DNA from: Longimicrobiales bacterium
GTDB taxonomy: Bacteria; Gemmatimonadota; Gemmatimonadetes; Longimicrobiales; Gaopeijiaceae
DNA: 64,000 nt
Direction of reading: 5' to 3'
Assembly: GCA_041690395.1 (NCBI GenBank)
Contig: JAWLHJ010000005.1
Coordinates: forward strand, 288,001-352,000
Made by a program: the position numbers and the translations under genes. The notes below the pieces were generated by a model, which saw nothing but the letters and a program-made list of their open reading frames with translations, was not told the origin of the DNA and did not search any database. Below, piece after piece: positions 1 through 64,000 of the stretch (position 1 is the first letter of the stretch; the number at the start of each line of letters is the position of its first letter).

Positions 1-968
1 GCGAGGCCCATCTCGGGAACTATCTGGGAGCGCTGCGCCGCTGGGTCGAGATGCAGGACGAGCACGACTGCGTCTTCTGCATCGTGGACGATCACGCGAT
101 CACGGCCGGCGGCGATCCCGCGGACATGCCGAAGAACGTCTTCGACCTCGCGGTCTCGTTCCTCGCGGTGGGGCTCGATCCGGAGAAGGCGATCATCTTC
201 GTCCAGTCCGACGTGCACGAGCACACCGAGCTGGCGTGGCTCTTCAACGCGGTCACGCCGGTGGGCGATCTCGAGCGGATGACGCAGTACAAGGACAAGT
301 CGCAGCAGTTCGACTCGATTCCGGCCGGCATCCTGAACTACCCGATCCTTCAGGCCGCGGACATCCTGCTCTACAAGGCCGACGCGGTGCCGGTGGGCGA
401 GGACCAGCGACAGCACCTCGAGCTCACCCGCGAGATCGCGCGCAAGTTCAACGCGCGCTACGGCGAGACGTTCCCCGAGACCGACGCAATCATCGACAAG
501 GACGTCGGGCGGATCATGGGGCTCGACGGCGAGGCCAAGATGAGCAAGTCGCTCGGCAACACGGTCGGGATCCTCGCGGAGCCCGACGAGATCTGGGCGC
601 GGGTCCGCACCGCCGTGACCGATCCGCAGCGCGTGCGGCGTGACGATCCGGGGCGTCCTGAAGTGTGCAACGTGTTCTCGCTGCATCGGTTCTTCGCGGA
701 CGCGGAACAGCTCGAGGACATCGCCACCCAGTGCCGAGGCGCCACGCGGGGGTGTGTGGACTGCAAGAGGATCCTCGCAGAAAACATCGCCGACGCATTC
801 GCCCCGTTCCGGGAGCGGGCGGCCGAGTACCGCGCCAATCCGGGCGAAGTACGGCGAATCCTCGACGAGGGCGCGGTTCGTGCAAGAGCCATCGCCGAGA
901 CGACCATGACCGAGGTGCGTGAGCGCATGGGACTCGACTGGCGCGCCGCCATCGGCCGGGAGGGCTGA
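1..968 (+). CDS. trpS: Tryptophanyl-tRNA synthetase (5' end outside window)
   Basis: The frame from nt 3 reads EAHLGNYLGA (HIGH motif). It also contains YPILQAADILLY, VPVGEDQRQHLEL and the KMSKS motif. Confidence 0.97.
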   Translation, partial: EAHLGNYLGALRRWVEMQDEHDCVFCIVDDHAITAGGDPADMPKNVFDLAVSFLAVGLDPEKAIIFVQSDVHEHTELAWLFNAVTPVGDLERMTQYKDKSQQFDSIPAGILNYPILQAADILLYKADAVPVGEDQRQHLELTREIARKFNARYGETFPETDAIIDKDVGRIMGLDGEAKMSKSLGNTVGILAEPDEIWARVRTAVTDPQRVRRDDPGRPEVCNVFSLHRFFADAEQLEDIATQCRGATRGCVDCKRILAENIADAFAPFRERAAEYRANPGEVRRILDEGAVRARAIAETTMTEVRERMGLDWRAAIGREG

Positions 969-1091
969 CCCGGCGGACGGCGACGCCCTTCAAGCGCGGC
1001 TCCCCCCCGGCCGCTAACTTCCCGAGAGTGGAAGGGTGTTGAGCGAGTGGGTGGCAACACCTTTCTGAAGAGTCAGCGGAGGAGGATTTGC

Positions 1092-2225
1092 ATGCAGGAG
1101 CTGTTCAGAGCGGCCGTCGAGCGCGGCGCGAGCGACATCCACATCAAGGCCGGCGACTTCATTCGTGCTCGGGTGAACGGTGATCTCCAGACGCTGACCC
1201 AGCAGAAGCTCACCGTCGACCAGGTGAAGGGCATCGCGCTGCAGCTGATCCCGCACGAGGAGGACCGGCAGAACTTCGACCGCCTCCTCGACTACGATTG
1301 CTCCTGGGGTATCCCCGGCGTCGGTCGGTTCCGCGTGAACATCATGAAGCAGCGCGGCTCGCCCATGATCGTCATGCGCGCGATCCCCATCGACATCCCG
1401 ACGGTCGAGGACCTGGGACTTCCGCCGGTCATCAACCGGATCGCGGCCACGCGGCGCGGGATGATCCTGGTGACGGGCATCACGGGGTCGGGTAAGAGCT
1501 CCACGATGGCGGCCATGATCAACTGGATGAACATGAACCGCCGGCTGCACATCGTCACGCTCGAGAATCCGATCGAGTTCCTGCACCGGGACAACCTGTC
1601 GTCCATCACGCAGCGGGACATCGGCACCGATACCGAGTCGTTCGAGAGCGGCCTCCGCTCGGTGCTCCGTCAGGATCCCGACGTCATCCTGATCGGTGAG
1701 ATGCGGGACAAGATCACGATCGAGACGGCGCTCAAGGCGGCCGAGACGGGTCACCTGGTGATCTCCACGCTGCACACGAAGAACGCGGTGCAGACCATCT
1801 CGCGCATCATCGCCGTCTTCGATCCGAACGAGCAGGAGATGATCCGCGTGCGGCTTTCCGAGTCGATCCAGGCGGTCATCTCGCAGCGCCTCGTGCAGCG
1901 CAAGAACGGGGGGCGCGTGGCGGCCATGGAGATCATGCCCGTGACGTCGACGATCCGGGACTGTATCCGCGACCCGCACCGGATGGAGGAGATCTTCGAC
2001 CTGATCGAGGAGGGGCGCGAGCACTACGGGTCGCAGACCTTCGACCAGCACCTCATGGACCTGGTGAAGGGCGGAACGGTAGACTTCGAGGTCGCCAAGG
2101 CCGCGGCGAACAACCCGGCCGACTTCGACCTCAAGATGAACATGCTGGGCGACGCTGGTGGGGGTCGCAACGTGCCCGGAACGACCGGGCTCGCCGACGA
2201 AATGTCCAAGATGGCCGGAGGCTGA
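1092..2225 (+). CDS. pilT: PilT/PilU family type IV pilus retraction ATPase
   Basis: ASDIHIKAG, Walker A GITGSGKSST, LRQDPDVILIGEMRD, AAETGHLVISTLHT, GSQTFDQHL. GGAGG RBS before ATG 1092. Confidence 0.9.
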   Translation: MQELFRAAVERGASDIHIKAGDFIRARVNGDLQTLTQQKLTVDQVKGIALQLIPHEEDRQNFDRLLDYDCSWGIPGVGRFRVNIMKQRGSPMIVMRAIPIDIPTVEDLGLPPVINRIAATRRGMILVTGITGSGKSSTMAAMINWMNMNRRLHIVTLENPIEFLHRDNLSSITQRDIGTDTESFESGLRSVLRQDPDVILIGEMRDKITIETALKAAETGHLVISTLHTKNAVQTISRIIAVFDPNEQEMIRVRLSESIQAVISQRLVQRKNGGRVAAMEIMPVTSTIRDCIRDPHRMEEIFDLIEEGREHYGSQTFDQHLMDLVKGGTVDFEVAKAAANNPADFDLKMNMLGDAGGGRNVPGTTGLADEMSKMAGG

Positions 2226-2229
2226 ATAC

Positions 2230-3156
2230 GTGAGCAGTGGCAAGGGGACGCACGACTTCTCGGGGACCTTCCTTCCCGTCACCACGCCTTTCGACCCGGT
2301 GACCGGCGACGTCGACGTCGTGGCGTACCGGGCGAACCTCCGCCACTGGTTCAAGAGCCCGATCCGCGGCATCCTGACGGCCGGCTCGACAGGCGAGTCG
2401 GTCTTCCTGGACAGCGCCGAGAAGCTCCAGCTGATCGAGGCGGCGCGGGACGTCGTGCCCGACGAGGCCATCCTCATCGCGGGGACCGGGGCCGAGTCGA
2501 CCCGCCAGGTCATCCGCGGTACGCAGGACGCGGCGGACGCCGGTGCCCAGGCCGTGCTCGTGAAGCCGCCGGTGTACTTCAAGGGCGCCATGACCCCCGA
2601 GGTGCTGGCACGCCACTACAAGGCAGTGGCCGACGCGTCACCGGTGCCGGTCCTGATCTACCAGGTGCCGCTCCGCCTCAGCACGCTCGAGTTCCCCACG
2701 GGGCTCATCGCCGAGCTGTCGAAGCACCCCAACATCGTCGGCATCAAGGACTCCCGCGGCAAGCTCGAGCTCGTGGGCGAGCTCGTCGACGCCACCGCCG
2801 ACGACTTCCAGGTCCTCGTCGGAAGCGGCGCGATCCTCTACGGCGCGCTGGAGCTGGGCGCAGTGGGCGGCATCGTCGCCGTCGGCCTCATGGCGACCGC
2901 CGAGGCGGCCGAGATCTACCACGCGTTCCGCGACGGACGGACCAGCGAGGCCGGACGCATCCAGGAGCGGATCGCGCCGGTCCACAACGGCATCGTCGGC
3001 GGGATGGGCGTGCCCGGCGTGAAGGCCGCACTCGACCTGCTCGGCCTGCACGGCGGGCAGCCGCGCGCGCCGCTCGCGCCGGTGGCCGAGGCGCGCCTCG
3101 AGGAGATCCGCGGCATTCTGGCCACGGCCGAGCTGGGAGCGGGCGCGGGCGTCTGA
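2230..3156 (+). CDS. Dihydrodipicolinate synthase/class I aldolase family protein (DapA/HOGA-like)
   Basis: GSTGE motif, LIYQVP and Schiff-base Lys in GIKDSRG. GTG start at 2230 is inferred, just after the pilT stop. Confidence 0.88.
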   Translation: MSSGKGTHDFSGTFLPVTTPFDPVTGDVDVVAYRANLRHWFKSPIRGILTAGSTGESVFLDSAEKLQLIEAARDVVPDEAILIAGTGAESTRQVIRGTQDAADAGAQAVLVKPPVYFKGAMTPEVLARHYKAVADASPVPVLIYQVPLRLSTLEFPTGLIAELSKHPNIVGIKDSRGKLELVGELVDATADDFQVLVGSGAILYGALELGAVGGIVAVGLMATAEAAEIYHAFRDGRTSEAGRIQERIAPVHNGIVGGMGVPGVKAALDLLGLHGGQPRAPLAPVAEARLEEIRGILATAELGAGAGV

Positions 3157-3174
3157 GGCCCGCGCCCGGCCCCG

Positions 3175-5826
3175 TCACTCGCCGCCTGGGGCTTCGAACA
3201 GACCTTCCAGGACGAACCGGTTGTTGTCCGGATCCGGATCCTCGACGGCCGGGGGCGGTGTGGCCGTGCCCCAGATGACCACACCCTCCAAGGACTGCGG
3301 GACGATCCGGAAGTCGGGGACGGACCGGAAGCTTTCCACGCCGATGATCCAGATGGGGCAGGCGATGGAGACATCGCCCACCGGCGGATTGGGAATCGCC
3401 TCGCACCCGTCGGTGACCAAGTCCAGCTCGACGTTCCCGAAGGCCACCCAGGTGAACACCGTGCCCTCCGGGACTTCGTCGGGTCCAAGGTTCACGACTC
3501 TGGAGGAGAATCCGACCGGCTCTCCCACGACGGCCCCGTGAAGCTGTCGGATGAAGTCGACGCTCAGGTCCGCCACGAGGTCTGAGCTCTCGAACTCCGG
3601 CGTGGCGACCAGCCGGTCATTCTCCTCGTTCGGGTCGACGGCGTCGGGCCCTTGATTGACGGTCGCCCACACGGTGATGGGCTCCTGGGACTGGGGGGTG
3701 ATCCAGAACTCCGGCATCACCTGTCCGGCGCCCGCGAGCAAGGCATCCAGCGGACACCGCAGCGCCACGGTCCCGAAGACCGGGTCGGCGATCTCCTCGC
3801 AGAAGCCGAACACCCCGGCCAGCGTCACATCGCCGAAGGCGACCCAGGTGAACACCGCGCCTTCCGCCACGTCCGGCCCGAAGTTGGTCACGTTCGCCCC
3901 GTACTCCAGGGTCTCGCCCACCCGTGCCGGCTCACTCGGCTGCGTAAGGCTCGTCACGGCTACGTCCGTCGTGATGACCTCGAACTCCGGCGTCGCCGTC
4001 AGCCGGTCGTTCTCCTCGTTCGGGTCGACGGCGTCGGGTCCCTGGTTGACGGTGGCCCACACGGTGATGGGCGCGTCGGACTGCGGCGTGATCCGAAGCA
4101 CCGGGATGCCGCGCTGGGCGTCCACGGCCAGGGGACCCACCGGGCACCGCACCGCCACGGTCCCGAAGATCGGATCCTCGATCTCCTCGCAATCAAAACT
4201 GTAGAGCCCGTCGAGCGTCACGTCGCCAAAGGCGACCCAGGTGAACATCGCGCCCTCGGACACGTCCGGCCCGAAGTTCGTCACGGTCGCGCCGTACTCC
4301 AGCGTTTCACCCACCCGGGCGGGGTCGCTCGGCTCCCTGAGGCTCGTCACGGCAACGTCCGTCGACACCGCGGGCCCGACCGTGATCGTGAGCTCCTCCC
4401 GGTCGTTCGCCTCCGTCACGTCCAGGTCGCCGGAGGCCGGACTCACGGTCGCCCAGACCGTCACCTCCCCCTCGGATTGTGCGATGAGGAGCAGCGACGG
4501 CATGGGATCGGACTGCCCCGGCTCGAGCGGGTCCACCGGGCACCGGACGGCCACGGCACCGAAGGTCGGATTCTCGATTTCCTCGCACGACCCGAAGACG
4601 CCCTCGAGAACGACGTCGCCGAACGCCTGGTAGACGAGCGTGCCACCGGCGGAGGCTTCCGGCCCGAAGTTTCTGACGGTCGAGAAGAAGTCCATGCGTC
4701 GACCGACCTTCGCTTCGCTGTTCGAGGCCAGCCGCAATTCCGTGGCCGCCAGGTCGACTGGCGTCACCAGCTCATGCGCCACGAAGTAGAAGGAGAAGTG
4801 CTCCACGGTTGCGAACACGATGTTGTTCTCGGTATCGACGACACTGGGTACCGCGTCGAAGGGGATGACGCCGTTGATGACGAAGACCCCGAGCTCGCTC
4901 TCGTCCACGCCGTCGGGCAGGCTCGCCTCGTCGTAGCTCAGCGCCAGAGTCACGGGTTCCTGGAACTCCAGGCCGTCGGGGCCGAGGTCCCAGGTCGTCC
5001 CGGGAATCGGCACCAGGTCGTAGAGACGGGCGAAATCGTCGAGAGGCGCGGCAGCCGGGCTCGCGGCGGGTGACCCGGCGGGTGACGCGGCGGGCGAGGG
5101 CACGGGAGCCCCGCCGGCACCGTCGCGACCGTCGATGTACGCCTGGATCTCGTCGATGCCCACAGGGTCGATGCTGATGGAGACAGGCTCCAGAAGCGCC
5201 CCTTCCCCGACCTCGAGGCTGGCGGCTCCGTCGCGAGTGCGGACCGTACCGCCCTCCGGACCCACGTTGGCCGATACGCACCCGTCCGCTTCGTGGGTGA
5301 AGTACATGGCCCAACTCCCCCGCGTAGCGAGCGGCTCGCCTTCTCCCCACGCGCCGGTAGTCCCCCCGCCCAGCTCCGCGAACGCGGCCAGGACCACGGA
5401 CGGCCCCTGCAGCGCCTCGAGCGGGACCGGCCAGATCACTTCGTGGACGCCCGCATGGCTGGACGTGAACGGGAACTGGCCGATCACGGGATTCCCGGTC
5501 GAGGTAGTGGGGATGTCCTCGACGGACGTCCCGGCGGCGAGCGCCGTCTTCCCGATGGGCCAGCTCTCGTCGGTCCGGTAGACCACGTAGAGGTTTCGGC
5601 CATCCTGCATGACTTCGACCGTGCCGGCATGCGTGGACCCGTTCGCGATGAGGTCGACCCGGGTCGGCGTGCCACACACGGCCGGGAGCTCATCAAGGAC
5701 CAACATGGAGGGTCCGACCCCGTCCAGACCCCAAGGGTCGGCGGGGTCCGGGGGTGCCGTGAAGTCGGCGCAACTCCAGGCGGTGAACGCCAAGAGTGCG
5801 AGAACCGCGGTGCGGACTCGAAGCAT
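3175..5826 (-). CDS. Surface lipoprotein with a ZU5-like domain and four tandem DUF11-like Ig repeats
   Basis: Signal peptide MLRVRTAVLALLAFTAWSC (lipobox-like) with AGAGGAG RBS. ZU5-like segment VGPEGGTV...LGPDGLEFQEPVTL...VEHFSFY. Four ~130-aa repeats with TV(T/R)NFGP and DPNEEND motifs. Confidence 0.75.
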   Translation of the reverse strand: MLRVRTAVLALLAFTAWSCADFTAPPDPADPWGLDGVGPSMLVLDELPAVCGTPTRVDLIANGSTHAGTVEVMQDGRNLYVVYRTDESWPIGKTALAAGTSVEDIPTTSTGNPVIGQFPFTSSHAGVHEVIWPVPLEALQGPSVVLAAFAELGGGTTGAWGEGEPLATRGSWAMYFTHEADGCVSANVGPEGGTVRTRDGAASLEVGEGALLEPVSISIDPVGIDEIQAYIDGRDGAGGAPVPSPAASPAGSPAASPAAAPLDDFARLYDLVPIPGTTWDLGPDGLEFQEPVTLALSYDEASLPDGVDESELGVFVINGVIPFDAVPSVVDTENNIVFATVEHFSFYFVAHELVTPVDLAATELRLASNSEAKVGRRMDFFSTVRNFGPEASAGGTLVYQAFGDVVLEGVFGSCEEIENPTFGAVAVRCPVDPLEPGQSDPMPSLLLIAQSEGEVTVWATVSPASGDLDVTEANDREELTITVGPAVSTDVAVTSLREPSDPARVGETLEYGATVTNFGPDVSEGAMFTWVAFGDVTLDGLYSFDCEEIEDPIFGTVAVRCPVGPLAVDAQRGIPVLRITPQSDAPITVWATVNQGPDAVDPNEENDRLTATPEFEVITTDVAVTSLTQPSEPARVGETLEYGANVTNFGPDVAEGAVFTWVAFGDVTLAGVFGFCEEIADPVFGTVALRCPLDALLAGAGQVMPEFWITPQSQEPITVWATVNQGPDAVDPNEENDRLVATPEFESSDLVADLSVDFIRQLHGAVVGEPVGFSSRVVNLGPDEVPEGTVFTWVAFGNVELDLVTDGCEAIPNPPVGDVSIACPIWIIGVESFRSVPDFRIVPQSLEGVVIWGTATPPPAVEDPDPDNNRFVLEGLFEAPGGE
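3589..4365. repeat. Intragenic ~390-nt tandem duplication (DUF11 repeats 2 and 3)
   Basis: CTCGAACTCCGGCGT...TTCTCCTCGTTCGGGTCGACGGCGTCGGG recurs at 3589 and 3979. The protein repeats share ITVWATVNQGPDAVDPNEENDRL. Confidence 0.85.
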
Positions 5827-6082
5827 CTCGTGTCTCCTCTGCTGCGAACGGGTGACGTCACCCACCCCCGGGATGACCACAGGGGCCCGTCGACCCTCCG
5901 TACAGAGACAAACGGGAAAGCGTACCAGGCGCCGCCACCGCTTGGAGGTCCGGGCCACCCGGCGGCCGTCCGAATGTTGTGATTCCGGAGCGTCCTCGAT
6001 GGGTCGTCGGTGTGGTGGGAACTGGCGGAGCGCACGAGGGCACCGCAGGTTGGAAGAGCCTCTCCCCCCCACCGTCAGAACC

Positions 6083-6685
6083 GTGACCCCTTCCGGACTT
6101 CCAAAGGCCGACCTCCAGGGTGAAGTCACCCAACTGGCCAACCGGTGGGCCCGGGGCGACCGGGACGCGCTGGACGAGCTGATCGACCTGGTCTACGACG
6201 ACCTGCGGCGCATCGCGCACCGTCAGATCAGCCAGGGTGGGGGTGGCGAGACGGTCAATACGACGGGCCTCGTCCACGAGGCTTTCGTGAAGCTCGCCGG
6301 TGTCTCCGGGCACGAGTGGCTCGGCCGTGCTCAGTTCTACGCGTTCTGTGCGAAGGCCATGCGGAGGATTCTCATCGACTCCGCCCGCGCCCGGGGTGCG
6401 GACAAGCGCGGGGGCGACCGGGTGCGGGTGCCCCTGACCTCGAGCACGGCGGTGGTGGATCCGGACGTGTTGCGGATTCTGGCGGTGGACGAGGCCCTGA
6501 AATGGCTCGAGAAGCACGATCAGCGCCTCGCGGCGATTGCGGAGTGTCGCTTCTTCGGCGGGCTTTCCGTTGAAGAGACCGGGGAGGCGCTGGGGGTCTC
6601 GGCCCGAACGGTGGAGCGTGAATGGGCCAGGGCCCGAGGCTACCTCTACCACAGGTTGGCCCCCGGGAGTGGAGTGCGCGATTAG
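6083..6685 (+). CDS. ECF sigma factor, kinase-associated (ECF43-like)
   Basis: GDRDALDELIDLVYDDLRRIA, TVNTTGLVHEAFVKL, AMRRILID, RFFGGLSVEE, TVEREWARARGYL. Start codon uncertain (GTG 6083). Confidence 0.9.
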   Translation: MTPSGLPKADLQGEVTQLANRWARGDRDALDELIDLVYDDLRRIAHRQISQGGGGETVNTTGLVHEAFVKLAGVSGHEWLGRAQFYAFCAKAMRRILIDSARARGADKRGGDRVRVPLTSSTAVVDPDVLRILAVDEALKWLEKHDQRLAAIAECRFFGGLSVEETGEALGVSARTVEREWARARGYLYHRLAPGSGVRD

Positions 6686-6755
6686 CACGAGCTTCCCGCC
6701 CCGGCCGGCGAGGCCTGGGTGAGATACGGACCGCCGGAGGCAATGGAGGCGAGGG

Positions 6756-9545
6756 ATGTCGAGGACTCACTGGGACCGGGTGGATGCGATCTTCGCCGCG
6801 GCGCTCGCTCTCCCCACGGAGGGGCGGGCGGAGTACGTGGCGGATGCGAGCGGGTCGGACCGGAACCTCCAGGCCGAGGTCCACGCGCTGCTGGAGGCCG
6901 CCGAGGCGTCCGACGCCCTCTTCGGCGAGGACGACCAGGTTCGCGCCCGCCTGCTGATGCGCGCATTTGCCCGCGAGGCCCCCCTCGAGCCCGGGCTCCA
7001 GGTCGGGGCCTACCGAATTCTCGCTCCCCTCGGCGTCGGGGGCATGGGCGCCGTCTACCTGGCGGAGCGGGCCGACGGACAGTTCGAGCAGCGCGTCGCC
7101 GTCAAGCTCGTGAATACGCCGCGGGTTCGCGGGGCCGAGATGGTCGAGCGATTCCTGCGCGAACGGCAGATTCTCGCTCGCCTCGAGCACCCGAACATCG
7201 CTCGCCTGCTGGATGGCGGGGTGACCGAGGACGGGTGGCCCTACCTGGTCATGGAGTACGTGGACGGCGTACCCCTGACGGCGTTCTGCGAGGAGCGGAA
7301 GCTCCCGGTCGACGGACGTATTCGGCTCCTGCAGGACGTGGGCCGGGCGGTTCAATATGCCCACCGGAACCTGGTGGTTCATCGTGACCTGAAGCCCTCG
7401 AACATTCTCGTGACGCCCGACGGGATGCCCAAGCTCCTGGACTTCGGCATCGCGAAGCTGCTCGAGGAGGACCACGACGGAGAGCTCACGCTCGCCGGCG
7501 GGGGGATGATGACCCCGGGATACGCCGCTCCCGAGCAGCTCCGGAGTGGACCGGTCACGACGGCGGCGGACGTGTACGCCCTCGGTGTCCTACTCGTGAA
7601 GCTGTTGACCGGCCACAAGCCGGACGGGGATACCGACATCCCCTCCGGCCGACTACCCGTCGACCTCGACCGGATTTCCCGCATGGCGCTTCGGGACGAG
7701 CCGGAGCGTCGGTACGAGTCGGCCCAGGCCTTCGTCGACGACCTCGAGCGATACCGGGAGTGCCGCCCCGTGACAGCCCGCCCGGACACCCTCGGGTATC
7801 GGACCCGAAGGTTCGTCGCCAGAAACCGCACCCTGGTGGCTGCCGCGGTCCTGGTCGTGCTGGCCATGGCGGGCGGGCTGGGGGCGGCCCTGTGGCAGGC
7901 GGACATTGCCCGGGTGGAGGCGGCCCGAGCCGGCGAGGTTCGCGACTTCATGCTGGACCTGTTCGAAGGTACGGATCCGGAGCTTGCCACCGGGGAGGCC
8001 ATCACCATTCAAGAGCTTCTCGCCCGAGCCTCCGAGCGGGTCGAGCGTGAGCTAGCCAGCCAACCCTGGTTGCAGGCCGAGATGTTCACCCTCGTCGGGT
8101 CGATTTACGGGCGGCTCGGTCAGTACGACGATGGTCGTAGGCTGCTTGGTCGGGCCGTGGGCCTTCACGAGTCTACGGCGGGCCCCGGGAGTGCTCCGCA
8201 CGCGCTGGCGATGCTGGAACTGGCGCGGATCGAGCACCGCGCCGGCGAGTGGGAGGGTGCGCAGGCACTCTACCTGGAAGCCCAGGGTTGGCTCGAGCAG
8301 GCTGCCGGATCCGAGTCGGTCGAGGTCGGTCGCGTGTACCACGACCGGGCGCTCCTGGCCCACGGCGCGGGCCGCTACGAGGAGGCCGATTCACTCTTCA
8401 CCCTGTCCCGTGAAACGCTGGCTCACGGCGCGGATTCCCTCGAGCTCCTGCTCCTGGATTTCAGCCACATAGGGACCCTACACACCCTGGGCGATACGGA
8501 GCGGATCGAACAGGTGTACGCCAGGATCGTGGCCAACCGTTCCCTCCTGGATGACGAACGGTCCGCCACGGTCGCGCAGGCCATGTTCGGGCTCGGCGTG
8601 GAGTCCACCTACCGTGGCGACGCCGAGCGAGCCGAGCGGTTGCTGCGGGGAGCCCTGGAGTTGCGTCGAAAGGTCTATGGCGACCAACACCGCGAGGTCG
8701 CGATCACGCGGATGGCTCTCGCCGCAGCCTCCGGGCACCTTGGCCGGTTCGACGAGGCCCTGGCTCTGAGCCGGGAGGGCGTTCAGGGTCTTCGGGAGAC
8801 CTTGGGTCCGACGCATCCGGACTACGCGATGCATCTGGGAGCGTTGGCCGTCATGGTGGGGAACTATGCGGGGGATGCGGAGACGGCCGTCGACTTGTTC
8901 CGTGAGGTGGAGGATATCCAGGTGGCGGCCCTGGGGGAGGGACACCTCTACGTGGCCATGACACGTCGCAACCTGGGGCGCTCCCTCATGGGCCTGGAAC
9001 GTCACGAAGAGGCCCGGCCCGTTCTGGAAGCCGGGCTGTCGAGCTGGATCGAGGCCATGGGAGACGAGGGATTCTTCCCCCCCGAAATCCGTCTCGACCT
9101 CGCGGAGACCCACGCGGCCCTCGGTCGGGCCGACGTGGCCGACTCCCTCGTGCGTGTCGTTATCGACGGGTTCGCGGAAGCCCCTCCACGGGCCGGCGCA
9201 TGGGGCCACGCCCTCATGGTGCAGGCGCGGATCCTGGACGGACGTGGAGAGCACGGACAGGCCGCCGCTGCCCTGCGGAATGCGCTGGAGCGTCACGATG
9301 CCGACGGGGTCGGCCAGGCCAGCCTCGAAAGAGCCCGGGCCCAGTCGGAGCTCGGCGGTGTCCTGACCACGCTCGAGGAGTTCGCCGAGGCCGAGGAGCT
9401 CCTGCATGGAGCCCACGAGACGCTGGTGGGATTGCGCGGGACGAGGAGCCCGGACACACGACTCGCGAGGGAGCGCCTGGCTCATCTCTACCGGGTGTCG
9501 GGCCGACCAACCGATGCGGAGCGAGTGGCCGCAGGGGGCGACTGA
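6756..9545 (+). CDS. Membrane Hanks-type Ser/Thr protein kinase with extracytoplasmic TPR repeats
   Basis: GVGGMGAVY, VAVK, HRDLKPSN, DFG, YAAPEQ. TM segment LVAAAVLVVLAMAGGLGAALW. TPR-like helical C-terminus. Confidence 0.93.
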   Translation: MSRTHWDRVDAIFAAALALPTEGRAEYVADASGSDRNLQAEVHALLEAAEASDALFGEDDQVRARLLMRAFAREAPLEPGLQVGAYRILAPLGVGGMGAVYLAERADGQFEQRVAVKLVNTPRVRGAEMVERFLRERQILARLEHPNIARLLDGGVTEDGWPYLVMEYVDGVPLTAFCEERKLPVDGRIRLLQDVGRAVQYAHRNLVVHRDLKPSNILVTPDGMPKLLDFGIAKLLEEDHDGELTLAGGGMMTPGYAAPEQLRSGPVTTAADVYALGVLLVKLLTGHKPDGDTDIPSGRLPVDLDRISRMALRDEPERRYESAQAFVDDLERYRECRPVTARPDTLGYRTRRFVARNRTLVAAAVLVVLAMAGGLGAALWQADIARVEAARAGEVRDFMLDLFEGTDPELATGEAITIQELLARASERVERELASQPWLQAEMFTLVGSIYGRLGQYDDGRRLLGRAVGLHESTAGPGSAPHALAMLELARIEHRAGEWEGAQALYLEAQGWLEQAAGSESVEVGRVYHDRALLAHGAGRYEEADSLFTLSRETLAHGADSLELLLLDFSHIGTLHTLGDTERIEQVYARIVANRSLLDDERSATVAQAMFGLGVESTYRGDAERAERLLRGALELRRKVYGDQHREVAITRMALAAASGHLGRFDEALALSREGVQGLRETLGPTHPDYAMHLGALAVMVGNYAGDAETAVDLFREVEDIQVAALGEGHLYVAMTRRNLGRSLMGLERHEEARPVLEAGLSSWIEAMGDEGFFPPEIRLDLAETHAALGRADVADSLVRVVIDGFAEAPPRAGAWGHALMVQARILDGRGEHGQAAAALRNALERHDADGVGQASLERARAQSELGGVLTTLEEFAEAEELLHGAHETLVGLRGTRSPDTRLARERLAHLYRVSGRPTDAERVAAGGD

Positions 9546-9633
9546 CAGGGCCGGCGTCGTCTTGCGGCGCGAAAGAGCGACCTCGTAAGATGGCCCCCGC
9601 GTGAACCCTGGCGAGCCCCGAGAGGAGACAGCG

Positions 9634-12318
9634 ATGACCATGCCGCCGACCCGTGTCCCCAGTGCCGGATCCTCGACTTGGTGCGCCCTCCTGCTCATGG
9701 CGCTCCTTTCCTTTCCCGCCGCGTCGTCTGCCCAGCTCGCGCCGGAGCATTTGAGCGCCCTCGCGGCCCGTAACATCGGGCCCGCCGGTATGAGCGGCCG
9801 GGTGTCCGCCATCGACGTCGACCTGACGAACCGCAACCGCATCTTCGTCGGTGCGGCGGCCGGCGGCGTGTGGCGGTCCGACGACGGCGGCGTGACCTGG
9901 GGGCCGATCTTCGATGACCAGCCGGTCCAGTCCATCGGCGACGTCGTCGTCTCGAAGGCCAATCCCGACCACGTCTGGGTCGGCACCGGCGAGGGCAACC
10001 CGCGCCAGTCCGTGGGCATCGGCAACGGCGTCTACAAGAGCGTGGACGGCGGCGACACGTGGCAGCACATGGGGCTCGAGGGCACCGAGCACATCCACAG
10101 GGTGCTGCCGCACCCCACCGACCAGGACGTCGTCTACGTGGGCGCCATGGGGCCGCTCTGGAGCGGCGGAGGCCAGCGGGGCGTCTACAGGAGTACCGAC
10201 GGCGGGGAGAGCTGGGAGCAGGTCCTGGCCGGTGACGACCGCACCGGCGTGGCCGACATGGTCATGGACCCGGTGAACCCCGAGAAGATGTTCGTCGCCA
10301 TGTACGAGCATCGGCGCTCGCCCTGGTTCTTCGAGTCCGGCGGGCCCACCAGTGGTGTGTTCATGACCCTCGACGGTGGCGAGAGTTGGACCCGGCTCGG
10401 CGTGGAGCACGGCTTCCCGGAGGGAACCCTCGGTCGAATCGGGCTCGCCATCGCGCCTTCGAAGCGGGACGTGGTCTATGCGCTCGTCGAGGCGGAGCGG
10501 GACGCGCTGCTGCGCTCCGACGACGGTGGCTTCACGTGGAGCGTCGTCAGCGACGAGGATGGCATCAATCCGCGTCCCATGTACTACGCGGATATCCGGG
10601 TGGACCCGAAGAACGAGAACCGGATCTACCGGCTCGCCACGAGCCTCGATGTGAGCGAGGACGCCGGGCGCACGTGGCGGGTGGTGGTCCCGAGCCGGAT
10701 CATCCACGGCGACCACCACGCGCTGTGGATCGACCCGGACGACGCGGCCTACCTCATCAACGGGAACGACGGCGGCGTCGGCATCTCGTACGACCACGGG
10801 GGGAAGTGGCGCTTCGTCGACAACCTCCCGTTGTCGCAGTTTTATCAGCTCAGCGTCGACATGGCGCACCCGTTCTGGGTCTACGGCGGGGTGCAGGACA
10901 GCGGCTCGTGGATGGGCCCGAGCAACGTCTGGCAGGACCGCGGCATCCTGAACGCGCACTGGCGCCGGGTGAACGGGGCCGACGGCTTCGCCACGATGAC
11001 GGACTTCTCCAACCCGCGCTTCGGGTACACCACCTCGCAAAACGGACGGCTGCTGCGCTTCGACAAGGAGACCATGGAGCGGCGCGGCATCCAGCCCGAG
11101 GATCCCGATGGTGCGGAGCTGCGCTTCAACTGGAACGCGGCGCTCGCGGTGGACCAGCGCGACTCGACGACCATCTACTTCGGCAGCCAGCACGTGCACC
11201 GGAGCGCGGACGGCGGCGCGACCTGGGAGACGATCTCGCCGGACCTCACGACCAACGATCCGAACAAGCAGGGGCCGGCGTTCGAGGACCGCGGCCTGGG
11301 CTCGAGCGAGGTCGACAACCACACCACCATCCTGGCCATCGACACGAGCCCCCTCGAGGATGGCGTGATCTGGGCCGTCACCGACGACGGGAACGTCCAG
11401 GTGACGCGCGACGGCGGCGCCAGCTGGCGTAACGTGGCTGATAGGCTGCCGGACGCGCCGGACTCCGCGTACGTGCCGGAGGTCGAGGCGTCCAACCACG
11501 TGGCCGGCCGCGCGTACGTCGTCGTCGACGACCACCGCCGGGGCGACATGGAGCCGTACGTGTACGTCACCGAGAATTTCGGGGATGAGTGGCGGCGGCT
11601 TCCCACAGAAGGGGTCGAGGGCTTCCTGCACGAGGTCGAGGAGGATCCCGTCGAGCCGAACCTGCTGTTCATCGGGAGCGAGCTCGGGCTCTACATGAGC
11701 CTCGATCGTGGCGAGAGCTGGCTGCCGTGGCGTCACGGGCTACCCGCTACGCCGGTCCGCGAGGCGATCGTGCATCCGCGGGAGCACGACCTGGTCATCG
11801 GCACGCACGGACGTGGCGCCTGGATCGTGGACGACATGCGGCCGCTGCGCGAGTTGGCCGCCGACCCGTCGATCGCGGGCCGCGCGCTCCACGTGTTCGG
11901 TCCGCCGCCGGCCCAGCAGCACGAGGTGGCGCTCCGGGGTGACCTCGGCATCCACCTCGGCTACCGGGTCGTGGGGCACGCGATGTACTTCGGCGACCTC
12001 CGGCCGTACGGGGCGCTGGTGAGCTACTGGGTCGGGGAGGGAGCGGCCGGGGGGGGCACCGCTACCGCCACGGTCGAGGTCCGGGACGGCACGGGCACGG
12101 TGATCCGTGAGCTCGAGGGCTCGGCCGAGCCCGGGGTGAACCGGGTCGTCTGGGACCTGCGGGTGGATGAGGAGGAGGGCCTGGGCGACGAGGTGACGCC
12201 GGGCACTTACGAGGTCACGGTCCGCGTGGGTACCGAGGAGGCGACCGTCCCGGTCGTCGTGGTCCCCGACCCCCGGAAGGAAGGCGTCGACTTCTTCCTC
12301 ACGCCCGGAGGGCGCTGA
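9634..12318 (+). CDS. Secreted VPS10/BNR (Asp-box) beta-propeller protein, glycosyl hydrolase-like
   Basis: Signal peptide; RNIGPAGMSGRVSAI; many SxDGGxTW Asp-box repeats. Confidence 0.85.
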   Translation: MTMPPTRVPSAGSSTWCALLLMALLSFPAASSAQLAPEHLSALAARNIGPAGMSGRVSAIDVDLTNRNRIFVGAAAGGVWRSDDGGVTWGPIFDDQPVQSIGDVVVSKANPDHVWVGTGEGNPRQSVGIGNGVYKSVDGGDTWQHMGLEGTEHIHRVLPHPTDQDVVYVGAMGPLWSGGGQRGVYRSTDGGESWEQVLAGDDRTGVADMVMDPVNPEKMFVAMYEHRRSPWFFESGGPTSGVFMTLDGGESWTRLGVEHGFPEGTLGRIGLAIAPSKRDVVYALVEAERDALLRSDDGGFTWSVVSDEDGINPRPMYYADIRVDPKNENRIYRLATSLDVSEDAGRTWRVVVPSRIIHGDHHALWIDPDDAAYLINGNDGGVGISYDHGGKWRFVDNLPLSQFYQLSVDMAHPFWVYGGVQDSGSWMGPSNVWQDRGILNAHWRRVNGADGFATMTDFSNPRFGYTTSQNGRLLRFDKETMERRGIQPEDPDGAELRFNWNAALAVDQRDSTTIYFGSQHVHRSADGGATWETISPDLTTNDPNKQGPAFEDRGLGSSEVDNHTTILAIDTSPLEDGVIWAVTDDGNVQVTRDGGASWRNVADRLPDAPDSAYVPEVEASNHVAGRAYVVVDDHRRGDMEPYVYVTENFGDEWRRLPTEGVEGFLHEVEEDPVEPNLLFIGSELGLYMSLDRGESWLPWRHGLPATPVREAIVHPREHDLVIGTHGRGAWIVDDMRPLRELAADPSIAGRALHVFGPPPAQQHEVALRGDLGIHLGYRVVGHAMYFGDLRPYGALVSYWVGEGAAGGGTATATVEVRDGTGTVIRELEGSAEPGVNRVVWDLRVDEEEGLGDEVTPGTYEVTVRVGTEEATVPVVVVPDPRKEGVDFFLTPGGR

Positions 12319-12762
12319 CCGGGGGGTGGCGGGGGCTCCGTCTGTCCGGCTGCGGACCGCCGGGCCCTCACGCCGCCCTGCCACGGGTGGGCGGCCCGTC
12401 CTGATGGCCGGCTGAAACACGACAATCGTGGGTGCGTCCGGCCTCCCCTGGCGGATCTTCCGCCCCTGGCGGCGTGAATCCGCACGCTCGCGGAAGTCGG
12501 CGTGCGCGACCCATACGCTTTTCGCCTTATGCGGCGGCGGACCCACCGTTTGTCGGATCGGTCCTCACGAGATAGCGGGTTGACGCCGACGGACGGGGCC
12601 GCGCGCTTCGACCTGGCGGCTCGCCCGACCCAGCGGCCCGGCCCCAAGACCCGGCGGCTCCTCCGACCCAGCGGCCCGCACCGATGGCCGGCCGAGCAGC
12701 CACGACTGTTCGGTTCACGTCGCCAAGGTGGGTCCGGCCCTTCACGCCGCCACACCCCTCGA

Positions 12763-12791
12763 TGGACCCGCGCCGTGACGGCGCGGGTCCA
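12763..12791. terminator. GC-rich hairpin downstream of the cytolysin-like gene
   Basis: Perfect 13-bp stem TGGACCCGCGCCG-tga-CGGCGCGGGTCCA between convergent genes. No U-tract. Confidence 0.55.
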
Positions 12792-12819
12792 CCTCGAGCT
12801 CGCGCCCAGCCGGGCCGTG

Positions 12820-15231
12820 TCAGTTCTGCCGTCGCGAGATCCCCACGTAGATGCGGTTCTCCGAAGCGGCGTGATTCCAGATGACGTCCTGGCGCCCGTT
12901 GCCGTTCACGTCGGCGAGATAGACCGTGAACTGATCCCAGTCGGTCGAGACCGGATGGAGCTGGTTGGCGGGTGAGAAGTCCATGCCGCCGTTGGACCGA
13001 CCCAGACTTCCGTAGATCCGGTTCACCGCGCCCTGCGTGTTCCAGAGCAGGTCGGCCCGCCCGTCGCCGTTGATGTCGCCCGCGCGTACGCTGAGCGGCA
13101 CCCCGTTCTGCAGGTTTCCGTCGACGCGGGATAGGAACGTGATGCCCGTTCCCGTGGACCGCCCGACCACGACCCCATTCGTGCCGGCGGTGGTCGTGTC
13201 GGCCCAGATCAGGTCGGTGCGGCCGTCACCGTCGACATCGCCGGCGACGCGGACGGGCGAAGAGGCCCCCGTGCCGGGTGGGTCGTAGAAGGTCGCCCCC
13301 AGCGTGAGCGTGCCGTCGAGGTTCGCGTTGGCCACGTACGATCGACTCGCTCGTGCCCAGAAGAGCTCCTCTCTGCCGTTGGCGTCGGTGTCCCCGACGA
13401 ACGTGTCGTAGATGCTCCAGTCGCTGGTCCGTGGGTGCCGTCGATTGACCGTGAGCGTGAAGTTGCTCGTCCCGTCGGAAATGGCGGTGTACACGTCGTT
13501 GTAGGTGGTGCCGATCCGATTGAACACCAGGTCGTCGTCGCCGTCTCCGTTGACGTCGGCCACCTGCGTCCGGTAGCCGGCCAGGTTCGCGGCGCTCAGG
13601 ATACGCACGCTCGGCGTACCGAAGCTGCCGTCGCCATTCCCCAGTCCCAGGTAGACCTTGTTGCCGGCGGCGCCCGCGTAGGCCCACGCCAGATCCGACG
13701 TGCCGTCTCCGTTGAAGTCGCCCACCACGGTCTCGTAGTTGGCCCACCCCTCGGACGGACTGTCCGGGTGCGTCATCGGCGACACCATCTCGAACGTGCC
13801 GTCCCCGTTGGACAGGCCCACGGCGACCTGGTTCGTAGAGCCCATGTGGTTCCAGACCATGTCCTGGCGGCCGTCACCGTCGATGTCGGCGACGCGGGTG
13901 CGCACGGGCGTCGGGATGCCGAGTGGGGTGGCCTGGAGCGACGCGAAGTCGAACAATCCCGGGCTCGACGGCCTGGGCGTGCACTCCTTGAGGTTGTACT
14001 CGGTCGCTTCGCTCACAGACGCGATGCTGCCGTCGGAGAGGTTGCGGAAGGTGTAGGAGAGCGGTGCCGCGCTCGACAGCGGCGCATTCTCCGTAAAGTA
14101 CTGGGCCCAGTCTCCGGAGCGGATGACCGCCAGAGTGGCTTCCGCCTGACCCCCCAGCGACGTGACCGAGATTCGCGATTCCCTGAGGATCGTCCGGTCC
14201 TTGGCTGAGAGGTCGAGCTCGGCACCGGCGCCGATGCCGTTGTAGGCGGCCTGTAGCGTGGCGCGGATCTCCTGCTCGGTGGCCGTGGACGTGATCGAGA
14301 AGATCATCATGCGTCCATAGACCACCTCCGAGAGGTATACCGGGAGGTTGTCCGGCCCGATGTTCCCTAGGCTCTGCTGCTGCTGGAGCTTCTCCTGGGT
14401 GAACGCCTCGCTGAAGAACGCCCCTGGGGTCTGGGGGGGCGCTACCACGACGGTGAACATCTGCTCGTAGAAGTGCGCCGAGATCGTCGTCTCGGACGCG
14501 TTTCGCTCGAAGTCCGCGCTCGCCGCCGCCGAGAAGCCGAGGTAGTGGCCGGACACGTCCATGGAGGCGGCGAGCTGTCGCTCGGAGTGCGACACGGTCT
14601 GCCTGAAGACGATGGTCGAAGGCGTGATCAGGTCCTCGGCGGTGGCGTTGCCGCGCATCTCACCGATAGCCGCGTCCACCGTGGCCTGGCTCGGATTCTG
14701 GACCTCCCGGAAGTTCTGCCCCGACGGTATCGCGGGGATCGACACCTGGATCGGCGTGCGCTCGGCGATGGACAGCCCGAGCAGCGCTCCCCGGCCGTCC
14801 CGGTGACTCTTGCCCTGGATGAGCGATCCCGGCCACAGGATGGAGCGGTCGGGGTTGTACATGACGATCCGCTCGGGATTGTCCGTCAGGGTGTAGGGCG
14901 TCTCGGTGCACTGGTACACCACGTTCGGGACGACCTCGACACGAGCCGACGCGCCGCCGTCCTCTTCGACGATCTGCTGCACGTTCAACGTGTCCGGTGG
15001 CAGCGTCACAGGGTCGTCGACGGGCGTCGGCGCCTGGTCTGGAAGCTGGGGCGAGAAGGCCGCCCACGACCCGAGGCTCTGCAGATAGTCGGTGACGCTC
15101 TGGTCGGTCACGCCGTCGCCGCCTCCGTCTCCGGGGCCGGTCGGATCGCTCTCCGAGCAGGCGGTGGGAATCGTCAGGAGGAGGAGGGCGCCGAGAAGGG
15201 CCCTCCAGCCCGTGCGTATGCGATGGCTCAT
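12820..15231 (-). CDS. Cholesterol-dependent cytolysin-like (thiol-activated cytolysin domain) lipoprotein with C-terminal FG-GAP/VCBS repeats
   Basis: Lipoprotein signal MSHRIRTGWRALLGALLLLTIPTAC. CDC-core motifs ILWPGSLIQG, RTPIQVSI, FYEQMFTV, PVYLSEVVYGR, LGG, AAPLSYTFRNL. Repeated ADIDGDGRQD/GDFNGDGTSD motifs. GGAGA RBS. Confidence 0.85.
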   Translation of the reverse strand: MSHRIRTGWRALLGALLLLTIPTACSESDPTGPGDGGGDGVTDQSVTDYLQSLGSWAAFSPQLPDQAPTPVDDPVTLPPDTLNVQQIVEEDGGASARVEVVPNVVYQCTETPYTLTDNPERIVMYNPDRSILWPGSLIQGKSHRDGRGALLGLSIAERTPIQVSIPAIPSGQNFREVQNPSQATVDAAIGEMRGNATAEDLITPSTIVFRQTVSHSERQLAASMDVSGHYLGFSAAASADFERNASETTISAHFYEQMFTVVVAPPQTPGAFFSEAFTQEKLQQQQSLGNIGPDNLPVYLSEVVYGRMMIFSITSTATEQEIRATLQAAYNGIGAGAELDLSAKDRTILRESRISVTSLGGQAEATLAVIRSGDWAQYFTENAPLSSAAPLSYTFRNLSDGSIASVSEATEYNLKECTPRPSSPGLFDFASLQATPLGIPTPVRTRVADIDGDGRQDMVWNHMGSTNQVAVGLSNGDGTFEMVSPMTHPDSPSEGWANYETVVGDFNGDGTSDLAWAYAGAAGNKVYLGLGNGDGSFGTPSVRILSAANLAGYRTQVADVNGDGDDDLVFNRIGTTYNDVYTAISDGTSNFTLTVNRRHPRTSDWSIYDTFVGDTDANGREELFWARASRSYVANANLDGTLTLGATFYDPPGTGASSPVRVAGDVDGDGRTDLIWADTTTAGTNGVVVGRSTGTGITFLSRVDGNLQNGVPLSVRAGDINGDGRADLLWNTQGAVNRIYGSLGRSNGGMDFSPANQLHPVSTDWDQFTVYLADVNGNGRQDVIWNHAASENRIYVGISRRQN

Positions 15232-15290
15232 CGTTCTCTCCGGTGCATCGGACCGGAGCGCGCGCGCCCCGGTCCGCTTGGCTCGTGTGC

Positions 15291-17312
15291 TCATGACGAC
15301 AGCTTCTTGTGCTCGGCGGTCTCGCCTGCCGGGCCGCTGTTGCCGGAACTCGTTCCGCCCGCCCCGCCCTCGCCCAGCATGAACACGTTTCCATCGCGGG
15401 TGATGGTCGTCGTCGCGCCCTCGATGATGCCGATACTCGGCCCGCCGCCACCGCCACCGCCGTGGCCGCCGCCCCCACCGGTCGTTCCGTTCCCGCCGTC
15501 GCCGCCCGAACCGGTGCAGATGGAGGGGATCCAGGCGTCGCAGCCGTATGTACCACCATCGCCGCCGAGTCCGCCGCGTCCGCCCAAGCCTCCGGTCGCA
15601 CCGGTCCCGCCGTTGCCGCCGCCGGCGGTGTGGAGCTCGTTGTCGACGATCTCCAGCTCGCCGGGACCCACCGCCAGCACGGCGAAGGACGCTCCGCCGC
15701 CCATACCCCCCGTGCCCGGCTGGCCGCCCTCACCGCCACCACCGCCGCCGCCACCGCTCCCGCCACAGAAGCCCACGAGGCCGTAGGCTCCACCGCCACC
15801 GCCACCCCCGTATCCGGGCCCGCCGCTCGTGCCGGGGTTGCCACCCGCCGCGGACGGGTCGTATGTGCCGCTCCCGTCGATGACGCCGAACGCGGAGCCG
15901 GCCGCGCCGTTCCCGCCGACCGGTCCGGTGGCCTTCCCGTTGGTGCCGTCACGCCCGTTCTTCGATCCGGAGCTTCCGGCGCTCCCGCCATCGCCTCCAC
16001 TCGACGTCTCACCACCCGAGCCACCCGTGGGGTTGGTGCCTCCACCGAGCCCGCCGGTGCCACCGTCGCGGTAGTTGACGCCACGGGACCCGCCGGCCGT
16101 GCGGCTCACACACAACCGCGCGTCCCCGCCATCGGAGCCGGCCGAGCCGGTGCGCGTGCGGTTCGGCGTAGTGCCCGCCACACCCATCGCACCCGCGCCG
16201 GCCCGGATGATGTTCTCCCGGACGGTCACCCCCGTGGCGTTGAGGAGCCAGACCGCGATGGAGCTGGCCCCGGGATCGGTGGCATCCGCCGACACGATCT
16301 CGAGGCCCTCGAGCACCAGATCGTTCGACTCGGTCCCCTGGACGGCCGTCGGGCCGCCACGGACCACGGCCCGTCCGGCGGTGATGTCCCGCGACCAATC
16401 CGTCTCGTCCCAGCCGCCGTACAGGCTCACCCGCGACCTGAGTGTCAGCGTCTCCGGGTACTCGCCGCCGACGATGTAGAGGTCCGCCCCGTTGCCCGCG
16501 CCGTCCGCTGCTTCGATTGCGGCCTGGATCGTCGCCATCGGCGCCTCCCGGGTGCCGGCATTCGAGTCCGAGCCGGCGGGGCTGACCCACAGCGCGTGGT
16601 CGGCGTCCTCGAGCACCCAGACCTGGACGGTGTCCACGTCCGCGCCCGACCCACCGGCCACGCTCAGCTCGAAGATCATCTTCCCCATCTCGTCCGGCGC
16701 CGTGAACGTGGGCGTTTGCCCGTTCAGCGTGCCCACCGCGGGGCCTTCGAGCTGGGTCCACGTGTAGTCGGCGCCCGAGCCCGTGCTCGCGCTTCCGTCC
16801 AGCATCGCCTCCGCGCCGGCCGTCACGTTCATGTCGGGTCCGGCGTCGGCCATGGCCGGGCTGGACACCGTGGTGAACGACGAGCTGAACGGGCCGTCGA
16901 GCCCCACGCCGTCGGTGTCGGTCACGCCCGTGACGGTGACGGTGTAGCTCGTCGCCTCCGCCATGGCGTCGTCGGGCGTGAACGTCACGGTCGAGCCGCT
17001 CACGTCCCGCGTGCCCGTCAACGATCCCACCGTCACGGACGTCGACGTGACCGACGACGCGGCCACCGCCCGTGAGAACGTGATGGCCACGATGGCGTCG
17101 GTAGCCACTCCGCTCGTTCCGTCGGTAGGCGAGACCTGGGTCACGGCGAGGGCGACCGGGTCACCGTTCCCGTCACCGTTCCCGTCGCCCGGATCGCATC
17201 CCGGGTCGGTAGGGCTGCACGTCGGCGCTTCGCTGCCGCCGCAGGCGGACAACAGCCCCGTGATCAGGGCGAAGGCGAGGGCCCGTGCCCGCGGCACACG
17301 TCGATGACTCAT
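15291..17312 (-). CDS. Lipoprotein with Ig-like (Big_5/SbsA) and PKD-like domains, a DUF1565/beta-helix-like region and a glycine-rich tail
   Basis: MSHRRVPRARALAFALITGLLSAC lipobox. VSPTDG...IVAITFSRAV...YTVTV, ADAGPDMNV...YTWTQLEGP, WVSPAGSDSNAGTREAPMATIQAAI, then a long GGxGG region. Confidence 0.75.
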   Translation of the reverse strand: MSHRRVPRARALAFALITGLLSACGGSEAPTCSPTDPGCDPGDGNGDGNGDPVALAVTQVSPTDGTSGVATDAIVAITFSRAVAASSVTSTSVTVGSLTGTRDVSGSTVTFTPDDAMAEATSYTVTVTGVTDTDGVGLDGPFSSSFTTVSSPAMADAGPDMNVTAGAEAMLDGSASTGSGADYTWTQLEGPAVGTLNGQTPTFTAPDEMGKMIFELSVAGGSGADVDTVQVWVLEDADHALWVSPAGSDSNAGTREAPMATIQAAIEAADGAGNGADLYIVGGEYPETLTLRSRVSLYGGWDETDWSRDITAGRAVVRGGPTAVQGTESNDLVLEGLEIVSADATDPGASSIAVWLLNATGVTVRENIIRAGAGAMGVAGTTPNRTRTGSAGSDGGDARLCVSRTAGGSRGVNYRDGGTGGLGGGTNPTGGSGGETSSGGDGGSAGSSGSKNGRDGTNGKATGPVGGNGAAGSAFGVIDGSGTYDPSAAGGNPGTSGGPGYGGGGGGGAYGLVGFCGGSGGGGGGGGEGGQPGTGGMGGGASFAVLAVGPGELEIVDNELHTAGGGNGGTGATGGLGGRGGLGGDGGTYGCDAWIPSICTGSGGDGGNGTTGGGGGHGGGGGGGPSIGIIEGATTTITRDGNVFMLGEGGAGGTSSGNSGPAGETAEHKKLSS

Positions 17313-17398
17313 GGGATGGCTCCGGATGTTGACGCCGGCCTGGCCGGCTGGATCGATGCTCGCCCGGCTCGGGGCCGGGGTCTTCACATCGAGAGGCG

Positions 17399-17659
17399 TC
17401 AACCGCGTTCGGATTCCCTCATCCGCTCACACCGCACCACCACCTGGGCGGCGGCCACGAGGTGTTTGAGATACCGATCGGGGACGCCCGACCGGTCCAG
17501 CACGAGGAGCCTGCGGGCCTCCGCCGCGAGGCGGGGATCGACGGCACGATCGGCGACGACTTCGTCCCAACGGGTCGGATCGGTGCGGAGGAGGACTTCG
17601 AACAGCTGGTTCAGGAGGCGGAACCGCTCAGGATTCGCCGTCGTCTCGGAGGTCATCAT
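17399..17659 (-). CDS. Small protein resembling the N-terminal helical domain of ECF-associated Ser/Thr kinases, with no kinase domain
   Basis: Overlaps the sigma-factor stop. ERFRLLNQLFEVLL...VVADRAVDPRLAAEARRLL aligns by eye with THWDRVDAIFAAAL...YVADASGSDRNLQAEVHALL of the kinase at 6756. Confidence 0.6.
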   Translation of the reverse strand: MMTSETTANPERFRLLNQLFEVLLRTDPTRWDEVVADRAVDPRLAAEARRLLVLDRSGVPDRYLKHLVAAAQVVVRCERMRESERG

Positions 17660-18233
17660 ATAGCCACGCTCTCGCCAGGCGGAGGTCCCGGTGCACCGTG
17701 GCCGCGGACACGTCGAGCGTGTCGGCGATCTCGTCGTAGGTAAGTCCGCCGAAGTAGCAGAGCTCCACGATGCGCCCCTTCCTCTCATCAAGCGCGAAAA
17801 GCCGCTCGAGGGCCTCATCGAGGGCGAGAACCTCGTCGGGGGGCGAGTTGGCGGCGACGATCCCCTCCAGCGTGTCGATCAGCAGCATCGGGGCTCCCCC
17901 GCCGCGCTTGGCCGATTTCCTCGCACGCGCGTGGTCGACCAGCACCCGACGCATTGCGCGCGCGGCAACCCGGAGGAAGTGTCCGGAGCTCTCCCACTCC
18001 AGGTCCGCCTTGACGAGCCGCACATAAGCCTCGTGCACCAGTGCGGTCGTCTGGAGCGTGTGACCGGTCGCCTCACCTCGCATGGCCGACTGAGCCAGCC
18101 GGTGCAGCTCGTCGTATACCAATGGAAGGAGCTGGTCCACGGCGCCCTCGTCACCCTGTGTCCAGGCCCTGAGCAGCCCCGTGACCTCGGGGTCGCGGGG
18201 CGAAGGGTCCTCGGGGCGGGTCGAGGTGGACAT
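17628..18233 (-). CDS. ECF sigma factor, ECF43-like
   Basis: LLPLVYDELHRLA, GHTLQTTALVHEAYVRL, AMRRVLVDHAR, YFGGLTYDEIA, TVHRDLRLARAWL. Confidence 0.93.
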   Translation of the reverse strand: MSTSTRPEDPSPRDPEVTGLLRAWTQGDEGAVDQLLPLVYDELHRLAQSAMRGEATGHTLQTTALVHEAYVRLVKADLEWESSGHFLRVAARAMRRVLVDHARARKSAKRGGGAPMLLIDTLEGIVAANSPPDEVLALDEALERLFALDERKGRIVELCYFGGLTYDEIADTLDVSAATVHRDLRLARAWLYDDLRDDGES

Positions 18234-18494
18234 GGCGGCGCGGGCGTCGGGGCGGGCGTGGGTGGACCTTCAACGCTAGGGGCCGGGGTCGGCGCCTTGC
18301 AAGGATCTTCGGATCCCGCACCATGCCGTGGTCCCTTCCGCGCCCACCTCTCCACCACGCCCCCTGAACCGCAGGCCGAAGCCGCTCTCCTGTCACCAAG
18401 GGCGTCGTCCGGTTGCGTGGATACCACTGGTCGCGGGATGTTGCCCATGCTGCGCCGCCGGCCTGACGCCGCCCCTTCCTTCCGAGCCTTCCCC

Positions 18495-21116
18495 GTGAGC
18501 GATCCCATTCTCGAGCGCCTGAGCGATGCCCTGGAGGGGCGCTATGCCGATCTGCGCCCCGTGGGGCGCGGGGGCATGGCGAGCGTCTTTCTCGCGCACG
18601 AGCTGAAGCACGACCGCCAGGTGGCGCTCAAGGTGCTGCACCCCGAGGTCGCGGCCGCGGTCGGAACGGAGCGCTTTCTCCACGAGATCCGCGTCACCGC
18701 GGGACTCCATCACCCGCACATCCTGCCGCTCTACGATTCGGGCGAGGCCGACGGGCTCGTGTACTACGTGATGCCGTATCTGCCGGGGGAGACGCTGGCG
18801 GACCGGCTCGAGCGCGAAGGGCCGCTCCCCGTCGACGAGGCCGTACGCATCGCGCTCGACGTGGCGGACGCGCTCGAGCACGCGCACCGGGCCGGCGTCG
18901 TCCACCGGGACGTCAAGCCGAGCAACATCCTGCTCTCGTCGGGCCGAACGTTCGTGTCGGACTTCGGGATCGCGCGCATCGTCGACGATGCGGCCGGGGC
19001 GGCGCTCACCTCCACGGGCATCACCGTAGGCACGCCGCTCTACATGAGCCCCGAGCAGGCCTCCGGAGCCGACGAAGTGACCCCGCGCAGCGACGTGTAC
19101 TCGCTGGCGTGCGTGCTGTATCAGATGCTGGCCGGCGAGCCCCCCTATACGGGGCCCACCGCGCGCATGGTCACTATCAAGCGACTCACCGACCCGGTGC
19201 CTTCGGTCCGCCGATTGCGTGAAGCCGTGTCGCCCGAGGTCGGGGAGGTGTTGACGAAGGCGCTCCAGAAGCTGCCGGTCGATCGCCATCCGAGCGCGGC
19301 GGCGTTCGCGGAGGCTCTCAGGCGCGCCTCCTCGAGCACGCCCCTGGCAGGCCAGGAACCCGCGCAGCGTCCGGAGCGCGGGTCACGGGCCGTCCGCAGG
19401 TCACGGACCATACGCGCGGTCTCCGTGGTCGGCGTGGCCGCCGTCGCCCTCACCCTCCTGTACGCCGTCGGTCGCCCCACCGCTCCCGGCCTTCCGACCG
19501 CTTCGTTCGAGCGCGTCACGCGCGAGGCGGCCCCCGAGCTCTTCCCCACGCTCTCGGCATCCGGCGACACCGTCGTCTTCGAGCGCCGGGGCGATCTCTA
19601 TCTGCTGTCGCGCGTGGACGGTACCGAGCGCCGTCTCACGGACGATCCGTCGCTCGGGAACACGCAGCCCACCCTCTCTCCGGATGGCCGGCGGGTGGCG
19701 TTCCGGTCGGAGCGGAACGGCGGCGGGCTCTTCGAGGTCGGCGTCGAGGGCGGTGAGGTCCGGCGGCTCACGAACTTCGGCTACAATCCGGACTGGTCGC
19801 CGGACGGCACGCGGATCCTCTTCGCGACCGAGGGCGTCACGGACCCGTCGACGCGACGGAGCCTCAGCAACCTGTTCGTCCTGGATCTCGCCGCCGGCGA
19901 TCAGCGGCGGGTGAGCGACATCGACGCGGTCCAGCCGAGCTGGTCGCCGGACGGCACCAGGATCGCGTTCTGGAGCGTCATGCGTGACGGCGCCCTCACG
20001 AGCCAACGCGACATCTGGACGATGGCGGCCAACGGCGGCGAGGCCGTCATGGTGACGGACGATCGCGCGGTCGACTGGAATCCCGTCTGGACGGCGGACG
20101 GCCGCCACCTGGTCTTCTCGAGCGACCGGGGCGGGAGCCGCAGCCTCTGGTCCGTGCCTCTCGATCCCTCGACCGGCCGGGTGCTCGGCCCGGCCTCGTC
20201 GCTGACCCGGGGCGCGGCGGGATCCCACGAGCACACGGCCGTCGCGTCCGTTTCCGGCGAGGCCCTCTACGTGGAGCGGCTCACCACGTCGAACGTCCAC
20301 CGGCTTCCGTTCGATCCCGAAGCCGGGGTCGTCACCGGGCCGCCGGTCCCGGTCACCTCCGGAGGCATGATGGCGATCGAGCCGGCCGTCTCGCCGGACG
20401 GGGCCTGGGTCGCCTACTACACGCTCGAAGAACCGATGGCGCTGCACATCGCCGCCACGGACGGCTCGACGAGCCGTCGCATCACCGACGACGCCGGGAA
20501 CGACCGGTCACCGCAGTGGTCTCCCGACGGCCGCCGGCTCGCGTTCCACTCGGACCGGAGCGGGCGCTACCAGATCTGGGCGGCGGACGTGAGCGGACCC
20601 GGCGCCGAGGTGCCCCTGCGGCAGCTCACGAGCTCCGGGGTCATCACCATCTACTCGTTCTGGTCGCCGGAGAGCCGCCGCGTGGGATTCGTCGAGATCG
20701 GCCGGGGCGTCTCGGCCGTGCCGGTGGACGCCCCGGAAACGGGCGCCGAGATGCTCATCCCGGGCGATCTCATGGTCCGCCCCTCCTGGTCACCCGACGG
20801 GAGCCGCATCGCCGGGGTGCTGCCTCCGGCCGCCGGCGGGTCGGGTATCGTCGTCTACTCGCTCCGGACCCGCGCGCTCGAGACCGTGTCGGACTTCGGC
20901 GACGCCCCGCAGTGGCTTCCGGACGGGCGCCGGCTCCTCTTCGCCTGGGGAAGCCGGCTCTACCTGGCCGACCTCGACGCCGACGAGGTGCGGGAGGTCT
21001 ACTCGCTGGGCGACGACGTGGTGGGGCTCGGCAGCGTGTCCCGCGACGGCCGGTGGATCTACTTCTCGCGCACGGTGACCGACGCGGACCTCTGGCGCAT
21101 CGACTGGTTGCGCTGA
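18495..21116 (+). CDS. Membrane Ser/Thr protein kinase with TolB-like PD40 beta-propeller
   Basis: GRGGMASVF, VALK, HRDVKPSN, DFG, GTPLYMSPEQ. TM segment, then many WSPDG repeats. GTG start inferred. Confidence 0.92.
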   Translation: MSDPILERLSDALEGRYADLRPVGRGGMASVFLAHELKHDRQVALKVLHPEVAAAVGTERFLHEIRVTAGLHHPHILPLYDSGEADGLVYYVMPYLPGETLADRLEREGPLPVDEAVRIALDVADALEHAHRAGVVHRDVKPSNILLSSGRTFVSDFGIARIVDDAAGAALTSTGITVGTPLYMSPEQASGADEVTPRSDVYSLACVLYQMLAGEPPYTGPTARMVTIKRLTDPVPSVRRLREAVSPEVGEVLTKALQKLPVDRHPSAAAFAEALRRASSSTPLAGQEPAQRPERGSRAVRRSRTIRAVSVVGVAAVALTLLYAVGRPTAPGLPTASFERVTREAAPELFPTLSASGDTVVFERRGDLYLLSRVDGTERRLTDDPSLGNTQPTLSPDGRRVAFRSERNGGGLFEVGVEGGEVRRLTNFGYNPDWSPDGTRILFATEGVTDPSTRRSLSNLFVLDLAAGDQRRVSDIDAVQPSWSPDGTRIAFWSVMRDGALTSQRDIWTMAANGGEAVMVTDDRAVDWNPVWTADGRHLVFSSDRGGSRSLWSVPLDPSTGRVLGPASSLTRGAAGSHEHTAVASVSGEALYVERLTTSNVHRLPFDPEAGVVTGPPVPVTSGGMMAIEPAVSPDGAWVAYYTLEEPMALHIAATDGSTSRRITDDAGNDRSPQWSPDGRRLAFHSDRSGRYQIWAADVSGPGAEVPLRQLTSSGVITIYSFWSPESRRVGFVEIGRGVSAVPVDAPETGAEMLIPGDLMVRPSWSPDGSRIAGVLPPAAGGSGIVVYSLRTRALETVSDFGDAPQWLPDGRRLLFAWGSRLYLADLDADEVREVYSLGDDVVGLGSVSRDGRWIYFSRTVTDADLWRIDWLR

Positions 21117-21149
21117 CCGTGCCCCGGGGTGGGTCGTCCCGGCAAATCC

Positions 21150-22634
21150 TCACTCGTCCTCGGGCGGAATCCCCTGCTCGAAGTGGAAGAAGCCCTCGGG
21201 ATCGTACTGCGTCTTCGCCCGCTTGAGCCGCTTCAGGTTATCGCCGAAGTACGCATCGAGCGGGTTCTCGAGACCTCGCTCCGGATAGTTCTGGTACCGG
21301 CGGCCGTTCCCATGATGCACCAGCACATCGCTCATGGCAGCGAGCCAGCCCTCGGCCTCGGCACGGTCGTTGTAGGCCCAGTCGTCGTTGAAGAACGAGT
21401 CCACGAACAGGTCGCCGTGTGCCTTCCGGTGCACGAAGGCGGTCGCGTCCGGCTCGATCTCGAAGATGCGCCCGCCGTACGCCTCCATGGCCATGACGTT
21501 GAACGGGTTGGGTGACTTCCGGAAGATGTCGAGGATCTCGGTCCAGTCCTGGCGCGCCAACACCCGGTCGACATACGCGGAGCTCTTGAGCTCGAACGTT
21601 CCCGGCGGCGGCATCTCGGGATAGAAGCTCTGGATGAGATCGCGGTTCAGGTCGAAGTACCGGTCGACATGCGAGAACAGCTCACGCTCCGGAGCGTGCA
21701 CTGCGAAGAGGCGTTCGAGCTCGGCTCGGCCGTCCGCCTCGCTCCCGTCGAACATGCACATCAGGACGAACGACGGCTCGCCGTCGCGGAAGCAGAAGGC
21801 GAGCTGGAAGCCGAGAGCGGCCGGGGCCGCCCCCTCGATGTAGCTCCGCTGGATCTCGGTGAGCAGGTCGGGCGCCTGGTCGAGCGGCCACACGAAGGTG
21901 CCGCCCCACAGCTCGCCCAGCTCTGCGACGCGGTACCGGACCTCCAGTAGGACGCCGAAGTTGTTTCCCGTCCCGCCGCGCACGGCCCAGAAGAGATCCA
22001 CCTCCTCCGACTCGCTCGCCCGGACCACCCGGCCGTCCGCCAGCATGACCTCCACCTCCTCCACGCAGTCGCAGTTGAGCCCGAACTTCCTGGACGTGAA
22101 GCCGTAGCCGCCGCCCTGCATGTGTCCGGCCACCCCGACGGTATCGCACTCACCTCCGGGGATGTGAAGCCCGTGCATCTCGAGCGTTCGGTACACCTTC
22201 GACAGATTCGCGCCCGCCTGGACCCGGACCGTCCGGCGGTCGTCGGAGAGGAGGACGCCGTGGAGCGGGCTCAGGTCGACGACCATCCCGCGCTTCACTC
22301 CGTACCCGACCGTGCTGTGCCCGCCCGATCGGGGCGCGAAGTCGAGGTCGTACTTCCGGGCCACGTCGAGGCATACGCGCACGTCCGGGACGACCTCGCA
22401 CATCGCAATGAGCTGCGGTTCCTCCAGATCCGGATAGTGCGATCCGCGCCAGCGGGCCTCGTCGTAGCCGGCCATCCCCGGGATGAGCACCGGGCCTTCC
22501 ATGCGCTCCTGCAACTCCTCGAGCGCACCCTCCGGCATGCCGAGCCCGTCGAGGTACCCGTCGGGCATGCGCTCGAGCGCGGCGCGAAGCAACTCCAGTT
22601 GGCGGTCGGTGCGTGCGCGGGGTTGCCACGGCAT
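21150..22634 (-). CDS. FAD-binding oxidoreductase, berberine-bridge-enzyme-like
   Basis: RSGGHS, GECDTVGVAGHMQGGGYG, DLFWAVRGG, C-terminal YQNY...KTQYDPEGFF. Confidence 0.9.
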   Translation of the reverse strand: MPWQPRARTDRQLELLRAALERMPDGYLDGLGMPEGALEELQERMEGPVLIPGMAGYDEARWRGSHYPDLEEPQLIAMCEVVPDVRVCLDVARKYDLDFAPRSGGHSTVGYGVKRGMVVDLSPLHGVLLSDDRRTVRVQAGANLSKVYRTLEMHGLHIPGGECDTVGVAGHMQGGGYGFTSRKFGLNCDCVEEVEVMLADGRVVRASESEEVDLFWAVRGGTGNNFGVLLEVRYRVAELGELWGGTFVWPLDQAPDLLTEIQRSYIEGAAPAALGFQLAFCFRDGEPSFVLMCMFDGSEADGRAELERLFAVHAPERELFSHVDRYFDLNRDLIQSFYPEMPPPGTFELKSSAYVDRVLARQDWTEILDIFRKSPNPFNVMAMEAYGGRIFEIEPDATAFVHRKAHGDLFVDSFFNDDWAYNDRAEAEGWLAAMSDVLVHHGNGRRYQNYPERGLENPLDAYFGDNLKRLKRAKTQYDPEGFFHFEQGIPPEDE

Positions 22635-22694
22635 GCTCAGGCTCCTGCGGAAGTCGGGTCGGTGGGTCTCGGGAGATGGGTCGCGGGACCGACG

Positions 22695-23978
22695 TCACTT
22701 GCCGGCGCGCGCCTCGAGCATACGAGCCGCCCGCGCGTCCAGATAGTGCCGCTCGGTAACGGATGGAGCGAGCGCGGCCGCCTCACGGAACGCCGCCGCG
22801 GCTTCCGGGCGTCGGTCGAGCTCCGCGAGGAAGGAGCCGATCACCGCGGGGCGCAGATGGAACCGGACCAACCGCCCGTCGCTCGCGGCTTCTCGTGCGG
22901 CGGAGAGCCCGGCCTCCGGGCCCCGCACCCGCCCGACCGCGACGGCCCGATTGAGTGCCACGACCGGCGAAGGGTGGTGATCCCCCAGCGCGTCGTAGAG
23001 CTGCAGGATTCGCGGCCAGTCCGTCTCCTCCGACGTCGGGGCGGCCACGTGCGCCGCGGCGATCCCCGCCTCGAGATGATAGCGCGTCAGTTCCTCGCCC
23101 TCCGCGGCGCGCTCCAGGTGGTGGAAGCCTTCCGCGAGGAGCGCTCGGTCCCAGAGCGTCCGGTCCTGCTCGTCGAGCGGCACGAGCGCGCCGCCCTCGT
23201 CGATGCGGGCCGGCAGGCGTGCCCCGTGGAAGCACATGAGCGCGGCCAGTGCGCGCGTGGCCGGGTGCTCTCCGCCGACGTGGCCGAGCATGAGACGCGC
23301 CAGCCGGAGGGCCTCGACGCACAGGTCGCCTCGCACCAGACCGTCTCCGGCCACCGCGGCATGGCCGCCACTGAAGAGGAGGTAGACGACCTCGCGGAGG
23401 TCGCCCCCTCGCGCGGAGAGCAGCTCGGCGGTCGGATCCGGGAACTCCCCGGCGCCGTCGCGCAGCTTCTTCTTCGCCCGGACGAGTCGCTGCGCCACTG
23501 CTGGCCGCCTGGCCAGAAAGGCCGCGGCGATCTCGTCCACGGAGAAGCCGCATCCCACCTTGAGCGTCAGTACCACGCGGTCGATACGGGTCAGCTTCGG
23601 GTGGCAGCACAGCAACAGGAACGCGAGCTCGTCGTCCGATACCCGGTCGGGATCCGGGAGCGTCACGGGCGGGGGAGTGGCCACCGTGCCGCCCGACCAG
23701 GCCGCGGCGAGGAGCCGTTCCCTCCGCTGCTCGCGCCCGGCCCCATCCAGCGCGCGCCGGAGGGCCACGCGGTACAGCCACCCCTTCGGATTGTCCGGCA
23801 CCCCTCGGTACGGCCACGTCCGGAGCGCCTGGACGAACGCGTCCTGCACGGCCTCCTCGATCGCGTCGAGGCTCGCGCCGCCGAGCCGCCGCAGGAGCAC
23901 TGCCGAGATCTCGCCGGCGCTCCTGCGGAAGAGGTCGTCCACCAGCCTGGGCGTGGTCGGCACCGTCACGGCCGGCAA
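22695..23978 (-). CDS. ECF42-type RNA polymerase sigma factor with C-terminal TPR-like extension
   Basis: IEEAVQDAF, WPYRGVPDNPKGWL, LLCCHPKL, AQRLVRAK, LDEQDRTLWD, YHLEAGIAAAH, PVVALNRAVA. Confidence 0.9.
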   Translation of the reverse strand: MPAVTVPTTPRLVDDLFRRSAGEISAVLLRRLGGASLDAIEEAVQDAFVQALRTWPYRGVPDNPKGWLYRVALRRALDGAGREQRRERLLAAAWSGGTVATPPPVTLPDPDRVSDDELAFLLLCCHPKLTRIDRVVLTLKVGCGFSVDEIAAAFLARRPAVAQRLVRAKKKLRDGAGEFPDPTAELLSARGGDLREVVYLLFSGGHAAVAGDGLVRGDLCVEALRLARLMLGHVGGEHPATRALAALMCFHGARLPARIDEGGALVPLDEQDRTLWDRALLAEGFHHLERAAEGEELTRYHLEAGIAAAHVAAPTSEETDWPRILQLYDALGDHHPSPVVALNRAVAVGRVRGPEAGLSAAREAASDGRLVRFHLRPAVIGSFLAELDRRPEAAAAFREAAALAPSVTERHYLDARAARMLEARAGK

Positions 23979-23988
23979 CGCGCCCGCG

Positions 23989-24345
23989 TCACGACGCCGG
24001 CATCTCCTCGATGCGCCGCACCTCGAGCGAGCCCACCCCCAGATGCGGGCAGTCGCCGACCAGCTTCACGGCTTCGTCGTAGTCGGCCGCTTCGATGATC
24101 CAGAATCCGCCGACGACCTCCTTCGCCTCGGCGAAGGGTCCGTTCGTGACCTTCAGCCCGGCGCCCTCCCCCGTAAGGACCCGTCCGTCGCCGTCTTCGA
24201 GCTTCTCACCACCCGCGAGCTTGCCCGCCTCGGCGAGCTTGTTCCCCCACGCCACGTACTTCTCGACGATCCGCTGCATCTCCTGGGGGCTCACGTCGTC
24301 CCACGCGCCCGAAGGATCCCTCGGCAACACCAGAAACCGTCCCAT
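23989..24345 (-). CDS. YciI/DGPF family protein
   Basis: VTNGPFAEAKEVVGGFWIIEA...EVRRI. GAGGAGG RBS. Typical ECF42 partner gene. Confidence 0.92.
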   Translation of the reverse strand: MGRFLVLPRDPSGAWDDVSPQEMQRIVEKYVAWGNKLAEAGKLAGGEKLEDGDGRVLTGEGAGLKVTNGPFAEAKEVVGGFWIIEAADYDEAVKLVGDCPHLGVGSLEVRRIEEMPAS

Positions 24346-24399
24346 CGTCCACCTCCTCGCTGTGTCGCGCGCCGGCTCGTCCGACCCGCTCGACCCACA

Positions 24400-24426
24400 G
24401 ACGCGCGACGGTCCGTGGAATCGACA
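24400..24426 (-). promoter_or_regulatory. Putative ECF42-dependent promoter of the YciI-ECF42 operon
   Basis: Minus strand TGTCGA-N17-CGTC matches the described ECF42 consensus. Confidence 0.7.
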
Positions 24427-24565
24427 CGGCTCGGTCACGTGTCGCAACCTTTCGTTGATTACGCATGTCAGAGGGTGTGGAAGGGGTGGGTGCGTCCATT
24501 TATCACACATTGTATCATCAATGAGGTGAGCATGAGGACGATGTCGGGTGTGGAGGCCGTGGACG

Positions 24566-27235
24566 TTGGGTGGGCGTGACGAGAGGGGCGGGCCAGGGAA
24601 GGCGTGGGTGTGGCTTCTCGGCCTGGCCGTGCCGGACCCGTACCGCGACGCGGCGCTCGGCGATGCCGATGAGGAGTTCCGCGCTCGCCGGGATCGGGAC
24701 GGCGACCGGGCCGCGCGGGCCTGGTACCGCCGCCAGGCCATCCGGTCGCTGGGCCCGGGGCTCGCGCACTCGGCCCGAGCCCTCGTCGAGCGGCGGCGGA
24801 GCATGGATTCCAGGGGGGAGGTGGTGACGATGTGGATGCAGGATCTGCGAATCGCGGCGCGCACGCTGGCGCGCCGGCCGGGCTTCACCGTCATGGTGGC
24901 GCTCATGCTGGGCCTCGGCGTCGGTGCGACCACGGCGCTCTTCGGCGTCTTCCGGGCGGTGTTCCTCGAGCCCGTCGCGCTGCCGGACTCCGACGAGCTC
25001 GTAGTCGTCATGCAGACGGCGAGCTTCGGCTGCTGCGGTCCCTCGTCGGGGCCGGACTACCTCGACTGGGTCGAGCGCGAGCGATCGTTCGACGGCATGG
25101 CCGCCATCTCGCCCCGGTTCGTGAATCTGACCAGCCTCGAGGAGCCACGCCGCGTGTACGCCACGGTCGTGACGCCGTCGGCGTTCCCCATGCTGGGGGT
25201 CGAGCCGCGCATGGGCCGCGCCTTCACCGAGGAGGACATGGAGGCGGGCGACGTCGCGATCCTCTCGCACACCCTTTGGAGCTCGGTGCTCGGCGGCGAT
25301 CCGGACGTCCTCGGATCCACCCTCGAGGTGGACGGGAACGCCCTCACGGTCGTCGGCGTCATGCCCGAGGGCTTCGACGTGCCTTCACCCTGGTCGGTGA
25401 ACCTCCGGCACCAGCTCTACATGCCTTTTCCCCGGGAGTGGCTCGATACGAACCGAGGGAGCCACGGCTTTCCCGTCGTCGCCCGGCTCTCCGACGAGAG
25501 CACGGTCGAGACGGCCCAGGCCGACATGGAGCGCATCATGGCCGAGCTCGCAGTCGAGTATCCGCGAACGAACGCCGACCGCTCGGCCCGGGTCTTCCAG
25601 GTCCATGAGTACCTGTATGGAGACGTCGGCCGGCAGCTCGGGCTGATCCTGGCGGCCGCCGCGCTCGTCCTGCTCATCGCCTGCGGGAACGTCGCAGGGC
25701 TGCAGCTCGCGCGGGCGACGGCGCGCGAGTCGGAGCTCTCGGTCCGGGCCGCGCTCGGCGCGTCCAGGTGGACCGTTGGGCGGCTGCTCTTCTCCGAGAG
25801 CGCGCTGCTCGCGGCGGCCGGTGGCGTCCTGGGCGTGATCCTGGCGTTCCTCGGCCTGGGGCTGCTCCGCTCGCTCCTTCCTTCCACGATGCCCAGGACC
25901 GACGGGATCGCCCTCGACGGGGCGGCCCTGGCCTTCGCCCTCGGCACGGCGGCGCTCACGGCCGTCGTCTTCGGGATCGCGCCCGCGCTCCTCGCCGCGC
26001 GGCGGGACCTGGCGTCGGGCGTCCGGGAGGGCGGCTACGGGACGCTCGCTCCCGGGAAGGAGCGCCTGCGGGACGTGTTCATCGCGACCCAGATCGCCCT
26101 GGGCCTCGTGCTCGCCAACGGCGCGGTGCTTCTGGTCCGGAGCTACACGGAGGTCCGCGGCCAGGAGTACGGCTTCCACACCGAGGGTGTGCTGACCATG
26201 GCTGTCACGCCGGCGGGCAGCCGCTACGAGTCCGCTGAGGCGCGCGAGCGCTACCTGGACGAGATCCAGCGGAGAATCGCCGAGGTGCCCGGAGTCGAGG
26301 AAGTGGGCTTCATCACGCGTCTCCCCCTGGAGGGCGGCAGCAACGGGAACGTGCTCGTCGAGGGCAGGGGACCGCGGACCAGCGCCGACCAGGGCCCTCT
26401 CGTCGAGGTCACCAGCGCCCGGGGCGACTACTTCGAGGTCATGGGGATCCCGCTTCTGCGGGGCCGGACGCTGCTTCCCGTGGACTCCGTGGCCGACGCG
26501 ATCGGCGTGGTCGTGAATCAGGCGATGGTCGACGAGGTGTGGCCGGACGAGGACCCCATCGGGAAGCGCTTCAGCTTCTCCGACGATCCGCCCGCCTGGC
26601 TGACCGTCGTCGGAGTGGTGGGCAACGTGCGCCAGTGGAGCCCGGAGCGGCCGCCCGTCGCGCAGCTCTACGCGCCGTACAGGCGTGGCTGGAGCAGCGC
26701 GGGCCACGTAGTCGCCCGCATGGCCGGAGACCCGGCGGAGGTCGTCCCGGCGGTGAGACGGGCGGCGATCTCGGTGGATCCCACGCAGCCGCCGTCCGAT
26801 CTTCGGGGCATGGACGAGCGACTCGAGGCCCGTCTGGCGCAGCGGCGCTTCTATACGACACTGATCGGGCTCTTCGCGGGCGGTGCGCTCCTTCTGGCCG
26901 CCGCAGGCATCTACGGGACCGTCACCTTCTTCGTGACGCGCCGCGTGCGGGAGCTCGGCATTCGTATGGCCCTCGGCGCCGGCAGGACGGGCATCGTCGG
27001 GCTCGTTCTCCGGCGCGGCATTCGTCTGGTGGTCTGGGGACTGATACTGGGCCTCGCCGGCGTTTGGGCGAGCACCTCGGTCCTCGAGACGCTCGTCTAC
27101 GGGGTGGGCGCGACCGATCCGCTCGCCCTCGTCTTCGGCTGCCTCGCGCTCGCCGCGGTCGCGCTGGCGGCCTCGACGCTACCCGCCCTCAGAGCCGTGC
27201 GGGTGCCGCCGGTTCTCGCGCTACGCTCGGAGTGA
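24566..27235 (+). CDS. ADOP-type duplicated ABC permease (MacB/FtsX-like)
   Basis: QDLRIAARTLARRPGFT, LGLGVGATTALF, LLIACGNVA, RELGIRMALGA, ends ALRSE. Start uncertain (TTG 24566 after GGAGG, or GTG 24548). Confidence 0.9.
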   Translation: MGGRDERGGPGKAWVWLLGLAVPDPYRDAALGDADEEFRARRDRDGDRAARAWYRRQAIRSLGPGLAHSARALVERRRSMDSRGEVVTMWMQDLRIAARTLARRPGFTVMVALMLGLGVGATTALFGVFRAVFLEPVALPDSDELVVVMQTASFGCCGPSSGPDYLDWVERERSFDGMAAISPRFVNLTSLEEPRRVYATVVTPSAFPMLGVEPRMGRAFTEEDMEAGDVAILSHTLWSSVLGGDPDVLGSTLEVDGNALTVVGVMPEGFDVPSPWSVNLRHQLYMPFPREWLDTNRGSHGFPVVARLSDESTVETAQADMERIMAELAVEYPRTNADRSARVFQVHEYLYGDVGRQLGLILAAAALVLLIACGNVAGLQLARATARESELSVRAALGASRWTVGRLLFSESALLAAAGGVLGVILAFLGLGLLRSLLPSTMPRTDGIALDGAALAFALGTAALTAVVFGIAPALLAARRDLASGVREGGYGTLAPGKERLRDVFIATQIALGLVLANGAVLLVRSYTEVRGQEYGFHTEGVLTMAVTPAGSRYESAEARERYLDEIQRRIAEVPGVEEVGFITRLPLEGGSNGNVLVEGRGPRTSADQGPLVEVTSARGDYFEVMGIPLLRGRTLLPVDSVADAIGVVVNQAMVDEVWPDEDPIGKRFSFSDDPPAWLTVVGVVGNVRQWSPERPPVAQLYAPYRRGWSSAGHVVARMAGDPAEVVPAVRRAAISVDPTQPPSDLRGMDERLEARLAQRRFYTTLIGLFAGGALLLAAAGIYGTVTFFVTRRVRELGIRMALGAGRTGIVGLVLRRGIRLVVWGLILGLAGVWASTSVLETLVYGVGATDPLALVFGCLALAAVALAASTLPALRAVRVPPVLALRSE

Positions 27236-27238
27236 CCG

Positions 27239-27538
27239 ATGGGTGAGTTCGAACAGCTGGTCCTGCTCGCGATCCTCAGGTTGGAGGACGAGGCTTACGG
27301 CATGGAGGTCCGGGCCGAGATCGAAGCGCGCACCGGCCGCGACGTCTCGTACGGCGCGGTCTACACCACCCTCGACCGCCTCGAGCGGAAGGGGTGGGTC
27401 GCGCACGAGCTCGGGGCGCCGACGCCGGAGCGAGGAGGGCGCGCGAAGAAGTACTTCCGGGTCGAGCGCGCGGGGCGCGAGGCGCTGCGGGACACCCGGC
27501 GAGCGCTCGAGATCATGTGGGACGGCGTGACGCCCTGA
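27239..27538 (+). CDS. PadR family transcriptional regulator
   Basis: GEFEQLVLLAIL, AYGMEV, GAVYTTLDRLERKG, RGGRAKKYF. Confidence 0.93.
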   Translation: MGEFEQLVLLAILRLEDEAYGMEVRAEIEARTGRDVSYGAVYTTLDRLERKGWVAHELGAPTPERGGRAKKYFRVERAGREALRDTRRALEIMWDGVTP

Positions 27539-27544
27539 TTCTCG

Positions 27545-27573
27545 TTGACACCCCCACCTGCCGTTTCTAGCTT
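27545..27573 (+). promoter_or_regulatory. Sigma70-type promoter of purA
   Basis: TTGACA-N17-TAGCTT. Confidence 0.75.
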
Positions 27574-27594
27574 CTCCCAAAGGATACAGCGGTC

Positions 27595-27634
27595 AACGGG
27601 CCATCCCCTCGGGGAAGGTCCGTTTTCTTTTTTT
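27595..27634 (+). terminator. Intrinsic-terminator-like hairpin in the purA 5' leader
   Basis: AACGGGCC-A-TCCC-ctcg-GGGA-A-GGTCCGTT followed by TTCTTTTTTT. Confidence 0.6.
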
Positions 27635-27645
27635 CGAGGTTGGAG

Positions 27646-28938
27646 ATGTCCGAGCAAGGCAAGTGTACCGTCATCGTCGGCTGTCAGTGGGGTGACGAGG
27701 GGAAGGGGAAGATCGTCGACGTGCTGGCCGAGGACGTGGACATCGTGGCCCGGTATCAGGGCGGGGCGAACGCCGGCCACACCGTGCACGTGGGCGAGGA
27801 CGAGTTCATCCTGCACCAGATCCCGTCGGGAGTGCTCCACGACGGCAAGCGATGCCTGCTGGGCAACGGCGTCGTGCTCGACATCCTGCAGTTCTTCGAG
27901 GAGTACGACGCTCTGCTGAAGCGCGGCCTCGACCTCGAGGGCCGGGTCGGCGTGAGCGAGCGGGCGCAGCTCCTGCTCCCGTATCACCGCTGGATGGACC
28001 GCGCGGTGGAGGACACTGCCGAGGCCCAGGACAAGATCGGCACGACCGGCCGCGGCATCGGGCCCGCCTACGAGGACAAGGCGGGACGCCGCGGCGTTCG
28101 CGTGGCCGACCTGGCCAACCCGGAGCGCCTTCGCAAGCGCGTGGATCAGGCGAAGGCCCGCATCTGCGACCGTCTCCGTGAGATGGGTGGAGGCGCGACC
28201 GACGAGCTCGACCGCGCGCTCGAGCAGGCGCTGGAGCTCGGCGAACGGCTGCTCGCCATCGCCACCGACTGCGGCCCGGAAATCACGGCCGCGCTGAAGA
28301 ACGGTCGGCGGGTGCTCCTGGAGGGCGCGCAGGGGACCGCCCTCGACCTGGACCACGGCACCTATCCGTTCGTGACGTCGTCGAACACGACCGCGGCGGC
28401 CGCGGCGACCGGGACCGGCATCGGGCCCACGGCCATCGACTCGGTCGTCGGTGTGGTGAAGGCCTACACGACGCGTGTCGGCGAGGGGCCGCTGCCGAGC
28501 GCGTTCGAGCCAGAGATGGACGAGCACATCCGTAAGCTGGGCGGAGAGTTCGGCGCCACGACGGGCCGGCCCCGCCGGTGCGGATGGTTCGACTCCGTGC
28601 TCGCCCGCCACGCGGCTCAGGTGAACGGGCTCACCGGCCTGGCCGTGACCAAGATGGACGTGCTCGACACCCTGCCGGAGCTGCAGGTCGCCACGGCGTA
28701 CCGCATGCCGGACGGGAGCGTGACGGAACGATTCCCGGCCGACACCTGGTCGCTGAGCGGACTCGAGCCCGTGTACGAGACCTTGCCCGGCTGGGAGGCG
28801 CCTACCACCGAGGCCCGGCGTCTCGAGGATCTGCCGAGGAACGCCAGGGCCTACCTCGACCGGATCGAGGAGCTGACCGGCGCGCCGGTCCAGTGGGTGA
28901 GCGTGGGCACGAAGCGGAGCCAGATCATCACGGTCTGA
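27646..28938 (+). CDS. purA: Adenylosuccinate synthetase
   Basis: QWGDEGKGK, GGANAGHT, IGTTGRGIGPAY, EGAQG, GTYPFVTSS, TTGRPRRCGWFD. Confidence 0.98.
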   Translation: MSEQGKCTVIVGCQWGDEGKGKIVDVLAEDVDIVARYQGGANAGHTVHVGEDEFILHQIPSGVLHDGKRCLLGNGVVLDILQFFEEYDALLKRGLDLEGRVGVSERAQLLLPYHRWMDRAVEDTAEAQDKIGTTGRGIGPAYEDKAGRRGVRVADLANPERLRKRVDQAKARICDRLREMGGGATDELDRALEQALELGERLLAIATDCGPEITAALKNGRRVLLEGAQGTALDLDHGTYPFVTSSNTTAAAAATGTGIGPTAIDSVVGVVKAYTTRVGEGPLPSAFEPEMDEHIRKLGGEFGATTGRPRRCGWFDSVLARHAAQVNGLTGLAVTKMDVLDTLPELQVATAYRMPDGSVTERFPADTWSLSGLEPVYETLPGWEAPTTEARRLEDLPRNARAYLDRIEELTGAPVQWVSVGTKRSQIITV

Positions 28939-28952
28939 GACGAATCCGTGCG

Positions 28953-29882
28953 CTACTCCGGCGCCGTGAGCCAGCGGTGCACGGCCCGGACGTTGAGGGG
29001 GAGCCACGCGTCGTAGTCCGCGAAGTGGCCGTACGACGGTAGGCGGATGCGCTCGGCCGCTTCATCTTCCGTCCAGCCGGTCGCTACCGCCGCCCGGACC
29101 GCGGTGGCCAGGTCGTCGTAGTACGTCAGCTGCCGCTGGATTGTCGCCCGATTTCCCGGGGCTCCGTGCCCGAACGCCATCGTCCGGAAGGGGATCTCGA
29201 GAAGCCCCGGAATGGCCCGGAACAGTCCGTCGAAGTCCCACCCCGGGAGGTCGCGCCATCCGACCCGGTCGTTGAACACGAAGTCCACGGCGAAGGCGAC
29301 GCCCACGTCGGGCACGAACGGGACGACGAGGTTGTCCGTGTGACTCGGGCCCAGGTAGTGGAGCTCGATGGCGCGCCCGCCGGGGCGGATCGTCAGCCGC
29401 TCCGAGAACGTCAGGGTCGGTGGCGGCAGCTCCGGGTCGCCGAGCGCCACGATGTGGGGGACGGCCCGCTCGTTCGCCACGATCTCCACCGAGGCGAAGC
29501 CCTGATCCATTGCCTCGACGAGGGCCGGAGCGCCCGCCGCATGGTCGTGGTCGCTGTGGCTGTAGATGATGGTGTGAAGGGGGAGTCCCGGGGCGAGGCG
29601 CCGGATCTCGTCCGCCACCACGGGCCCCGCGGCCGGCGCGAGAGGATCCACGACGACCATGCCCGCGGGGGTCGAGATCAGGAGAGCGTTGTGGCCTCCC
29701 CAGCGGAACTGGTGCACGCCCCGGGCGATCTCGGTGGTCTCCCAGTCGGGAGCCGCGGAGTCGGAACCCTGGGCCGCGAGGTCCCTGTGCGGAGACGACG
29801 CCGCGAGGGCTAGGACCAGAGCCAGGGAGGACGGGAGCGCGCGGAGCGAGACGCGGGTCCGGAGCACGGGCATGGGTCGCAT
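28953..29882 (-). CDS. Secreted metallo-beta-lactamase-fold hydrolase
   Basis: Signal peptide; YSHSDHDHAAG, GPSHT, FGHG motifs. Confidence 0.85.
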   Translation of the reverse strand: MRPMPVLRTRVSLRALPSSLALVLALAASSPHRDLAAQGSDSAAPDWETTEIARGVHQFRWGGHNALLISTPAGMVVVDPLAPAAGPVVADEIRRLAPGLPLHTIIYSHSDHDHAAGAPALVEAMDQGFASVEIVANERAVPHIVALGDPELPPPTLTFSERLTIRPGGRAIELHYLGPSHTDNLVVPFVPDVGVAFAVDFVFNDRVGWRDLPGWDFDGLFRAIPGLLEIPFRTMAFGHGAPGNRATIQRQLTYYDDLATAVRAAVATGWTEDEAAERIRLPSYGHFADYDAWLPLNVRAVHRWLTAPE

Positions 29883-29988
29883 GGAACGGAGACCTCCTTG
29901 GCGCGGCGCGGGCGGCTAGGCGAGCGCTTCACGATCCTCCCAAGCTGGGGGGCATGACCCGGGCCCGCCACCGTGTGACCTTCATGGC

Positions 29989-30861
29989 ATGAACGAATCC
30001 ACCAACGAAGCGCCGCCGCCCGCCGTGCGGCGCGTGGGGTTCCAGGGCGCGCTCGGAGCGTTCAGCGAGGAAGCGGTCCTCATCCTGGCGCCGGACGCCG
30101 AGCCGGTCCCGCGATCGACCTTCGAGGAGGTGGTCCGATCCGTGGAGCATGGTGACGACGACGTCGGGATCGTTCCGGTCGAGAACACGCTCGCCGGAAC
30201 GGTCGTCGAGGCCTACGACGCGCTGGCCGCCAGTGAGCTGACCGTCGTGGCGGAGGTGGCCATCCCCATCCGCCACTGTCTGCTCGGCGTCGCGGGCGCG
30301 AAGCTCGGCGGGCTCCGCGAGGTCCGTTCGCACCCGGTGGCGCTCGCCCAGTGCCGGAGCTTCTTCGCCGCCCACCCCGGTATCCAGGCCCGGGCGGTCT
30401 ACGATACCGCGGGGGCGGCCCTGGAGGTCGCCGAGCTCGCCGATCCGGGGTTGGCCGCGATCGCCTCCGCTAGGGCGGGGGACCGATACGGCCTCGATGT
30501 GCTGCGATGGGATCTCCAGGACCGCGACGACAACCAGACGCGCTTCTACATGATCGCCCGGGGAGGTGCGGATGCCGACGTCCGGGGGGCGGGTGAGCAG
30601 TGGGGCGCCGCGCGGCTCAAGACATCGTGCATCGCGGAGCTCGAGAATCGGCCTGGGTCCCTCCACGAGCTGCTCGGCGTCTTCGCTGCGCGCGGGCTGA
30701 GCCTGACGCACGTCACGTCACGTCCGGCGCCCACACCCTGGACCTACCGCTTCATCGTCGAGTTCGCCCACACCTCGTCCGAAGAGGCCGAGGCCGCGCT
30801 CGAGGACGCCCGCGCCCTCACTACGAAGCTCCGGGTTCTGGGGACGTTCGCGGCAGGTTGA
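29989..30861 (+). CDS. pheA: Prephenate dehydratase (PDT + ACT domain)
   Basis: FQGALGAFSEEA, VPVENT, SHPVALAQC, DNQTRF, ACT domain ...SRP. Confidence 0.92.
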   Translation: MNESTNEAPPPAVRRVGFQGALGAFSEEAVLILAPDAEPVPRSTFEEVVRSVEHGDDDVGIVPVENTLAGTVVEAYDALAASELTVVAEVAIPIRHCLLGVAGAKLGGLREVRSHPVALAQCRSFFAAHPGIQARAVYDTAGAALEVAELADPGLAAIASARAGDRYGLDVLRWDLQDRDDNQTRFYMIARGGADADVRGAGEQWGAARLKTSCIAELENRPGSLHELLGVFAARGLSLTHVTSRPAPTPWTYRFIVEFAHTSSEEAEAALEDARALTTKLRVLGTFAAG

Positions 30862-30990
30862 CCGCAACAGCCGTCCGGCGGTGCGCACCGTGAATCTTTC
30901 TTCATCGTTCATTCACCTTGCTTTCACCGGCGCGGTGATTGATTGGACGGTTATCGGTACCCATCTGGACACGCCCTCCCGGAGCCATGC

Positions 30991-31380
30991 ATGAACGCGT
31001 TCGCCCGTTTCCTCTCTGTTCCGCTGCTGACCCTCGCTCTGCTCGCGCTGTCGAGCGACGCTCCGGCAGAGGCCGCCGTTCACTTCGGGTTGGACCGCTC
31101 CACACCGGAAGCGGGTTCCTCCGTGGCTGCGCCTTCCCAGGTGAAGCTGTGGTTCACCGAGGAGCCGCAGGACGGTACGGTATCCATCCGTCTGCTCGAG
31201 GCGGACGACGCGGGCATCCATGTGATGGACGCGGTGCAGGATCCCGAAGCCCCGAACGCGTTCTCGGTCGCCCTTCACGGCACCGTTCCCGCCGGCACGT
31301 ACACGGTGTCGTGGCGAGGCATGGGTGCGGACGGCCACGTCGTCCGGGACACCTTCCAGTTCACCGTGGCATCTCGCTGA
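30991..31380 (+). CDS. copC: CopC family periplasmic copper-binding protein
   Basis: Signal peptide followed by His near the mature N-terminus; LWFTEEP; GTYTVSWRGMGADGHV. Confidence 0.88.
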   Translation: MNAFARFLSVPLLTLALLALSSDAPAEAAVHFGLDRSTPEAGSSVAAPSQVKLWFTEEPQDGTVSIRLLEADDAGIHVMDAVQDPEAPNAFSVALHGTVPAGTYTVSWRGMGADGHVVRDTFQFTVASR

Positions 31381-31400
31381 CCTGTCTCCGGAGGACGATC

Positions 31401-31865
31401 ATGAAGGACTCCATGACCCGACACGCCGGCCTCTGGTCGGCGCTGACCGTAGCCGCTCTCGGCTTCACCCTGGAGGTATCGGCCCAAGCTCCGGCGGAGT
31501 CCGAGGTCGAAGCCGTCGTAACCGCCTACCACGAGGCCCTCGCCGCCGGGGACTCCGTCGGTGCCCTCGCCCTGCTCGCCGACGACGTGGTCATCCTGGA
31601 GAGCGGAGGGATGGAGACGAAGGAGCACTACCGCTCCGGGCATCTCGCGGGCGACATGCGATTCGCACAGGCGGTTCCCAGGGAGAGGGGCGCGATGTCG
31701 GTCGAGATCGTGGGCGATGTCGCGTGGGCCTGGTCGACCAGCGTGACGACGGGCAGGATGGGGGAGCGTGAGATCGACGCCCAGGGGGCGGAGCTCATGG
31801 TGCTGGCTCGCCAGGCCGGCGTCTGGCGCATCAAGGCGATTCACTGGTCATCGAGAGCACGTTAG
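31401..31865 (+). CDS. Secreted NTF2/SnoaL-like (DUF4440) protein
   Basis: AYHEALAAGD...LLADDVVILESGG...WRIKAIHWSSR. Signal peptide. GGAGG RBS. Confidence 0.8.
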   Translation: MKDSMTRHAGLWSALTVAALGFTLEVSAQAPAESEVEAVVTAYHEALAAGDSVGALALLADDVVILESGGMETKEHYRSGHLAGDMRFAQAVPRERGAMSVEIVGDVAWAWSTSVTTGRMGEREIDAQGAELMVLARQAGVWRIKAIHWSSRAR

Positions 31866-31875
31866 AGGAGAGCCG

Positions 31876-32355
31876 ATGATGCCGAGACATGTGCTGGTGC
31901 CACTGATGGTGTTGTCGCTCGGCTGTGCCGCCGAGCCCGTCGACACGAGCCACCACGATCCCGCGATGATCGAGGCCATCCTGGAGGACGTCCGGGTCGG
32001 GTGGGAGCAAGGGGATGGGGCACCCTTCTACGAGCACTTCCTGGATTGGGAGGGGGCCCGCTACTTCGAGGGCGGGGGTGAGAACGTCGGTCTTCGTGAC
32101 CTGGTCGAGAACCACGTCGAGCCCGAGGCGGAGTTGGGGCTGCAGCTGGACTTCACCAACGTCCAGACCCATTTCGAGGACGACTTCGCCTGGGCCGTCG
32201 TCGACACCGAGATCCGCCTCACGACGAGCGACGGACGCGACATCCACAATCGGGGGCACGGCACGTACCTCCTCCGTTGGGTCGACGGGGCGTGGAAGGT
32301 GGTGCACACGCAGTCGGGGAGCTCCCCGGTCTCGTCGGAAGGGTCCGAAGGGTAG
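31876..32355 (+). CDS. NTF2/SnoaL-like lipoprotein
   Basis: LSLGC lipobox; FEGGG...FAWAVVD...GAWKVVHTQS. Confidence 0.75.
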   Translation: MMPRHVLVPLMVLSLGCAAEPVDTSHHDPAMIEAILEDVRVGWEQGDGAPFYEHFLDWEGARYFEGGGENVGLRDLVENHVEPEAELGLQLDFTNVQTHFEDDFAWAVVDTEIRLTTSDGRDIHNRGHGTYLLRWVDGAWKVVHTQSGSSPVSSEGSEG

Positions 32356-32421
32356 GTTGCCCGGCGCGGTGCCCCCGCGCTAGTCTGCCCGCGCTTCCCG
32401 ACCCTTCTGCGCGAGGCAGAC

Positions 32422-32736
32422 ATGACCGATTCCCGCCGTCCCCGCGAGTCCGAGGCCGATCCCGAGGTCCGGGCCAGACACGAAGCCTACTGGAAGCGGA
32501 ACGTCCGCTACGTCGCCGGGCTGCTCGTGGTCTGGTTCACCGTGTCGTACGGCTTCGGCATCGTTCTCGCGGAGCCGTTGAACGCCGTCAACGTGCCCGG
32601 CACGGGCTACCCCCTCGGGTTCTGGTTCGCGCAGCAGGGCTCCATCTACGTGTTCGTGGTCCTCATCTTCGCGTACGTCGTGCTCATGAACCGGCTCGAC
32701 CGGGAGTTCGACGTCGACGAGGGAGGTGAGGCGTGA
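32422..32736 (+). CDS. DUF4212 small subunit of a sodium:solute symporter
   Basis: AYWKRNVR, WFTVSYG, PLGFWFAQQGSI. Confidence 0.9.
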   Translation: MTDSRRPRESEADPEVRARHEAYWKRNVRYVAGLLVVWFTVSYGFGIVLAEPLNAVNVPGTGYPLGFWFAQQGSIYVFVVLIFAYVVLMNRLDREFDVDEGGEA

Positions 32737-34436
32737 ACGTCCAGGCGTGGACCTTCCTGCTGGTCGCGGCCTCGTTCGCCCTCTACATCGGGATCGCGGT
32801 GTGGTCGCGAGCCTCCACCACGAAGGACTTCTACGTCGCGGGCACCGGCGTCTCTCCGCTCGCCAACGGGATGGCCACCGCCGCGGACTGGATGAGCGCG
32901 GCGTCGTTCATCTCCATGGCCGGGCTCATCTCGTTCATGGGATACGACGGCTCGGTCTACCTGATGGGGTGGACCGGCGGTTACGTGCTGCTCGCGCTCC
33001 TCCTGGCGCCTTACCTGCGCAAGTACGGGGCGTTCACCGTGCCCGACTTCGTGGGCGACCGGTACTACTCGCAGACGGCCCGGATCGTCGCCGTGGTGTG
33101 CGCGATCTTCGTGTCGTTCACGTACGTGGCCGGTCAGATGCGGGGTGTGGGCATCGTCTTCAGCCGCTTCCTCGAGGTCGAGGTCACGACGGGCGTGCTC
33201 ATCGGCATGGCGATCGTCTTCTTCTACGCCGTGCTCGGGGGCATGAAGGGCATCACCTACACCCAGGTCGCTCAGTACTGCGTGCTCATCTTCGCGTACA
33301 TGGTCCCGGCCATCTTCCTGTCGCTGATGATCACCGGCAACCCGGTGCCACAACTCGGCCTCGGCGGCATCGATCAGGCGTCGGGTCTGCCCCTCCTCGA
33401 GCGGCTCAACGGCCTGCACCAGGAGCTCGGCTTCGCGCCGTACACCGACGGCACCAAGTCCACGCTCGACGTCTTCTTCATCACCGCGGCGCTCATGGTG
33501 GGCACCGCCGGCTTGCCGCACGTCATCATCCGCTTCTACACCGTTCCGCGCGTGCGCGACGCCCGCATCAGCGTGGGGTGGGCCCTCATCTTCATCGCGC
33601 TCCTCTACACCACCGCCCCCGCGGTGGCGGTGTTCGCCCGCGCCAACCTCATCCAGAGCGTGTCGGAGACGCCCGTCGACCAGGTGCCCGAGTGGTTCAC
33701 CAACTGGGAGCGGACCGGGCTCGTGAGCCATGAGGACCTGAACGGCGACGGCCTCATCCAGTTCACCGGCCCGGCGTCTCCCGTCGCCAACGAGCTGACC
33801 GTCGACCAGGACATCATGGTGCTCGCCAATCCCGAGATCGCCGCGCTTCCCGATTGGGTGGTCGGGCTCGTCGCGGCCGGCGGGTTGGCTGCGGCGCTCT
33901 CGACCGCGGCCGGGTTGCTGCTGGTGGTATCGTCGGCGGTCAGTCACGACCTGCTCAAGCGCGCCATCAAGCCGGACATCACCGAGAAGGGCGAGCTCGT
34001 GGCCGCGCGGGTCGCCGCCGGCTTCGCCGTGCTCGTGGCGGGTTACCTGGGGATCAACCCACCGGGCTTCGTGGCCCAGGTGGTGGCGTTCGCGTTCGGG
34101 CTGGCCGCCTCCTCGTTCTTCCCGGTCATCATCCTGGGGATCTTCTCGAGGCGCACCACGCGCGAAGGGGCGATCCTCGGCATGATCACGGGGATCACGT
34201 TCACCGCCGCCTACATCGTCTGGTTCAAGTTCGTGCACCCGGAGCTGAACACCGCCGACCATTGGTGGCTCGGCATCAGTCCGGAGGGGATCGGCACCTT
34301 GGGCATGCTCCTGAACTTCGCCGTCACGCTCACCGTGTCGCGCTTCACGCCGGAGCCGCCCATTCAGGTGCAGGTGCTGGTGGACCTCATCCGGGTGCCG
34401 CGCGGGGCGGGGGAGGCGCATGAGATCGAAGCGTGA
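32733..34436 (+). CDS. Sodium:solute symporter (ActP-like)
   Basis: NGMATAADWMSAASFIS, LGGMKGITYTQVAQY, GTAGLPHVIIRFYT. Confidence 0.93.
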   Translation: MNVQAWTFLLVAASFALYIGIAVWSRASTTKDFYVAGTGVSPLANGMATAADWMSAASFISMAGLISFMGYDGSVYLMGWTGGYVLLALLLAPYLRKYGAFTVPDFVGDRYYSQTARIVAVVCAIFVSFTYVAGQMRGVGIVFSRFLEVEVTTGVLIGMAIVFFYAVLGGMKGITYTQVAQYCVLIFAYMVPAIFLSLMITGNPVPQLGLGGIDQASGLPLLERLNGLHQELGFAPYTDGTKSTLDVFFITAALMVGTAGLPHVIIRFYTVPRVRDARISVGWALIFIALLYTTAPAVAVFARANLIQSVSETPVDQVPEWFTNWERTGLVSHEDLNGDGLIQFTGPASPVANELTVDQDIMVLANPEIAALPDWVVGLVAAGGLAAALSTAAGLLLVVSSAVSHDLLKRAIKPDITEKGELVAARVAAGFAVLVAGYLGINPPGFVAQVVAFAFGLAASSFFPVIILGIFSRRTTREGAILGMITGITFTAAYIVWFKFVHPELNTADHWWLGISPEGIGTLGMLLNFAVTLTVSRFTPEPPIQVQVLVDLIRVPRGAGEAHEIEA

Positions 34437-35205
34437 GGAGAACGAGGTGCCCGACGCCCGGACCGAGGAGGACGTGCGGGAGTTCTGGGACGCCGTGGCG
34501 AAGGACTGGCGCATCCAGGTCGGAACGGAGGGTGACAGGAACCGCCGCTTCAACTCCGACCCGGTCCTCTGGGATCTCCTGGGAGACGTGAGCGGGAAGG
34601 ACGTGCTCGACGCGGGCTGCGGCACGGGATATCTGTCGGCCAGGCTGCGGGACCGGGGTGCTCGGGTCGTGGGCGTGGACATCTCGGCCGAGATGACCGC
34701 TATCGCGCGTGCCGACCACCCCGATATCGACTTCCGGACGGAGTCGGTGGCCGCGCTCCCGTCCATCCAGGACGACACTTTCGACTCGGTGGTCTCGAAC
34801 TACGTCCTCATGGATGCGCCGGACCTCGAGGCGACGGTCCGGTCCCTATACCGGGTGCTCCGGCCCGGCGGCGTCGCCGTGCTGATCTTCTCGCACCCCT
34901 GCTTTCCCCAGGGCCGGCGCAACGAATTGGTGGACCGGTCGACCGTGACGTACACGTGGGACTTCCCGTACTTCGAGCAGCGGCGGCAGGTCGATCCGCC
35001 CTGGGGCCACTTCGAGCGGGAGTTCATCTGGTTCCATCGCCCGCTGTCCGACTACTGGAAGGCGTTCAAGGCCGCCGGCTTCGTGGTGGAGGACTTCGAG
35101 GAGCCGCGCATCGCCCCGGAGCGCTACGGGGCGACGCCGTCGGCCGAGATGCTCAGGAAGCTGCGGGAGCGCCCGTACTCGGTGGCGTTCAGGCTGCGGA
35201 AGTAG
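34420..35205 (+). CDS. Class I SAM-dependent methyltransferase
   Basis: VLDAGCGTG, GVDIS, FDSVVS, RVLRPGG. Alternative GTG start at 34447. Confidence 0.9.
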   Translation: MRSKREENEVPDARTEEDVREFWDAVAKDWRIQVGTEGDRNRRFNSDPVLWDLLGDVSGKDVLDAGCGTGYLSARLRDRGARVVGVDISAEMTAIARADHPDIDFRTESVAALPSIQDDTFDSVVSNYVLMDAPDLEATVRSLYRVLRPGGVAVLIFSHPCFPQGRRNELVDRSTVTYTWDFPYFEQRRQVDPPWGHFEREFIWFHRPLSDYWKAFKAAGFVVEDFEEPRIAPERYGATPSAEMLRKLRERPYSVAFRLRK

Positions 35206-35215
35206 TCTCCTCGAC

Positions 35216-37861
35216 TCACTCCTCCCGCAGCACCGCAGCCGGATCCACCCGCGCCGCGCCGACGGCCGGCACCAGACACGCGACGCCCGAGACGGCCACG
35301 AGCAGCACCGCGGCTGCCGCCAACGCCAGCGGATCGCGCGGCTCGACCTCGTAGAGCAGCGCGGAGAGGCCACCCGTCAGCGGCAGGGTGGCCAGGAGGC
35401 CGACGGCGAGCCCCGCGAGCGTGAGCCGGAGCCCCTGCCAGACCGTGCGGCCGATCACCGAGCCGGGTGCGCCGCCCAGGGCGAGCCGGACGGCGATGTC
35501 GGACCGCCTGCGCTGCACGAAGTGCGCGGTGATGCCGTACAGACCGATGACCGCCAGGGCGAGCGCGACCGCGGAGAAGGTGCCGAGCAGGAGGGACAGA
35601 TGGCGCGGGCGGGTGAACGAGTCGTGTAGGAGGCTCGCACCCGTGGCCATGGAGACGATGGGCACCGAGGGGTCGGTCTGCCGGAGCGCCTCACGAACTG
35701 CCGAGGCCGCCGTCCCGGGATCGCCGGAGGTCCGGACGATGAGCCAGGCGTTGACCAGCCCCGCGCGCGTCGGCTCGTACATGGCGCCGAGCGGGCTCGT
35801 GCCCACCCCCTGGTACGGGACGGTCGAGGCCACGCCGACGATGGTCGTTCGCGGCCCGGACGTCCGGCCTCCGGCGTACAAACGGCGGCCCACCGGGCTC
35901 TCTCCCGGATAGTGGAGGCGCGCCCAGACCTCGTCCACGACGACCACGGGGGGCGCCCCCTCGTCGAGATCACCGGCCCCGAAGCCGCGCCCTTCGACGA
36001 TCGGGATCCCCATGACGTCGAAGTACGAGCGGTCGACGGTGATCCAGGGAGCCACCGGCTCCGACTCTCCGGCCGGAGGGGGCCGGTCCTCGAGCCGGAA
36101 GTTGTTGACGTTGCCGACATCGTCCGGGGGGCGCTCGCTCGACAGGGTCACGCCGGCGACCCCGGGGATGGCCGCCAGGCTCGAGATGGCCGGCTCCCAG
36201 AAGTCCGCCCGACGCCCCCCGTTCGCGTAACGCGTGGGGCCCAGCGCGACGTTCACCATGAGGAGCTCCTCGGCGGCGTAACCCGGCTCGACGTCCTGGA
36301 GCTTGGCGAAGCTCGCCAGGAGGAGCGTGGTGCCGACCAAGAGCGGCGTGACGACGGCGAGCTGTCCGGCCACGAGCAGGCGCTGGGTGCGCTGCTGCGA
36401 GCGTCCGTCCGTCGACGAGCGGCCGCCCGAGCGGAGGTCCGCGCCCAGGTGGACGTCCTTCCGTCCGTGGATCGCCGGGACGATCGCGAACAGGAACGTG
36501 GCCATGCCGGCCAGCCCGGACGCGAATGCGACCGTGTACCCTCCGAGCGTGGCCTCCCCGGCCCGGGGGAGCCAATCTCCCGCGACCACGGGCAGCGCGC
36601 GGATGCCGACGTAGGCCGACGCCAGGCCCAGCGCGCCGCCGAGCCCCGCGAGCCAGGCGCTCTCCGCCGCGAGGTGCCACCAGATGCGCCCGTCGGAGGC
36701 CCCGAGCGCGCGCCGAACGGCCATCTCGCGGGCTCGCGACCCGAATCGGGCGAGCAGGAGGTTGACCGCGTTGGTGACGGCGATCAGCAACATGAGCCCC
36801 ACGGCTCCCATCAGTACGCCGAGTAGCGGTCCGGCCTCACCGCGCGCATAGGCGGTGACGTCCTCGAGGCCCCAGCTTGCCCTCCGGTCCTGGTAGCTGT
36901 CGGCCCAGAGGGGAAACAGCTCCTCGTTCAGCGCGCGCAGCTCCGTCCGAGCCGCGGCGGGCTCCACGCCCGGAGCCAGGCGGCCGAACACGGTCAGGAA
37001 GAACGGGCCCTTACGCGATGGCGGCTCGAGCCGCAGCGTCGGCACGATCTCGCTGCCGCGGGCGAGAGGCCCGAGGTCCGGGGGCAGGATGCCGATGACC
37101 TCCCAGGGCTGGTCGTCGAGCGTCAGGGTGCGGCCGATGGCGTCCGCCGGCGTCGCCACGCCCATCCGGCGCTCGGCGAACCCGGCGGTGACCATGACCG
37201 TGGCCGGTGCGTCCGGAGCGCCCTCCGCCCGGGTGGGCGTCCGGCCCCAGCGCGGCGCGAGACCCCAGGTCTCGAGCAGGCCGGGCGTCGCCTCGACGAC
37301 GCGCATCAGCTCCACCCCGCCATCGCCGGCGAGGGCCCGCGACGCGTTTCGGTAGGCGCCCACGCGCTCGAACGAAGTCTGTCGCGCCTCGAGCGCCTGG
37401 AAGTCGACGACGGAGAAGGGGAAGCGGTTCGGCGGAGCGTCGGTGTAGATCCGCGCGACCCGGTCGGCGTCGGGGTAGGGCAGCGGGCTCAGGTAGAGGG
37501 CCTCCACCATGGAAAAGACGACGGCGCAGCCCGCGATCCCCAGGGCGAGGGTGGCGACGATCGTCAGGGAGAGCACCGGGGATGACGCCAGGCCCCGCCC
37601 GGCGCGTCGAAGCTCACCGTCCCCGCCTCCCGGGAGGCGGGCGGTCGCGCGCACACGTCGCAGCGCGAGCAGGACCGGGTAGCGTCGGAGCTGCCGCAGG
37701 TAGCGTCGGTCGGCCTCGGGCACGCCGTGCCGCGCCGCGACGGCCGCGTGCAGCTCCGCGAGCTCGGCCAGGACGAGCCGACGCTCCCGCTCGTCGATGA
37801 GCCTGGCGAGCGCCCAGGCGATCGGGCCGGGGACCGGGGGCGGCGATCCTGGCCCGCTCAT
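35216..37861 (-). CDS. ADOP-type duplicated ABC permease
   Basis: TLALGIAG, LLIAVTNAVNLLL, REMAVRRALGA, AVRLALG, ends VDPAAVLREE. ATGA overlap with the PadR stop. Confidence 0.9.
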   Translation of the reverse strand: MSGPGSPPPVPGPIAWALARLIDERERRLVLAELAELHAAVAARHGVPEADRRYLRQLRRYPVLLALRRVRATARLPGGGDGELRRAGRGLASSPVLSLTIVATLALGIAGCAVVFSMVEALYLSPLPYPDADRVARIYTDAPPNRFPFSVVDFQALEARQTSFERVGAYRNASRALAGDGGVELMRVVEATPGLLETWGLAPRWGRTPTRAEGAPDAPATVMVTAGFAERRMGVATPADAIGRTLTLDDQPWEVIGILPPDLGPLARGSEIVPTLRLEPPSRKGPFFLTVFGRLAPGVEPAAARTELRALNEELFPLWADSYQDRRASWGLEDVTAYARGEAGPLLGVLMGAVGLMLLIAVTNAVNLLLARFGSRAREMAVRRALGASDGRIWWHLAAESAWLAGLGGALGLASAYVGIRALPVVAGDWLPRAGEATLGGYTVAFASGLAGMATFLFAIVPAIHGRKDVHLGADLRSGGRSSTDGRSQQRTQRLLVAGQLAVVTPLLVGTTLLLASFAKLQDVEPGYAAEELLMVNVALGPTRYANGGRRADFWEPAISSLAAIPGVAGVTLSSERPPDDVGNVNNFRLEDRPPPAGESEPVAPWITVDRSYFDVMGIPIVEGRGFGAGDLDEGAPPVVVVDEVWARLHYPGESPVGRRLYAGGRTSGPRTTIVGVASTVPYQGVGTSPLGAMYEPTRAGLVNAWLIVRTSGDPGTAASAVREALRQTDPSVPIVSMATGASLLHDSFTRPRHLSLLLGTFSAVALALAVIGLYGITAHFVQRRRSDIAVRLALGGAPGSVIGRTVWQGLRLTLAGLAVGLLATLPLTGGLSALLYEVEPRDPLALAAAAVLLVAVSGVACLVPAVGAARVDPAAVLREE

Positions 37862-38187
37862 GCTTCCTCCGCGACCCCGTCGAGCCCCTCCCAGAAGCGC
37901 TCGAAGGTTCGGCGGGTCTCCCGGAGCTTCTCGAGGCCTTCGGGGGTCACGCGGAACCACCGCCGCTCCCGCCCGGTCTCGGTCTCGGACGCGGCCTCCA
38001 TCCGCGACCGGACGAGCCCCTTCTCTTCCAGCCGGCAGAGCGCGATGTAGACCGCCGCCTGAGATATCTCGCGTCCGCCGCGCTCCTCGAGCTCGAGGAC
38101 CATGGGCACGCTGTACGATTCTCCGCCCAACTGGAGGATCGTCAGCATCACCTGCTGCTCGAACTCACCCAATCCACGTCGTCCCAA
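37858..38187 (-). CDS. PadR family transcriptional regulator
   Basis: LGEFEQQVMLTIL, AAVYIALCRLEEKGLV, RRWFRVT. Confidence 0.9.
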   Translation of the reverse strand: MGRRGLGEFEQQVMLTILQLGGESYSVPMVLELEERGGREISQAAVYIALCRLEEKGLVRSRMEAASETETGRERRWFRVTPEGLEKLRETRRTFERFWEGLDGVAEEA

Positions 38188-38300
38188 ATCCGCCTCCCCG
38201 TCGAGCTACCGTACGTTGCGACTAGCGCCGTTAGTCAACGTGGAGGGGATGGGGTGTCCCTGTCAAATACGTTGTTAGTGAGTCGGCGCGAGCCGCCCGC

Positions 38301-39848
38301 TCACCCGCCGAAGAGTCTCGGCAGGATGAGCGTCCCGGCCAGCGTCACGACGATGACTGCGACCAGGTTCACCCACAGCCCCACCCGCACCATCTGACCG
38401 ATGGTGACGTAGCCGGAGCTGAACACGATGGCGTTCGGCGGCGTGCCGGCGGGCATCATGAACGCCATGGAGCAGGCGATGGCGGTCGAGGCCATGAGCG
38501 CGACCGGCGGGATGCCCAGCGTGATCGCGATGCCGGCCGTGATGGGCATGGCCATGGCCGTGACGGCCGTGTTGGAGGTGATCTCCGTGAGGAAGACGAA
38601 GAGGGCCACGGTCGCACCGATCACGACGATCGCCGGCGCGCCGGCGAGCGCGGCCACGCTTCCTCCGATCCACTCCGCGAGCCCACTCGAGGACATGCCC
38701 AGCGCCAGGCTGAGCCCACCACCGAACAGCAGCAGCACGCCCCAGGGAATCTGCGAGGCGGTCCGCCAATCGAGCGCGACCGAGCCCGACCGCCAGTCCA
38801 GAGGCCACGCGAAGAGTGCCAGGGCGGCCAGCATGGCTATGGTGGCGTCGGTGACCTCCGGGAAGAGCATGGTGAGGCCGGGCAGGGTCACGAAGCCCAG
38901 ATCCTTAGGCACGCGGGCCATCCAGGCGGCCACGGTCAGGAGGAAGACCAGGGTCACGTACCGCTCCCCTCGGGACGCGGGCCCGAGTGAGGCACGCTCG
39001 GCCGCGAGGAGCTCGGCGGGATCGCCGGCCGGTGTCTCGGGCGGGTAGAGCACGACGAGGGCCAACCAGGAGAGGGGAAGGAGCAGTCCCGCTACCGGAA
39101 GCCCGACGGCCAGCCACTCCAGGAAGCCGATCTCGATGCCGAGCAGCTCGGACGCGGCGGCGGCGAAGAGCGCGTTGGGTGCCGTCCCGATGAGCGTCGC
39201 GACGCCGCCGATGGAGGAGGCGTACGCGATGCCGAGCATGAGCGCGACGCCGAAGTTGTACGAGCGCCGAGGGTCGCCGTGAGCCGCCTCGGCCTGAGCG
39301 GGCGTCCGGGCCGGCTCGAACATCCGCCCCAGCGCCGTCGCGATCGGGAGCATCATGGCGGCCGTCGCCGTGTTGTTGATCCACATCGAGACGAAGGCGG
39401 TCGCGAACATGAAGCCGAACAGGAGCTTGCGCGGGCTCGTGCCGGTGCGGCTCATGACCGCGAGGGCGAACCGGCGGTGCACCCCCCAACGCTCCATCGC
39501 CCCGGCGAGGAAGAAGCTTCCCATGAAGAGGAAGATGATCTCGTTGGCGTACGGGGTGGCCGCCTCCTGCATCGTCGTGATGCCGAGGAGCGGGAAGAGC
39601 ACGAGGGGGAGGAGCGCGGTGGCGGAGATGGGCACCGCCTCCGTGAGCCACCAGCTCCCCATGAGCGCCAGGACCGCGGCCACCTTCCATGCCACCGGAG
39701 AGAGCGGGGCCGGCGGCGGGATGACGAGCAGGAGGAGGAACAGGGTCACGCCGAGCACGAGCCCGATCCGGCGCGCGGGACTGACCGCCGGGGGCACGAG
39801 TCCGCTCGGCGGCGTCCCGCCCGTCTTTGCCTTCGGTCCGACCGTCAT
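38301..39848 (-). CDS. DASS/SLC13 family dicarboxylate or sulfate:cation symporter
   Basis: WWLTEAVP, SMWINNTATAAMMLP, SIGGVATLIGTAPN, TEITSNTA, AFMMPAGTPPNAIV. Confidence 0.93.
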   Translation of the reverse strand: MTVGPKAKTGGTPPSGLVPPAVSPARRIGLVLGVTLFLLLLVIPPPAPLSPVAWKVAAVLALMGSWWLTEAVPISATALLPLVLFPLLGITTMQEAATPYANEIIFLFMGSFFLAGAMERWGVHRRFALAVMSRTGTSPRKLLFGFMFATAFVSMWINNTATAAMMLPIATALGRMFEPARTPAQAEAAHGDPRRSYNFGVALMLGIAYASSIGGVATLIGTAPNALFAAAASELLGIEIGFLEWLAVGLPVAGLLLPLSWLALVVLYPPETPAGDPAELLAAERASLGPASRGERYVTLVFLLTVAAWMARVPKDLGFVTLPGLTMLFPEVTDATIAMLAALALFAWPLDWRSGSVALDWRTASQIPWGVLLLFGGGLSLALGMSSSGLAEWIGGSVAALAGAPAIVVIGATVALFVFLTEITSNTAVTAMAMPITAGIAITLGIPPVALMASTAIACSMAFMMPAGTPPNAIVFSSGYVTIGQMVRVGLWVNLVAVIVVTLAGTLILPRLFGG

Positions 39849-40224
39849 GACCGCGGCTCCAGCGCGTTGGCGATCACCGACGCCAGGATGCCGACGGCCA
39901 GGATGCCCGCAACCATGGCCAGGCTGAATCCGGCCGGGATCGAGTCGATGGCGAACATGACGTCCGACGACTCGACCATGAGGAGCACCAGGAAGAGCGG
40001 CGTGGCGTGCCGGACCCCGTCCCGCGTCGTGAAGAATCGTGCGCCGTCGAACTCTGTCGTCACCGGCATCCAGCGGCGAGCCAACCGGTACGCGAGGTTA
40101 CCCTCGGGCCACGCGAGCGCCGTCCGCATGGGAATGACGTGCGGGCGGCGGTTGAACACGCCCAGGTCGAGGGCGAGGAGGAGCAGGATGACGAGGACGA
40201 ACCCGCTCCACACGAGCGTGGTCG

Positions 40225-40228
<4 letters not shown>
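39845..40228 (-). pseudogene. TerC/Alx family gene with two in-frame internal deletions (127 aa)
   Basis: TerC N-terminus LALDLGVFNRRPHV, central PVTTEFDGARFF...ATPLFLVL...DVMFAIDSIPA and the final TM helix are joined directly. Confidence 0.75.
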
Positions 40229-41565
<1,337 letters not shown>

Positions 41566-41616
41566 GAGGGGGAGGGTGTCGGAGGAAATGATGACGAGGA
41601 AGGAGGGCGGCGCGAG

Positions 41617-41646
41617 GGCCTCCGCCCCCGAGCGGGGACGGAGGCC
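41617..41646 (-). terminator. GC-rich hairpin after small-protein copy B
   Basis: Minus strand GGCCTCCGTCCCC-gctc-GGGGGCGGAGGCC, followed by a pyrimidine-rich tract. Confidence 0.45.
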
Positions 41647-41661
41647 TTCTCGGGCCGTGGA

Positions 41662-41856
41662 TCACACGGGGGTCTTGGTCCCGCCCCCGCGGGGCCGGCC
41701 GAACCACAGCACGGCGATCGCGGACGCCACGATCAGGATCAGCGCGAAGATCGACGCCGGGTCACGTGGAAGGGACTGGAGGACTTCGTTGCCGGTGAGG
41801 CCGTCGTCGGCGCTCTGCAGCGCGAGGATGGCTGGAAGAAGAATCTGGGTCGTCAT
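41662..41856 (-). CDS. Small single-TM membrane protein, copy B (64 aa)
   Basis: LQSADDGLTG...LPRDPASIFALILIV...VLWFGRPRGGGT. Strong SD GGGAGGGG. Paralog at 42485-42694. Confidence 0.8.
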   Translation of the reverse strand: MTTQILLPAILALQSADDGLTGNEVLQSLPRDPASIFALILIVASAIAVLWFGRPRGGGTKTPV

Positions 41857-41957
41857 GGTACACCCCTCCCGGGGGTGGTCGGACTACGGTTCTGAGCAGG
41901 CCCCGCGGGAATTCGTGGGGCGCGGAATCTCGGGAGCGGCCGTGTGGCCACTCGTGC

Positions 41958-42320
41958 TCAGGCGTGGGGAGGGGCGTTGGCAGGTGCTGCGTGGAGGCCC
42001 AGGAGCGACGCGCTCGACCGGACCGGCTCGAGCTCCGGCGTGCTCGGCCCTTGGACTCCGTGTGCGGGCGACGTGGGGCGCGGTGAGGCGCGTCCACCGG
42101 AGCGACGGGCACGCGGCGGGGATGATGCGTCCCCGGCATGCAGGGTGGCGGTCCAGGCAGACGTGGGCACCACGACGGCAGTGCTTCCGTCCTGCAGGGC
42201 GACGCCCGGCCCGACGTCGGGTCCCGTGCGGGTCGACGGCTCCGGGTACGACAGAGCCCCGACGCATACGATGAAAAGCGTCAGGGCCAACCAGCGAGCC
42301 CGCTTCACGGCCTCGCGCAT
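41958..42320 (-). CDS. Signal-peptide leader ORF ending LLGLHAAPANAPPHA (candidate arrest peptide), copy B
   Basis: N-terminal basic plus hydrophobic segment, low-complexity linker, and a C-terminus conserved with 42784-43146. Confidence 0.7.
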   Translation of the reverse strand: MREAVKRARWLALTLFIVCVGALSYPEPSTRTGPDVGPGVALQDGSTAVVVPTSAWTATLHAGDASSPPRARRSGGRASPRPTSPAHGVQGPSTPELEPVRSSASLLGLHAAPANAPPHA

Positions 42321-42484
42321 CGTTCGCTACCTGCCTGTAGTCGCCTCCGTCGCGGCGGTTCGGACGAGCCGCTGCAACGGACCTGCGGGAAATTTAGCGT
42401 GCCGGGGGTCCGACAAGAAGATCCCCCGCACCCCCGCGAAGGCCCCCGCCCCCGGGAAGGGACGGGGGGCTCGCGTGCGGGTAG

Positions 42485-42694
42485 TCAGCTCGCTCTGTCC
42501 TGCGCGCCGCGGCTCGCGGTTCCGCCGCCGCGCGGCCGCCCGAACCAGAGCACGGCTCCGGCGCCCACCACGATCAACAGGAGTGCGAAGATCGAGACCG
42601 GGTCGCGGGGAAGGCCCTGGATGATCTCGCTTCCGGTGAGGCCTTCATCGGCGCTCTGGAGTGCCACGAGGGCCGGCAGTATGTACGTCGTCAT
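42485..42694 (-). CDS. Small single-TM membrane protein, copy A (69 aa)
   Basis: MTTYILPALVALQSADEGLTGSEIIQGLPRDPVSIFALLLIV...VLWFGRPRGGGT. Same SD as copy B. Confidence 0.8.
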   Translation of the reverse strand: MTTYILPALVALQSADEGLTGSEIIQGLPRDPVSIFALLLIVVGAGAVLWFGRPRGGGTASRGAQDRAS

Positions 42695-42783
42695 TGGATA
42701 CACCCCTCCCTGGGGTCGACAGTCTGAAGAGGGCCACGGGAACCGTGGCCCGAGTACGTCCGGCGCGGCCGTAGGCCGCGGGC

Positions 42784-43146
42784 TCAGACGTGGGGAGGGG
42801 CGTTCGCGGGTGCGGCCAGAAGGCCCAGGAGCGCGGCGCCTGACCGGATGACGAGGAGGTCGGGGTTGCTGGGACCCCGGAGCAGGGCTCCCGCGCGGAG
42901 CTGCGGGTGCCGACCCGCCCGGCCGGTATGGCGCTCGGGCGTGGGCGAGGACGAGTCCCCGGATTCCGCGGCACTGGCCCACGTGGAGGTGGGTGCCGCG
43001 GTGCTGGGGACGCCGCCCTGCAGGACGAGCCTCGCCCCGCCGTCCGGCCCGGGAAGGGCGGACGGTGTCGGGAACGCGAGAGCCCCCGCGCCGATGAGGA
43101 GGAGCGCCAGGGCCGTCCCGCGAGTCCGCATCAGGGTCTCGCGCAT
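42784..43146 (-). CDS. Signal-peptide leader ORF ending LLGLLAAPANAPPHV (candidate arrest peptide), copy A
   Basis: MRETLMRTRGTALALLLIGAGALAFP...; 120 aa, the same length as copy B. Confidence 0.7.
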   Translation of the reverse strand: MRETLMRTRGTALALLLIGAGALAFPTPSALPGPDGGARLVLQGGVPSTAAPTSTWASAAESGDSSSPTPERHTGRAGRHPQLRAGALLRGPSNPDLLVIRSGAALLGLLAAPANAPPHV

Positions 43147-43295
43147 CGGCTGTGTCCTGCGACGGGTCACGAATGCCCGGCCACGCCGTTCGGCCGCGGC
43201 AATCGTCGAAAGCTAGCTCGTCCGTTCCGGGTGACGAAGCCCCGGGGGTGGCGGACCGCAGTGGCGGTGCCGGCCCCCCGGGGCGGCCCGGGTGT

Positions 43296-43823
43296 TCAGA
43301 GCTCCGGGAAGGTCAGTCCGAAGCGCCGGCACAGCCCCGGCACGCTGTCGAAATCCATCTCGAGGTCGAACTCCGCGTTGATGCGGGCGAAGGCTTCCAC
43401 GTCGCCCCACGCGTCGGCCACCTTACGGAAGTAGTCCTCGAACCCTCCGGGCGAGATCACCTCGATGATGTGACACGGGGTGTCGCCCGCGTTCCAGAAC
43501 GTGTGCCACTGGCCGCGCGGCTTGAAGACCCAGCTGCCCGCCTCGGCCACGACGACCTCGTCCCCGAGGAGCGCGCCGAGCTTTCCCTCGAGCACGTACG
43601 AGTACTCATCCTCGTTGTGGTGGCGATGGAGCGGCGCCGCGAGGGCGTGCGGGGCCAATGGATGATGGACGACGCTGAAGTGTCCGTCGGTCGCGTCGGC
43701 GTCGATCTTCCAGTGGACGCCGAGCCCGCCGAAGTCGAAGCTGTCGCCCCCGTCGGCCGGGATCCGGACGGCGGGGCTCGCGTGTTCCTGGGTGGGTGCG
43801 CTGGAAAGGCTGGAGGGTGTCAT
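43296..43823 (-). CDS. Cupin domain protein
   Basis: PLHRHHNEDEYSYVLEG, KPRGQWHTFWN, ISPGGFEDYF. Confidence 0.9.
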   Translation of the reverse strand: MTPSSLSSAPTQEHASPAVRIPADGGDSFDFGGLGVHWKIDADATDGHFSVVHHPLAPHALAAPLHRHHNEDEYSYVLEGKLGALLGDEVVVAEAGSWVFKPRGQWHTFWNAGDTPCHIIEVISPGGFEDYFRKVADAWGDVEAFARINAEFDLEMDFDSVPGLCRRFGLTFPEL

Positions 43824-43951
43824 GGTCTGCTCCTGGTTCGTCTTCTCTGGGATCGTAGGGAGGGCGTCATTCGGGGTACCGACCGCCCTCGCCGTCCCCT
43901 GCGCATCTCTTCACGCTGTTGAGACACCTCATCCCTCCGGAGACCCTTTCC

Positions 43952-44161
43952 ATGCCTTACGTCAATGTCCAGATCACGCGCGGCGCGACCCGAGACCAGA
44001 AGCGGACGGTGGTCGAGGACATCACTCGCTCCCTCGTGTCCGCGCTCGGCAAGAAGCCCGAGCACATCCACATCGTCATCCAGGAGATCGAGGAGGAGGA
44101 CTGGGGCTTCGACGGCATGCTCACCGACGAGTGGCGGGCGGCGCGGCGCGGCGCCGGGTGA
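43952..44161 (+). CDS. 4-oxalocrotonate tautomerase family protein
   Basis: Catalytic Pro1 (MPYVNV), QKR, IHIVIQEI...WGFDG. 69 aa. Confidence 0.9.
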   Translation: MPYVNVQITRGATRDQKRTVVEDITRSLVSALGKKPEHIHIVIQEIEEEDWGFDGMLTDEWRAARRGAG

Positions 44162-44239
44162 GCGGGACGACGCGCGAGTGGCGCGACGGCTGCGTGGCGC
44201 CCCGGGTGAGCGGATGACGCGCGACGCGGTTCGCGACCC

Positions 44240-44289
44240 TTGACCTGAATGTCTCAGTTCAACAGATTGACCTGAGGCGTTCAGGTGAA
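44240..44289 (+). promoter_or_regulatory. Two tandem 23-bp palindromes, putative PadR operators
   Basis: TTGACCTGA-N5-TCAGTTCAA (44240-44262) and TTGACCTGA-N5-TCAGGTGAA (44267-44289), upstream of padR. Confidence 0.7.
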
Positions 44290-44319
44290 CGTCGCCATCA
44301 TTCGTCCGGGGAACCGATC

Positions 44320-44661
44320 ATGACACCCACGCCCATGGGCCCCGTGCAGGGCACGCTGGAGCTGCTCGTCCTCAAGTCGCTCGCGACCGGGGGCGAGATG
44401 CACGGCTTCGGGATCCTCGACTGGATGCGCCGCACCACGGGCGAGGAGATCGTCGTGGAGGACGGCGCGCTCTACCACGCGCTGCACCGGATGAAGAAGC
44501 GTGGGTGGGTGAGCGCCGAGTGGGGCGTCTCGGACAAGGGACGCCGGGCCCGCTACTACGGGCTCACCGACAAGGGACGGGCCGCGCTCGCCGAGGAGGA
44601 GGCGCGTTGGTCGAGATACGTGGCGGCGGTCGCCCGCATCACCGGAGCGGAGCCCGCGTGA
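44320..44661 (+). CDS. PadR family transcriptional regulator (acidobacterial-type)
   Basis: QGTLELLVLKSL, HGFGI, GALYHALHRM, WGVSDKGRRARYY. Confidence 0.93.
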   Translation: MTPTPMGPVQGTLELLVLKSLATGGEMHGFGILDWMRRTTGEEIVVEDGALYHALHRMKKRGWVSAEWGVSDKGRRARYYGLTDKGRAALAEEEARWSRYVAAVARITGAEPA

Positions 44662-44674
44662 CGAGGGGAAGTTC

Positions 44675-47401
44675 GTGATACGTCTGTCGCGGATTCGCGA
44701 AGTGCTCGGGGCGATCGTGCGGCGCTTCGACCCGTCGGACGACGTCGACGAGGAGATCCGGCATCACCTGGAGGAGATGGTGGACGCGCTCCGGGCGGAG
44801 GGCCTGCCGCGCGAGCGGGCGCGGCGCGAGGCGGAGCGGCGTTTCGGGAGCGTGCGACGGCATCGGGATGCGTTGGTGCGGTTGAACCGGAGGGGGGAGA
44901 CGATGCGGAGGGGACTGGAGACGGCACGGCGCGTGTGGGGCGAGGTGAGGCAGGCGGCGCGGGGGCTCGCGCGAAATCCCGGATTCTCGCTGGGTGTGCT
45001 CGCGACGCTCGGGCTCGGCATCGGGGTGAACGGGGCCATGTTCGCGGTGACGGACCGGCTGCTGCTGCGTGCGCCGGATCACATCGAGCGCCCGGACGAG
45101 GTGCGTCGGGTTCTCACGCTCCGCAGCAGATTCGACGCTCCCTCCTACGGGGCTTCGATGACGTATCCGGACCTCGACGACCTTCGGACGGTGGGTGAGT
45201 TCACCGCCGCTGCCGGCTACTCGGGTCCACGCACCAGGACCCTGGGCGAAGGCGCCGAGGCGATGCGCGTGGAGACCGTCGGGGCGAGCCACGACTTCTT
45301 CACGCTGCTCGGAGTCGGTCCGGCCCTGGGACGCTTTCCGTCGCCTGAGGACGACGAGGTCGAGGCCGCCCCCACGGCCGTGCTGGACTGGGACTTCTGG
45401 CAGCGGAGCTTCGGTGGAACGCCCGACGTCCTGGGCACGTCCATCGAGATCGACGGGGTCGCCTACACGGTCATCGGGGTGACGCCCCGGGGCTTCACCG
45501 GCGTCGACATGAGTCGGGTGGACGTGTGGATCCCGCTCGTTCCGTACGGGATGCTGCAGTGGGGCCGGTACGACTTCCATGAGAGTCGCGGCTTCTGGTG
45601 GATGCGCCTCATCGTCCGCGCCGAGGATGATGCGCGACTGGCGGCCGCGGAGGAAGCCACGACGGCCCTGCACCGGAACGCCCGGCAGGAGGAGATCGAG
45701 ACCGGGCGCTACGACCCCGACGCACGCATCGTGACGGCTCCGCTCATCGCGGCGCGGGGGCCACTGGCGTCGGACGAGTCGCGGGTCGCGCTCTGGCTGT
45801 CGGGCGTGGCCCTGTTGGTGCTGCTGATCGCGTGCGCGAACGTGGCCAACCTGCTGCTGGCCCGCGGTGAGCAGCGCAGGCGAGAGGAGGCCGTGCGGCT
45901 CTCTCTGGGCATCTCCCGCGCGGGGCTCCTGCGGGGAGCCATGCTCGAGGCCCTGATCCTGGCGGGCGCGGGCGGCGTGCTCGCGCTCGGGCTCGCGCAT
46001 TGGGGCGCGGTCGTCATCCGGGACACCCTGATGCCCGACGTCTACTGGGCCGGGTCGGCGGTGGATGCCCGTCTGGCGGGGTTCATGGCGGGCGTGGCCA
46101 TGGTCGCCGGCCTCGTCGCGGGGATCGGGCCGGCGCTCCGGAGCGCTCGTGCGGACGTGGCCGTGCAGCTCCAGAACGGCGGGCGGGGCAATGCCGGCCG
46201 TCGCTCGCGCCTCCGGAACGGCCTCGCGGTGGCCCAGGTCGCACTCTCCGTCGTGCTGCTGGTGGGGGCCGGCCTGTTCGTCCGCAGCCTGGCCGAAGTG
46301 CGCGGCCTCGACCTGGGAGTCGACGTCGATCGGCTGGCCGTCGTCCGGCTCGAGGTCGATGGAACCGCATCGATGTTCGGTCAGGAGACGGAGGAGGAAC
46401 GAGTGGCGAACACCGCCCTCTACGAGGAGGCGACGCGCATCGCCCGGGAGGCGGACGGGGTGGCCTCCGTCTCGCTTACCATGTCGCCGTTCGGATGGGC
46501 GTTCTCCGCCGGGATCCGGGTGCCTGGGCTCGACTCGATTCCCGATCTCCCCGGCGGCGGTCCGTATTACGTGGGTGCCGACGAGCACTACCTGTCCACG
46601 CTCGGTATCGAGGTGCTGAGAGGCCGCGGCCTCGAGGCCGCCGATCGAGCCGAGGGAACCCACGTGGCGGTCATCAGCGAGACCATGGCGCGCACGCTGT
46701 GGCCGCGTGAGGACGCGCTCGGCAAGTGCTTCTACCACGGAGAGGAGGAGGACACGCCGTGCACGACGGTCGTTGGCGTGGCCGAGGACGTCACTCGCGG
46801 GTCTCTACAGGAGGAGGCACACATGGCTTACTACGTGCCTCTCACCGTGGATGGCCCCGCACCGCGCGGGATGTACGTGCGGACTACGTCGGACGACGCG
46901 GCGGCCGTCGCCTCGGCGCTGGCGCGTCCGCTGCGCTCGTTCTCGCCCCGCGTGCGCTACGCGTCCGTCGAGACGCTCCGTGACGCGCTGGATCCCCAGG
47001 CGCGCGCCTGGTCCCTCGGCGCGACGCTCTTCTCGGCGTTCGGGGTGCTGGCGCTGCTGGTGGCGGTCGTCGGGCTCTACAGCCTACTCGCGTTCGACGT
47101 CGCCGACCGCACCCGGGAGCTGGGCATCCGGTCGGCGTTGGGCGCCAGCAAGCAGGGGCTACTCCGCGGCGTCGTGGTTCGCGGCGTCGGGCTCGCCGTG
47201 GCGGGCGTGGCTCTCGGCTCGACGGTTGCCCTGTGGCTGGCGCCCAGAGTGGAGGACCTCCTCTTCGGCGTCGCCGCGCGCGATCCGCTCGTCCTCACGA
47301 CCGTGGCTGTCGTGCTCGTTGGGGCCGGCGCGCTCGCGTCCTGGGTGCCGGGCATGAGGGCCACGAGTGTCGATCCGATGGAGGCGTTGCGGTCGGAGTG
47401 A
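44675..47401 (+). CDS. ADOP-type duplicated ABC permease with permease-prefix domain
   Basis: DVDEEIRHHLE...AERRFG, LGLGIGVNGAMF, LLIACANVANLLL, RELGIRSALGA, VDPMEALRSE. Confidence 0.92.
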   Translation: MIRLSRIREVLGAIVRRFDPSDDVDEEIRHHLEEMVDALRAEGLPRERARREAERRFGSVRRHRDALVRLNRRGETMRRGLETARRVWGEVRQAARGLARNPGFSLGVLATLGLGIGVNGAMFAVTDRLLLRAPDHIERPDEVRRVLTLRSRFDAPSYGASMTYPDLDDLRTVGEFTAAAGYSGPRTRTLGEGAEAMRVETVGASHDFFTLLGVGPALGRFPSPEDDEVEAAPTAVLDWDFWQRSFGGTPDVLGTSIEIDGVAYTVIGVTPRGFTGVDMSRVDVWIPLVPYGMLQWGRYDFHESRGFWWMRLIVRAEDDARLAAAEEATTALHRNARQEEIETGRYDPDARIVTAPLIAARGPLASDESRVALWLSGVALLVLLIACANVANLLLARGEQRRREEAVRLSLGISRAGLLRGAMLEALILAGAGGVLALGLAHWGAVVIRDTLMPDVYWAGSAVDARLAGFMAGVAMVAGLVAGIGPALRSARADVAVQLQNGGRGNAGRRSRLRNGLAVAQVALSVVLLVGAGLFVRSLAEVRGLDLGVDVDRLAVVRLEVDGTASMFGQETEEERVANTALYEEATRIAREADGVASVSLTMSPFGWAFSAGIRVPGLDSIPDLPGGGPYYVGADEHYLSTLGIEVLRGRGLEAADRAEGTHVAVISETMARTLWPREDALGKCFYHGEEEDTPCTTVVGVAEDVTRGSLQEEAHMAYYVPLTVDGPAPRGMYVRTTSDDAAAVASALARPLRSFSPRVRYASVETLRDALDPQARAWSLGATLFSAFGVLALLVAVVGLYSLLAFDVADRTRELGIRSALGASKQGLLRGVVVRGVGLAVAGVALGSTVALWLAPRVEDLLFGVAARDPLVLTTVAVVLVGAGALASWVPGMRATSVDPMEALRSE

Positions 47402-47449
47402 CGGCGCCCTGAACCCGCGGCCAGGGGTACGGGGTGGTCGGGGTGGGCC

Positions 47450-47954
47450 GGCAGCTTCGGAGGTCGGCACGCGGGTGCTGGGCGGGTGGGCAGCTTCTGG
47501 GAGTCGGCACGCGGGTGCTGGGGAGCGCCCCCCGTGTTCGCGAGCGCCCCCCCGTGCTGGGGAGAGCCGCCCCCCGTGCTCGCGAGCGCCGCGCCGTACC
47601 GACGATCGTGGCCGGCCGGTACCGGGATGCGGTCGCGGAGGCGGTCGCGGAGGCGGTCGCGGAGGGTGCCGGTGGCAGAAATCGCACATCGGTGCCGCCG
47701 CGAGGCGGCGGCGTCATTTTGTCGCCAGATGTGGCGCCGGGTCTCACGAGCGTCAGAGTGGCCGGTCTTTGCGCGTCATCGTTCCGCCACATGAGGTAGT
47801 CGACACGACATGCGCGGTGTGGCCTCTCCGTCATGTCATCTTTCCGCCAGGCTCCTTCCGGATTCCGCCAGGCTCCTCGTGGCCGACGATGGTCCCCGTC
47901 CAGGCCCCCCGGCGTGGCGGCCCCGTCCAGGCCCCCCGGCGTGGCGGCCCCGTC
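47450..47954. repeat. Cluster of unrelated short tandem duplications
   Basis: GGCAGCTTC..GTCGGCACGCGGGTGCTGGG x2; CGCCCCCCGTG(T/C)TCGCGAGCGCC x2; GCGGTCGCGGAG x3 (47629-47664); TTCCGCCAGGCTCCT x2; a 27-nt unit x2 (47894-47954). Confidence 0.85.
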
Positions 47955-48081
47955 AGCGCCCTCCGACGTGACGGTCCCGGAGCGCCCACCGCTGGCCACG
48001 TCTCCCCGCGGCCACGTCCCCGCGCGGATCTCGTCCCCGAACCGCATGGGCTTGTCCCGGGGTGCGACGCAGAATGGATGC

Positions 48082-49023
48082 ATGACCCATGCACCCTCCT
48101 CTCGTGGACACCTCACCTCGGGCGAACGCCCCACCGTGGAGCAGGCCGCGGAACGAATCGCGGCCGGTCAACACGGCGTCGTCACTCGGGGACAACTCCT
48201 TTCCGCCGGGTGTCCCGCCCGCACCGTGGACCGGCGGGTGGCGACCGGCCGCCTCCGCGCCGTACACCGCGGTGTGTACACGCTCGGGCCCGTCCAGGCG
48301 CCGGGCATGGAGGAGATGGCGGCGGTCCTCGCCTGCGGGCGCCACGCACTCGTCAGCCACGCCAGCGCCGGTGTCCTGTGGCGCATTCTCCGTCCCGACT
48401 TCCGCCCGACTGCTGCCCACGTGATCCTCGTCGGCAGGCACCGAGCCCGCCCGGGCATCCGGATCCATCGCGTCGCCGAACTCGCGCCGGATGAGCGCAG
48501 CGTCCGAGACGGCATCCCCCTGACCAGCCCTTCGCGTACCCTCTACGACCTGGCCAGCGTGCTCAAGCCTCGCGCTCTCGAGCAGGCGGTGGCCGAAGCG
48601 ATCGCCCTCCGCCTCGTCGCGCTGGAGGGTCTGGCGGCGGCGGCCGAACGCTACCGGGGCCGGCTGGGCGCGGGTCGATTCCGACAAGTGGTCAAAGGCG
48701 ATGCAAGACCGAGCCGGACCCGTTCCACGGCCGAAGAACGCTTTCTGGCCCTCGTACGTAAGGCGAGCGTCGGCCGGCCGAAGCTCAATACTCCGGTCGC
48801 CGGCCACGAGGTGGACTTCTTCTGGCCCGAGCATCTTCTGGTGGTCGAAGTGGACGGGTGGGCATACCACAGCTCGCCGAAGGCAGTGAGTCGGGATCGC
48901 CGGCGAGACGCGGATCTCGCCACCGCGGGATACCGGGTGCTGCGCATCACGTGGCGAGAGATCGTCCATCGACCGGAGGCGCTGCTGGTGCGTCTCGGGC
49001 GCGCTCTGGCGGTGGGGCGTTGA
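48082..49023 (+). CDS. AbiEi-like N-terminal domain fused to a DUF559 (Vsr-like PD-(D/E)xK) endonuclease
   Basis: QHGVVTRGQL, VHRGVY, SHASA, TSPSRTLYDL, RSTAEERF, EVDFFWP...VEVDGWAYH...DRRRD...GYRVLRITW. Confidence 0.88.
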   Translation: MTHAPSSRGHLTSGERPTVEQAAERIAAGQHGVVTRGQLLSAGCPARTVDRRVATGRLRAVHRGVYTLGPVQAPGMEEMAAVLACGRHALVSHASAGVLWRILRPDFRPTAAHVILVGRHRARPGIRIHRVAELAPDERSVRDGIPLTSPSRTLYDLASVLKPRALEQAVAEAIALRLVALEGLAAAAERYRGRLGAGRFRQVVKGDARPSRTRSTAEERFLALVRKASVGRPKLNTPVAGHEVDFFWPEHLLVVEVDGWAYHSSPKAVSRDRRRDADLATAGYRVLRITWREIVHRPEALLVRLGRALAVGR

Positions 49024-49127
49024 GCCGGAGGTGCGCGGCGCGTCGAGCGAAAGTGGGTGGGGCGTTGAGCCCGAGGTGCGCGGCGCGTCGAGCGAAGGTG
49101 GGCGGGGTGTTGAGCCCGAGGTGCGCG
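49011..49127. repeat. 45-bp tandem repeat, about 2.6 copies, overlapping the nuclease stop codon
   Basis: GGTGGGGCGTTGAGCC(G/C)GAGGTGCGCGGCGCGTCGAGCGAA(A/G)GTG at 49011 and 49056, partial copy at 49101. Confidence 0.9.
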
Positions 49128-49275
49128 TGGCGGTGAGCCCGGAGTGCGTGGCGCGTTGAGCTCAGGGTTGACGATGCCTGGCGATCGGACTCCAAATCCT
49201 GCACCATGTCAGGTATCCCGTGTACGGGGGATGCACCGTACACGGCTCCGCTTGTTACCGTCGTCCGGAGGTCCC

Positions 49276-51633
49276 ATGCGTATGGTCATCCCTCGCCAGG
49301 CGCGGCCGCGCCACAAGGTCCCGCTCCGTCGTTCGTGCCCTCGTCCGCAGCGGTCGCCGGTGGGCGTTTCCGCGCTCCTGGCGCTCCTGGCACCCCTCGC
49401 GCTCGTCATGGCCCCCGTCGCTCTCGAGGCCCAGCAGCGCCCGCTCACCTTCCTGGACGTGCAGCAGATGAGCAGCGCCGGTCAGTGGACGCCGAGCTCC
49501 GACGGCCGTTGGATGCTCTACTCCGTGACCACCCCGGACTGGCAGGAGGACGAGTCCCAGTCCGATATCCATCTCGTGTCGCTGGATGAGGGGGTCTCGT
49601 CGAGCCGTCAGCTCACGTTCACGCCCGAGCACGACGAGGATCGGCCGGCCTGGGCGCCCGAGGCGGGAGTCTTCGTCTTCTCGTCCGACCGGGACGCGGA
49701 CGTCGAGGGCCTGAGCGGTCGTCAGCTGTACGCGATGCGCACCGACGGCGGGGAGGCCCGGCGGATCACCGACGACGAGCACGGTGTCGCGGACTTCGAG
49801 TTCAGCCCCGACGGCCGCTGGCTCGTCTACCGGAGCGGGGAGGAGGACCGCGAGCAGCTGCACCGGATTCCCGGCACGCTCATGCCGGGTACGGAGCCCG
49901 TCACGCTCACGTCGGGCGAGGCTGGCGTGGAGCGCTGGGAGTGGGCACCCGACGGCAGCCGGATCTACTTCACGCGCCCCGACGACTTCGACGAGCACGA
50001 TCACCGCAGGCGCGAGATGGACTTCACGGTCGACGTCCGCAACCAGGTCACGCCTCTGTCGAGCCTCTGGTCGGTCCAGGTCGCCGATGCCCGTGAAGAG
50101 CTACTCGAGGAGGACTCCACCTACAGCGTCGACGGGTTCGAGGTTTCGGCCGACGGCCGCTGGATCGCCTTCTCGGGCGGCTCCCCCGAGCGGTACGAGC
50201 GGAACATCACCGGCGCCGGTCTCTACCGGGACCCGTACCTGTTCGAGGTGGCCACCGGCACCATCGAGCAGCTCGCCGAGAACCACGAGGTGGGCGAGAG
50301 CACGCCGAGCTTCTCGCCGGACGGCCGCTGGATCGCGTTCTCGGCGCCGGACGACATGACCGGCTATACCATGACCGAGGACCGGGTCTACATCCGCGCC
50401 GTGGACGACCGGGGCGGAGCCTTCCGCAAGCTGGCCACGGACTTCGACAACAGCGCCGACATCGACTTCTGGTCCGAGGACGGCAACACGATCTACTTCA
50501 CGACCGGCGTGAAGGTCACCCGCCAGCTCCACGCCCTCGACGTGGCCAGCGGCGACGTGCGCCAGGTCACCTACGAGGAAGCCACGCTCTCGGTCGACCG
50601 TGACGAGGACTCGGGCGTGCTCCTCATCGATTACCAGGATCCCGCGACGCCGGCGACGGTCTTCACGGTCGACGACCTCGGCATGGTGGCCGACCGCTCG
50701 CGCTGGACCCGGCTCGTGGACGTGAACCCGTGGATCGAGGAGGAGATCGCGCTCGGGCGTGAGGTGGAGGTGGAGTGGACATCGACCGACGGGAAGACCG
50801 TGGGCGGCGTTCTGAACCTCCCCGTGGGCTACGAGGAAGGGGAGCGCTACCCCCTCATCGTGGCGATCCACGGCGGCCCCGCGTCGGCGGACGTCCTGCG
50901 GTTCAACGGGGGCTACGGCTCGCAGGTGTACGCGGGGGCCGGCTACGCGGTGCTCAAGCCCAATTACCGCGGCTCCACCGGCTACGGGAACGCCCACCGC
51001 ACCGACATCGTCGGCGACTACTTCACACTCGGGTACGACGACATCATGACCGGCGTGGACCACCTCATCGCCGAGGGCATCGTCGACGGTGACCGCATGG
51101 GCGTGCTCGGCTGGAGCGCGGGAGGCCACTGGTCGAACTGGATCCTGACGCAGACCGACCGGTTCAAGGCGATCAGCTCCGGCGCGGGCACGATGAACTG
51201 GATCAGCATGTACGCGCAGAGCGACGTGCAGCGAAACCGCCAGTTCTATATCGGGGACGACTTCCTCTACGAGAACTTCGAGCCGTACTGGGACCAGTCA
51301 CCGCTCCAGTACATCTCCAACGCGAGCACGCCGACGATGATCCACGTGGTCCTCGGCGATCCGCGCGTGCCGAGCCCGCAGTCGGCCGAGCTGCACATGG
51401 CGCTCAAGAAGCTCGGGGTGCCGACCGAGTTCTTCGTGTATCCCGGGCAGAGTCACGGGATTCCGGACCCGCGGAACCGCCTCGTGAAATCCGTCAGCGA
51501 GATGGCATGGATGGACCATTGGGTCCGGGGGATCGGCGACGGCTTCGAATGGAGCCAGGTGCTCGAGACGCTCGAAACCGAGGCCACGGAGGAAGAAGCC
51601 ACGGCCACGATGAACGGCTCGGGCGGGCGGTAA
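49276..51633 (+). CDS. Secreted S9 family peptidase (acylaminoacyl/dipeptidyl peptidase-like)
   Basis: PD40-like propeller, IHGGP, PNYRGSTGYG, nucleophile GWSAGG, DPRVP, YPGQSHG. Confidence 0.92.
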   Translation: MRMVIPRQARPRHKVPLRRSCPRPQRSPVGVSALLALLAPLALVMAPVALEAQQRPLTFLDVQQMSSAGQWTPSSDGRWMLYSVTTPDWQEDESQSDIHLVSLDEGVSSSRQLTFTPEHDEDRPAWAPEAGVFVFSSDRDADVEGLSGRQLYAMRTDGGEARRITDDEHGVADFEFSPDGRWLVYRSGEEDREQLHRIPGTLMPGTEPVTLTSGEAGVERWEWAPDGSRIYFTRPDDFDEHDHRRREMDFTVDVRNQVTPLSSLWSVQVADAREELLEEDSTYSVDGFEVSADGRWIAFSGGSPERYERNITGAGLYRDPYLFEVATGTIEQLAENHEVGESTPSFSPDGRWIAFSAPDDMTGYTMTEDRVYIRAVDDRGGAFRKLATDFDNSADIDFWSEDGNTIYFTTGVKVTRQLHALDVASGDVRQVTYEEATLSVDRDEDSGVLLIDYQDPATPATVFTVDDLGMVADRSRWTRLVDVNPWIEEEIALGREVEVEWTSTDGKTVGGVLNLPVGYEEGERYPLIVAIHGGPASADVLRFNGGYGSQVYAGAGYAVLKPNYRGSTGYGNAHRTDIVGDYFTLGYDDIMTGVDHLIAEGIVDGDRMGVLGWSAGGHWSNWILTQTDRFKAISSGAGTMNWISMYAQSDVQRNRQFYIGDDFLYENFEPYWDQSPLQYISNASTPTMIHVVLGDPRVPSPQSAELHMALKKLGVPTEFFVYPGQSHGIPDPRNRLVKSVSEMAWMDHWVRGIGDGFEWSQVLETLETEATEEEATATMNGSGGR

Positions 51634-51646
51634 CTCCCGGGCGGTA

Positions 51647-51677
51647 CCGGGGGTGGCGGACGCGCCGCCACCCCCGG
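51647..51677. terminator. Hairpin between convergent genes
   Basis: Perfect 13-bp stem CCGGGGGTGGCGG / CCGCCACCCCCGG. Confidence 0.6.
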
Positions 51678-51722
51678 CCGGTCGGCCGGGGCAGCGCCGC
51701 CCCCGCCCCACCACCACAGGCT

Positions 51723-52226
51723 CTACGGCCAGCCGCGGACCAGCACCACGCCCAGGAAGACCAGCGCGAGCGCGAGAAGGGCGTTGACCCGGCCCATCCA
51801 TGACGCGGCTCGGCGAAGGCGGAGCGCCCGGTCACCGCTCGGGTCGTCGCGCATGGCGCTCGTCGCCGCCGGCCCGACGTGGAAGTCGTGCACGGCGCTG
51901 ATCGCCAGCACGAGTGCGAACAGCACGAGCTTGGCTACGATCGCGCCCCCGAACGGGGTGGCCAGCCACTCGGAGCGGGTGAAGTCCGCGAGCCGCACCT
52001 GTCTCAACCACAGGTTCAGGGTGCCCGTTCCCAGCAGTGTGAGAAGGCACGCCCAGCCCACCGTCCGGAAGCGGATCCCCGTGTCGCGGAGGAAGGCGCC
52101 CGCCTGCGCCCGGTTCCCCGCGCGCAACCAGGGCACGACGACCAGGATCAGGAAGAACATGCCGCCGATCCAGACGATCGCGGACAGGATGTGCAGGAAG
52201 ACCGAGAAGACGTAGAGCGCTTGCAT
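51723..52226 (-). CDS. CopD-like/DUF4149 four-TM membrane protein
   Basis: LHILSAIVWIGGMFF, AKLVL, HDFHVGP, SWMGRVN. Confidence 0.75.
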   Translation of the reverse strand: MQALYVFSVFLHILSAIVWIGGMFFLILVVVPWLRAGNRAQAGAFLRDTGIRFRTVGWACLLTLLGTGTLNLWLRQVRLADFTRSEWLATPFGGAIVAKLVLFALVLAISAVHDFHVGPAATSAMRDDPSGDRALRLRRAASWMGRVNALLALALVFLGVVLVRGWP

Positions 52227-52346
52227 GTCATGCCGGGAGAGCGGGACCGCGTGCCGATTTCGGGGTATTGAAACGGACCCCGAGCTCCCGCGCCACCCCG
52301 CCGGGCCCGGGTGACTTCCCCCGAACCCGGCAGCAGGAGGAATTAC

Positions 52347-52790
52347 ATGAGCGTGCGCGATCTTCTGACCCGGAAACCCGCCGGTGTCGTCTCGGTGAAG
52401 CCGACCGTGAGCGTGGCGGTCGCGTCGAGGCGCCTGATCGACGAAGGCGTCGGTGGGCTGCCGGTCGTGGACGAACAGGGTCGGTTGGTCGGGTTCCTCG
52501 CCGAGCGCGACGTGGTGGCACTCGTCGACGGCAAGACGTCCGGCATCCGGGACACCCCGGTCTCGGCCGCCATGCGGCGACCGGCACCCGTGTGCGGGGC
52601 GGACGAATCCCTGACGTCGGTCATGACGCGCATGACTCGCGAGCGCCTGCGTCACCTCGTGGTCATGGACGGCGACCGGATCGCGGGGGTCATCTCCGTC
52701 GGTGACATCGTGAAGCAGCGCCTCGAACAGCTCGAGACCGAAGCGGGGGTGCTGCGGGACTACGTAGCGGCCCAACGGGCGAAAGGGTAG
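52347..52790 (+). CDS. CBS domain pair protein
   Basis: VGGLPVVD...LVGFLAERD, RLRHLVV...GVISVGDIVK. AGGAGG RBS. Confidence 0.92.
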   Translation: MSVRDLLTRKPAGVVSVKPTVSVAVASRRLIDEGVGGLPVVDEQGRLVGFLAERDVVALVDGKTSGIRDTPVSAAMRRPAPVCGADESLTSVMTRMTRERLRHLVVMDGDRIAGVISVGDIVKQRLEQLETEAGVLRDYVAAQRAKG

Positions 52791-52984
52791 GCACCGTACC
52801 CGTGATGGGGCCTCCGCCCCGCCGACGTGCGCCTGGTAAGAAAAGTCCAAGCGTGCCGGCCCGGACCGCCGTATCTTGCCCGCGTTCGAGCCGGTCGACG
52901 CTCCGGCTCGCGGGGGGCGTGGCCGGAGGGTGACGACCCCGGCAGGCCGCTGAGCCTGCCAAGGCTCCGAACGAGGGGGAGACG

Positions 52985-53383
52985 ATGGCGATCAACTGGA
53001 TCGCGGTGGTGGTGGCTGCGGGGTCGACGTTCCTGCTGGGCGGGCTCTGGTACGGTCCGCTGTTCGGCAAATCCTGGATGGGCGCATCGGGCATGACCGA
53101 GGAGCGCGCGGCTCAGGGCAACATGGCGAAGATCTTCGGCGTGTCCTTCCTCCTCCAGCTGGTCGCGGCCACGGTGCTCGCGGCCTTCCTGGGACCGGAG
53201 GACGTCATGGCGTTCGGACCGGCCGTCGCTGCGGCCGCGTCGATCGGAATCGCCTGGGTCGCGCCGGCCTTCGGCGTTGTCTACCTCTTCGAGCAGAGGC
53301 CCTTCAAGCACTTCGCGGTGAACGCCGGCTACCACGTCGTCTCGTTCATCGTGATGGGGCTCATCATCGCGGCCTGGCGGTGA
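52985..53383 (+). CDS. DUF1761 family membrane protein
   Basis: INWIAV...LGGLWYGPLFGKSW, YLFEQRP, NAGYH. Confidence 0.88.
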   Translation: MAINWIAVVVAAGSTFLLGGLWYGPLFGKSWMGASGMTEERAAQGNMAKIFGVSFLLQLVAATVLAAFLGPEDVMAFGPAVAAAASIGIAWVAPAFGVVYLFEQRPFKHFAVNAGYHVVSFIVMGLIIAAWR

Positions 53384-54231
53384 GCACGACGCCGGGCGCT
53401 TTCTCGGCGCCCGTGTTCCTCGCCGAGCTTCCCTCGCCCACCCTCGCCCCGTTCGTGGAGCTCATCTGGGGCGTGCGGGCTGGACCGATCGCCTTTCAGG
53501 AAGCGGTCATCCCGAACGGCGCGACAGAGCTCATGGTGAACTTCGGCCCGACGCAGAAGGTGTGGGCCTACGGGAGCCGCGCGGTCGACGAAGACTTCGG
53601 CCGCTTCTGGCTGGCAGGGGTGCAGGACCAGCCGCTCGTCATCGGTTCTCCCGAAGGGTGCGACCACTTCGGTGTCCGCTTCCGCCCCGGGGGCGCGCAC
53701 GCGTTCTTCGGGTTGCCCATGAGCGAGATGACCGGCCGGGTCGTCGATCTGGACCTCGTGGTGGGGCGGGCCGCGGCCGTGGAGCTTCGCGATCGGCTCA
53801 TCGGGCTTCCGAGCCACGGGGCCCGGGCGCGGGAGGCCGAGGCCTGGCTTCTGGAGCGGCGCTATGCCGTTCACCCCTACTACGCGACTGTGCGGCGGGC
53901 CCTCGATCTCGTCCATGCATCGGACTTCCGCATGGGTGTCGGAGAGATGTGCGCGAGGCTCGGCTTGTCGAACCGGCATCTCATCGACCAGTTCCGTGAG
54001 GTCGTGGGCCTCACGCCGAAGACCGCGAGCCGGATCCAGCGCTTCCATGCCGTCGTCGCGGCGGTCGCGGGCGTCCCTGCCGCCGATGTCTCGTGGTCAC
54101 GACTGGCGGTGCGGTTCGGGTACGCGGACCAACCCCACCTCGTGCAGGAGTTCCGGCGGTTCGCGGGCGTCACTCCGGGCGCCTTCCTCCGGCGACGGAC
54201 GGAGGACCACCAGCACGTCGTCGTCGAATAG
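53380..54231 (+). CDS. AraC family transcriptional regulator
   Basis: GVRFRPGG, LSNRHLIDQFREVVGLTPK, FGYADQPHLVQEFRRFAGVTP. Confidence 0.9.
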   Translation: MSTTPGAFSAPVFLAELPSPTLAPFVELIWGVRAGPIAFQEAVIPNGATELMVNFGPTQKVWAYGSRAVDEDFGRFWLAGVQDQPLVIGSPEGCDHFGVRFRPGGAHAFFGLPMSEMTGRVVDLDLVVGRAAAVELRDRLIGLPSHGARAREAEAWLLERRYAVHPYYATVRRALDLVHASDFRMGVGEMCARLGLSNRHLIDQFREVVGLTPKTASRIQRFHAVVAAVAGVPAADVSWSRLAVRFGYADQPHLVQEFRRFAGVTPGAFLRRRTEDHQHVVVE

Positions 54232-54255
54232 GAGGGACCCCCGGCCCGGGCGCCG

Positions 54256-54284
54256 TTGAGCCCGTTCCCGCGTCCGGATAGCTT
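54256..54284 (+). promoter_or_regulatory. Putative sigma70 promoter of ffh
   Basis: TTGAGC-N17-TAGCTT; same -10 hexamer as the purA promoter. Confidence 0.55.
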
Positions 54285-54361
54285 GGGGGTCCCCGCGTGG
54301 GGGAGCTTCCGCACCGGAGCCCGCTCGCGCGCCGCACGCACACGCCGACCCCCGCCTCCGC

Positions 54362-55717
<1,356 letters not shown>

Positions 55718-55908
55718 CCGCCCCAGTGGTACCAGGCCGAGGATCGTGAAGACCCACTGCACCACCCGCCTCGCTACCGTGGCGAAGCTCCGACCCGCGG
55801 GTGCCCACGAGGCGGACGATCGCGGATGACGGCGGCTGTCGTGCCGGCCTGCCGCTCCACCTATGTTGCCCCCCGTTCCGTCGTCGTCCCAGCCAGCCAC
55901 CGGACCCG

Positions 55909-57357
55909 ATGCGACTACTCGCCGAGATCTGGCCCTATATCCTGGCCGCCCTCATTCCGGTCGTCCAGGCGACCGCGACGGCGCACGTGATCCTCCGTAA
56001 GCGGAACGTGCGCTCGGCCGTGGGCTGGGTTGGTCTGATCTGGCTGGCACCGGTGGTGGGGGTGGTCGCTTACACGACGTTGGGTGTGAACCGGATCCAG
56101 CGACGGGCGCAGACGCTGCGAACGCAGGGCGGAGGTTACCGCGAGTGGATCGCGGGAGGCGCGGTGGGACGTGCCTTCCTCGAGAGCTGCGGGGCCGACG
56201 ACCGCGGCTATCTGGCGGACCTGGCCACCCTTGGAGACCGCGTGTCGGGCCGGCCGCTCCTCGGAGGCAACCGGGTGGTGCCGCTGGCGGAGGGGGACCA
56301 GGCCTATCCAGCCATGTTGGACGCCATCGAGGGTGCCACGACCTCCGTGAGTCTCGCCAGCTACATCTTCGATGCCGGCCCGGTCGGCGACCGCTTCGTC
56401 GAAGCGCTGGGGGCGGCGCGGGCCCGAGGCGTCGACGTACGGGTTCTGGTGGACGACGTCGGTGCCCGCTACTCGAGGCCACGGATCGCGCGTCGGCTGC
56501 GACGTCGGGACGTGCGCGTCGCGCATTTCATGCCGGGGCTGCTTCCGTGGCGTATGCCGTATTTCAACCTGCGGAATCACAGGAAGATCATGGTCGTGGA
56601 CGGGCGCACCGCCTTCACGGGCGGTATGAACATCCGCGACGAATTCTGGAAGGGCATGGATCCCCATCACTTCGCGCGGGACCTGCACTTCCGGATCGAG
56701 GGACCGGTCGTCTGTGAGATCCAGGAGGCGTTCGCCGAGGACTGGACCTTCACGACCGGAGAGCGTCTCGAGGGCGAGGTGTGGTTCCCGCCTCTCGTGT
56801 CCGTCGGCGACGTGGTTGCGCGAGGCATCTTCGACGGCCCCGACATCGACTATGAGAAGCTCGAGACCGTCATGCTTGGAGCGCTCGCGGTCGCCCGGCG
56901 CTCGGTTCGGATTCTCACGCCCTACTTCCTGCCGGATCCGGCGTTGCTGTCAGCGCTGAGCGTGGCGGCCCTGCGGGGCGTGAACGTCGAGGTCGTCGTG
57001 CCGGCCGAGAACAACCTCTCGCTCGTGCAGTGGGCGAGCACGGCCCAACTCGACCAGATGATCGAGAAAGGGGTGCGCGTGTACGCCTCACCACCGCCCT
57101 TCGATCATAGCAAGCTGATGGTCGTGGACGAATGCTGGACCCTCGTCGGCTCGGCGAACTGGGACCCGCGCAGCCTTCAGTTGAACTTCGAATTCAACGT
57201 GGAATGCTACGATCCCGCGCTCGGCGCGAGCATGACGGCTCTGTTCGCGGAGCGTCGAGACGCCTCGGAACCGATCACCCTCGAGGCGCTCCATGCGCGT
57301 CCAATGCCCGTGAAGCTGCGCGACGGCGTTGCCCGGCTGTTCTCGCCGTACCTCTAA
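55909..57357 (+). CDS. cls: Cardiolipin synthase (phospholipase D family)
   Basis: Two N-terminal TM helices; two HKD motifs, HRKIMVVD and HSKLMVVD; GSANWDPRS. Confidence 0.9.
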   Translation: MRLLAEIWPYILAALIPVVQATATAHVILRKRNVRSAVGWVGLIWLAPVVGVVAYTTLGVNRIQRRAQTLRTQGGGYREWIAGGAVGRAFLESCGADDRGYLADLATLGDRVSGRPLLGGNRVVPLAEGDQAYPAMLDAIEGATTSVSLASYIFDAGPVGDRFVEALGAARARGVDVRVLVDDVGARYSRPRIARRLRRRDVRVAHFMPGLLPWRMPYFNLRNHRKIMVVDGRTAFTGGMNIRDEFWKGMDPHHFARDLHFRIEGPVVCEIQEAFAEDWTFTTGERLEGEVWFPPLVSVGDVVARGIFDGPDIDYEKLETVMLGALAVARRSVRILTPYFLPDPALLSALSVAALRGVNVEVVVPAENNLSLVQWASTAQLDQMIEKGVRVYASPPPFDHSKLMVVDECWTLVGSANWDPRSLQLNFEFNVECYDPALGASMTALFAERRDASEPITLEALHARPMPVKLRDGVARLFSPYL

Positions 57358-59999
57358 GCGCCCGCGCCGAGCGCACGCGCCAGCACCTGCAGGAGCGTGC
57401 CCGCCGTGTACGGCTTTGGGATGAAGGCCTTCACTCCCGAGTCCGCCGCGCGGACCAAGCCCCCGTCCGTCCCGATGCCGCTCGCGGCCACGATGCGGAC
57501 GTCCGGGTCCATCCGCCTCAGAGCGCGGATCAGGGTCGACCCGTCCATGATGGGCATCATGAGGTCGGTCAAAACGAGGTCGACGTCGTCTCCGCGCCTA
57601 CCGTACAGTGCGACCGCGTCGGCACCGTCCGTCGCGGTGAGCACCCTGTAGCCGAAGGCTTCGAGGGTCTGCCGGGTGATGTCTCGTACCGAAGCTTCGT
57701 CGTCGACCACCAGGATCAGCTCTTCGTTGCCCCGAGGGAGCTCGGCCTCGGGCGGACGAGGGGCCAGCGACTCCCCGTCGGTTCCGCCGGCGGGCAGGTA
57801 CACCCGGAACGTCGTCCCGCGTCCGGGCTCGCTGTAGACGTTCACGAATCCATCGTGTCCGCGGACGATGGCCGCCACCGTGGAGAGGCCGAGCCCCGTG
57901 CCCTTCCCGACCTCCTTGGTCGTGAAGAACGGGTCGAAGACCTGTTGGACGACCCCGGGCGGCATGCCCTCACCGGTGTCGATCACGGAGAGCCGAACAT
58001 ACGGCCCGGGCTCGGCCTGGCCGCTGAGCTCGGCGTAGTGCTCGTCGATGGAGACGTTCGCAGCGTCCAGCCGAAGCGTTCCTCCGTCAGGCATGGCGTC
58101 ACGCGCGTTGACGAAGAGGTTGAGGAGTACCTGGTGGATCTGGGTCGGGTCTCCGAGGAGCGGCCACAGGTCGTCGGGGAGGTCGTTACGAAGCGTGATG
58201 TTCTTCGGAAAAGTGTCCCGTACGACGCGCCCCACGTCGGTCGCGACACGCTTCACGTCCAGGGCGACCCGCGCGCTCTCCACACCCCGCGCGAACGAGA
58301 GTACCTGCCGCACCATGTCGGCCCCACGCCGGGCGCTGTCTTCGATGGTCTCGAGGGTTTCGCGCGTCTCGGCGTCCTCGGCGTCCAGCTTCAGCAGCTC
58401 GATGGAGAGGAGGATGGGCGCGAGCACGTTGTTCAGATCGTGGGCGATGCCGCTCGCGAGTGTGCCGATGCTTTCCATGCGCTGGGCCCTGAGGAACTGA
58501 GCCAGCAGCTTCTTCCGCTCGGTCACGTCCGTGTTGATCGCGAGAATGCGGCCGGGCTCACCGTCGTCGTCGCGGACGAGCGTCCAGCGTCCCTCGACCG
58601 TGATCGTCGTGCCGTCCTTGCGAACCTGCTCCAGCTCGCCGACCCACTCTCCCCGGTCAAGCACCGTCGACGTGGCCGCCCGGAACGCCTCCGGAGCCTC
58701 ATAGAGGAGCTCTTCGACCCGGCGTCCGACGGCTTCCTCCGTGGACCATCCGTAGAGCCGCTTCGCGCTCGGGTTCCAGAACGTGATCGTATGGTCGAGC
58801 TCACGGACGATGATGGCGTCCTGGGCCTTGGCCAGGAGCTCCGCCTGCTCCCGAACCCGCCGCTCGGCTTCCACCCGGTCGGTCTCGTCGGACATGCCGC
58901 CGACCATGCGGAGGGGCTCGCCGTCGTCGTCGCGCACGACGTAGCCACGATCATGCACGCGCGCGTACCCACCGTCCCCGCGAAGGAAGCGGTATCGATC
59001 CTCCCAGCTCTCCCCGCCCCCGTCGATCGCCGTCTGGATGCTGGTCACGACACGTGCATGGTCCTCAGGGTGAACACGGGCGGTCCACGACGAGGAGTCC
59101 CGCGCCATGTCGTTGTGAGCGAGGCCGAAGGTCCGCTGCAGCCCTTCGCTCCACCACACGGCGTCGGTGCGGAGGTCCCAGTCCCAGATGGCGTCGGCGG
59201 TGGCGCGGGCCACGCGCTGGAAGCGCTCGCCGTTCTCCCGGATCAGCTCCGCCGCGCGACGCTCGTCGGATACGTCCCGGAAGTAGACGGCCAACCCTTC
59301 GGCCGACGGGTATGCGCGGACTTCGAACCAGCGACCGAGGGGATCGTAAAGTTGGTTGAAACGGACCGCCTCGCGGCTCTCCACGGCGCGAGTGTACATG
59401 ACCTCCCACTGGGTGCCGCGGGCGTCGGGGAACCGGTCCCAGATGCGCGCACCGAGGAGCTCGTCGCGGGGCCGCTCGAGGAGCCGCTCGGCCTCCTGGT
59501 TCACGTAGGAGAATCGCCATTCGCGGTCGAGCGTGAAGAACGCATCGGTGATGCTCTCCAGGATCGTGGCCAGCCGCTGGGCGAGCTCACGAGACCGCTG
59601 CTCGCTCTGCGCCAGCCGCTCCTTCGCCTCCCGCCGATCGGTGTGGTCCTCGATGACTGCGACGGCGCGTGCCGGCTCGTCGCCTTCCCCCTGGACCACG
59701 GAGACGCTCACCCGGCCCCAGAGTGAGCCGCCGTCGGGTCGCACGAAGCGCTTTTCGAGCACGAAGCCGTCGCGAACCCCTTCCAGCACCTCATTGTAGA
59801 GAACGAGATTCGCCTCTCGGTCCTCGTCGTGCGTGAGGTCGAGGAAGGACCGACCCTCGATCTCGTCGGGCCTCCGCCCGACCATGGTTCGAAACGCGGA
59901 GTTGGCGTATTCGATCCTGGTGTCCGCGCCAGCGATCGCGACACCCGTCGTCCAGCGTTCGAACGCGTCCTCCCAGGGCGTCTGCGGTGGCGTTGGCAT
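57354..59999 (-). CDS. Cytoplasmic multi-PAS hybrid sensor histidine kinase with receiver domain
   Basis: Four PAS-like domains; GIAHDLNN, QVLLNLFVNARDAM, FDPFFTTK...GTGLGL; receiver domain VVDDE...DLMMP...KP. Confidence 0.94.
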   Translation of the reverse strand: MPTPPQTPWEDAFERWTTGVAIAGADTRIEYANSAFRTMVGRRPDEIEGRSFLDLTHDEDREANLVLYNEVLEGVRDGFVLEKRFVRPDGGSLWGRVSVSVVQGEGDEPARAVAVIEDHTDRREAKERLAQSEQRSRELAQRLATILESITDAFFTLDREWRFSYVNQEAERLLERPRDELLGARIWDRFPDARGTQWEVMYTRAVESREAVRFNQLYDPLGRWFEVRAYPSAEGLAVYFRDVSDERRAAELIRENGERFQRVARATADAIWDWDLRTDAVWWSEGLQRTFGLAHNDMARDSSSWTARVHPEDHARVVTSIQTAIDGGGESWEDRYRFLRGDGGYARVHDRGYVVRDDDGEPLRMVGGMSDETDRVEAERRVREQAELLAKAQDAIIVRELDHTITFWNPSAKRLYGWSTEEAVGRRVEELLYEAPEAFRAATSTVLDRGEWVGELEQVRKDGTTITVEGRWTLVRDDDGEPGRILAINTDVTERKKLLAQFLRAQRMESIGTLASGIAHDLNNVLAPILLSIELLKLDAEDAETRETLETIEDSARRGADMVRQVLSFARGVESARVALDVKRVATDVGRVVRDTFPKNITLRNDLPDDLWPLLGDPTQIHQVLLNLFVNARDAMPDGGTLRLDAANVSIDEHYAELSGQAEPGPYVRLSVIDTGEGMPPGVVQQVFDPFFTTKEVGKGTGLGLSTVAAIVRGHDGFVNVYSEPGRGTTFRVYLPAGGTDGESLAPRPPEAELPRGNEELILVVDDEASVRDITRQTLEAFGYRVLTATDGADAVALYGRRGDDVDLVLTDLMMPIMDGSTLIRALRRMDPDVRIVAASGIGTDGGLVRAADSGVKAFIPKPYTAGTLLQVLARALGAGA

Positions 60000-60061
60000 T
60001 CCGCATAGTACCCCTGAGCCGCTCCTCGATCCAGCCGGCGCACGAGGCGCGTCGGTTCAGC

Positions 60062-60844
60062 CTAGCCGTTCCCCCGCAGGAGCAGCACGAGTCCCATCCC
60101 CACACCCATCGCCACGACGACCCACCGGAGCTTCCGCTGGTCGAACTGCTGGATGAACGTTCCGGTCGCGTAACCGCCCAGCGTCGAGCCGATCGCCATG
60201 ACGATGGCCACCGGCCAAACCAGCACGCCGGCCACGACGAAGTAGAGGACCGCGACGCCCTTGATCGCGACGGCCAGCACGTTCTTCCACGCGTTCGCCT
60301 CGTGGAGGTCGTGCATGCCCATGAGGCCGAGGCTCGTCAGCATCAGGATCCCCATGCCGGCTCCGAAGTAGCCGCCGTACACGGAGATCACGAACTGCAC
60401 CGACATGGTGAGCACCAGCCAACCCTTGCCCCGGTGCGCCTCGTGGCCGGGTGAGCGGAGCCAGCGCCGGACTACGGGCTCGGCCGCGACCATGCCCGAG
60501 GCTACGATCACCAGCCAGGGCGCCATCGCGCCGAACCAGGTCGGCGGGAGGGCCAGCAGGAGCCAGGCCCCGATGCCGCCGCCCACGAGGGAGGGCACGG
60601 CGAACCACCACCAGTGACGGTCCGCCTCGCGGAGCGCGGTGCGGTAGCTCCAGGCCGCGCCCGCCGATCCGGGCCAGAGACCGACGCCGTTCGTCGCGTT
60701 CGCGGCCACGGGCGGAATGCCCAGCCAGATGAGGATCGGGAACGAGAGGTTCGTACCCCCTCCCGCGACCGCGTTTCCGGCGCCCGCCAGGAGCGCGGCA
60801 CCGAAGGCGGCGACGAGGAGGAACGGGTCGGTAGCGTCGATCAA
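60062..60844 (-). CDS. Sulfite exporter TauE/SafE family membrane protein
   Basis: [33 protein letters not shown] start inferred. Confidence 0.88.
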
Positions 60845-61032
60845 AGGTCTTCCCTGGAGGGCGGCGGAGTCGGTGGCGAGGTCGGCCCGGAAGATATATC
60901 GCGTGGCCCCCGCGCTGTACACACGGCGTCCGGCCTTTTATCCTATGCGTCTGCCTACGTCACGGACTCGCTGGACGTGGGCTCGCTCCGCACAGCGCGG
61001 GGCCACGTGTTCACGCCAGAAACTCTGATAAG

Positions 61033-61578
61033 ATGCCCGTACGTATCCGACTCCGGCGGATGGGCCGGAAGAAGCAGCCCCATTATCGCGTCGTCGTGGC
61101 CGACAGCCATTCGCCGCGCGACGGCCGGTTCGTCGAGAACCTGGGCTACTACAAGCCGCTCGCCCATCCCGCCCGCCTCGTACTCGACCTCGAGCGGGTC
61201 GACTACTGGCTGAGCGAGGGTGCCGACCCGTCCGCCACCATGAAGTCCCTCATCGCCAAGGCCCGCGCGGGCGGCGACGAGACGGTGGCGATCGGCGCGG
61301 AAGACGCCGAGGAGCAGAAGGCGAAGCGCGCCGAGGAGATCGCGGCCAAGCGAGCCGCCGAGGAGAAGGCGCTCGCGGAGAAGGCGGCTGAAGAGAAGGC
61401 GGCCGCCGAGAAGGCCGCAGCCGAGGAGAAGGCTGCCGCCGAAGCCGCGACAGCCGAGGCCGCCGCCGAAGAAGCTGCGACCGACGAGGCCGCGACGGCC
61501 GAAGCCGCCGCCGCGGAGTCCGTGGCCGAGGAAGCCGAGCCGGCTCCCTCCGAGGCCGACGCCGAGAAGGCCGAGTAA
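61033..61578 (+). CDS. rpsP: 30S ribosomal protein S16 with Ala/Glu/Lys-rich C-terminal extension
   Basis: [22 protein letters not shown]...[13 protein letters not shown]. Confidence 0.97.
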
Positions 61579-61591
61579 CCAGGCCTTCCAC

Positions 61592-62143
61592 ATGTCGCCG
61601 GGAGAGCGCCCCGACCCGCGCCATCTGGTCGTGGGGCACCTGGCGAAGGCGCACGGCATCAAGGGCGAGATGTTCGTCCAGCCGCTGACCGACCACCCCG
61701 AGGGGACATACGCCCCCGGGGTGGTCGTGTCTTTGGGGCGGAAGGAGGGGGACGGTCCGGATCCGGACCTGCCGCCGCTGCGCATCGAGTCCGTGCGCCC
61801 GTTCCGCGACGGCTTCCTGGTCGTGTTCCACGGCCTCGACGACCGGAATCAGGCCGAGTTGCTGCGGGGCACGTATGCCTACCGCGAGGCCTCCGAGCTC
61901 GAGCCGCTGGCCGAGGGCGAGCTCTTCTACCACGACCTCGTGGGCATGGAGATCGTTCTGCCGAACGGCGAGCACGTCGGCGAGGTCACGCACGTGTTCG
62001 AGATGCACCCGGCGGATCTACTCGAAGTCCGGGGTAGGGAGAAGGAGTACATGATTCCCTTCCTCGAGCGCATCGTCGTGGAGATCGACGCGGTCCGCGG
62101 TCGCATCGTGATCGACCCGCCGGAAGGGCTCCTGGATCTCTAG
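61592..62143 (+). CDS. rimM: Ribosome maturation factor RimM
   Basis: AHGIKGE, FYHDLVG, MIPF...PPEGLLDL. Lies between rpsP and trmD. Confidence 0.95.
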   Translation: MSPGERPDPRHLVVGHLAKAHGIKGEMFVQPLTDHPEGTYAPGVVVSLGRKEGDGPDPDLPPLRIESVRPFRDGFLVVFHGLDDRNQAELLRGTYAYREASELEPLAEGELFYHDLVGMEIVLPNGEHVGEVTHVFEMHPADLLEVRGREKEYMIPFLERIVVEIDAVRGRIVIDPPEGLLDL

Positions 62144-62159
62144 CAGGTCGCGTGCACCC

Positions 62160-62828
62160 ATGCGCATCAACATCGTCTCGATTTTCCCCGGCTTCTTCGA
62201 GGGCCCGCTCGGCCTCTCGATCCCGAAGCGGGCGGCGGAGGCCGGCCTCGTCACCTACCGGCTGGTCGACCTGCGCGACTTCACGCACGATCCGCACCGG
62301 ACGGTGGACGACGTGCCGTACGGCGGAGGGGCGGGGATGGTCATGAAGCCCGAGCCGTTCTTCGAGGCGGTCGACGAGATCCGGCCGAAGGGCCCCGTCG
62401 TGCTCCTGTCCGCGCGCGGGCGTCCGTTCCGACACGAAGACGCGGTGCGCTACAGCGTCTCGCCCGAGCTGACGCTGCTGTGCGGCCACTACAAGGACGT
62501 CGATCAGCGCGTGGCCGACCATCTGGCGACCGAAGAGGTCTCGCTCGGCGACTTCGTGCTCTCGGGCGGGGAGATCGGCGCGCTGGCGATCACGGACGCG
62601 GTAGTGCGACTGCTCCCGGGAGCCATGGGCGACCACGACGCAGCCGCGACCGACTCGTTCTACGACGACGACCGTTCGCTCAGCGCTCCGTCCTACACGC
62701 GGCCCGCGGAGTACCGGGGCCACGAGGTCCCCGAAGTCCTGCGGTCGGGGGATCACGCGCGGATCGCTGCCTGGCGGAAGGCCCAGGCCGAGCGGCTCAC
62801 CCGTGACCGACGCCCCGACCTGATTTGA
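62160..62828 (+). CDS. trmD: tRNA (guanine37-N1)-methyltransferase
   Basis: VDDVPYGGGAGMVM, CGHYKDVDQRV, SLGDFVLSGGE, YTRP. Confidence 0.96.
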   Translation: MRINIVSIFPGFFEGPLGLSIPKRAAEAGLVTYRLVDLRDFTHDPHRTVDDVPYGGGAGMVMKPEPFFEAVDEIRPKGPVVLLSARGRPFRHEDAVRYSVSPELTLLCGHYKDVDQRVADHLATEEVSLGDFVLSGGEIGALAITDAVVRLLPGAMGDHDAAATDSFYDDDRSLSAPSYTRPAEYRGHEVPEVLRSGDHARIAAWRKAQAERLTRDRRPDLI

Positions 62829-62890
62829 CGGGGCGCACCCGGACCCGCATATGTGTCCGGTTCCGACCATCCCCTCGCCGGAGGCATCTC

Positions 62891-64000
62891 TTGCGCGTCT
62901 TCGTCGTGATCGGCACGGCGCTCTTCGGCGCCGCGCTCCTGCTTCCCGAGCGGGCGCCCGTGGTTTCCGCCCTCACCGGGGCTCCGGTGCCGGGCGTCGG
63001 CCTGGAGCATTCTCTCGGATATCTGGTCCTGGCGCCGATCTTCGGGGTCATGGACTACCTCACCGTGCTCACCATGCCCCAGCACGTCACCTGGATCGTC
63101 AGCGTCTTTCTGGCGTTCGGCGTCTGGCGCGTGGCCCGTCGACGCACACCCCGCGGGTGGGGCGTGCGCGGGCTGATCGAAGGTGGGGCCCTCGCGGGCT
63201 TCACCGTCGCCCTGGCCGCCTTCGTCCTGGCGGGCGCGCTCGCCTACCGGCCGATGGCGCGTCTGGTCGTGGACGATCCGGACATCGTGGTGGTCGACTT
63301 CCACAGCCACACCCGCGGCTCGCACGACGGCCGCTGGGACTTCACGGCCGAGCGGAACCGGAGCTGGCATCGAGGGGCAGGGACGCACGTCGCCTTCATC
63401 GCCGATCACGACAGCGTGGCGCCCGTGCTCCGCGCCATGGCCCGCAACCCGCGTCGTGCGGGGGACGGCACCGTGGTCCTCCCGGCCCGTGAGTTCGTGT
63501 ACGCGGGCCAGCACGTGGTCGCGTTGGGCACAGTCGATCCGCGCGCCCGTGCCGAGGCACGCGCGTGGCAGCCGGACCCGACGGCTCCGCCGGGGCCGCA
63601 CGCCGTCGGCGACGACGGCCCCGGCACGCGTTGGTGCGACGGGTGGCCGGTCCTCATCCAGACCATTCCGAACGATCTCGGGCGGGTGCCGGTCCCGTCT
63701 TGCGGGCCGGGCGGGGCGGGTGTCGAGGCCATCGAGCTCCTGGACGGCGATCCCCGCGGTCTGCTGCAGAGCGACGTCGAGCGTGAGCGGATCCTGGCGA
63801 TCGCCGACAGCCTGGGCCTGGCTCTCGTGTCCGCGTCGAACCTGCACGGGTGGGGTGCCACCGCGGCGAGCTGGAACCTGATCCGGATCCCGGGATGGCG
63901 GGACATGACTCCGGAAGCCGTGGGGGCGCGCATAGAGTGGTTGCTCCGCTACGGAGGGCGCGACGCGGTGGAGGTCGTCGCCTACCGGCGCCCCTCGATG
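62891..64000 (+). CDS. Membrane-anchored PHP-like metallophosphoesterase (3' end outside window)
   Basis: The frame from TTG 62891 (after GGAGG) is open to the window end and is missing from the ORF track. TM segments, then DFHSHT...SHDG, IADHD, SNLHGWG. Confidence 0.75.
   Translation, partial: MRVFVVIGTALFGAALLLPERAPVVSALTGAPVPGVGLEHSLGYLVLAPIFGVMDYLTVLTMPQHVTWIVSVFLAFGVWRVARRRTPRGWGVRGLIEGGALAGFTVALAAFVLAGALAYRPMARLVVDDPDIVVVDFHSHTRGSHDGRWDFTAERNRSWHRGAGTHVAFIADHDSVAPVLRAMARNPRRAGDGTVVLPAREFVYAGQHVVALGTVDPRARAEARAWQPDPTAPPGPHAVGDDGPGTRWCDGWPVLIQTIPNDLGRVPVPSCGPGGAGVEAIELLDGDPRGLLQSDVERERILAIADSLGLALVSASNLHGWGATAASWNLIRIPGWRDMTPEAVGARIEWLLRYGGRDAVEVVAYRRPSM

Follow-up and report, generated by a model that had tools for sequence, protein, structure and literature searches.

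A tandemly duplicated leader peptide and small membrane protein module in a Longimicrobiales bacterium, a candidate export-sensitive translational switch

Two copies of a leader ORF followed by a small membrane protein gene were found on the minus strand of the analyzed window, a 64,000-nt stretch of the genome of a Longimicrobiales bacterium. The pair is a real, lineage-wide regulatory module, widespread in its lineage of Gemmatimonadota. Each copy probably acts as a translational ON-switch driven by an export-sensitive ribosome stall (estimated probability of about 0.6); the layout, the selection on the leader tail and the covariation of the RNA helix were observed, and from them we infer stalling, its release and induction.

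Layout of the module and its small membrane protein

Leader ORF 1 (42784..43146, minus strand) and leader ORF 2 (41958..42320, minus strand) each encode 120 aa with the same layout: a basic n-region, a hydrophobic signal-like segment, a divergent linker, and a conserved tail ending in NAPP and two more residues. Small gene 1 (42485..42694, minus strand), which encodes a 69-aa single-pass membrane protein of the GLT..LPxDP-TM-WxGR family with a predicted N-out/C-in topology, starts 89 nt after the stop of leader 1; small gene 2 (41662..41856, minus strand; 64 aa, also single-pass) starts 101 nt after that of leader 2. The initial annotation had described these two pairs, a common leader end LLGLxAAPANAPPH, and proteins of no recognized family. 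All three points held: both tails read LLGLxAAPANAPPH(V/A), and no Pfam match was obtained for the two leaders and the two small proteins at E ≤ 5.

The leaders were 47.5% identical to each other, the small proteins were 77% identical across 60 aa, and no further copies of the module were found in the whole 4.3-Mb genome. As DNA, the two modules shared only about 64% identity, while copy 1 was 82% identical to the copy in genome G002, with which it grouped in the tree (96/86); thus, the duplication is not recent.

Promoter-like −10 elements (TAnnnT) were predicted at 43210..43215 (copy 1) and 42391..42396 (copy 2), both on the minus strand. A sigma-70 promoter scan found none, nothing in Rfam came close to the gathering score, and an intrinsic terminator scan gave one match vs. 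0.5 expected, which leaves termination after either copy tentative. A GC-rich 3′ hairpin with a weak T-containing tail (42435..42471, minus strand; z −1.93) follows small gene 1 and may be a terminator or a stabilizer. Small gene 2 is followed by a strong GC-rich 3′ hairpin (41611..41647, minus strand; z −4.36, equally stable shuffles 0/200) that has no U tract.

The small protein was present in 67 of 301 genomes of the family and was matched in 15 of 61 relatives, one of these matches being a false frame. Phylum-wide, 14 of 401 genomes had it, and they belonged to its own family, one sister family, and, in a single genome, a third family; in the two largest other families it was found in 0 of 166 and 0 of 95 genomes searched. 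A profile search of 1.84 billion representatives (clusters at 50% identity) yielded 310 small-protein matches at E ≤ 0.001. Among the 150 matches listed, lengths did not exceed 142 aa except for three repeat proteins; these three were excluded from alignment A3, as were longer matches with N- or C-terminal extensions from the same list of 150. The consensus GLT..E...LPxDPAS(I/L)F is followed by a helix, apolar in 119 of 131 members, and then by WxGR. The N side lacked a net positive charge in 131/131 members and the C side was basic in 113/131, hence the predicted N-out/C-in topology.

The AlphaFold model of small protein 2 contained helices 6–18, 22–28, and 33–53 (mean pLDDT of 77.9, pTM of 0.43). 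Foldseek gave no matches to the predicted structure, a PDB sequence search gave nothing significant (best E of 0.11), and the commonest Pfam family match across 134 members was FixQ (4/134, E of 0.042). For the small protein, ESM Atlas gave unnamed clusters, weak leads with scores of 0.85 or less. No profile or structure match linked the small protein to TatA, FixQ, MgtS or type I toxins, the known families of this kind that were compared; identity with TatA was rejected, with an E of 1.7 and no amphipathic helix after the membrane helix.

Before counting, L014/G014 (a frame of a response regulator) and G273 and G205 (false hit, contig edge) were removed. Of the 72 small genes kept, two with less than 600 nt upstream were dropped, and the other 70 were scored for leaders. 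Genome G037 entered the denominators only and supports no positive claim.

Leader peptide and the predicted RNA helix

A leader was scored where an ORF ended 45–170 nt upstream of the small gene, contained a hydrophobic segment about 100–150 aa before its stop, and had xAPP or xPPP in its last 14 residues. Such leaders were found at 56 of the 70 small genes vs. 2 of 1,217 ordinary control genes of the own genome, far more than chance would give, and the Pro motif was present wherever an upstream ORF had a hydrophobic segment (56/56). The motifs were TAPP (21), NAPP (16), RPPP (9), LPPP (6), RAPP (2), HAPP (1), and IPPP (1). In two other families, a leader with the motif was found at 5/5 loci (four TAPP, one RPPP). 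A conserved leader motif directly upstream of the small protein, which the initial annotation had named as the support to look for, was therefore borne out. An xNAPP motif in every case, as worded there, held as a di-proline leader at most loci, but 14/70 small genes had no leader, and NAPP is one of several motifs, TAPP being commoner.

A hydrophobic segment with a basic n-region was recognized in 52/56 leaders, by hydropathy judgement alone and not by a signal-peptide predictor. The distance from this signal to the first Pro had a median of 111 aa with quartiles of 106–118. The tail followed the consensus L-x-G-(L/R/F)-x-A-(H/A)-P-(A/S)-(T/N)-A-P-P. Within the 40 xAPP leaders, APP was invariant, with Pro at −2 in 38, Gly at −7 in 26, and Leu at −9 in 26; the first motif residue was Thr in 21, Asn in 16, Arg in 2, and His in 1, the window copies having Asn. 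The stop was located two or three codons after Pro-Pro in 16/16 NAPP leaders. Codons −3 to 0 had a pN/pS of 0.13 in g1 (8 loci) and 0.30 in g17 (18 loci), with a span of 0.13 to 0.35 over four genera, vs. about 1 in the diverged linker. Judging from these sequences, the leader tail is under protein-level selection.

A reverse search with the leader profile revealed two new genomes, in both of which a small gene lay about 90 nt downstream; five new loci were inspected, three weak ones being no leaders, and an additional locus with four internal stops was left out of this inspection. One paralogous leader was found upstream of a small lipoprotein-like gene. The codon pattern of the NAPP tail had 13 matches in 185,579 genomes. 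All 8 matches in Gemmatimonadota were leaders with the stop two codons past Pro-Pro and the small gene next, these 8 repeating leaders already counted and so not being independent; the remaining 5 were no signal-bearing leaders. In ESM Atlas, the nearest named clusters to leader 1 were SecM (0.78) and SecM_small (0.77), scores below the level that shuffled proteins often reach.

In the own proteome, RAPP was avoided (10 seen vs. 24.5 expected), NAPP was doubtfully avoided (2 vs. 6.1, P of 0.057), and TAPP was not avoided (32 vs. 22.7); all P-values in this analysis overstate, because related genomes are not independent. A TAnnnT element was located within 130 nt upstream of the leader start at 35/56 loci (20.7 expected from shuffles). 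At 15 loci it was 9–15 nt before the start, and these may have leaderless transcripts.

In both window copies, an 11-bp helix was predicted between the N-A-P-P codons and the Shine–Dalgarno (SD) region of the small gene. The anti-SD of leader 1 (42793..42803, minus strand), in which the first Pro is the rare CCT, would pair with the SD region of small gene 1 (42700..42710, minus strand), and the anti-SD of leader 2 (41967..41977, minus strand) with that of small gene 2 (41860..41870, minus strand); the predicted pairing probability was 1.00 in each case, and both SD regions were predicted to be sequestered. The Pro-Pro codons are thus predicted to double as an anti-SD, which is new here. The first Pro codon was CCT in 31/40 xAPP leaders vs. 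3.7% of Pro codons genome-wide, and the SD was predicted to be paired at 52/56 loci, at 35 of them with the motif codons.

A ribosome footprint was then placed as a mask at the first Pro, with the energy required to open the ribosome-binding site as the readout. Opening of the SD region required 19.5 kcal/mol for small gene 1 and 21.1 kcal/mol for small gene 2 when free, and 10.3 and 13.3 kcal/mol, respectively, under the footprint, a predicted relief of 9.2 and 7.9 kcal/mol. Over the 56 loci, the mean opening energy decreased from 14.4 to 9.2 kcal/mol (mean relief of 5.2), with a relief of at least 3 kcal/mol in 37/56 and less than 3 in 19/56, whereas 150 control genes had a mean opening energy of 9.6, a relief of 0.0, and a relief of at least 3 in 9/150; these helix and energy values are predictions on GC-rich RNA of related genomes. 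Under the footprint, the SD was predicted to be mostly unpaired at only 4/56 loci. Seven further loci outside the set of 56 had a relief of 5.7, 2.6, 7.1, 10.3, 5.7, 6.4, and 0.1 kcal/mol (at least 3 in 5/7), the lowest value being that of L210. A metagenome scan gave three loci, one of them usable.

Cognate motif–SD duplexes were stronger than 5,000/5,000 within-genus shuffles. On the inner side of the fixed CTCC/GGAG anchor, four bases covaried (0.47 vs. 0.35; 0/3,000 within-genus shuffles) in the 38 of 56 loci that were anchored (18 were not), and no covariation was found on the outer helix side or beyond four bases. Control of the downstream gene by the leader, as first suggested, is thus matched by an RNA switch with a predicted SD helix, relief on masking and covariation. 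The label of attenuation did not survive: the predicted control is translational, by SD sequestration with the stall as the ON state, and not transcription attenuation.

Proposed switch, known systems and alternatives

The leader would enter Sec export during its own synthesis. When export is slow, the ribosome would linger with a Pro in both the P site and the A site and cover the anti-SD, the ribosome-binding site of the small gene would be freed, and the small protein would be translated; normal Sec export would pull the chain, ending the stall, so that translation of the leader is completed and the helix forms again. In some genomes, the small gene may also relay translation to a transporter gene whose start codon overlaps the small-gene stop. 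The constant output of this switch is the small protein, because the module is the end of its operon in 25/71 loci. An alkaline or ion-motive-force trigger fits the neighboring genes, although this is speculation.

The leaders resemble the RAPP-like (RQH) monitors ApdA, ApdP, uDF_RQH_Enterobacterales, and SecM in having an N-terminal signal, a variable linker, an xAPP near the C-terminus that precedes the stop by a few codons, and an SD-hiding helix (PMC10987492, PMC12992588, PMC10951233); two orthologues have RAPP and one has HAPP. Of the features that define this class, the signal (by hydropathy), the di-proline near the C-terminus (56/56), and the SD-hiding helix (predicted, covarying) are present, while the window copies have Asn where the motif of this class begins with Arg, Gln or His. 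Unlike that group, the leaders of the module carry Asn or Thr where the Arg is called irreplaceable (PMC12992588), they add an LxG..P[AS] context, and their target is a small membrane protein family instead of secA, secDF or yidC. uDF_NAP-stop of Bacteroidota stalls at N-A-P, where the Asn matters, and uA_LPPP of Planctomycetota shares the LPPP of 6/56 leaders (PMC10987492). However, in uDF_NAP-stop the stop directly follows NAP, is needed, and lies upstream of secDF, whereas here a Pro follows NAP; both belong to other phyla and have other targets, and the likeness noted is one of motif. The DUF2946 leaders CutF and CruR also combine a signal and a C-terminal Pro motif controlling a non-Sec gene (PMC9973294, bioRxiv 2025.02.05.636593, PMC9426467), and CutF opens an SD-shielding stem-loop; CruR, in contrast to the SD control predicted here, works through Rho termination. 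On our best reading, the module would work in the manner of the RAPP-class monitors and of CutF, although its motif lacks the arginine; in strict terms, it falls outside the RQH group and uDF_NAP-stop.

The kind of system is already known, since RAPP leaders upstream of many gene types have been shown (PMC12992588). No prior description of arrest peptides in Gemmatimonadota or Longimicrobiales, or of NAPP or TAPP motifs, was found in a literature search that covered few subscription papers. NAPP was absent from the main text of PMC12992588 and PMC10987492, and in their supplements the NAPP and TAPP rows were incidental among the matches listed; two RAPP-bearing orthologues could sit unnoticed in these supplement lists. 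Arrest-peptide surveys would miss the leaders of the module, being keyed on R/Q/H-APP or on position upstream of sec or yidC genes. Related papers concern LudP (bioRxiv 2026.10.26.761930) and TerC and secretion (PMC10550928).

The main weakness of the stall reading is the chemistry of the non-Arg motif. The motif Arg makes most contacts to the peptidyl-transferase center (PMC10951233), its substitution weakens arrest in ApcA, ApdA, and ApdP, with all 19 substitutions doing so in ApcA (PMC12992588), and in E. coli a preceding Thr suppresses the stall at PPP (PMC4176338). The lack of TAPP avoidance in the own proteome also speaks against the stall. NAPP and TAPP must therefore rely on upstream context, and the conserved residues out to −9 could supply tunnel contacts. 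QAPP, HAPP, LPPP, and NAP-stop all stall ribosomes, Asn mattering in NAP-stop (PMC10987492). Because the target lies outside the Sec, SecDF, and YidC genes, no feedback logic is evident.

In one alternative, the RNA switch is kept while an EF-P- or tRNA-Pro-dependent di-proline pause reports the cytoplasmic state (EF-P activity, Mg2+/m1G37, or proline supply) in an MgtL-like manner, export being secondary. APP or PPP at the end of 56/56 leaders, APP being a context-dependent EF-P staller (PMC4176338), the mostly CCT CCC codons, of the m1G37-dependent kind known from the mgtA leader (PMC6335274), and the neighboring ion transporters agree with such a pause; we regard it as unlikely, since it needs neither a conserved signal nor a narrow signal-to-motif distance, and SD pairing already accounts for the CCT bias. 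Clearly unlikely is a module with no regulated stall, where a C-rich anti-SD yields Pro-Pro as a side effect and a passing or terminating ribosome opens the helix by plain translational coupling. CCTCCC does serve both as Pro-Pro code and as SD partner, synonymous change in the APP codons of g1 is low (pS of 0.08), and Arg is absent from the motif, but the Pro-Pro frame is kept in 56/56 leaders, including 9 xAPP leaders without CCT, conservation extends to residue −9 despite synonymous changes, and the signal peptide at a fixed distance would be left unexplained.

The matching layout and SD hairpin of CutF raise the idea of a CutF/CruR-type periplasmic sensor, in which a ligand on the exported linker alters the pulling force, and metals are hinted at by TerC neighbors. 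The Pfam profile PF11162 (DUF2946) did not match the window leaders and gave 23.6 bits with one of 57 leaders scanned, below its cut-off of 23.7. Neither CxxC nor CxxxC was found in any of 56 leaders, 27/56 had no Cys after residue 25, the linker had no conserved ligand residues, and the targets are neither copper genes nor TonB receptors; membership in DUF2946 was rejected, and a ligand sensor is very unlikely. Type I toxins often occur in tandem copies, as does the small gene in the window. The protein is also small, single-pass, and SD-sequestered like them (PMC12648545), and it might be a depolarizing peptide silenced by SD sequestration and released under stress. This is extremely improbable given the apolar helix of most members, the small genes that have no leader at all, and the stops that in 10/30 loci overlap or abut the start of the next gene, mostly a transporter. 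The export-sensitive stall remains the preferred reading, and the orthologous locus offers a natural motif series (RAPP, HAPP, NAPP, TAPP, RPPP, and LPPP) in which arrest without the supposedly essential arginine becomes directly testable.

Downstream genes and the transporter link

In the window, the module is followed on the minus strand by a DAACS (SDF) symporter gene (40225..41565; PF00375, E of 1.5e-117), whose ATG lies 96 nt past small gene 2 and at whose start no SD was seen in the sequence. A terC remnant (39845..40228, minus strand; 127 aa) with an in-frame internal deletion overlaps both neighbors with its start and stop, and the last gene of this adjacent operon encodes a DASS (sodium:sulfate symporter family) transporter (38301..39848, minus strand; PF00939, E of 5.9e-73). 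Read-through past the hairpin at 41611–41647 into these genes is possible, and the DAACS symporter is a possible secondary target, whose gene may be co-transcribed since the hairpin before it has no U tract.

Of 71 loci, 30 had a same-strand gene within 200 nt after the module and 25 had a convergent one; at the other 16, the next gene was distant or was not seen. The same-strand neighbor was polytopic in 20/30 loci vs. 183/2,001 operon-internal genes of the own genome, so the link with ion-coupled transporters is real as an enrichment. The 20 polytopic neighbors, from 9 genera, were DAACS (5), APC (5), TerC (5), K+/H+ antiporter (3), lactate permease (1), and unassigned (1), and a leader was present at 15/20 of these loci. 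The DAACS/TerC/DASS operon named as a possible target in the initial annotation is consequently upheld as to a polytopic neighbor, but not as a fixed set, as the family varies, many modules end their operon, and terC is here a deleted remnant. DAACS was also rejected as a fixed target, since a convincing small gene of this family lay directly upstream at 0/26 loci of DAACS homologues (two faint hits with E of 0.03 and 0.07). The small-gene stop overlapped the next gene or was within 20 nt of it in 10/30 loci by rough start calls, mostly at transporters; the entry of the window among these 10 is an open-frame artefact, the real ATG being 96 nt away.

The small protein may, tentatively, serve ion-coupled secondary transporters as an accessory protein or as a helper in their assembly, a guess that fits its topology and its neighboring genes. 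Small single-pass proteins acting on transporters, such as MgtS, AcrZ, and KdpF, are described in PMC12648545; they offer an analogy, although no sequence match to them was found and the neighboring transporter family changes between genomes. As a conserved unnamed membrane protein with 310 clusters (50% identity, E ≤ 0.001), it is likely to be a stress-induced factor, in a phylum that is abundant and mostly uncultured. A wider reading, which we find rather doubtful, would make the module a Gemmatimonadota-specific class of export or ion-motive-force monitor that arrests without the canonical arginine, with the same six bases as arrest prolines and anti-SD, and with a new small membrane protein that generally assists in the assembly of, or modulates, ion-coupled transporters of unrelated families (DAACS, APC, NSS, CPA1, and TerC), tying secretion stress to ion homeostasis.

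Among the first 17 loci the flanks had looked unconserved, and the larger sample showed the transporter enrichment. In 41 wider loci, picked partly for their transporter neighbors, an NSS symporter gene came after a DAACS or APC gene in 4 genomes; cation-chloride cotransporters were present in 2.

Leaders upstream of other genes

A leader of the type seen in the window, with the motif TAPP, was found on the plus strand of locus L136 (contig C54 of the related genome G048, positions about 515–1354), where it was followed by a different small gene. The product of this gene was small, acidic, and lipoprotein-like, differing from the small single-pass membrane protein of the window; after it came a close homologue of the window's DAACS symporter, with which it shared 66% identity. 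The leader family can have other small targets, beyond the window-type small gene.

Two further leaders were encoded on the plus strand in G000, the genome to which the window belongs: one ending in RAPP and containing Cys and His (contig C1, stop near 582782), and another ending in QAPP and containing a CxxxC motif (contig C3, stop near 581678). Downstream of each of them, a secreted protein of 750–770 aa was encoded, which looks like a TonB-dependent receptor. These two leaders are likely metal sensors of the CruR/CutF (DUF2946) type.

The tetrapeptides LAPP, LPPP, and LGPP occurred in the predicted proteome of G000 at about half of their expected frequencies (21 observed vs. 42.8 expected, 20 vs. 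39.4, and 12 vs. 22.8, respectively), a shortfall similar to that of RAPP and RGPP.

Leaderless small genes and the frame shared with DAACS

The leader was absent from 14 of the 70 small genes (G275, G285, G244, G238, G052, G135, G160, and others), five of which lay immediately upstream of DAACS or TerC. Leader control is not obligatory for the use of the small gene. In the window (41565–41661, minus strand), the frame of the second small gene runs on past its TGA and is the same as that of DAACS, with 32 open codons between this TGA and the DAACS ATG. No Shine–Dalgarno sequence was seen before this ATG. The shared open frame is probably due to chance.

terC and flanking genes

An in-frame, internally deleted terC remnant of 127 aa (39845–40228, minus strand) was present in the window with ATGA overlaps at both ends; it was the sole terC-like match in G000 with the one query used. 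The DAACS–terC–DASS block appears to have been lost just 3' of the small gene at locus L003/L097 (G002, contig C21), where the hairpin is directly followed by a stretch similar to the 3' end of DASS.

The region is flanked by two gene pairs, at 35216–38187 and 44320–47401, each consisting of a PadR-like gene and a large ADOP-like ABC-permease gene. ADOP permeases are likewise the convergent neighbours usually seen in genus g17.

Follow-up and report, generated by a model that had tools for sequence, protein, structure and literature searches.

A proline-ended leader reading frame that co-varies with the Shine–Dalgarno region of a predicted small membrane protein gene in Gemmatimonadota bacteria

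The question raised by this locus is whether the proline codons that end a leader peptide can also hold shut the ribosome binding site (RBS) of the gene behind it. The window, by which we mean the whole 64,000-nucleotide stretch of Longimicrobiales DNA analysed, carries on its minus strand a tandem pair of one module, the copies lying ∼830 nt apart. In each, a leader ORF of ∼120 aa is followed by a structured spacer of 89 or 101 nt (∼95) and then by an ORF of 64 or 69 aa. The features of the two copies and of the genes that follow are these:

42784–43146, minus strand: leader ORF, copy 2, ∼120 aa; signal-peptide-like N-terminus, spacer, tail LLGLLAAPANAPPHV-stop
42793–42803, minus strand: predicted anti-SD strand, copy 2, in the N-A-P-P codons
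42764–42780, minus strand: predicted spacer hairpin 1, copy 2
42731–42751, minus strand: predicted spacer hairpin 2, copy 2
42723–42727, minus strand: TCAGA, copy 2; complementary to the leader stop-codon region, a possible inner helix, the minimum free energy (MFE) fold picking another partner
42700–42710, minus strand: SD of small gene, copy 2; GGGAGGGGTGT, 5 nt before the ATG at 42694
42485–42694, minus strand: small membrane protein gene, copy 2, 69 aa; LPRDPVS, predicted TM helix, FGRPRGG
42435–42471, minus strand: GC-rich hairpin (repeat D5) behind small gene 2, then a terminator-like site at 42442–42423
41958–42320, minus strand: leader ORF, copy 1, 120 aa; signal-peptide-like N-terminus, spacer, tail LLGLHAAPANAPPHA-stop
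41967–41977, minus strand: predicted anti-SD strand, copy 1, in the N-A-P-P codons
41934–41953, minus strand: predicted spacer hairpin 1, copy 1
41900–41921, minus strand: predicted spacer hairpin 2, copy 1
41891–41895, minus strand: TCAGA, copy 1; paired with the stop-codon region in the MFE fold (inner helix)
41860–41870, minus strand: SD of small gene, copy 1; GGGAGGGGTGT, 3 nt before the ATG at 41856
41662–41856, minus strand: small membrane protein gene, copy 1, 64 aa; model helices 6–17, 22–27 and 33–52, the last confident and hydrophobic
41611–41647, minus strand: GC-rich hairpin (repeat D5) behind small gene 1, with no U-tract found
40225–41565, minus strand: dicarboxylate/amino acid:cation symporter (SDF, PF00375), 96 nt downstream of small gene 1
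39845–40228, minus strand: short TerC-family remnant, 127 aa; start overlaps the SDF stop
38301–39848, minus strand: sodium:sulfate symporter family carrier (PF00939); start overlaps the stop of the TerC remnant

The copy 2 leader probably starts at the ATG at 43146 or 43131, in a frame that is open as far as a GTG at 43170. The genome (69% GC) has no copies of the small gene other than these two. They are not a recent duplication, since in the small-protein tree copy 2 clusters with the only copy present in another species (support 97/85); the copy 2 leader is 83% identical to the leader of that species, against 47% to leader copy 1. No sigma-70 consensus promoter was found in 41500–43350, and no Rfam entry matched near its gathering score.

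A sequence-only reading of the window had proposed that the N-A-P-P codons of the leader act as an anti-SD for the small gene. These codons, AAC GCC CCT CCC, do lie in frame at 41967–41978 and 42793–42804, two codons before the stop, and the SD is identical in the two copies. The proposed helix of 11 bp, with one G-U, folds in the MFE structure of both, with predicted pair probabilities of 0.92–1.0 when 400 nt of leader context are included. The T-ending proline codon is as unusual as had been remarked, CCT making up 5.2% of the proline codons in the long GC3-rich ORFs of this genome, and against synonymous recodings of the last 10 codons the pairing of the window copies has p = 0.005 and 0.015.

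Matches to the small protein occur in 64 of the 301 family genomes searched (E up to 0.01) and, in a less exhaustive profile search across the phylum, in 16 of 401; the gene pair is widespread in Gemmatimonadota bacteria. Homologous loci were taken from these family and phylum searches, minus the 16 weakest places of the family search. Four of the 64 distinct matches were dropped (L047 and L048, other proteins; L010, at a contig edge; L058, without a start), leaving 60 loci. The leader was then picked blind to prolines, as an upstream ORF with a hydrophobic segment 55–170 aa before its stop, and was found in 47 of the 60. All 47 have Pro-Pro within their last 14 residues, ending APP or PPP (TAPP 16, NAPP 14, RPPP 9, LPPP 5, RAPP 2, IPPP 1), with 2–7 residues after the four-residue motif. 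The background frequency of APP/PPP ends in this genome is 2–3% (71/3443 predicted genes; 522/16551 open segments in any frame). Among the 13 loci without a picked leader, L008 falls narrowly below the cut and ends TAPP, L060 is cut by the contig and also ends TAPP, and L020 has RPPP on a longer ORF; the small gene is carried without such a leader by 10 of the 60 loci. In L009 and L013, which have no full leader, the SD lies in a predicted local hairpin and remnants resembling the leader N-terminus stand upstream of the small gene, and L009 also has a short signal-like ORF that seems to terminate on the start codon of the small gene. In L053 and L054 the small gene lies directly behind a transglycosylase gene with a proline-rich C-tail (GPPLPPPP), which may be a substitute pause or a coincidence.

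The co-variation of leader and SD was measured as the duplex energy of each leader's last 30 coding nucleotides with the −20 to −1 region of every locus, row and column effects being removed. Leaders pair with the SD region of their own locus in excess of expectation by −4.4 kcal/mol (z −10.5, 47 loci), whereas six control windows placed 30–180 nt further upstream give no excess (|z| at most 1.2). At 40 of the 47 loci the SD pairs better with its own tail than with the median foreign tail; at seven it does not. These z values overstate the certainty, because kin are not independent. When each genus is represented by a single drawn locus (20 genera, 200 draws), z ranges from −3.7 to −7.6, about −5.4, and within the four genera that have 5–9 loci the p-values are 0.001–0.006. 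On the other hand, shared descent makes foreign pairs look more like own pairs, and the within-genus result speaks against a clade artefact.

When the last 10 codons are recoded synonymously, the pairing weakens in 42 of 47 leaders, with p at most 0.05 in 23. A CTCC/GGAG core is present at 36 loci and absent from 11. The three pairs 3′ of CTCC are formed in 27, 24 and 19 of those 36, against 16, 13 and 11 expected from the marginals, although these counts lean high because the register was chosen to maximise the helix. At the pairs adjoining the core, C-G, G-C, A-U and U-A all occur, in several genera. There are exceptions: L011 pairs worse than its own synonymous recodings (p 0.98), and L050 has CCA, which breaks one pair. 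Random proline codons without SD complementarity, which the sequence-only reading had named as the pattern that would count against it, are not what the homologs have; the first proline of the xAPP leaders is CCT in 24 of 32 and the second CCC in 22 of 32, and the pairing is locus-specific with compensatory changes. Its claim that the NAPP codons are the anti-SD holds for the window copies but is too narrow for the family, in which NAPP is one of six motif variants and the anti-SD can slide past the prolines. The rule is better given as the last ∼10 codons, because some xPPP leaders place the anti-SD 15–18 nt after the motif start. We conclude that a conserved, co-varying leader–SD switch is real: complementarity of the leader's last ∼10 codons to the SD, across a structured spacer, is established in the sequences, and the fold that joins them is predicted.

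The spacer itself is structured. Both of the hairpins proposed earlier were found in each copy, and the folding z relative to dinucleotide shuffles is −2.4 and −3.6 for the window spacers, with a mean of −1.7 across loci compared to −0.35 for a leader-body control. A weaker second helix is predicted between the stop region and the −48 to −20 segment (z −3.5 in 44 loci; controls +2.3 and +0.6). A TCAGA motif had also been pointed out in the spacers. It is present in both window copies, but the literal motif occurs at only 5 of the 47 leader-bearing loci and was rejected as a conserved element. Since the stop-region helix accounts for it, TCAGA is best read as a partner of the stop-codon region and not as a sequence motif.

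The leader codes for a protein, which has a segment resembling a signal peptide and a proline tail that is conserved. Its N-terminus is basic and is followed by a hydrophobic stretch, a low-complexity spacer rich in Pro, Gly, Ser, Ala, Arg and Thr, and the tail LLGLxAAPANAPPH[AV]; the C-terminal pattern in the window copies is G-x4-P-x-N-A-P-P, and no Pfam family matches the ORF. Across the set the signal-like segment, a hydrophobic 11-mer with mean KD 2.2–3.35, lies 106–156 aa before the stop and mostly after a basic N-terminus, as judged by hydropathy alone, hydrophobicity also being the criterion by which leaders were selected. Selection on the peptide is indicated by a dN/dS of 0.24–0.60 in all 10 pairs tested, with the lowest pN in the last 16 codons except in one or two pairs; between leader copy 2 and L005, dN/dS is 0.39 and those 16 codons have no amino-acid changes. 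The peptide spacer is nearly unconserved. Stop-free length was rejected as evidence for the leader, shifted frames being open as well in 20 and 33 of the 47, and an attempt to order the motif switches by the small-protein tree failed for poor resolution. When the leader motif was searched as a DNA pattern in 401 genomes (30 loci returned for 42 places), all matches that end a signal-bearing ORF precede the small gene and the rest are chance-like.

Among the 32 xAPP leaders, G(−7) is kept in 26, P(−2) in 29 and A(+1) in all, each encoded by all four codons. Because these residues use every codon while the motif prolines are biased in theirs, the tail is constrained as peptide and as RNA alike. 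In L030, L032, L036, L037, L040, L051 and L063 the anti-SD core starts 15–18 nt past the motif start. There PPP stays, with mixed codons, so the prolines are kept independently of the anti-SD and not just to supply it with C residues.

What a ribosome on these codons would do to the helix was modelled by forcing a 28-nt footprint to be unpaired, with the first proline in the P site, and calculating the cost of opening the RBS. Over the 47 loci the median predicted cost falls from 16.7 to 12.0 kcal/mol, by at least 2 in 39 and by less in eight; for the window copies it falls from 18.0 and 19.4 to 12.0 and 12.7. A short local hairpin round the SD persists in the ON model of both window copies. 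For 80 ordinary GGAG genes the median is 10.5 (quartiles 8.7–13.6, 90th percentile 15.2), calculated with a shorter folding window and hence only roughly comparable. With the footprint at the stop codon instead, the median is 12.8, the window copies give 12.8 and 13.1, and the drop is at least 2 kcal/mol in 32 of 47. The suggestion that a ribosome paused on Pro-Pro would free the RBS thus agrees with the model as regards the opening, while the pause itself is conjectural, and folding alone cannot separate a pause from plain termination because a stop-codon footprint opens the site almost as well.

The latter result fits long-range translational coupling without a regulated pause, in which any finishing ribosome would briefly melt the helix and the small gene would be made in proportion to leader translation. 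The co-variation of the stop region with the spacer, and the lack of Arg in 36 of the 47 leaders, are also in its favour. However, it leaves unexplained a signal peptide at a bounded distance, an APP or PPP end in every leader and a G(−7) and P(−2) retained through synonymous change, and a poorly conserved 120-aa ORF would be a costly device for such coupling. We therefore think it unlikely. The reading we prefer, and consider probable, is a translational attenuator controlled by a pause in the leader and tied to export. EF-P is present, and both APP and PPP are EF-P-dependent pause motifs, although such a motif is not by itself sufficient for EF-P dependence (the available part of PMC3638311). 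In ApcA, ApdA and ApdP the Arg is irreplaceable, according to the portion of PMC12992588 available, and since most leaders here are without it a strong intrinsic arrest is doubtful.

In the proposed scheme, the leader's last codons would hold the small gene's RBS shut, as the folding predicts, and a ribosome pausing on APP or PPP would cover them and free the site. The nascent leader would thread into the Sec translocon, where export pulling and EF-P would normally clear the pause; the ribosome would leave and the helix re-form (OFF). Were export pulling or EF-P action to fall, the ribosome would linger on the prolines and the SD would stay open (ON). The output would be a single-span microprotein and, at loci where the following gene overlaps the stop of the microprotein gene, an ion-coupled transporter made by translational coupling. 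As the leader has no conserved ligand site, what it would sense is most likely a fall in export capacity, or in the ion-motive force behind export.

Several known systems resemble this arrangement. The helices of SecM and MifM also reach into the leader's last codons. VemP of Vibrio, which controls secDF2, is a secreted arrest leader that reports export dependent on the Na+-motive force. The analogy lies in Na+-driven export reporting there and ion-coupled carriers downstream here; unlike the present leaders, VemP has a different motif and its target is the export machinery itself. With SecM, ApdA, ApdP and the RQH substrates, as the accessible parts of their descriptions give them, the leaders share an N-terminal localisation signal, an unconserved spacer and an xAPP near the C-terminus of a 110–160 aa ORF, as well as a downstream SD whose helix would be broken by a stalled ribosome, the helix here being predicted and co-varying. 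The same architecture, with R/H/Q motifs, is found in the available portions of Fujiwara 2024 and 2025 (PMC10987492 and PMC12992588). The R/Q/H-[AG]-P-P or RAGP core of the RAPP/RQH peptides does not describe the present set, in which the first residue is T or N in 30 of 47, xPPP occurs in 15 and R/H/Q-APP in only two; the window copies have NAPP. Unlike that of SecM-type monitoring substrates, the target is a microprotein and not secA, secDF or yidC. The nearest named Atlas clusters to the leader are SecM (0.78) and SecM_small (0.77), a weak lead only. In uDF_NAP-stop, as far as the available account goes, an N-A-P tripeptide likewise stands at the C-terminus of a secretory leader, but there a stop follows at once and is needed for arrest, whereas here a second proline and 2–7 more residues follow.

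CutF demonstrates that a switch of this kind can be driven by a PPP that follows a signal peptide and is relieved by EF-P; on its own, the CutF tail failed to stall a reporter (available parts of PMC9973294; bioRxiv 10.1101/2025.02.05.636593 for the former). With CutF (Rhodobacter) and CruR (Bordetella), both DUF2946, the leaders share, on the part of the descriptions available, a Sec signal and a C-terminal proline motif controlling a stem–loop over the downstream SD. They differ in lacking a Cys/His metal motif and in having targets other than copper genes or TonB receptors, and the stem–loop, intergenic in the available description of CutF (PMC9973294), here uses the proline codons or the next few as its anti-SD. 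This shared architecture raises the possibility that the leader, through its exported part, binds a ligand in the periplasm, for instance a metal, and two metal-type leaders do occur elsewhere in this genome. Nonetheless, no CxxC, CxxxC or CxC lies past the signal region in any of the 47 leaders (nor any Cys there in either window copy), the spacer is nearly unconserved and the DUF2946 profile finds none of the 47 at E up to 1, a profile that is not sensitive here because those two metal-type leaders were also missed by Pfam. Ligand binding is accordingly a highly improbable account. The two metal-type leaders are of known kinds and both lie upstream of a TonB-dependent receptor: at G000:C1:582450–582782, plus strand (L074:651–983), a CruR-like secretory leader with DCAPHHDHAFC and a C-terminal RAPP; and at G000:C3:581199–581678, plus strand (L075:500–979), a secretory His/Cys-rich leader (CRALC) with a QAPP end. 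Although the present leaders would work like SecM and CutF, they are set apart from both families because the defining motif tests of RAPP/RQH and DUF2946 fail.

MgtL is a short peptide without a signal sequence. Like the leader here, in which the pause is presumed, it uses proline-dependent pausing to control a transporter, mgtA, but it acts through Rho (available part of PMC12856214). Since CruR too works through Rho, on the available part of its description, and the spacer is structured, control might be exerted on the transcript, by Rho-dependent termination or by mRNA decay that depends on where the ribosome stands, and SD pairing might be of secondary importance. This is very improbable, in that the co-varying partner is specifically the SD region and neither spacer contains an intrinsic-terminator-like site.

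The protein made from the small gene has ∼60 residues, with a conserved LP[TR]DPAS, a single hydrophobic helix and a tail that is basic and Gly-rich, features that suggest an N-out single-span topology. It has no Pfam match; the best NCBIfam hit, at E 0.02, is unconvincing, the best PDB sequence has E 0.11, Foldseek gave no match and all Atlas matches are under 0.9. Its profile matches 279 clusters at 50% identity, and the named relatives are Gemmatimonadota/Longimicrobiales proteins, all 'hypothetical', with one weak partial match titled Acidimicrobiia. No fused longer forms were found, which is weak evidence. A predicted complex of the small protein with the SDF carrier scored 0.00 and speaks neither for nor against an interaction. 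Our guess, with low confidence, is an accessory or assembly factor for membrane carriers.

A predicted downstream gene is present at 56 homologous loci, on the same strand in 35 and on the opposite strand in 21; the small protein must matter by itself, because the next gene is convergent in those 21. Seventeen of the 35 same-strand genes encode SDF (4), APC/CCC (5), cation:proton antiporter (4), lactate permease (1) or TerC (3) proteins, so that with the window a secondary carrier or TerC comes next in 18 of 36 loci, from 10 genera. By comparison, such carriers are found among upstream neighbours in 2 of 51 cases and among downstream genes on the opposite strand in 4 of 21, and 100 of the 3443 genes of this genome are densely polytopic. 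The likely carrier start overlaps the small-gene stop or lies within 20 nt of it in 11 of the 17 (two being TTG starts read from the sequence); the SDF gene overlaps this stop in relatives, as opposed to the gap of 96 nt in the window. Second downstream genes include NSS, APC and CPA carriers, and 4 of the 17 carrier/TerC loci have no leader. The target, by construction of the set the microprotein, is not a Sec/YidC component, and no Sec/YidC family was found among the 56 further downstream genes scanned.

These neighbours bear on a further alternative, that a real pause reports EF-P activity or prolyl-tRNA supply, as with MgtL, rather than export, and that slow proline decoding would turn on the carriers. 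The alternation of APP and PPP, both EF-P-dependent, the rare CCT at the first proline and the amino-acid carriers (SDF, NSS, APC) downstream would all suit it. We nevertheless judge it quite improbable, as the CCT is accounted for by the anti-SD, proline sensing needs no signal peptide, and cation/proton antiporters, a cation-chloride cotransporter and TerC also lie downstream.

Some features of the surroundings may be recorded here. The TerC gene at 39845–40228 (minus strand), though cut to 127 aa, is still in frame and overlaps both neighbours, because of which translational coupling from the SDF gene to the sodium:sulfate-family carrier would be preserved. At 35216–38187, 44320–47401 and other ∼880-aa ORFs the window has recurring pairs in which a PadR-like ORF of ∼105 aa accompanies an ABC-permease-like ORF of ∼900 aa, and such pairs also flank the module in relatives; the labels come from appearance and from Pfam matches on similar neighbours. 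Short tandem-like repeats at 47486–47610 and 48970–49136, visible as repeating peptide patterns, flank the 47833/48217–49023 ORF, and at 44240–44290 two imperfect TTGACCTGA...TCAG repeats, possibly an operator, lie upstream of a PadR-like gene.

As regards novelty, 'NAPP' and 'Gemmatimonad' are absent from the main texts of PMC10987492 and PMC12992588, and in the portion of the PMC10987492 supplements available Gemmatimonadota appear in the genome list only. In the literature covered, which included few subscription journals, we found no Gemmatimonadota arrest peptide, no NAPP or TAPP arrest motif and no Longimicrobiales account of the small protein. It is possible, though doubtful, that these leaders form an Arg-free export-monitoring class (G-x4-P-x-[NT]-A-P-P or xPPP) whose stalling codons are also the anti-SD and which is dedicated to one membrane microprotein that would itself act as a translational relay. 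In at least 10 genera the cassette stands before TerC or before ion-coupled carriers of several unrelated families (SDF/NSS, APC, CCC, CPA, lactate permease), and Sec pulling force would gauge the ion-motive force to tune ion and solute transport, not the export machinery.

The finding adds a family of probable pause leaders outside the reach of the published screens, which, from the parts of them available, would miss it because they queried R/H/Q motifs or sec/yidC neighbours, or dropped ORFs with an 'unknown' downstream gene. The natural variants NAPP, TAPP, RAPP, RPPP and LPPP on one scaffold offer a test of the role of Arg in RAPP, and of how EF-P-sensitive pauses become regulatory. The leaders are also a clean case of dual coding, in which the constraints of the peptide and of SD pairing are separable across 47 loci, and they draw attention to a family of regulated microproteins in the Gemmatimonadota, a phylum that has been little studied.
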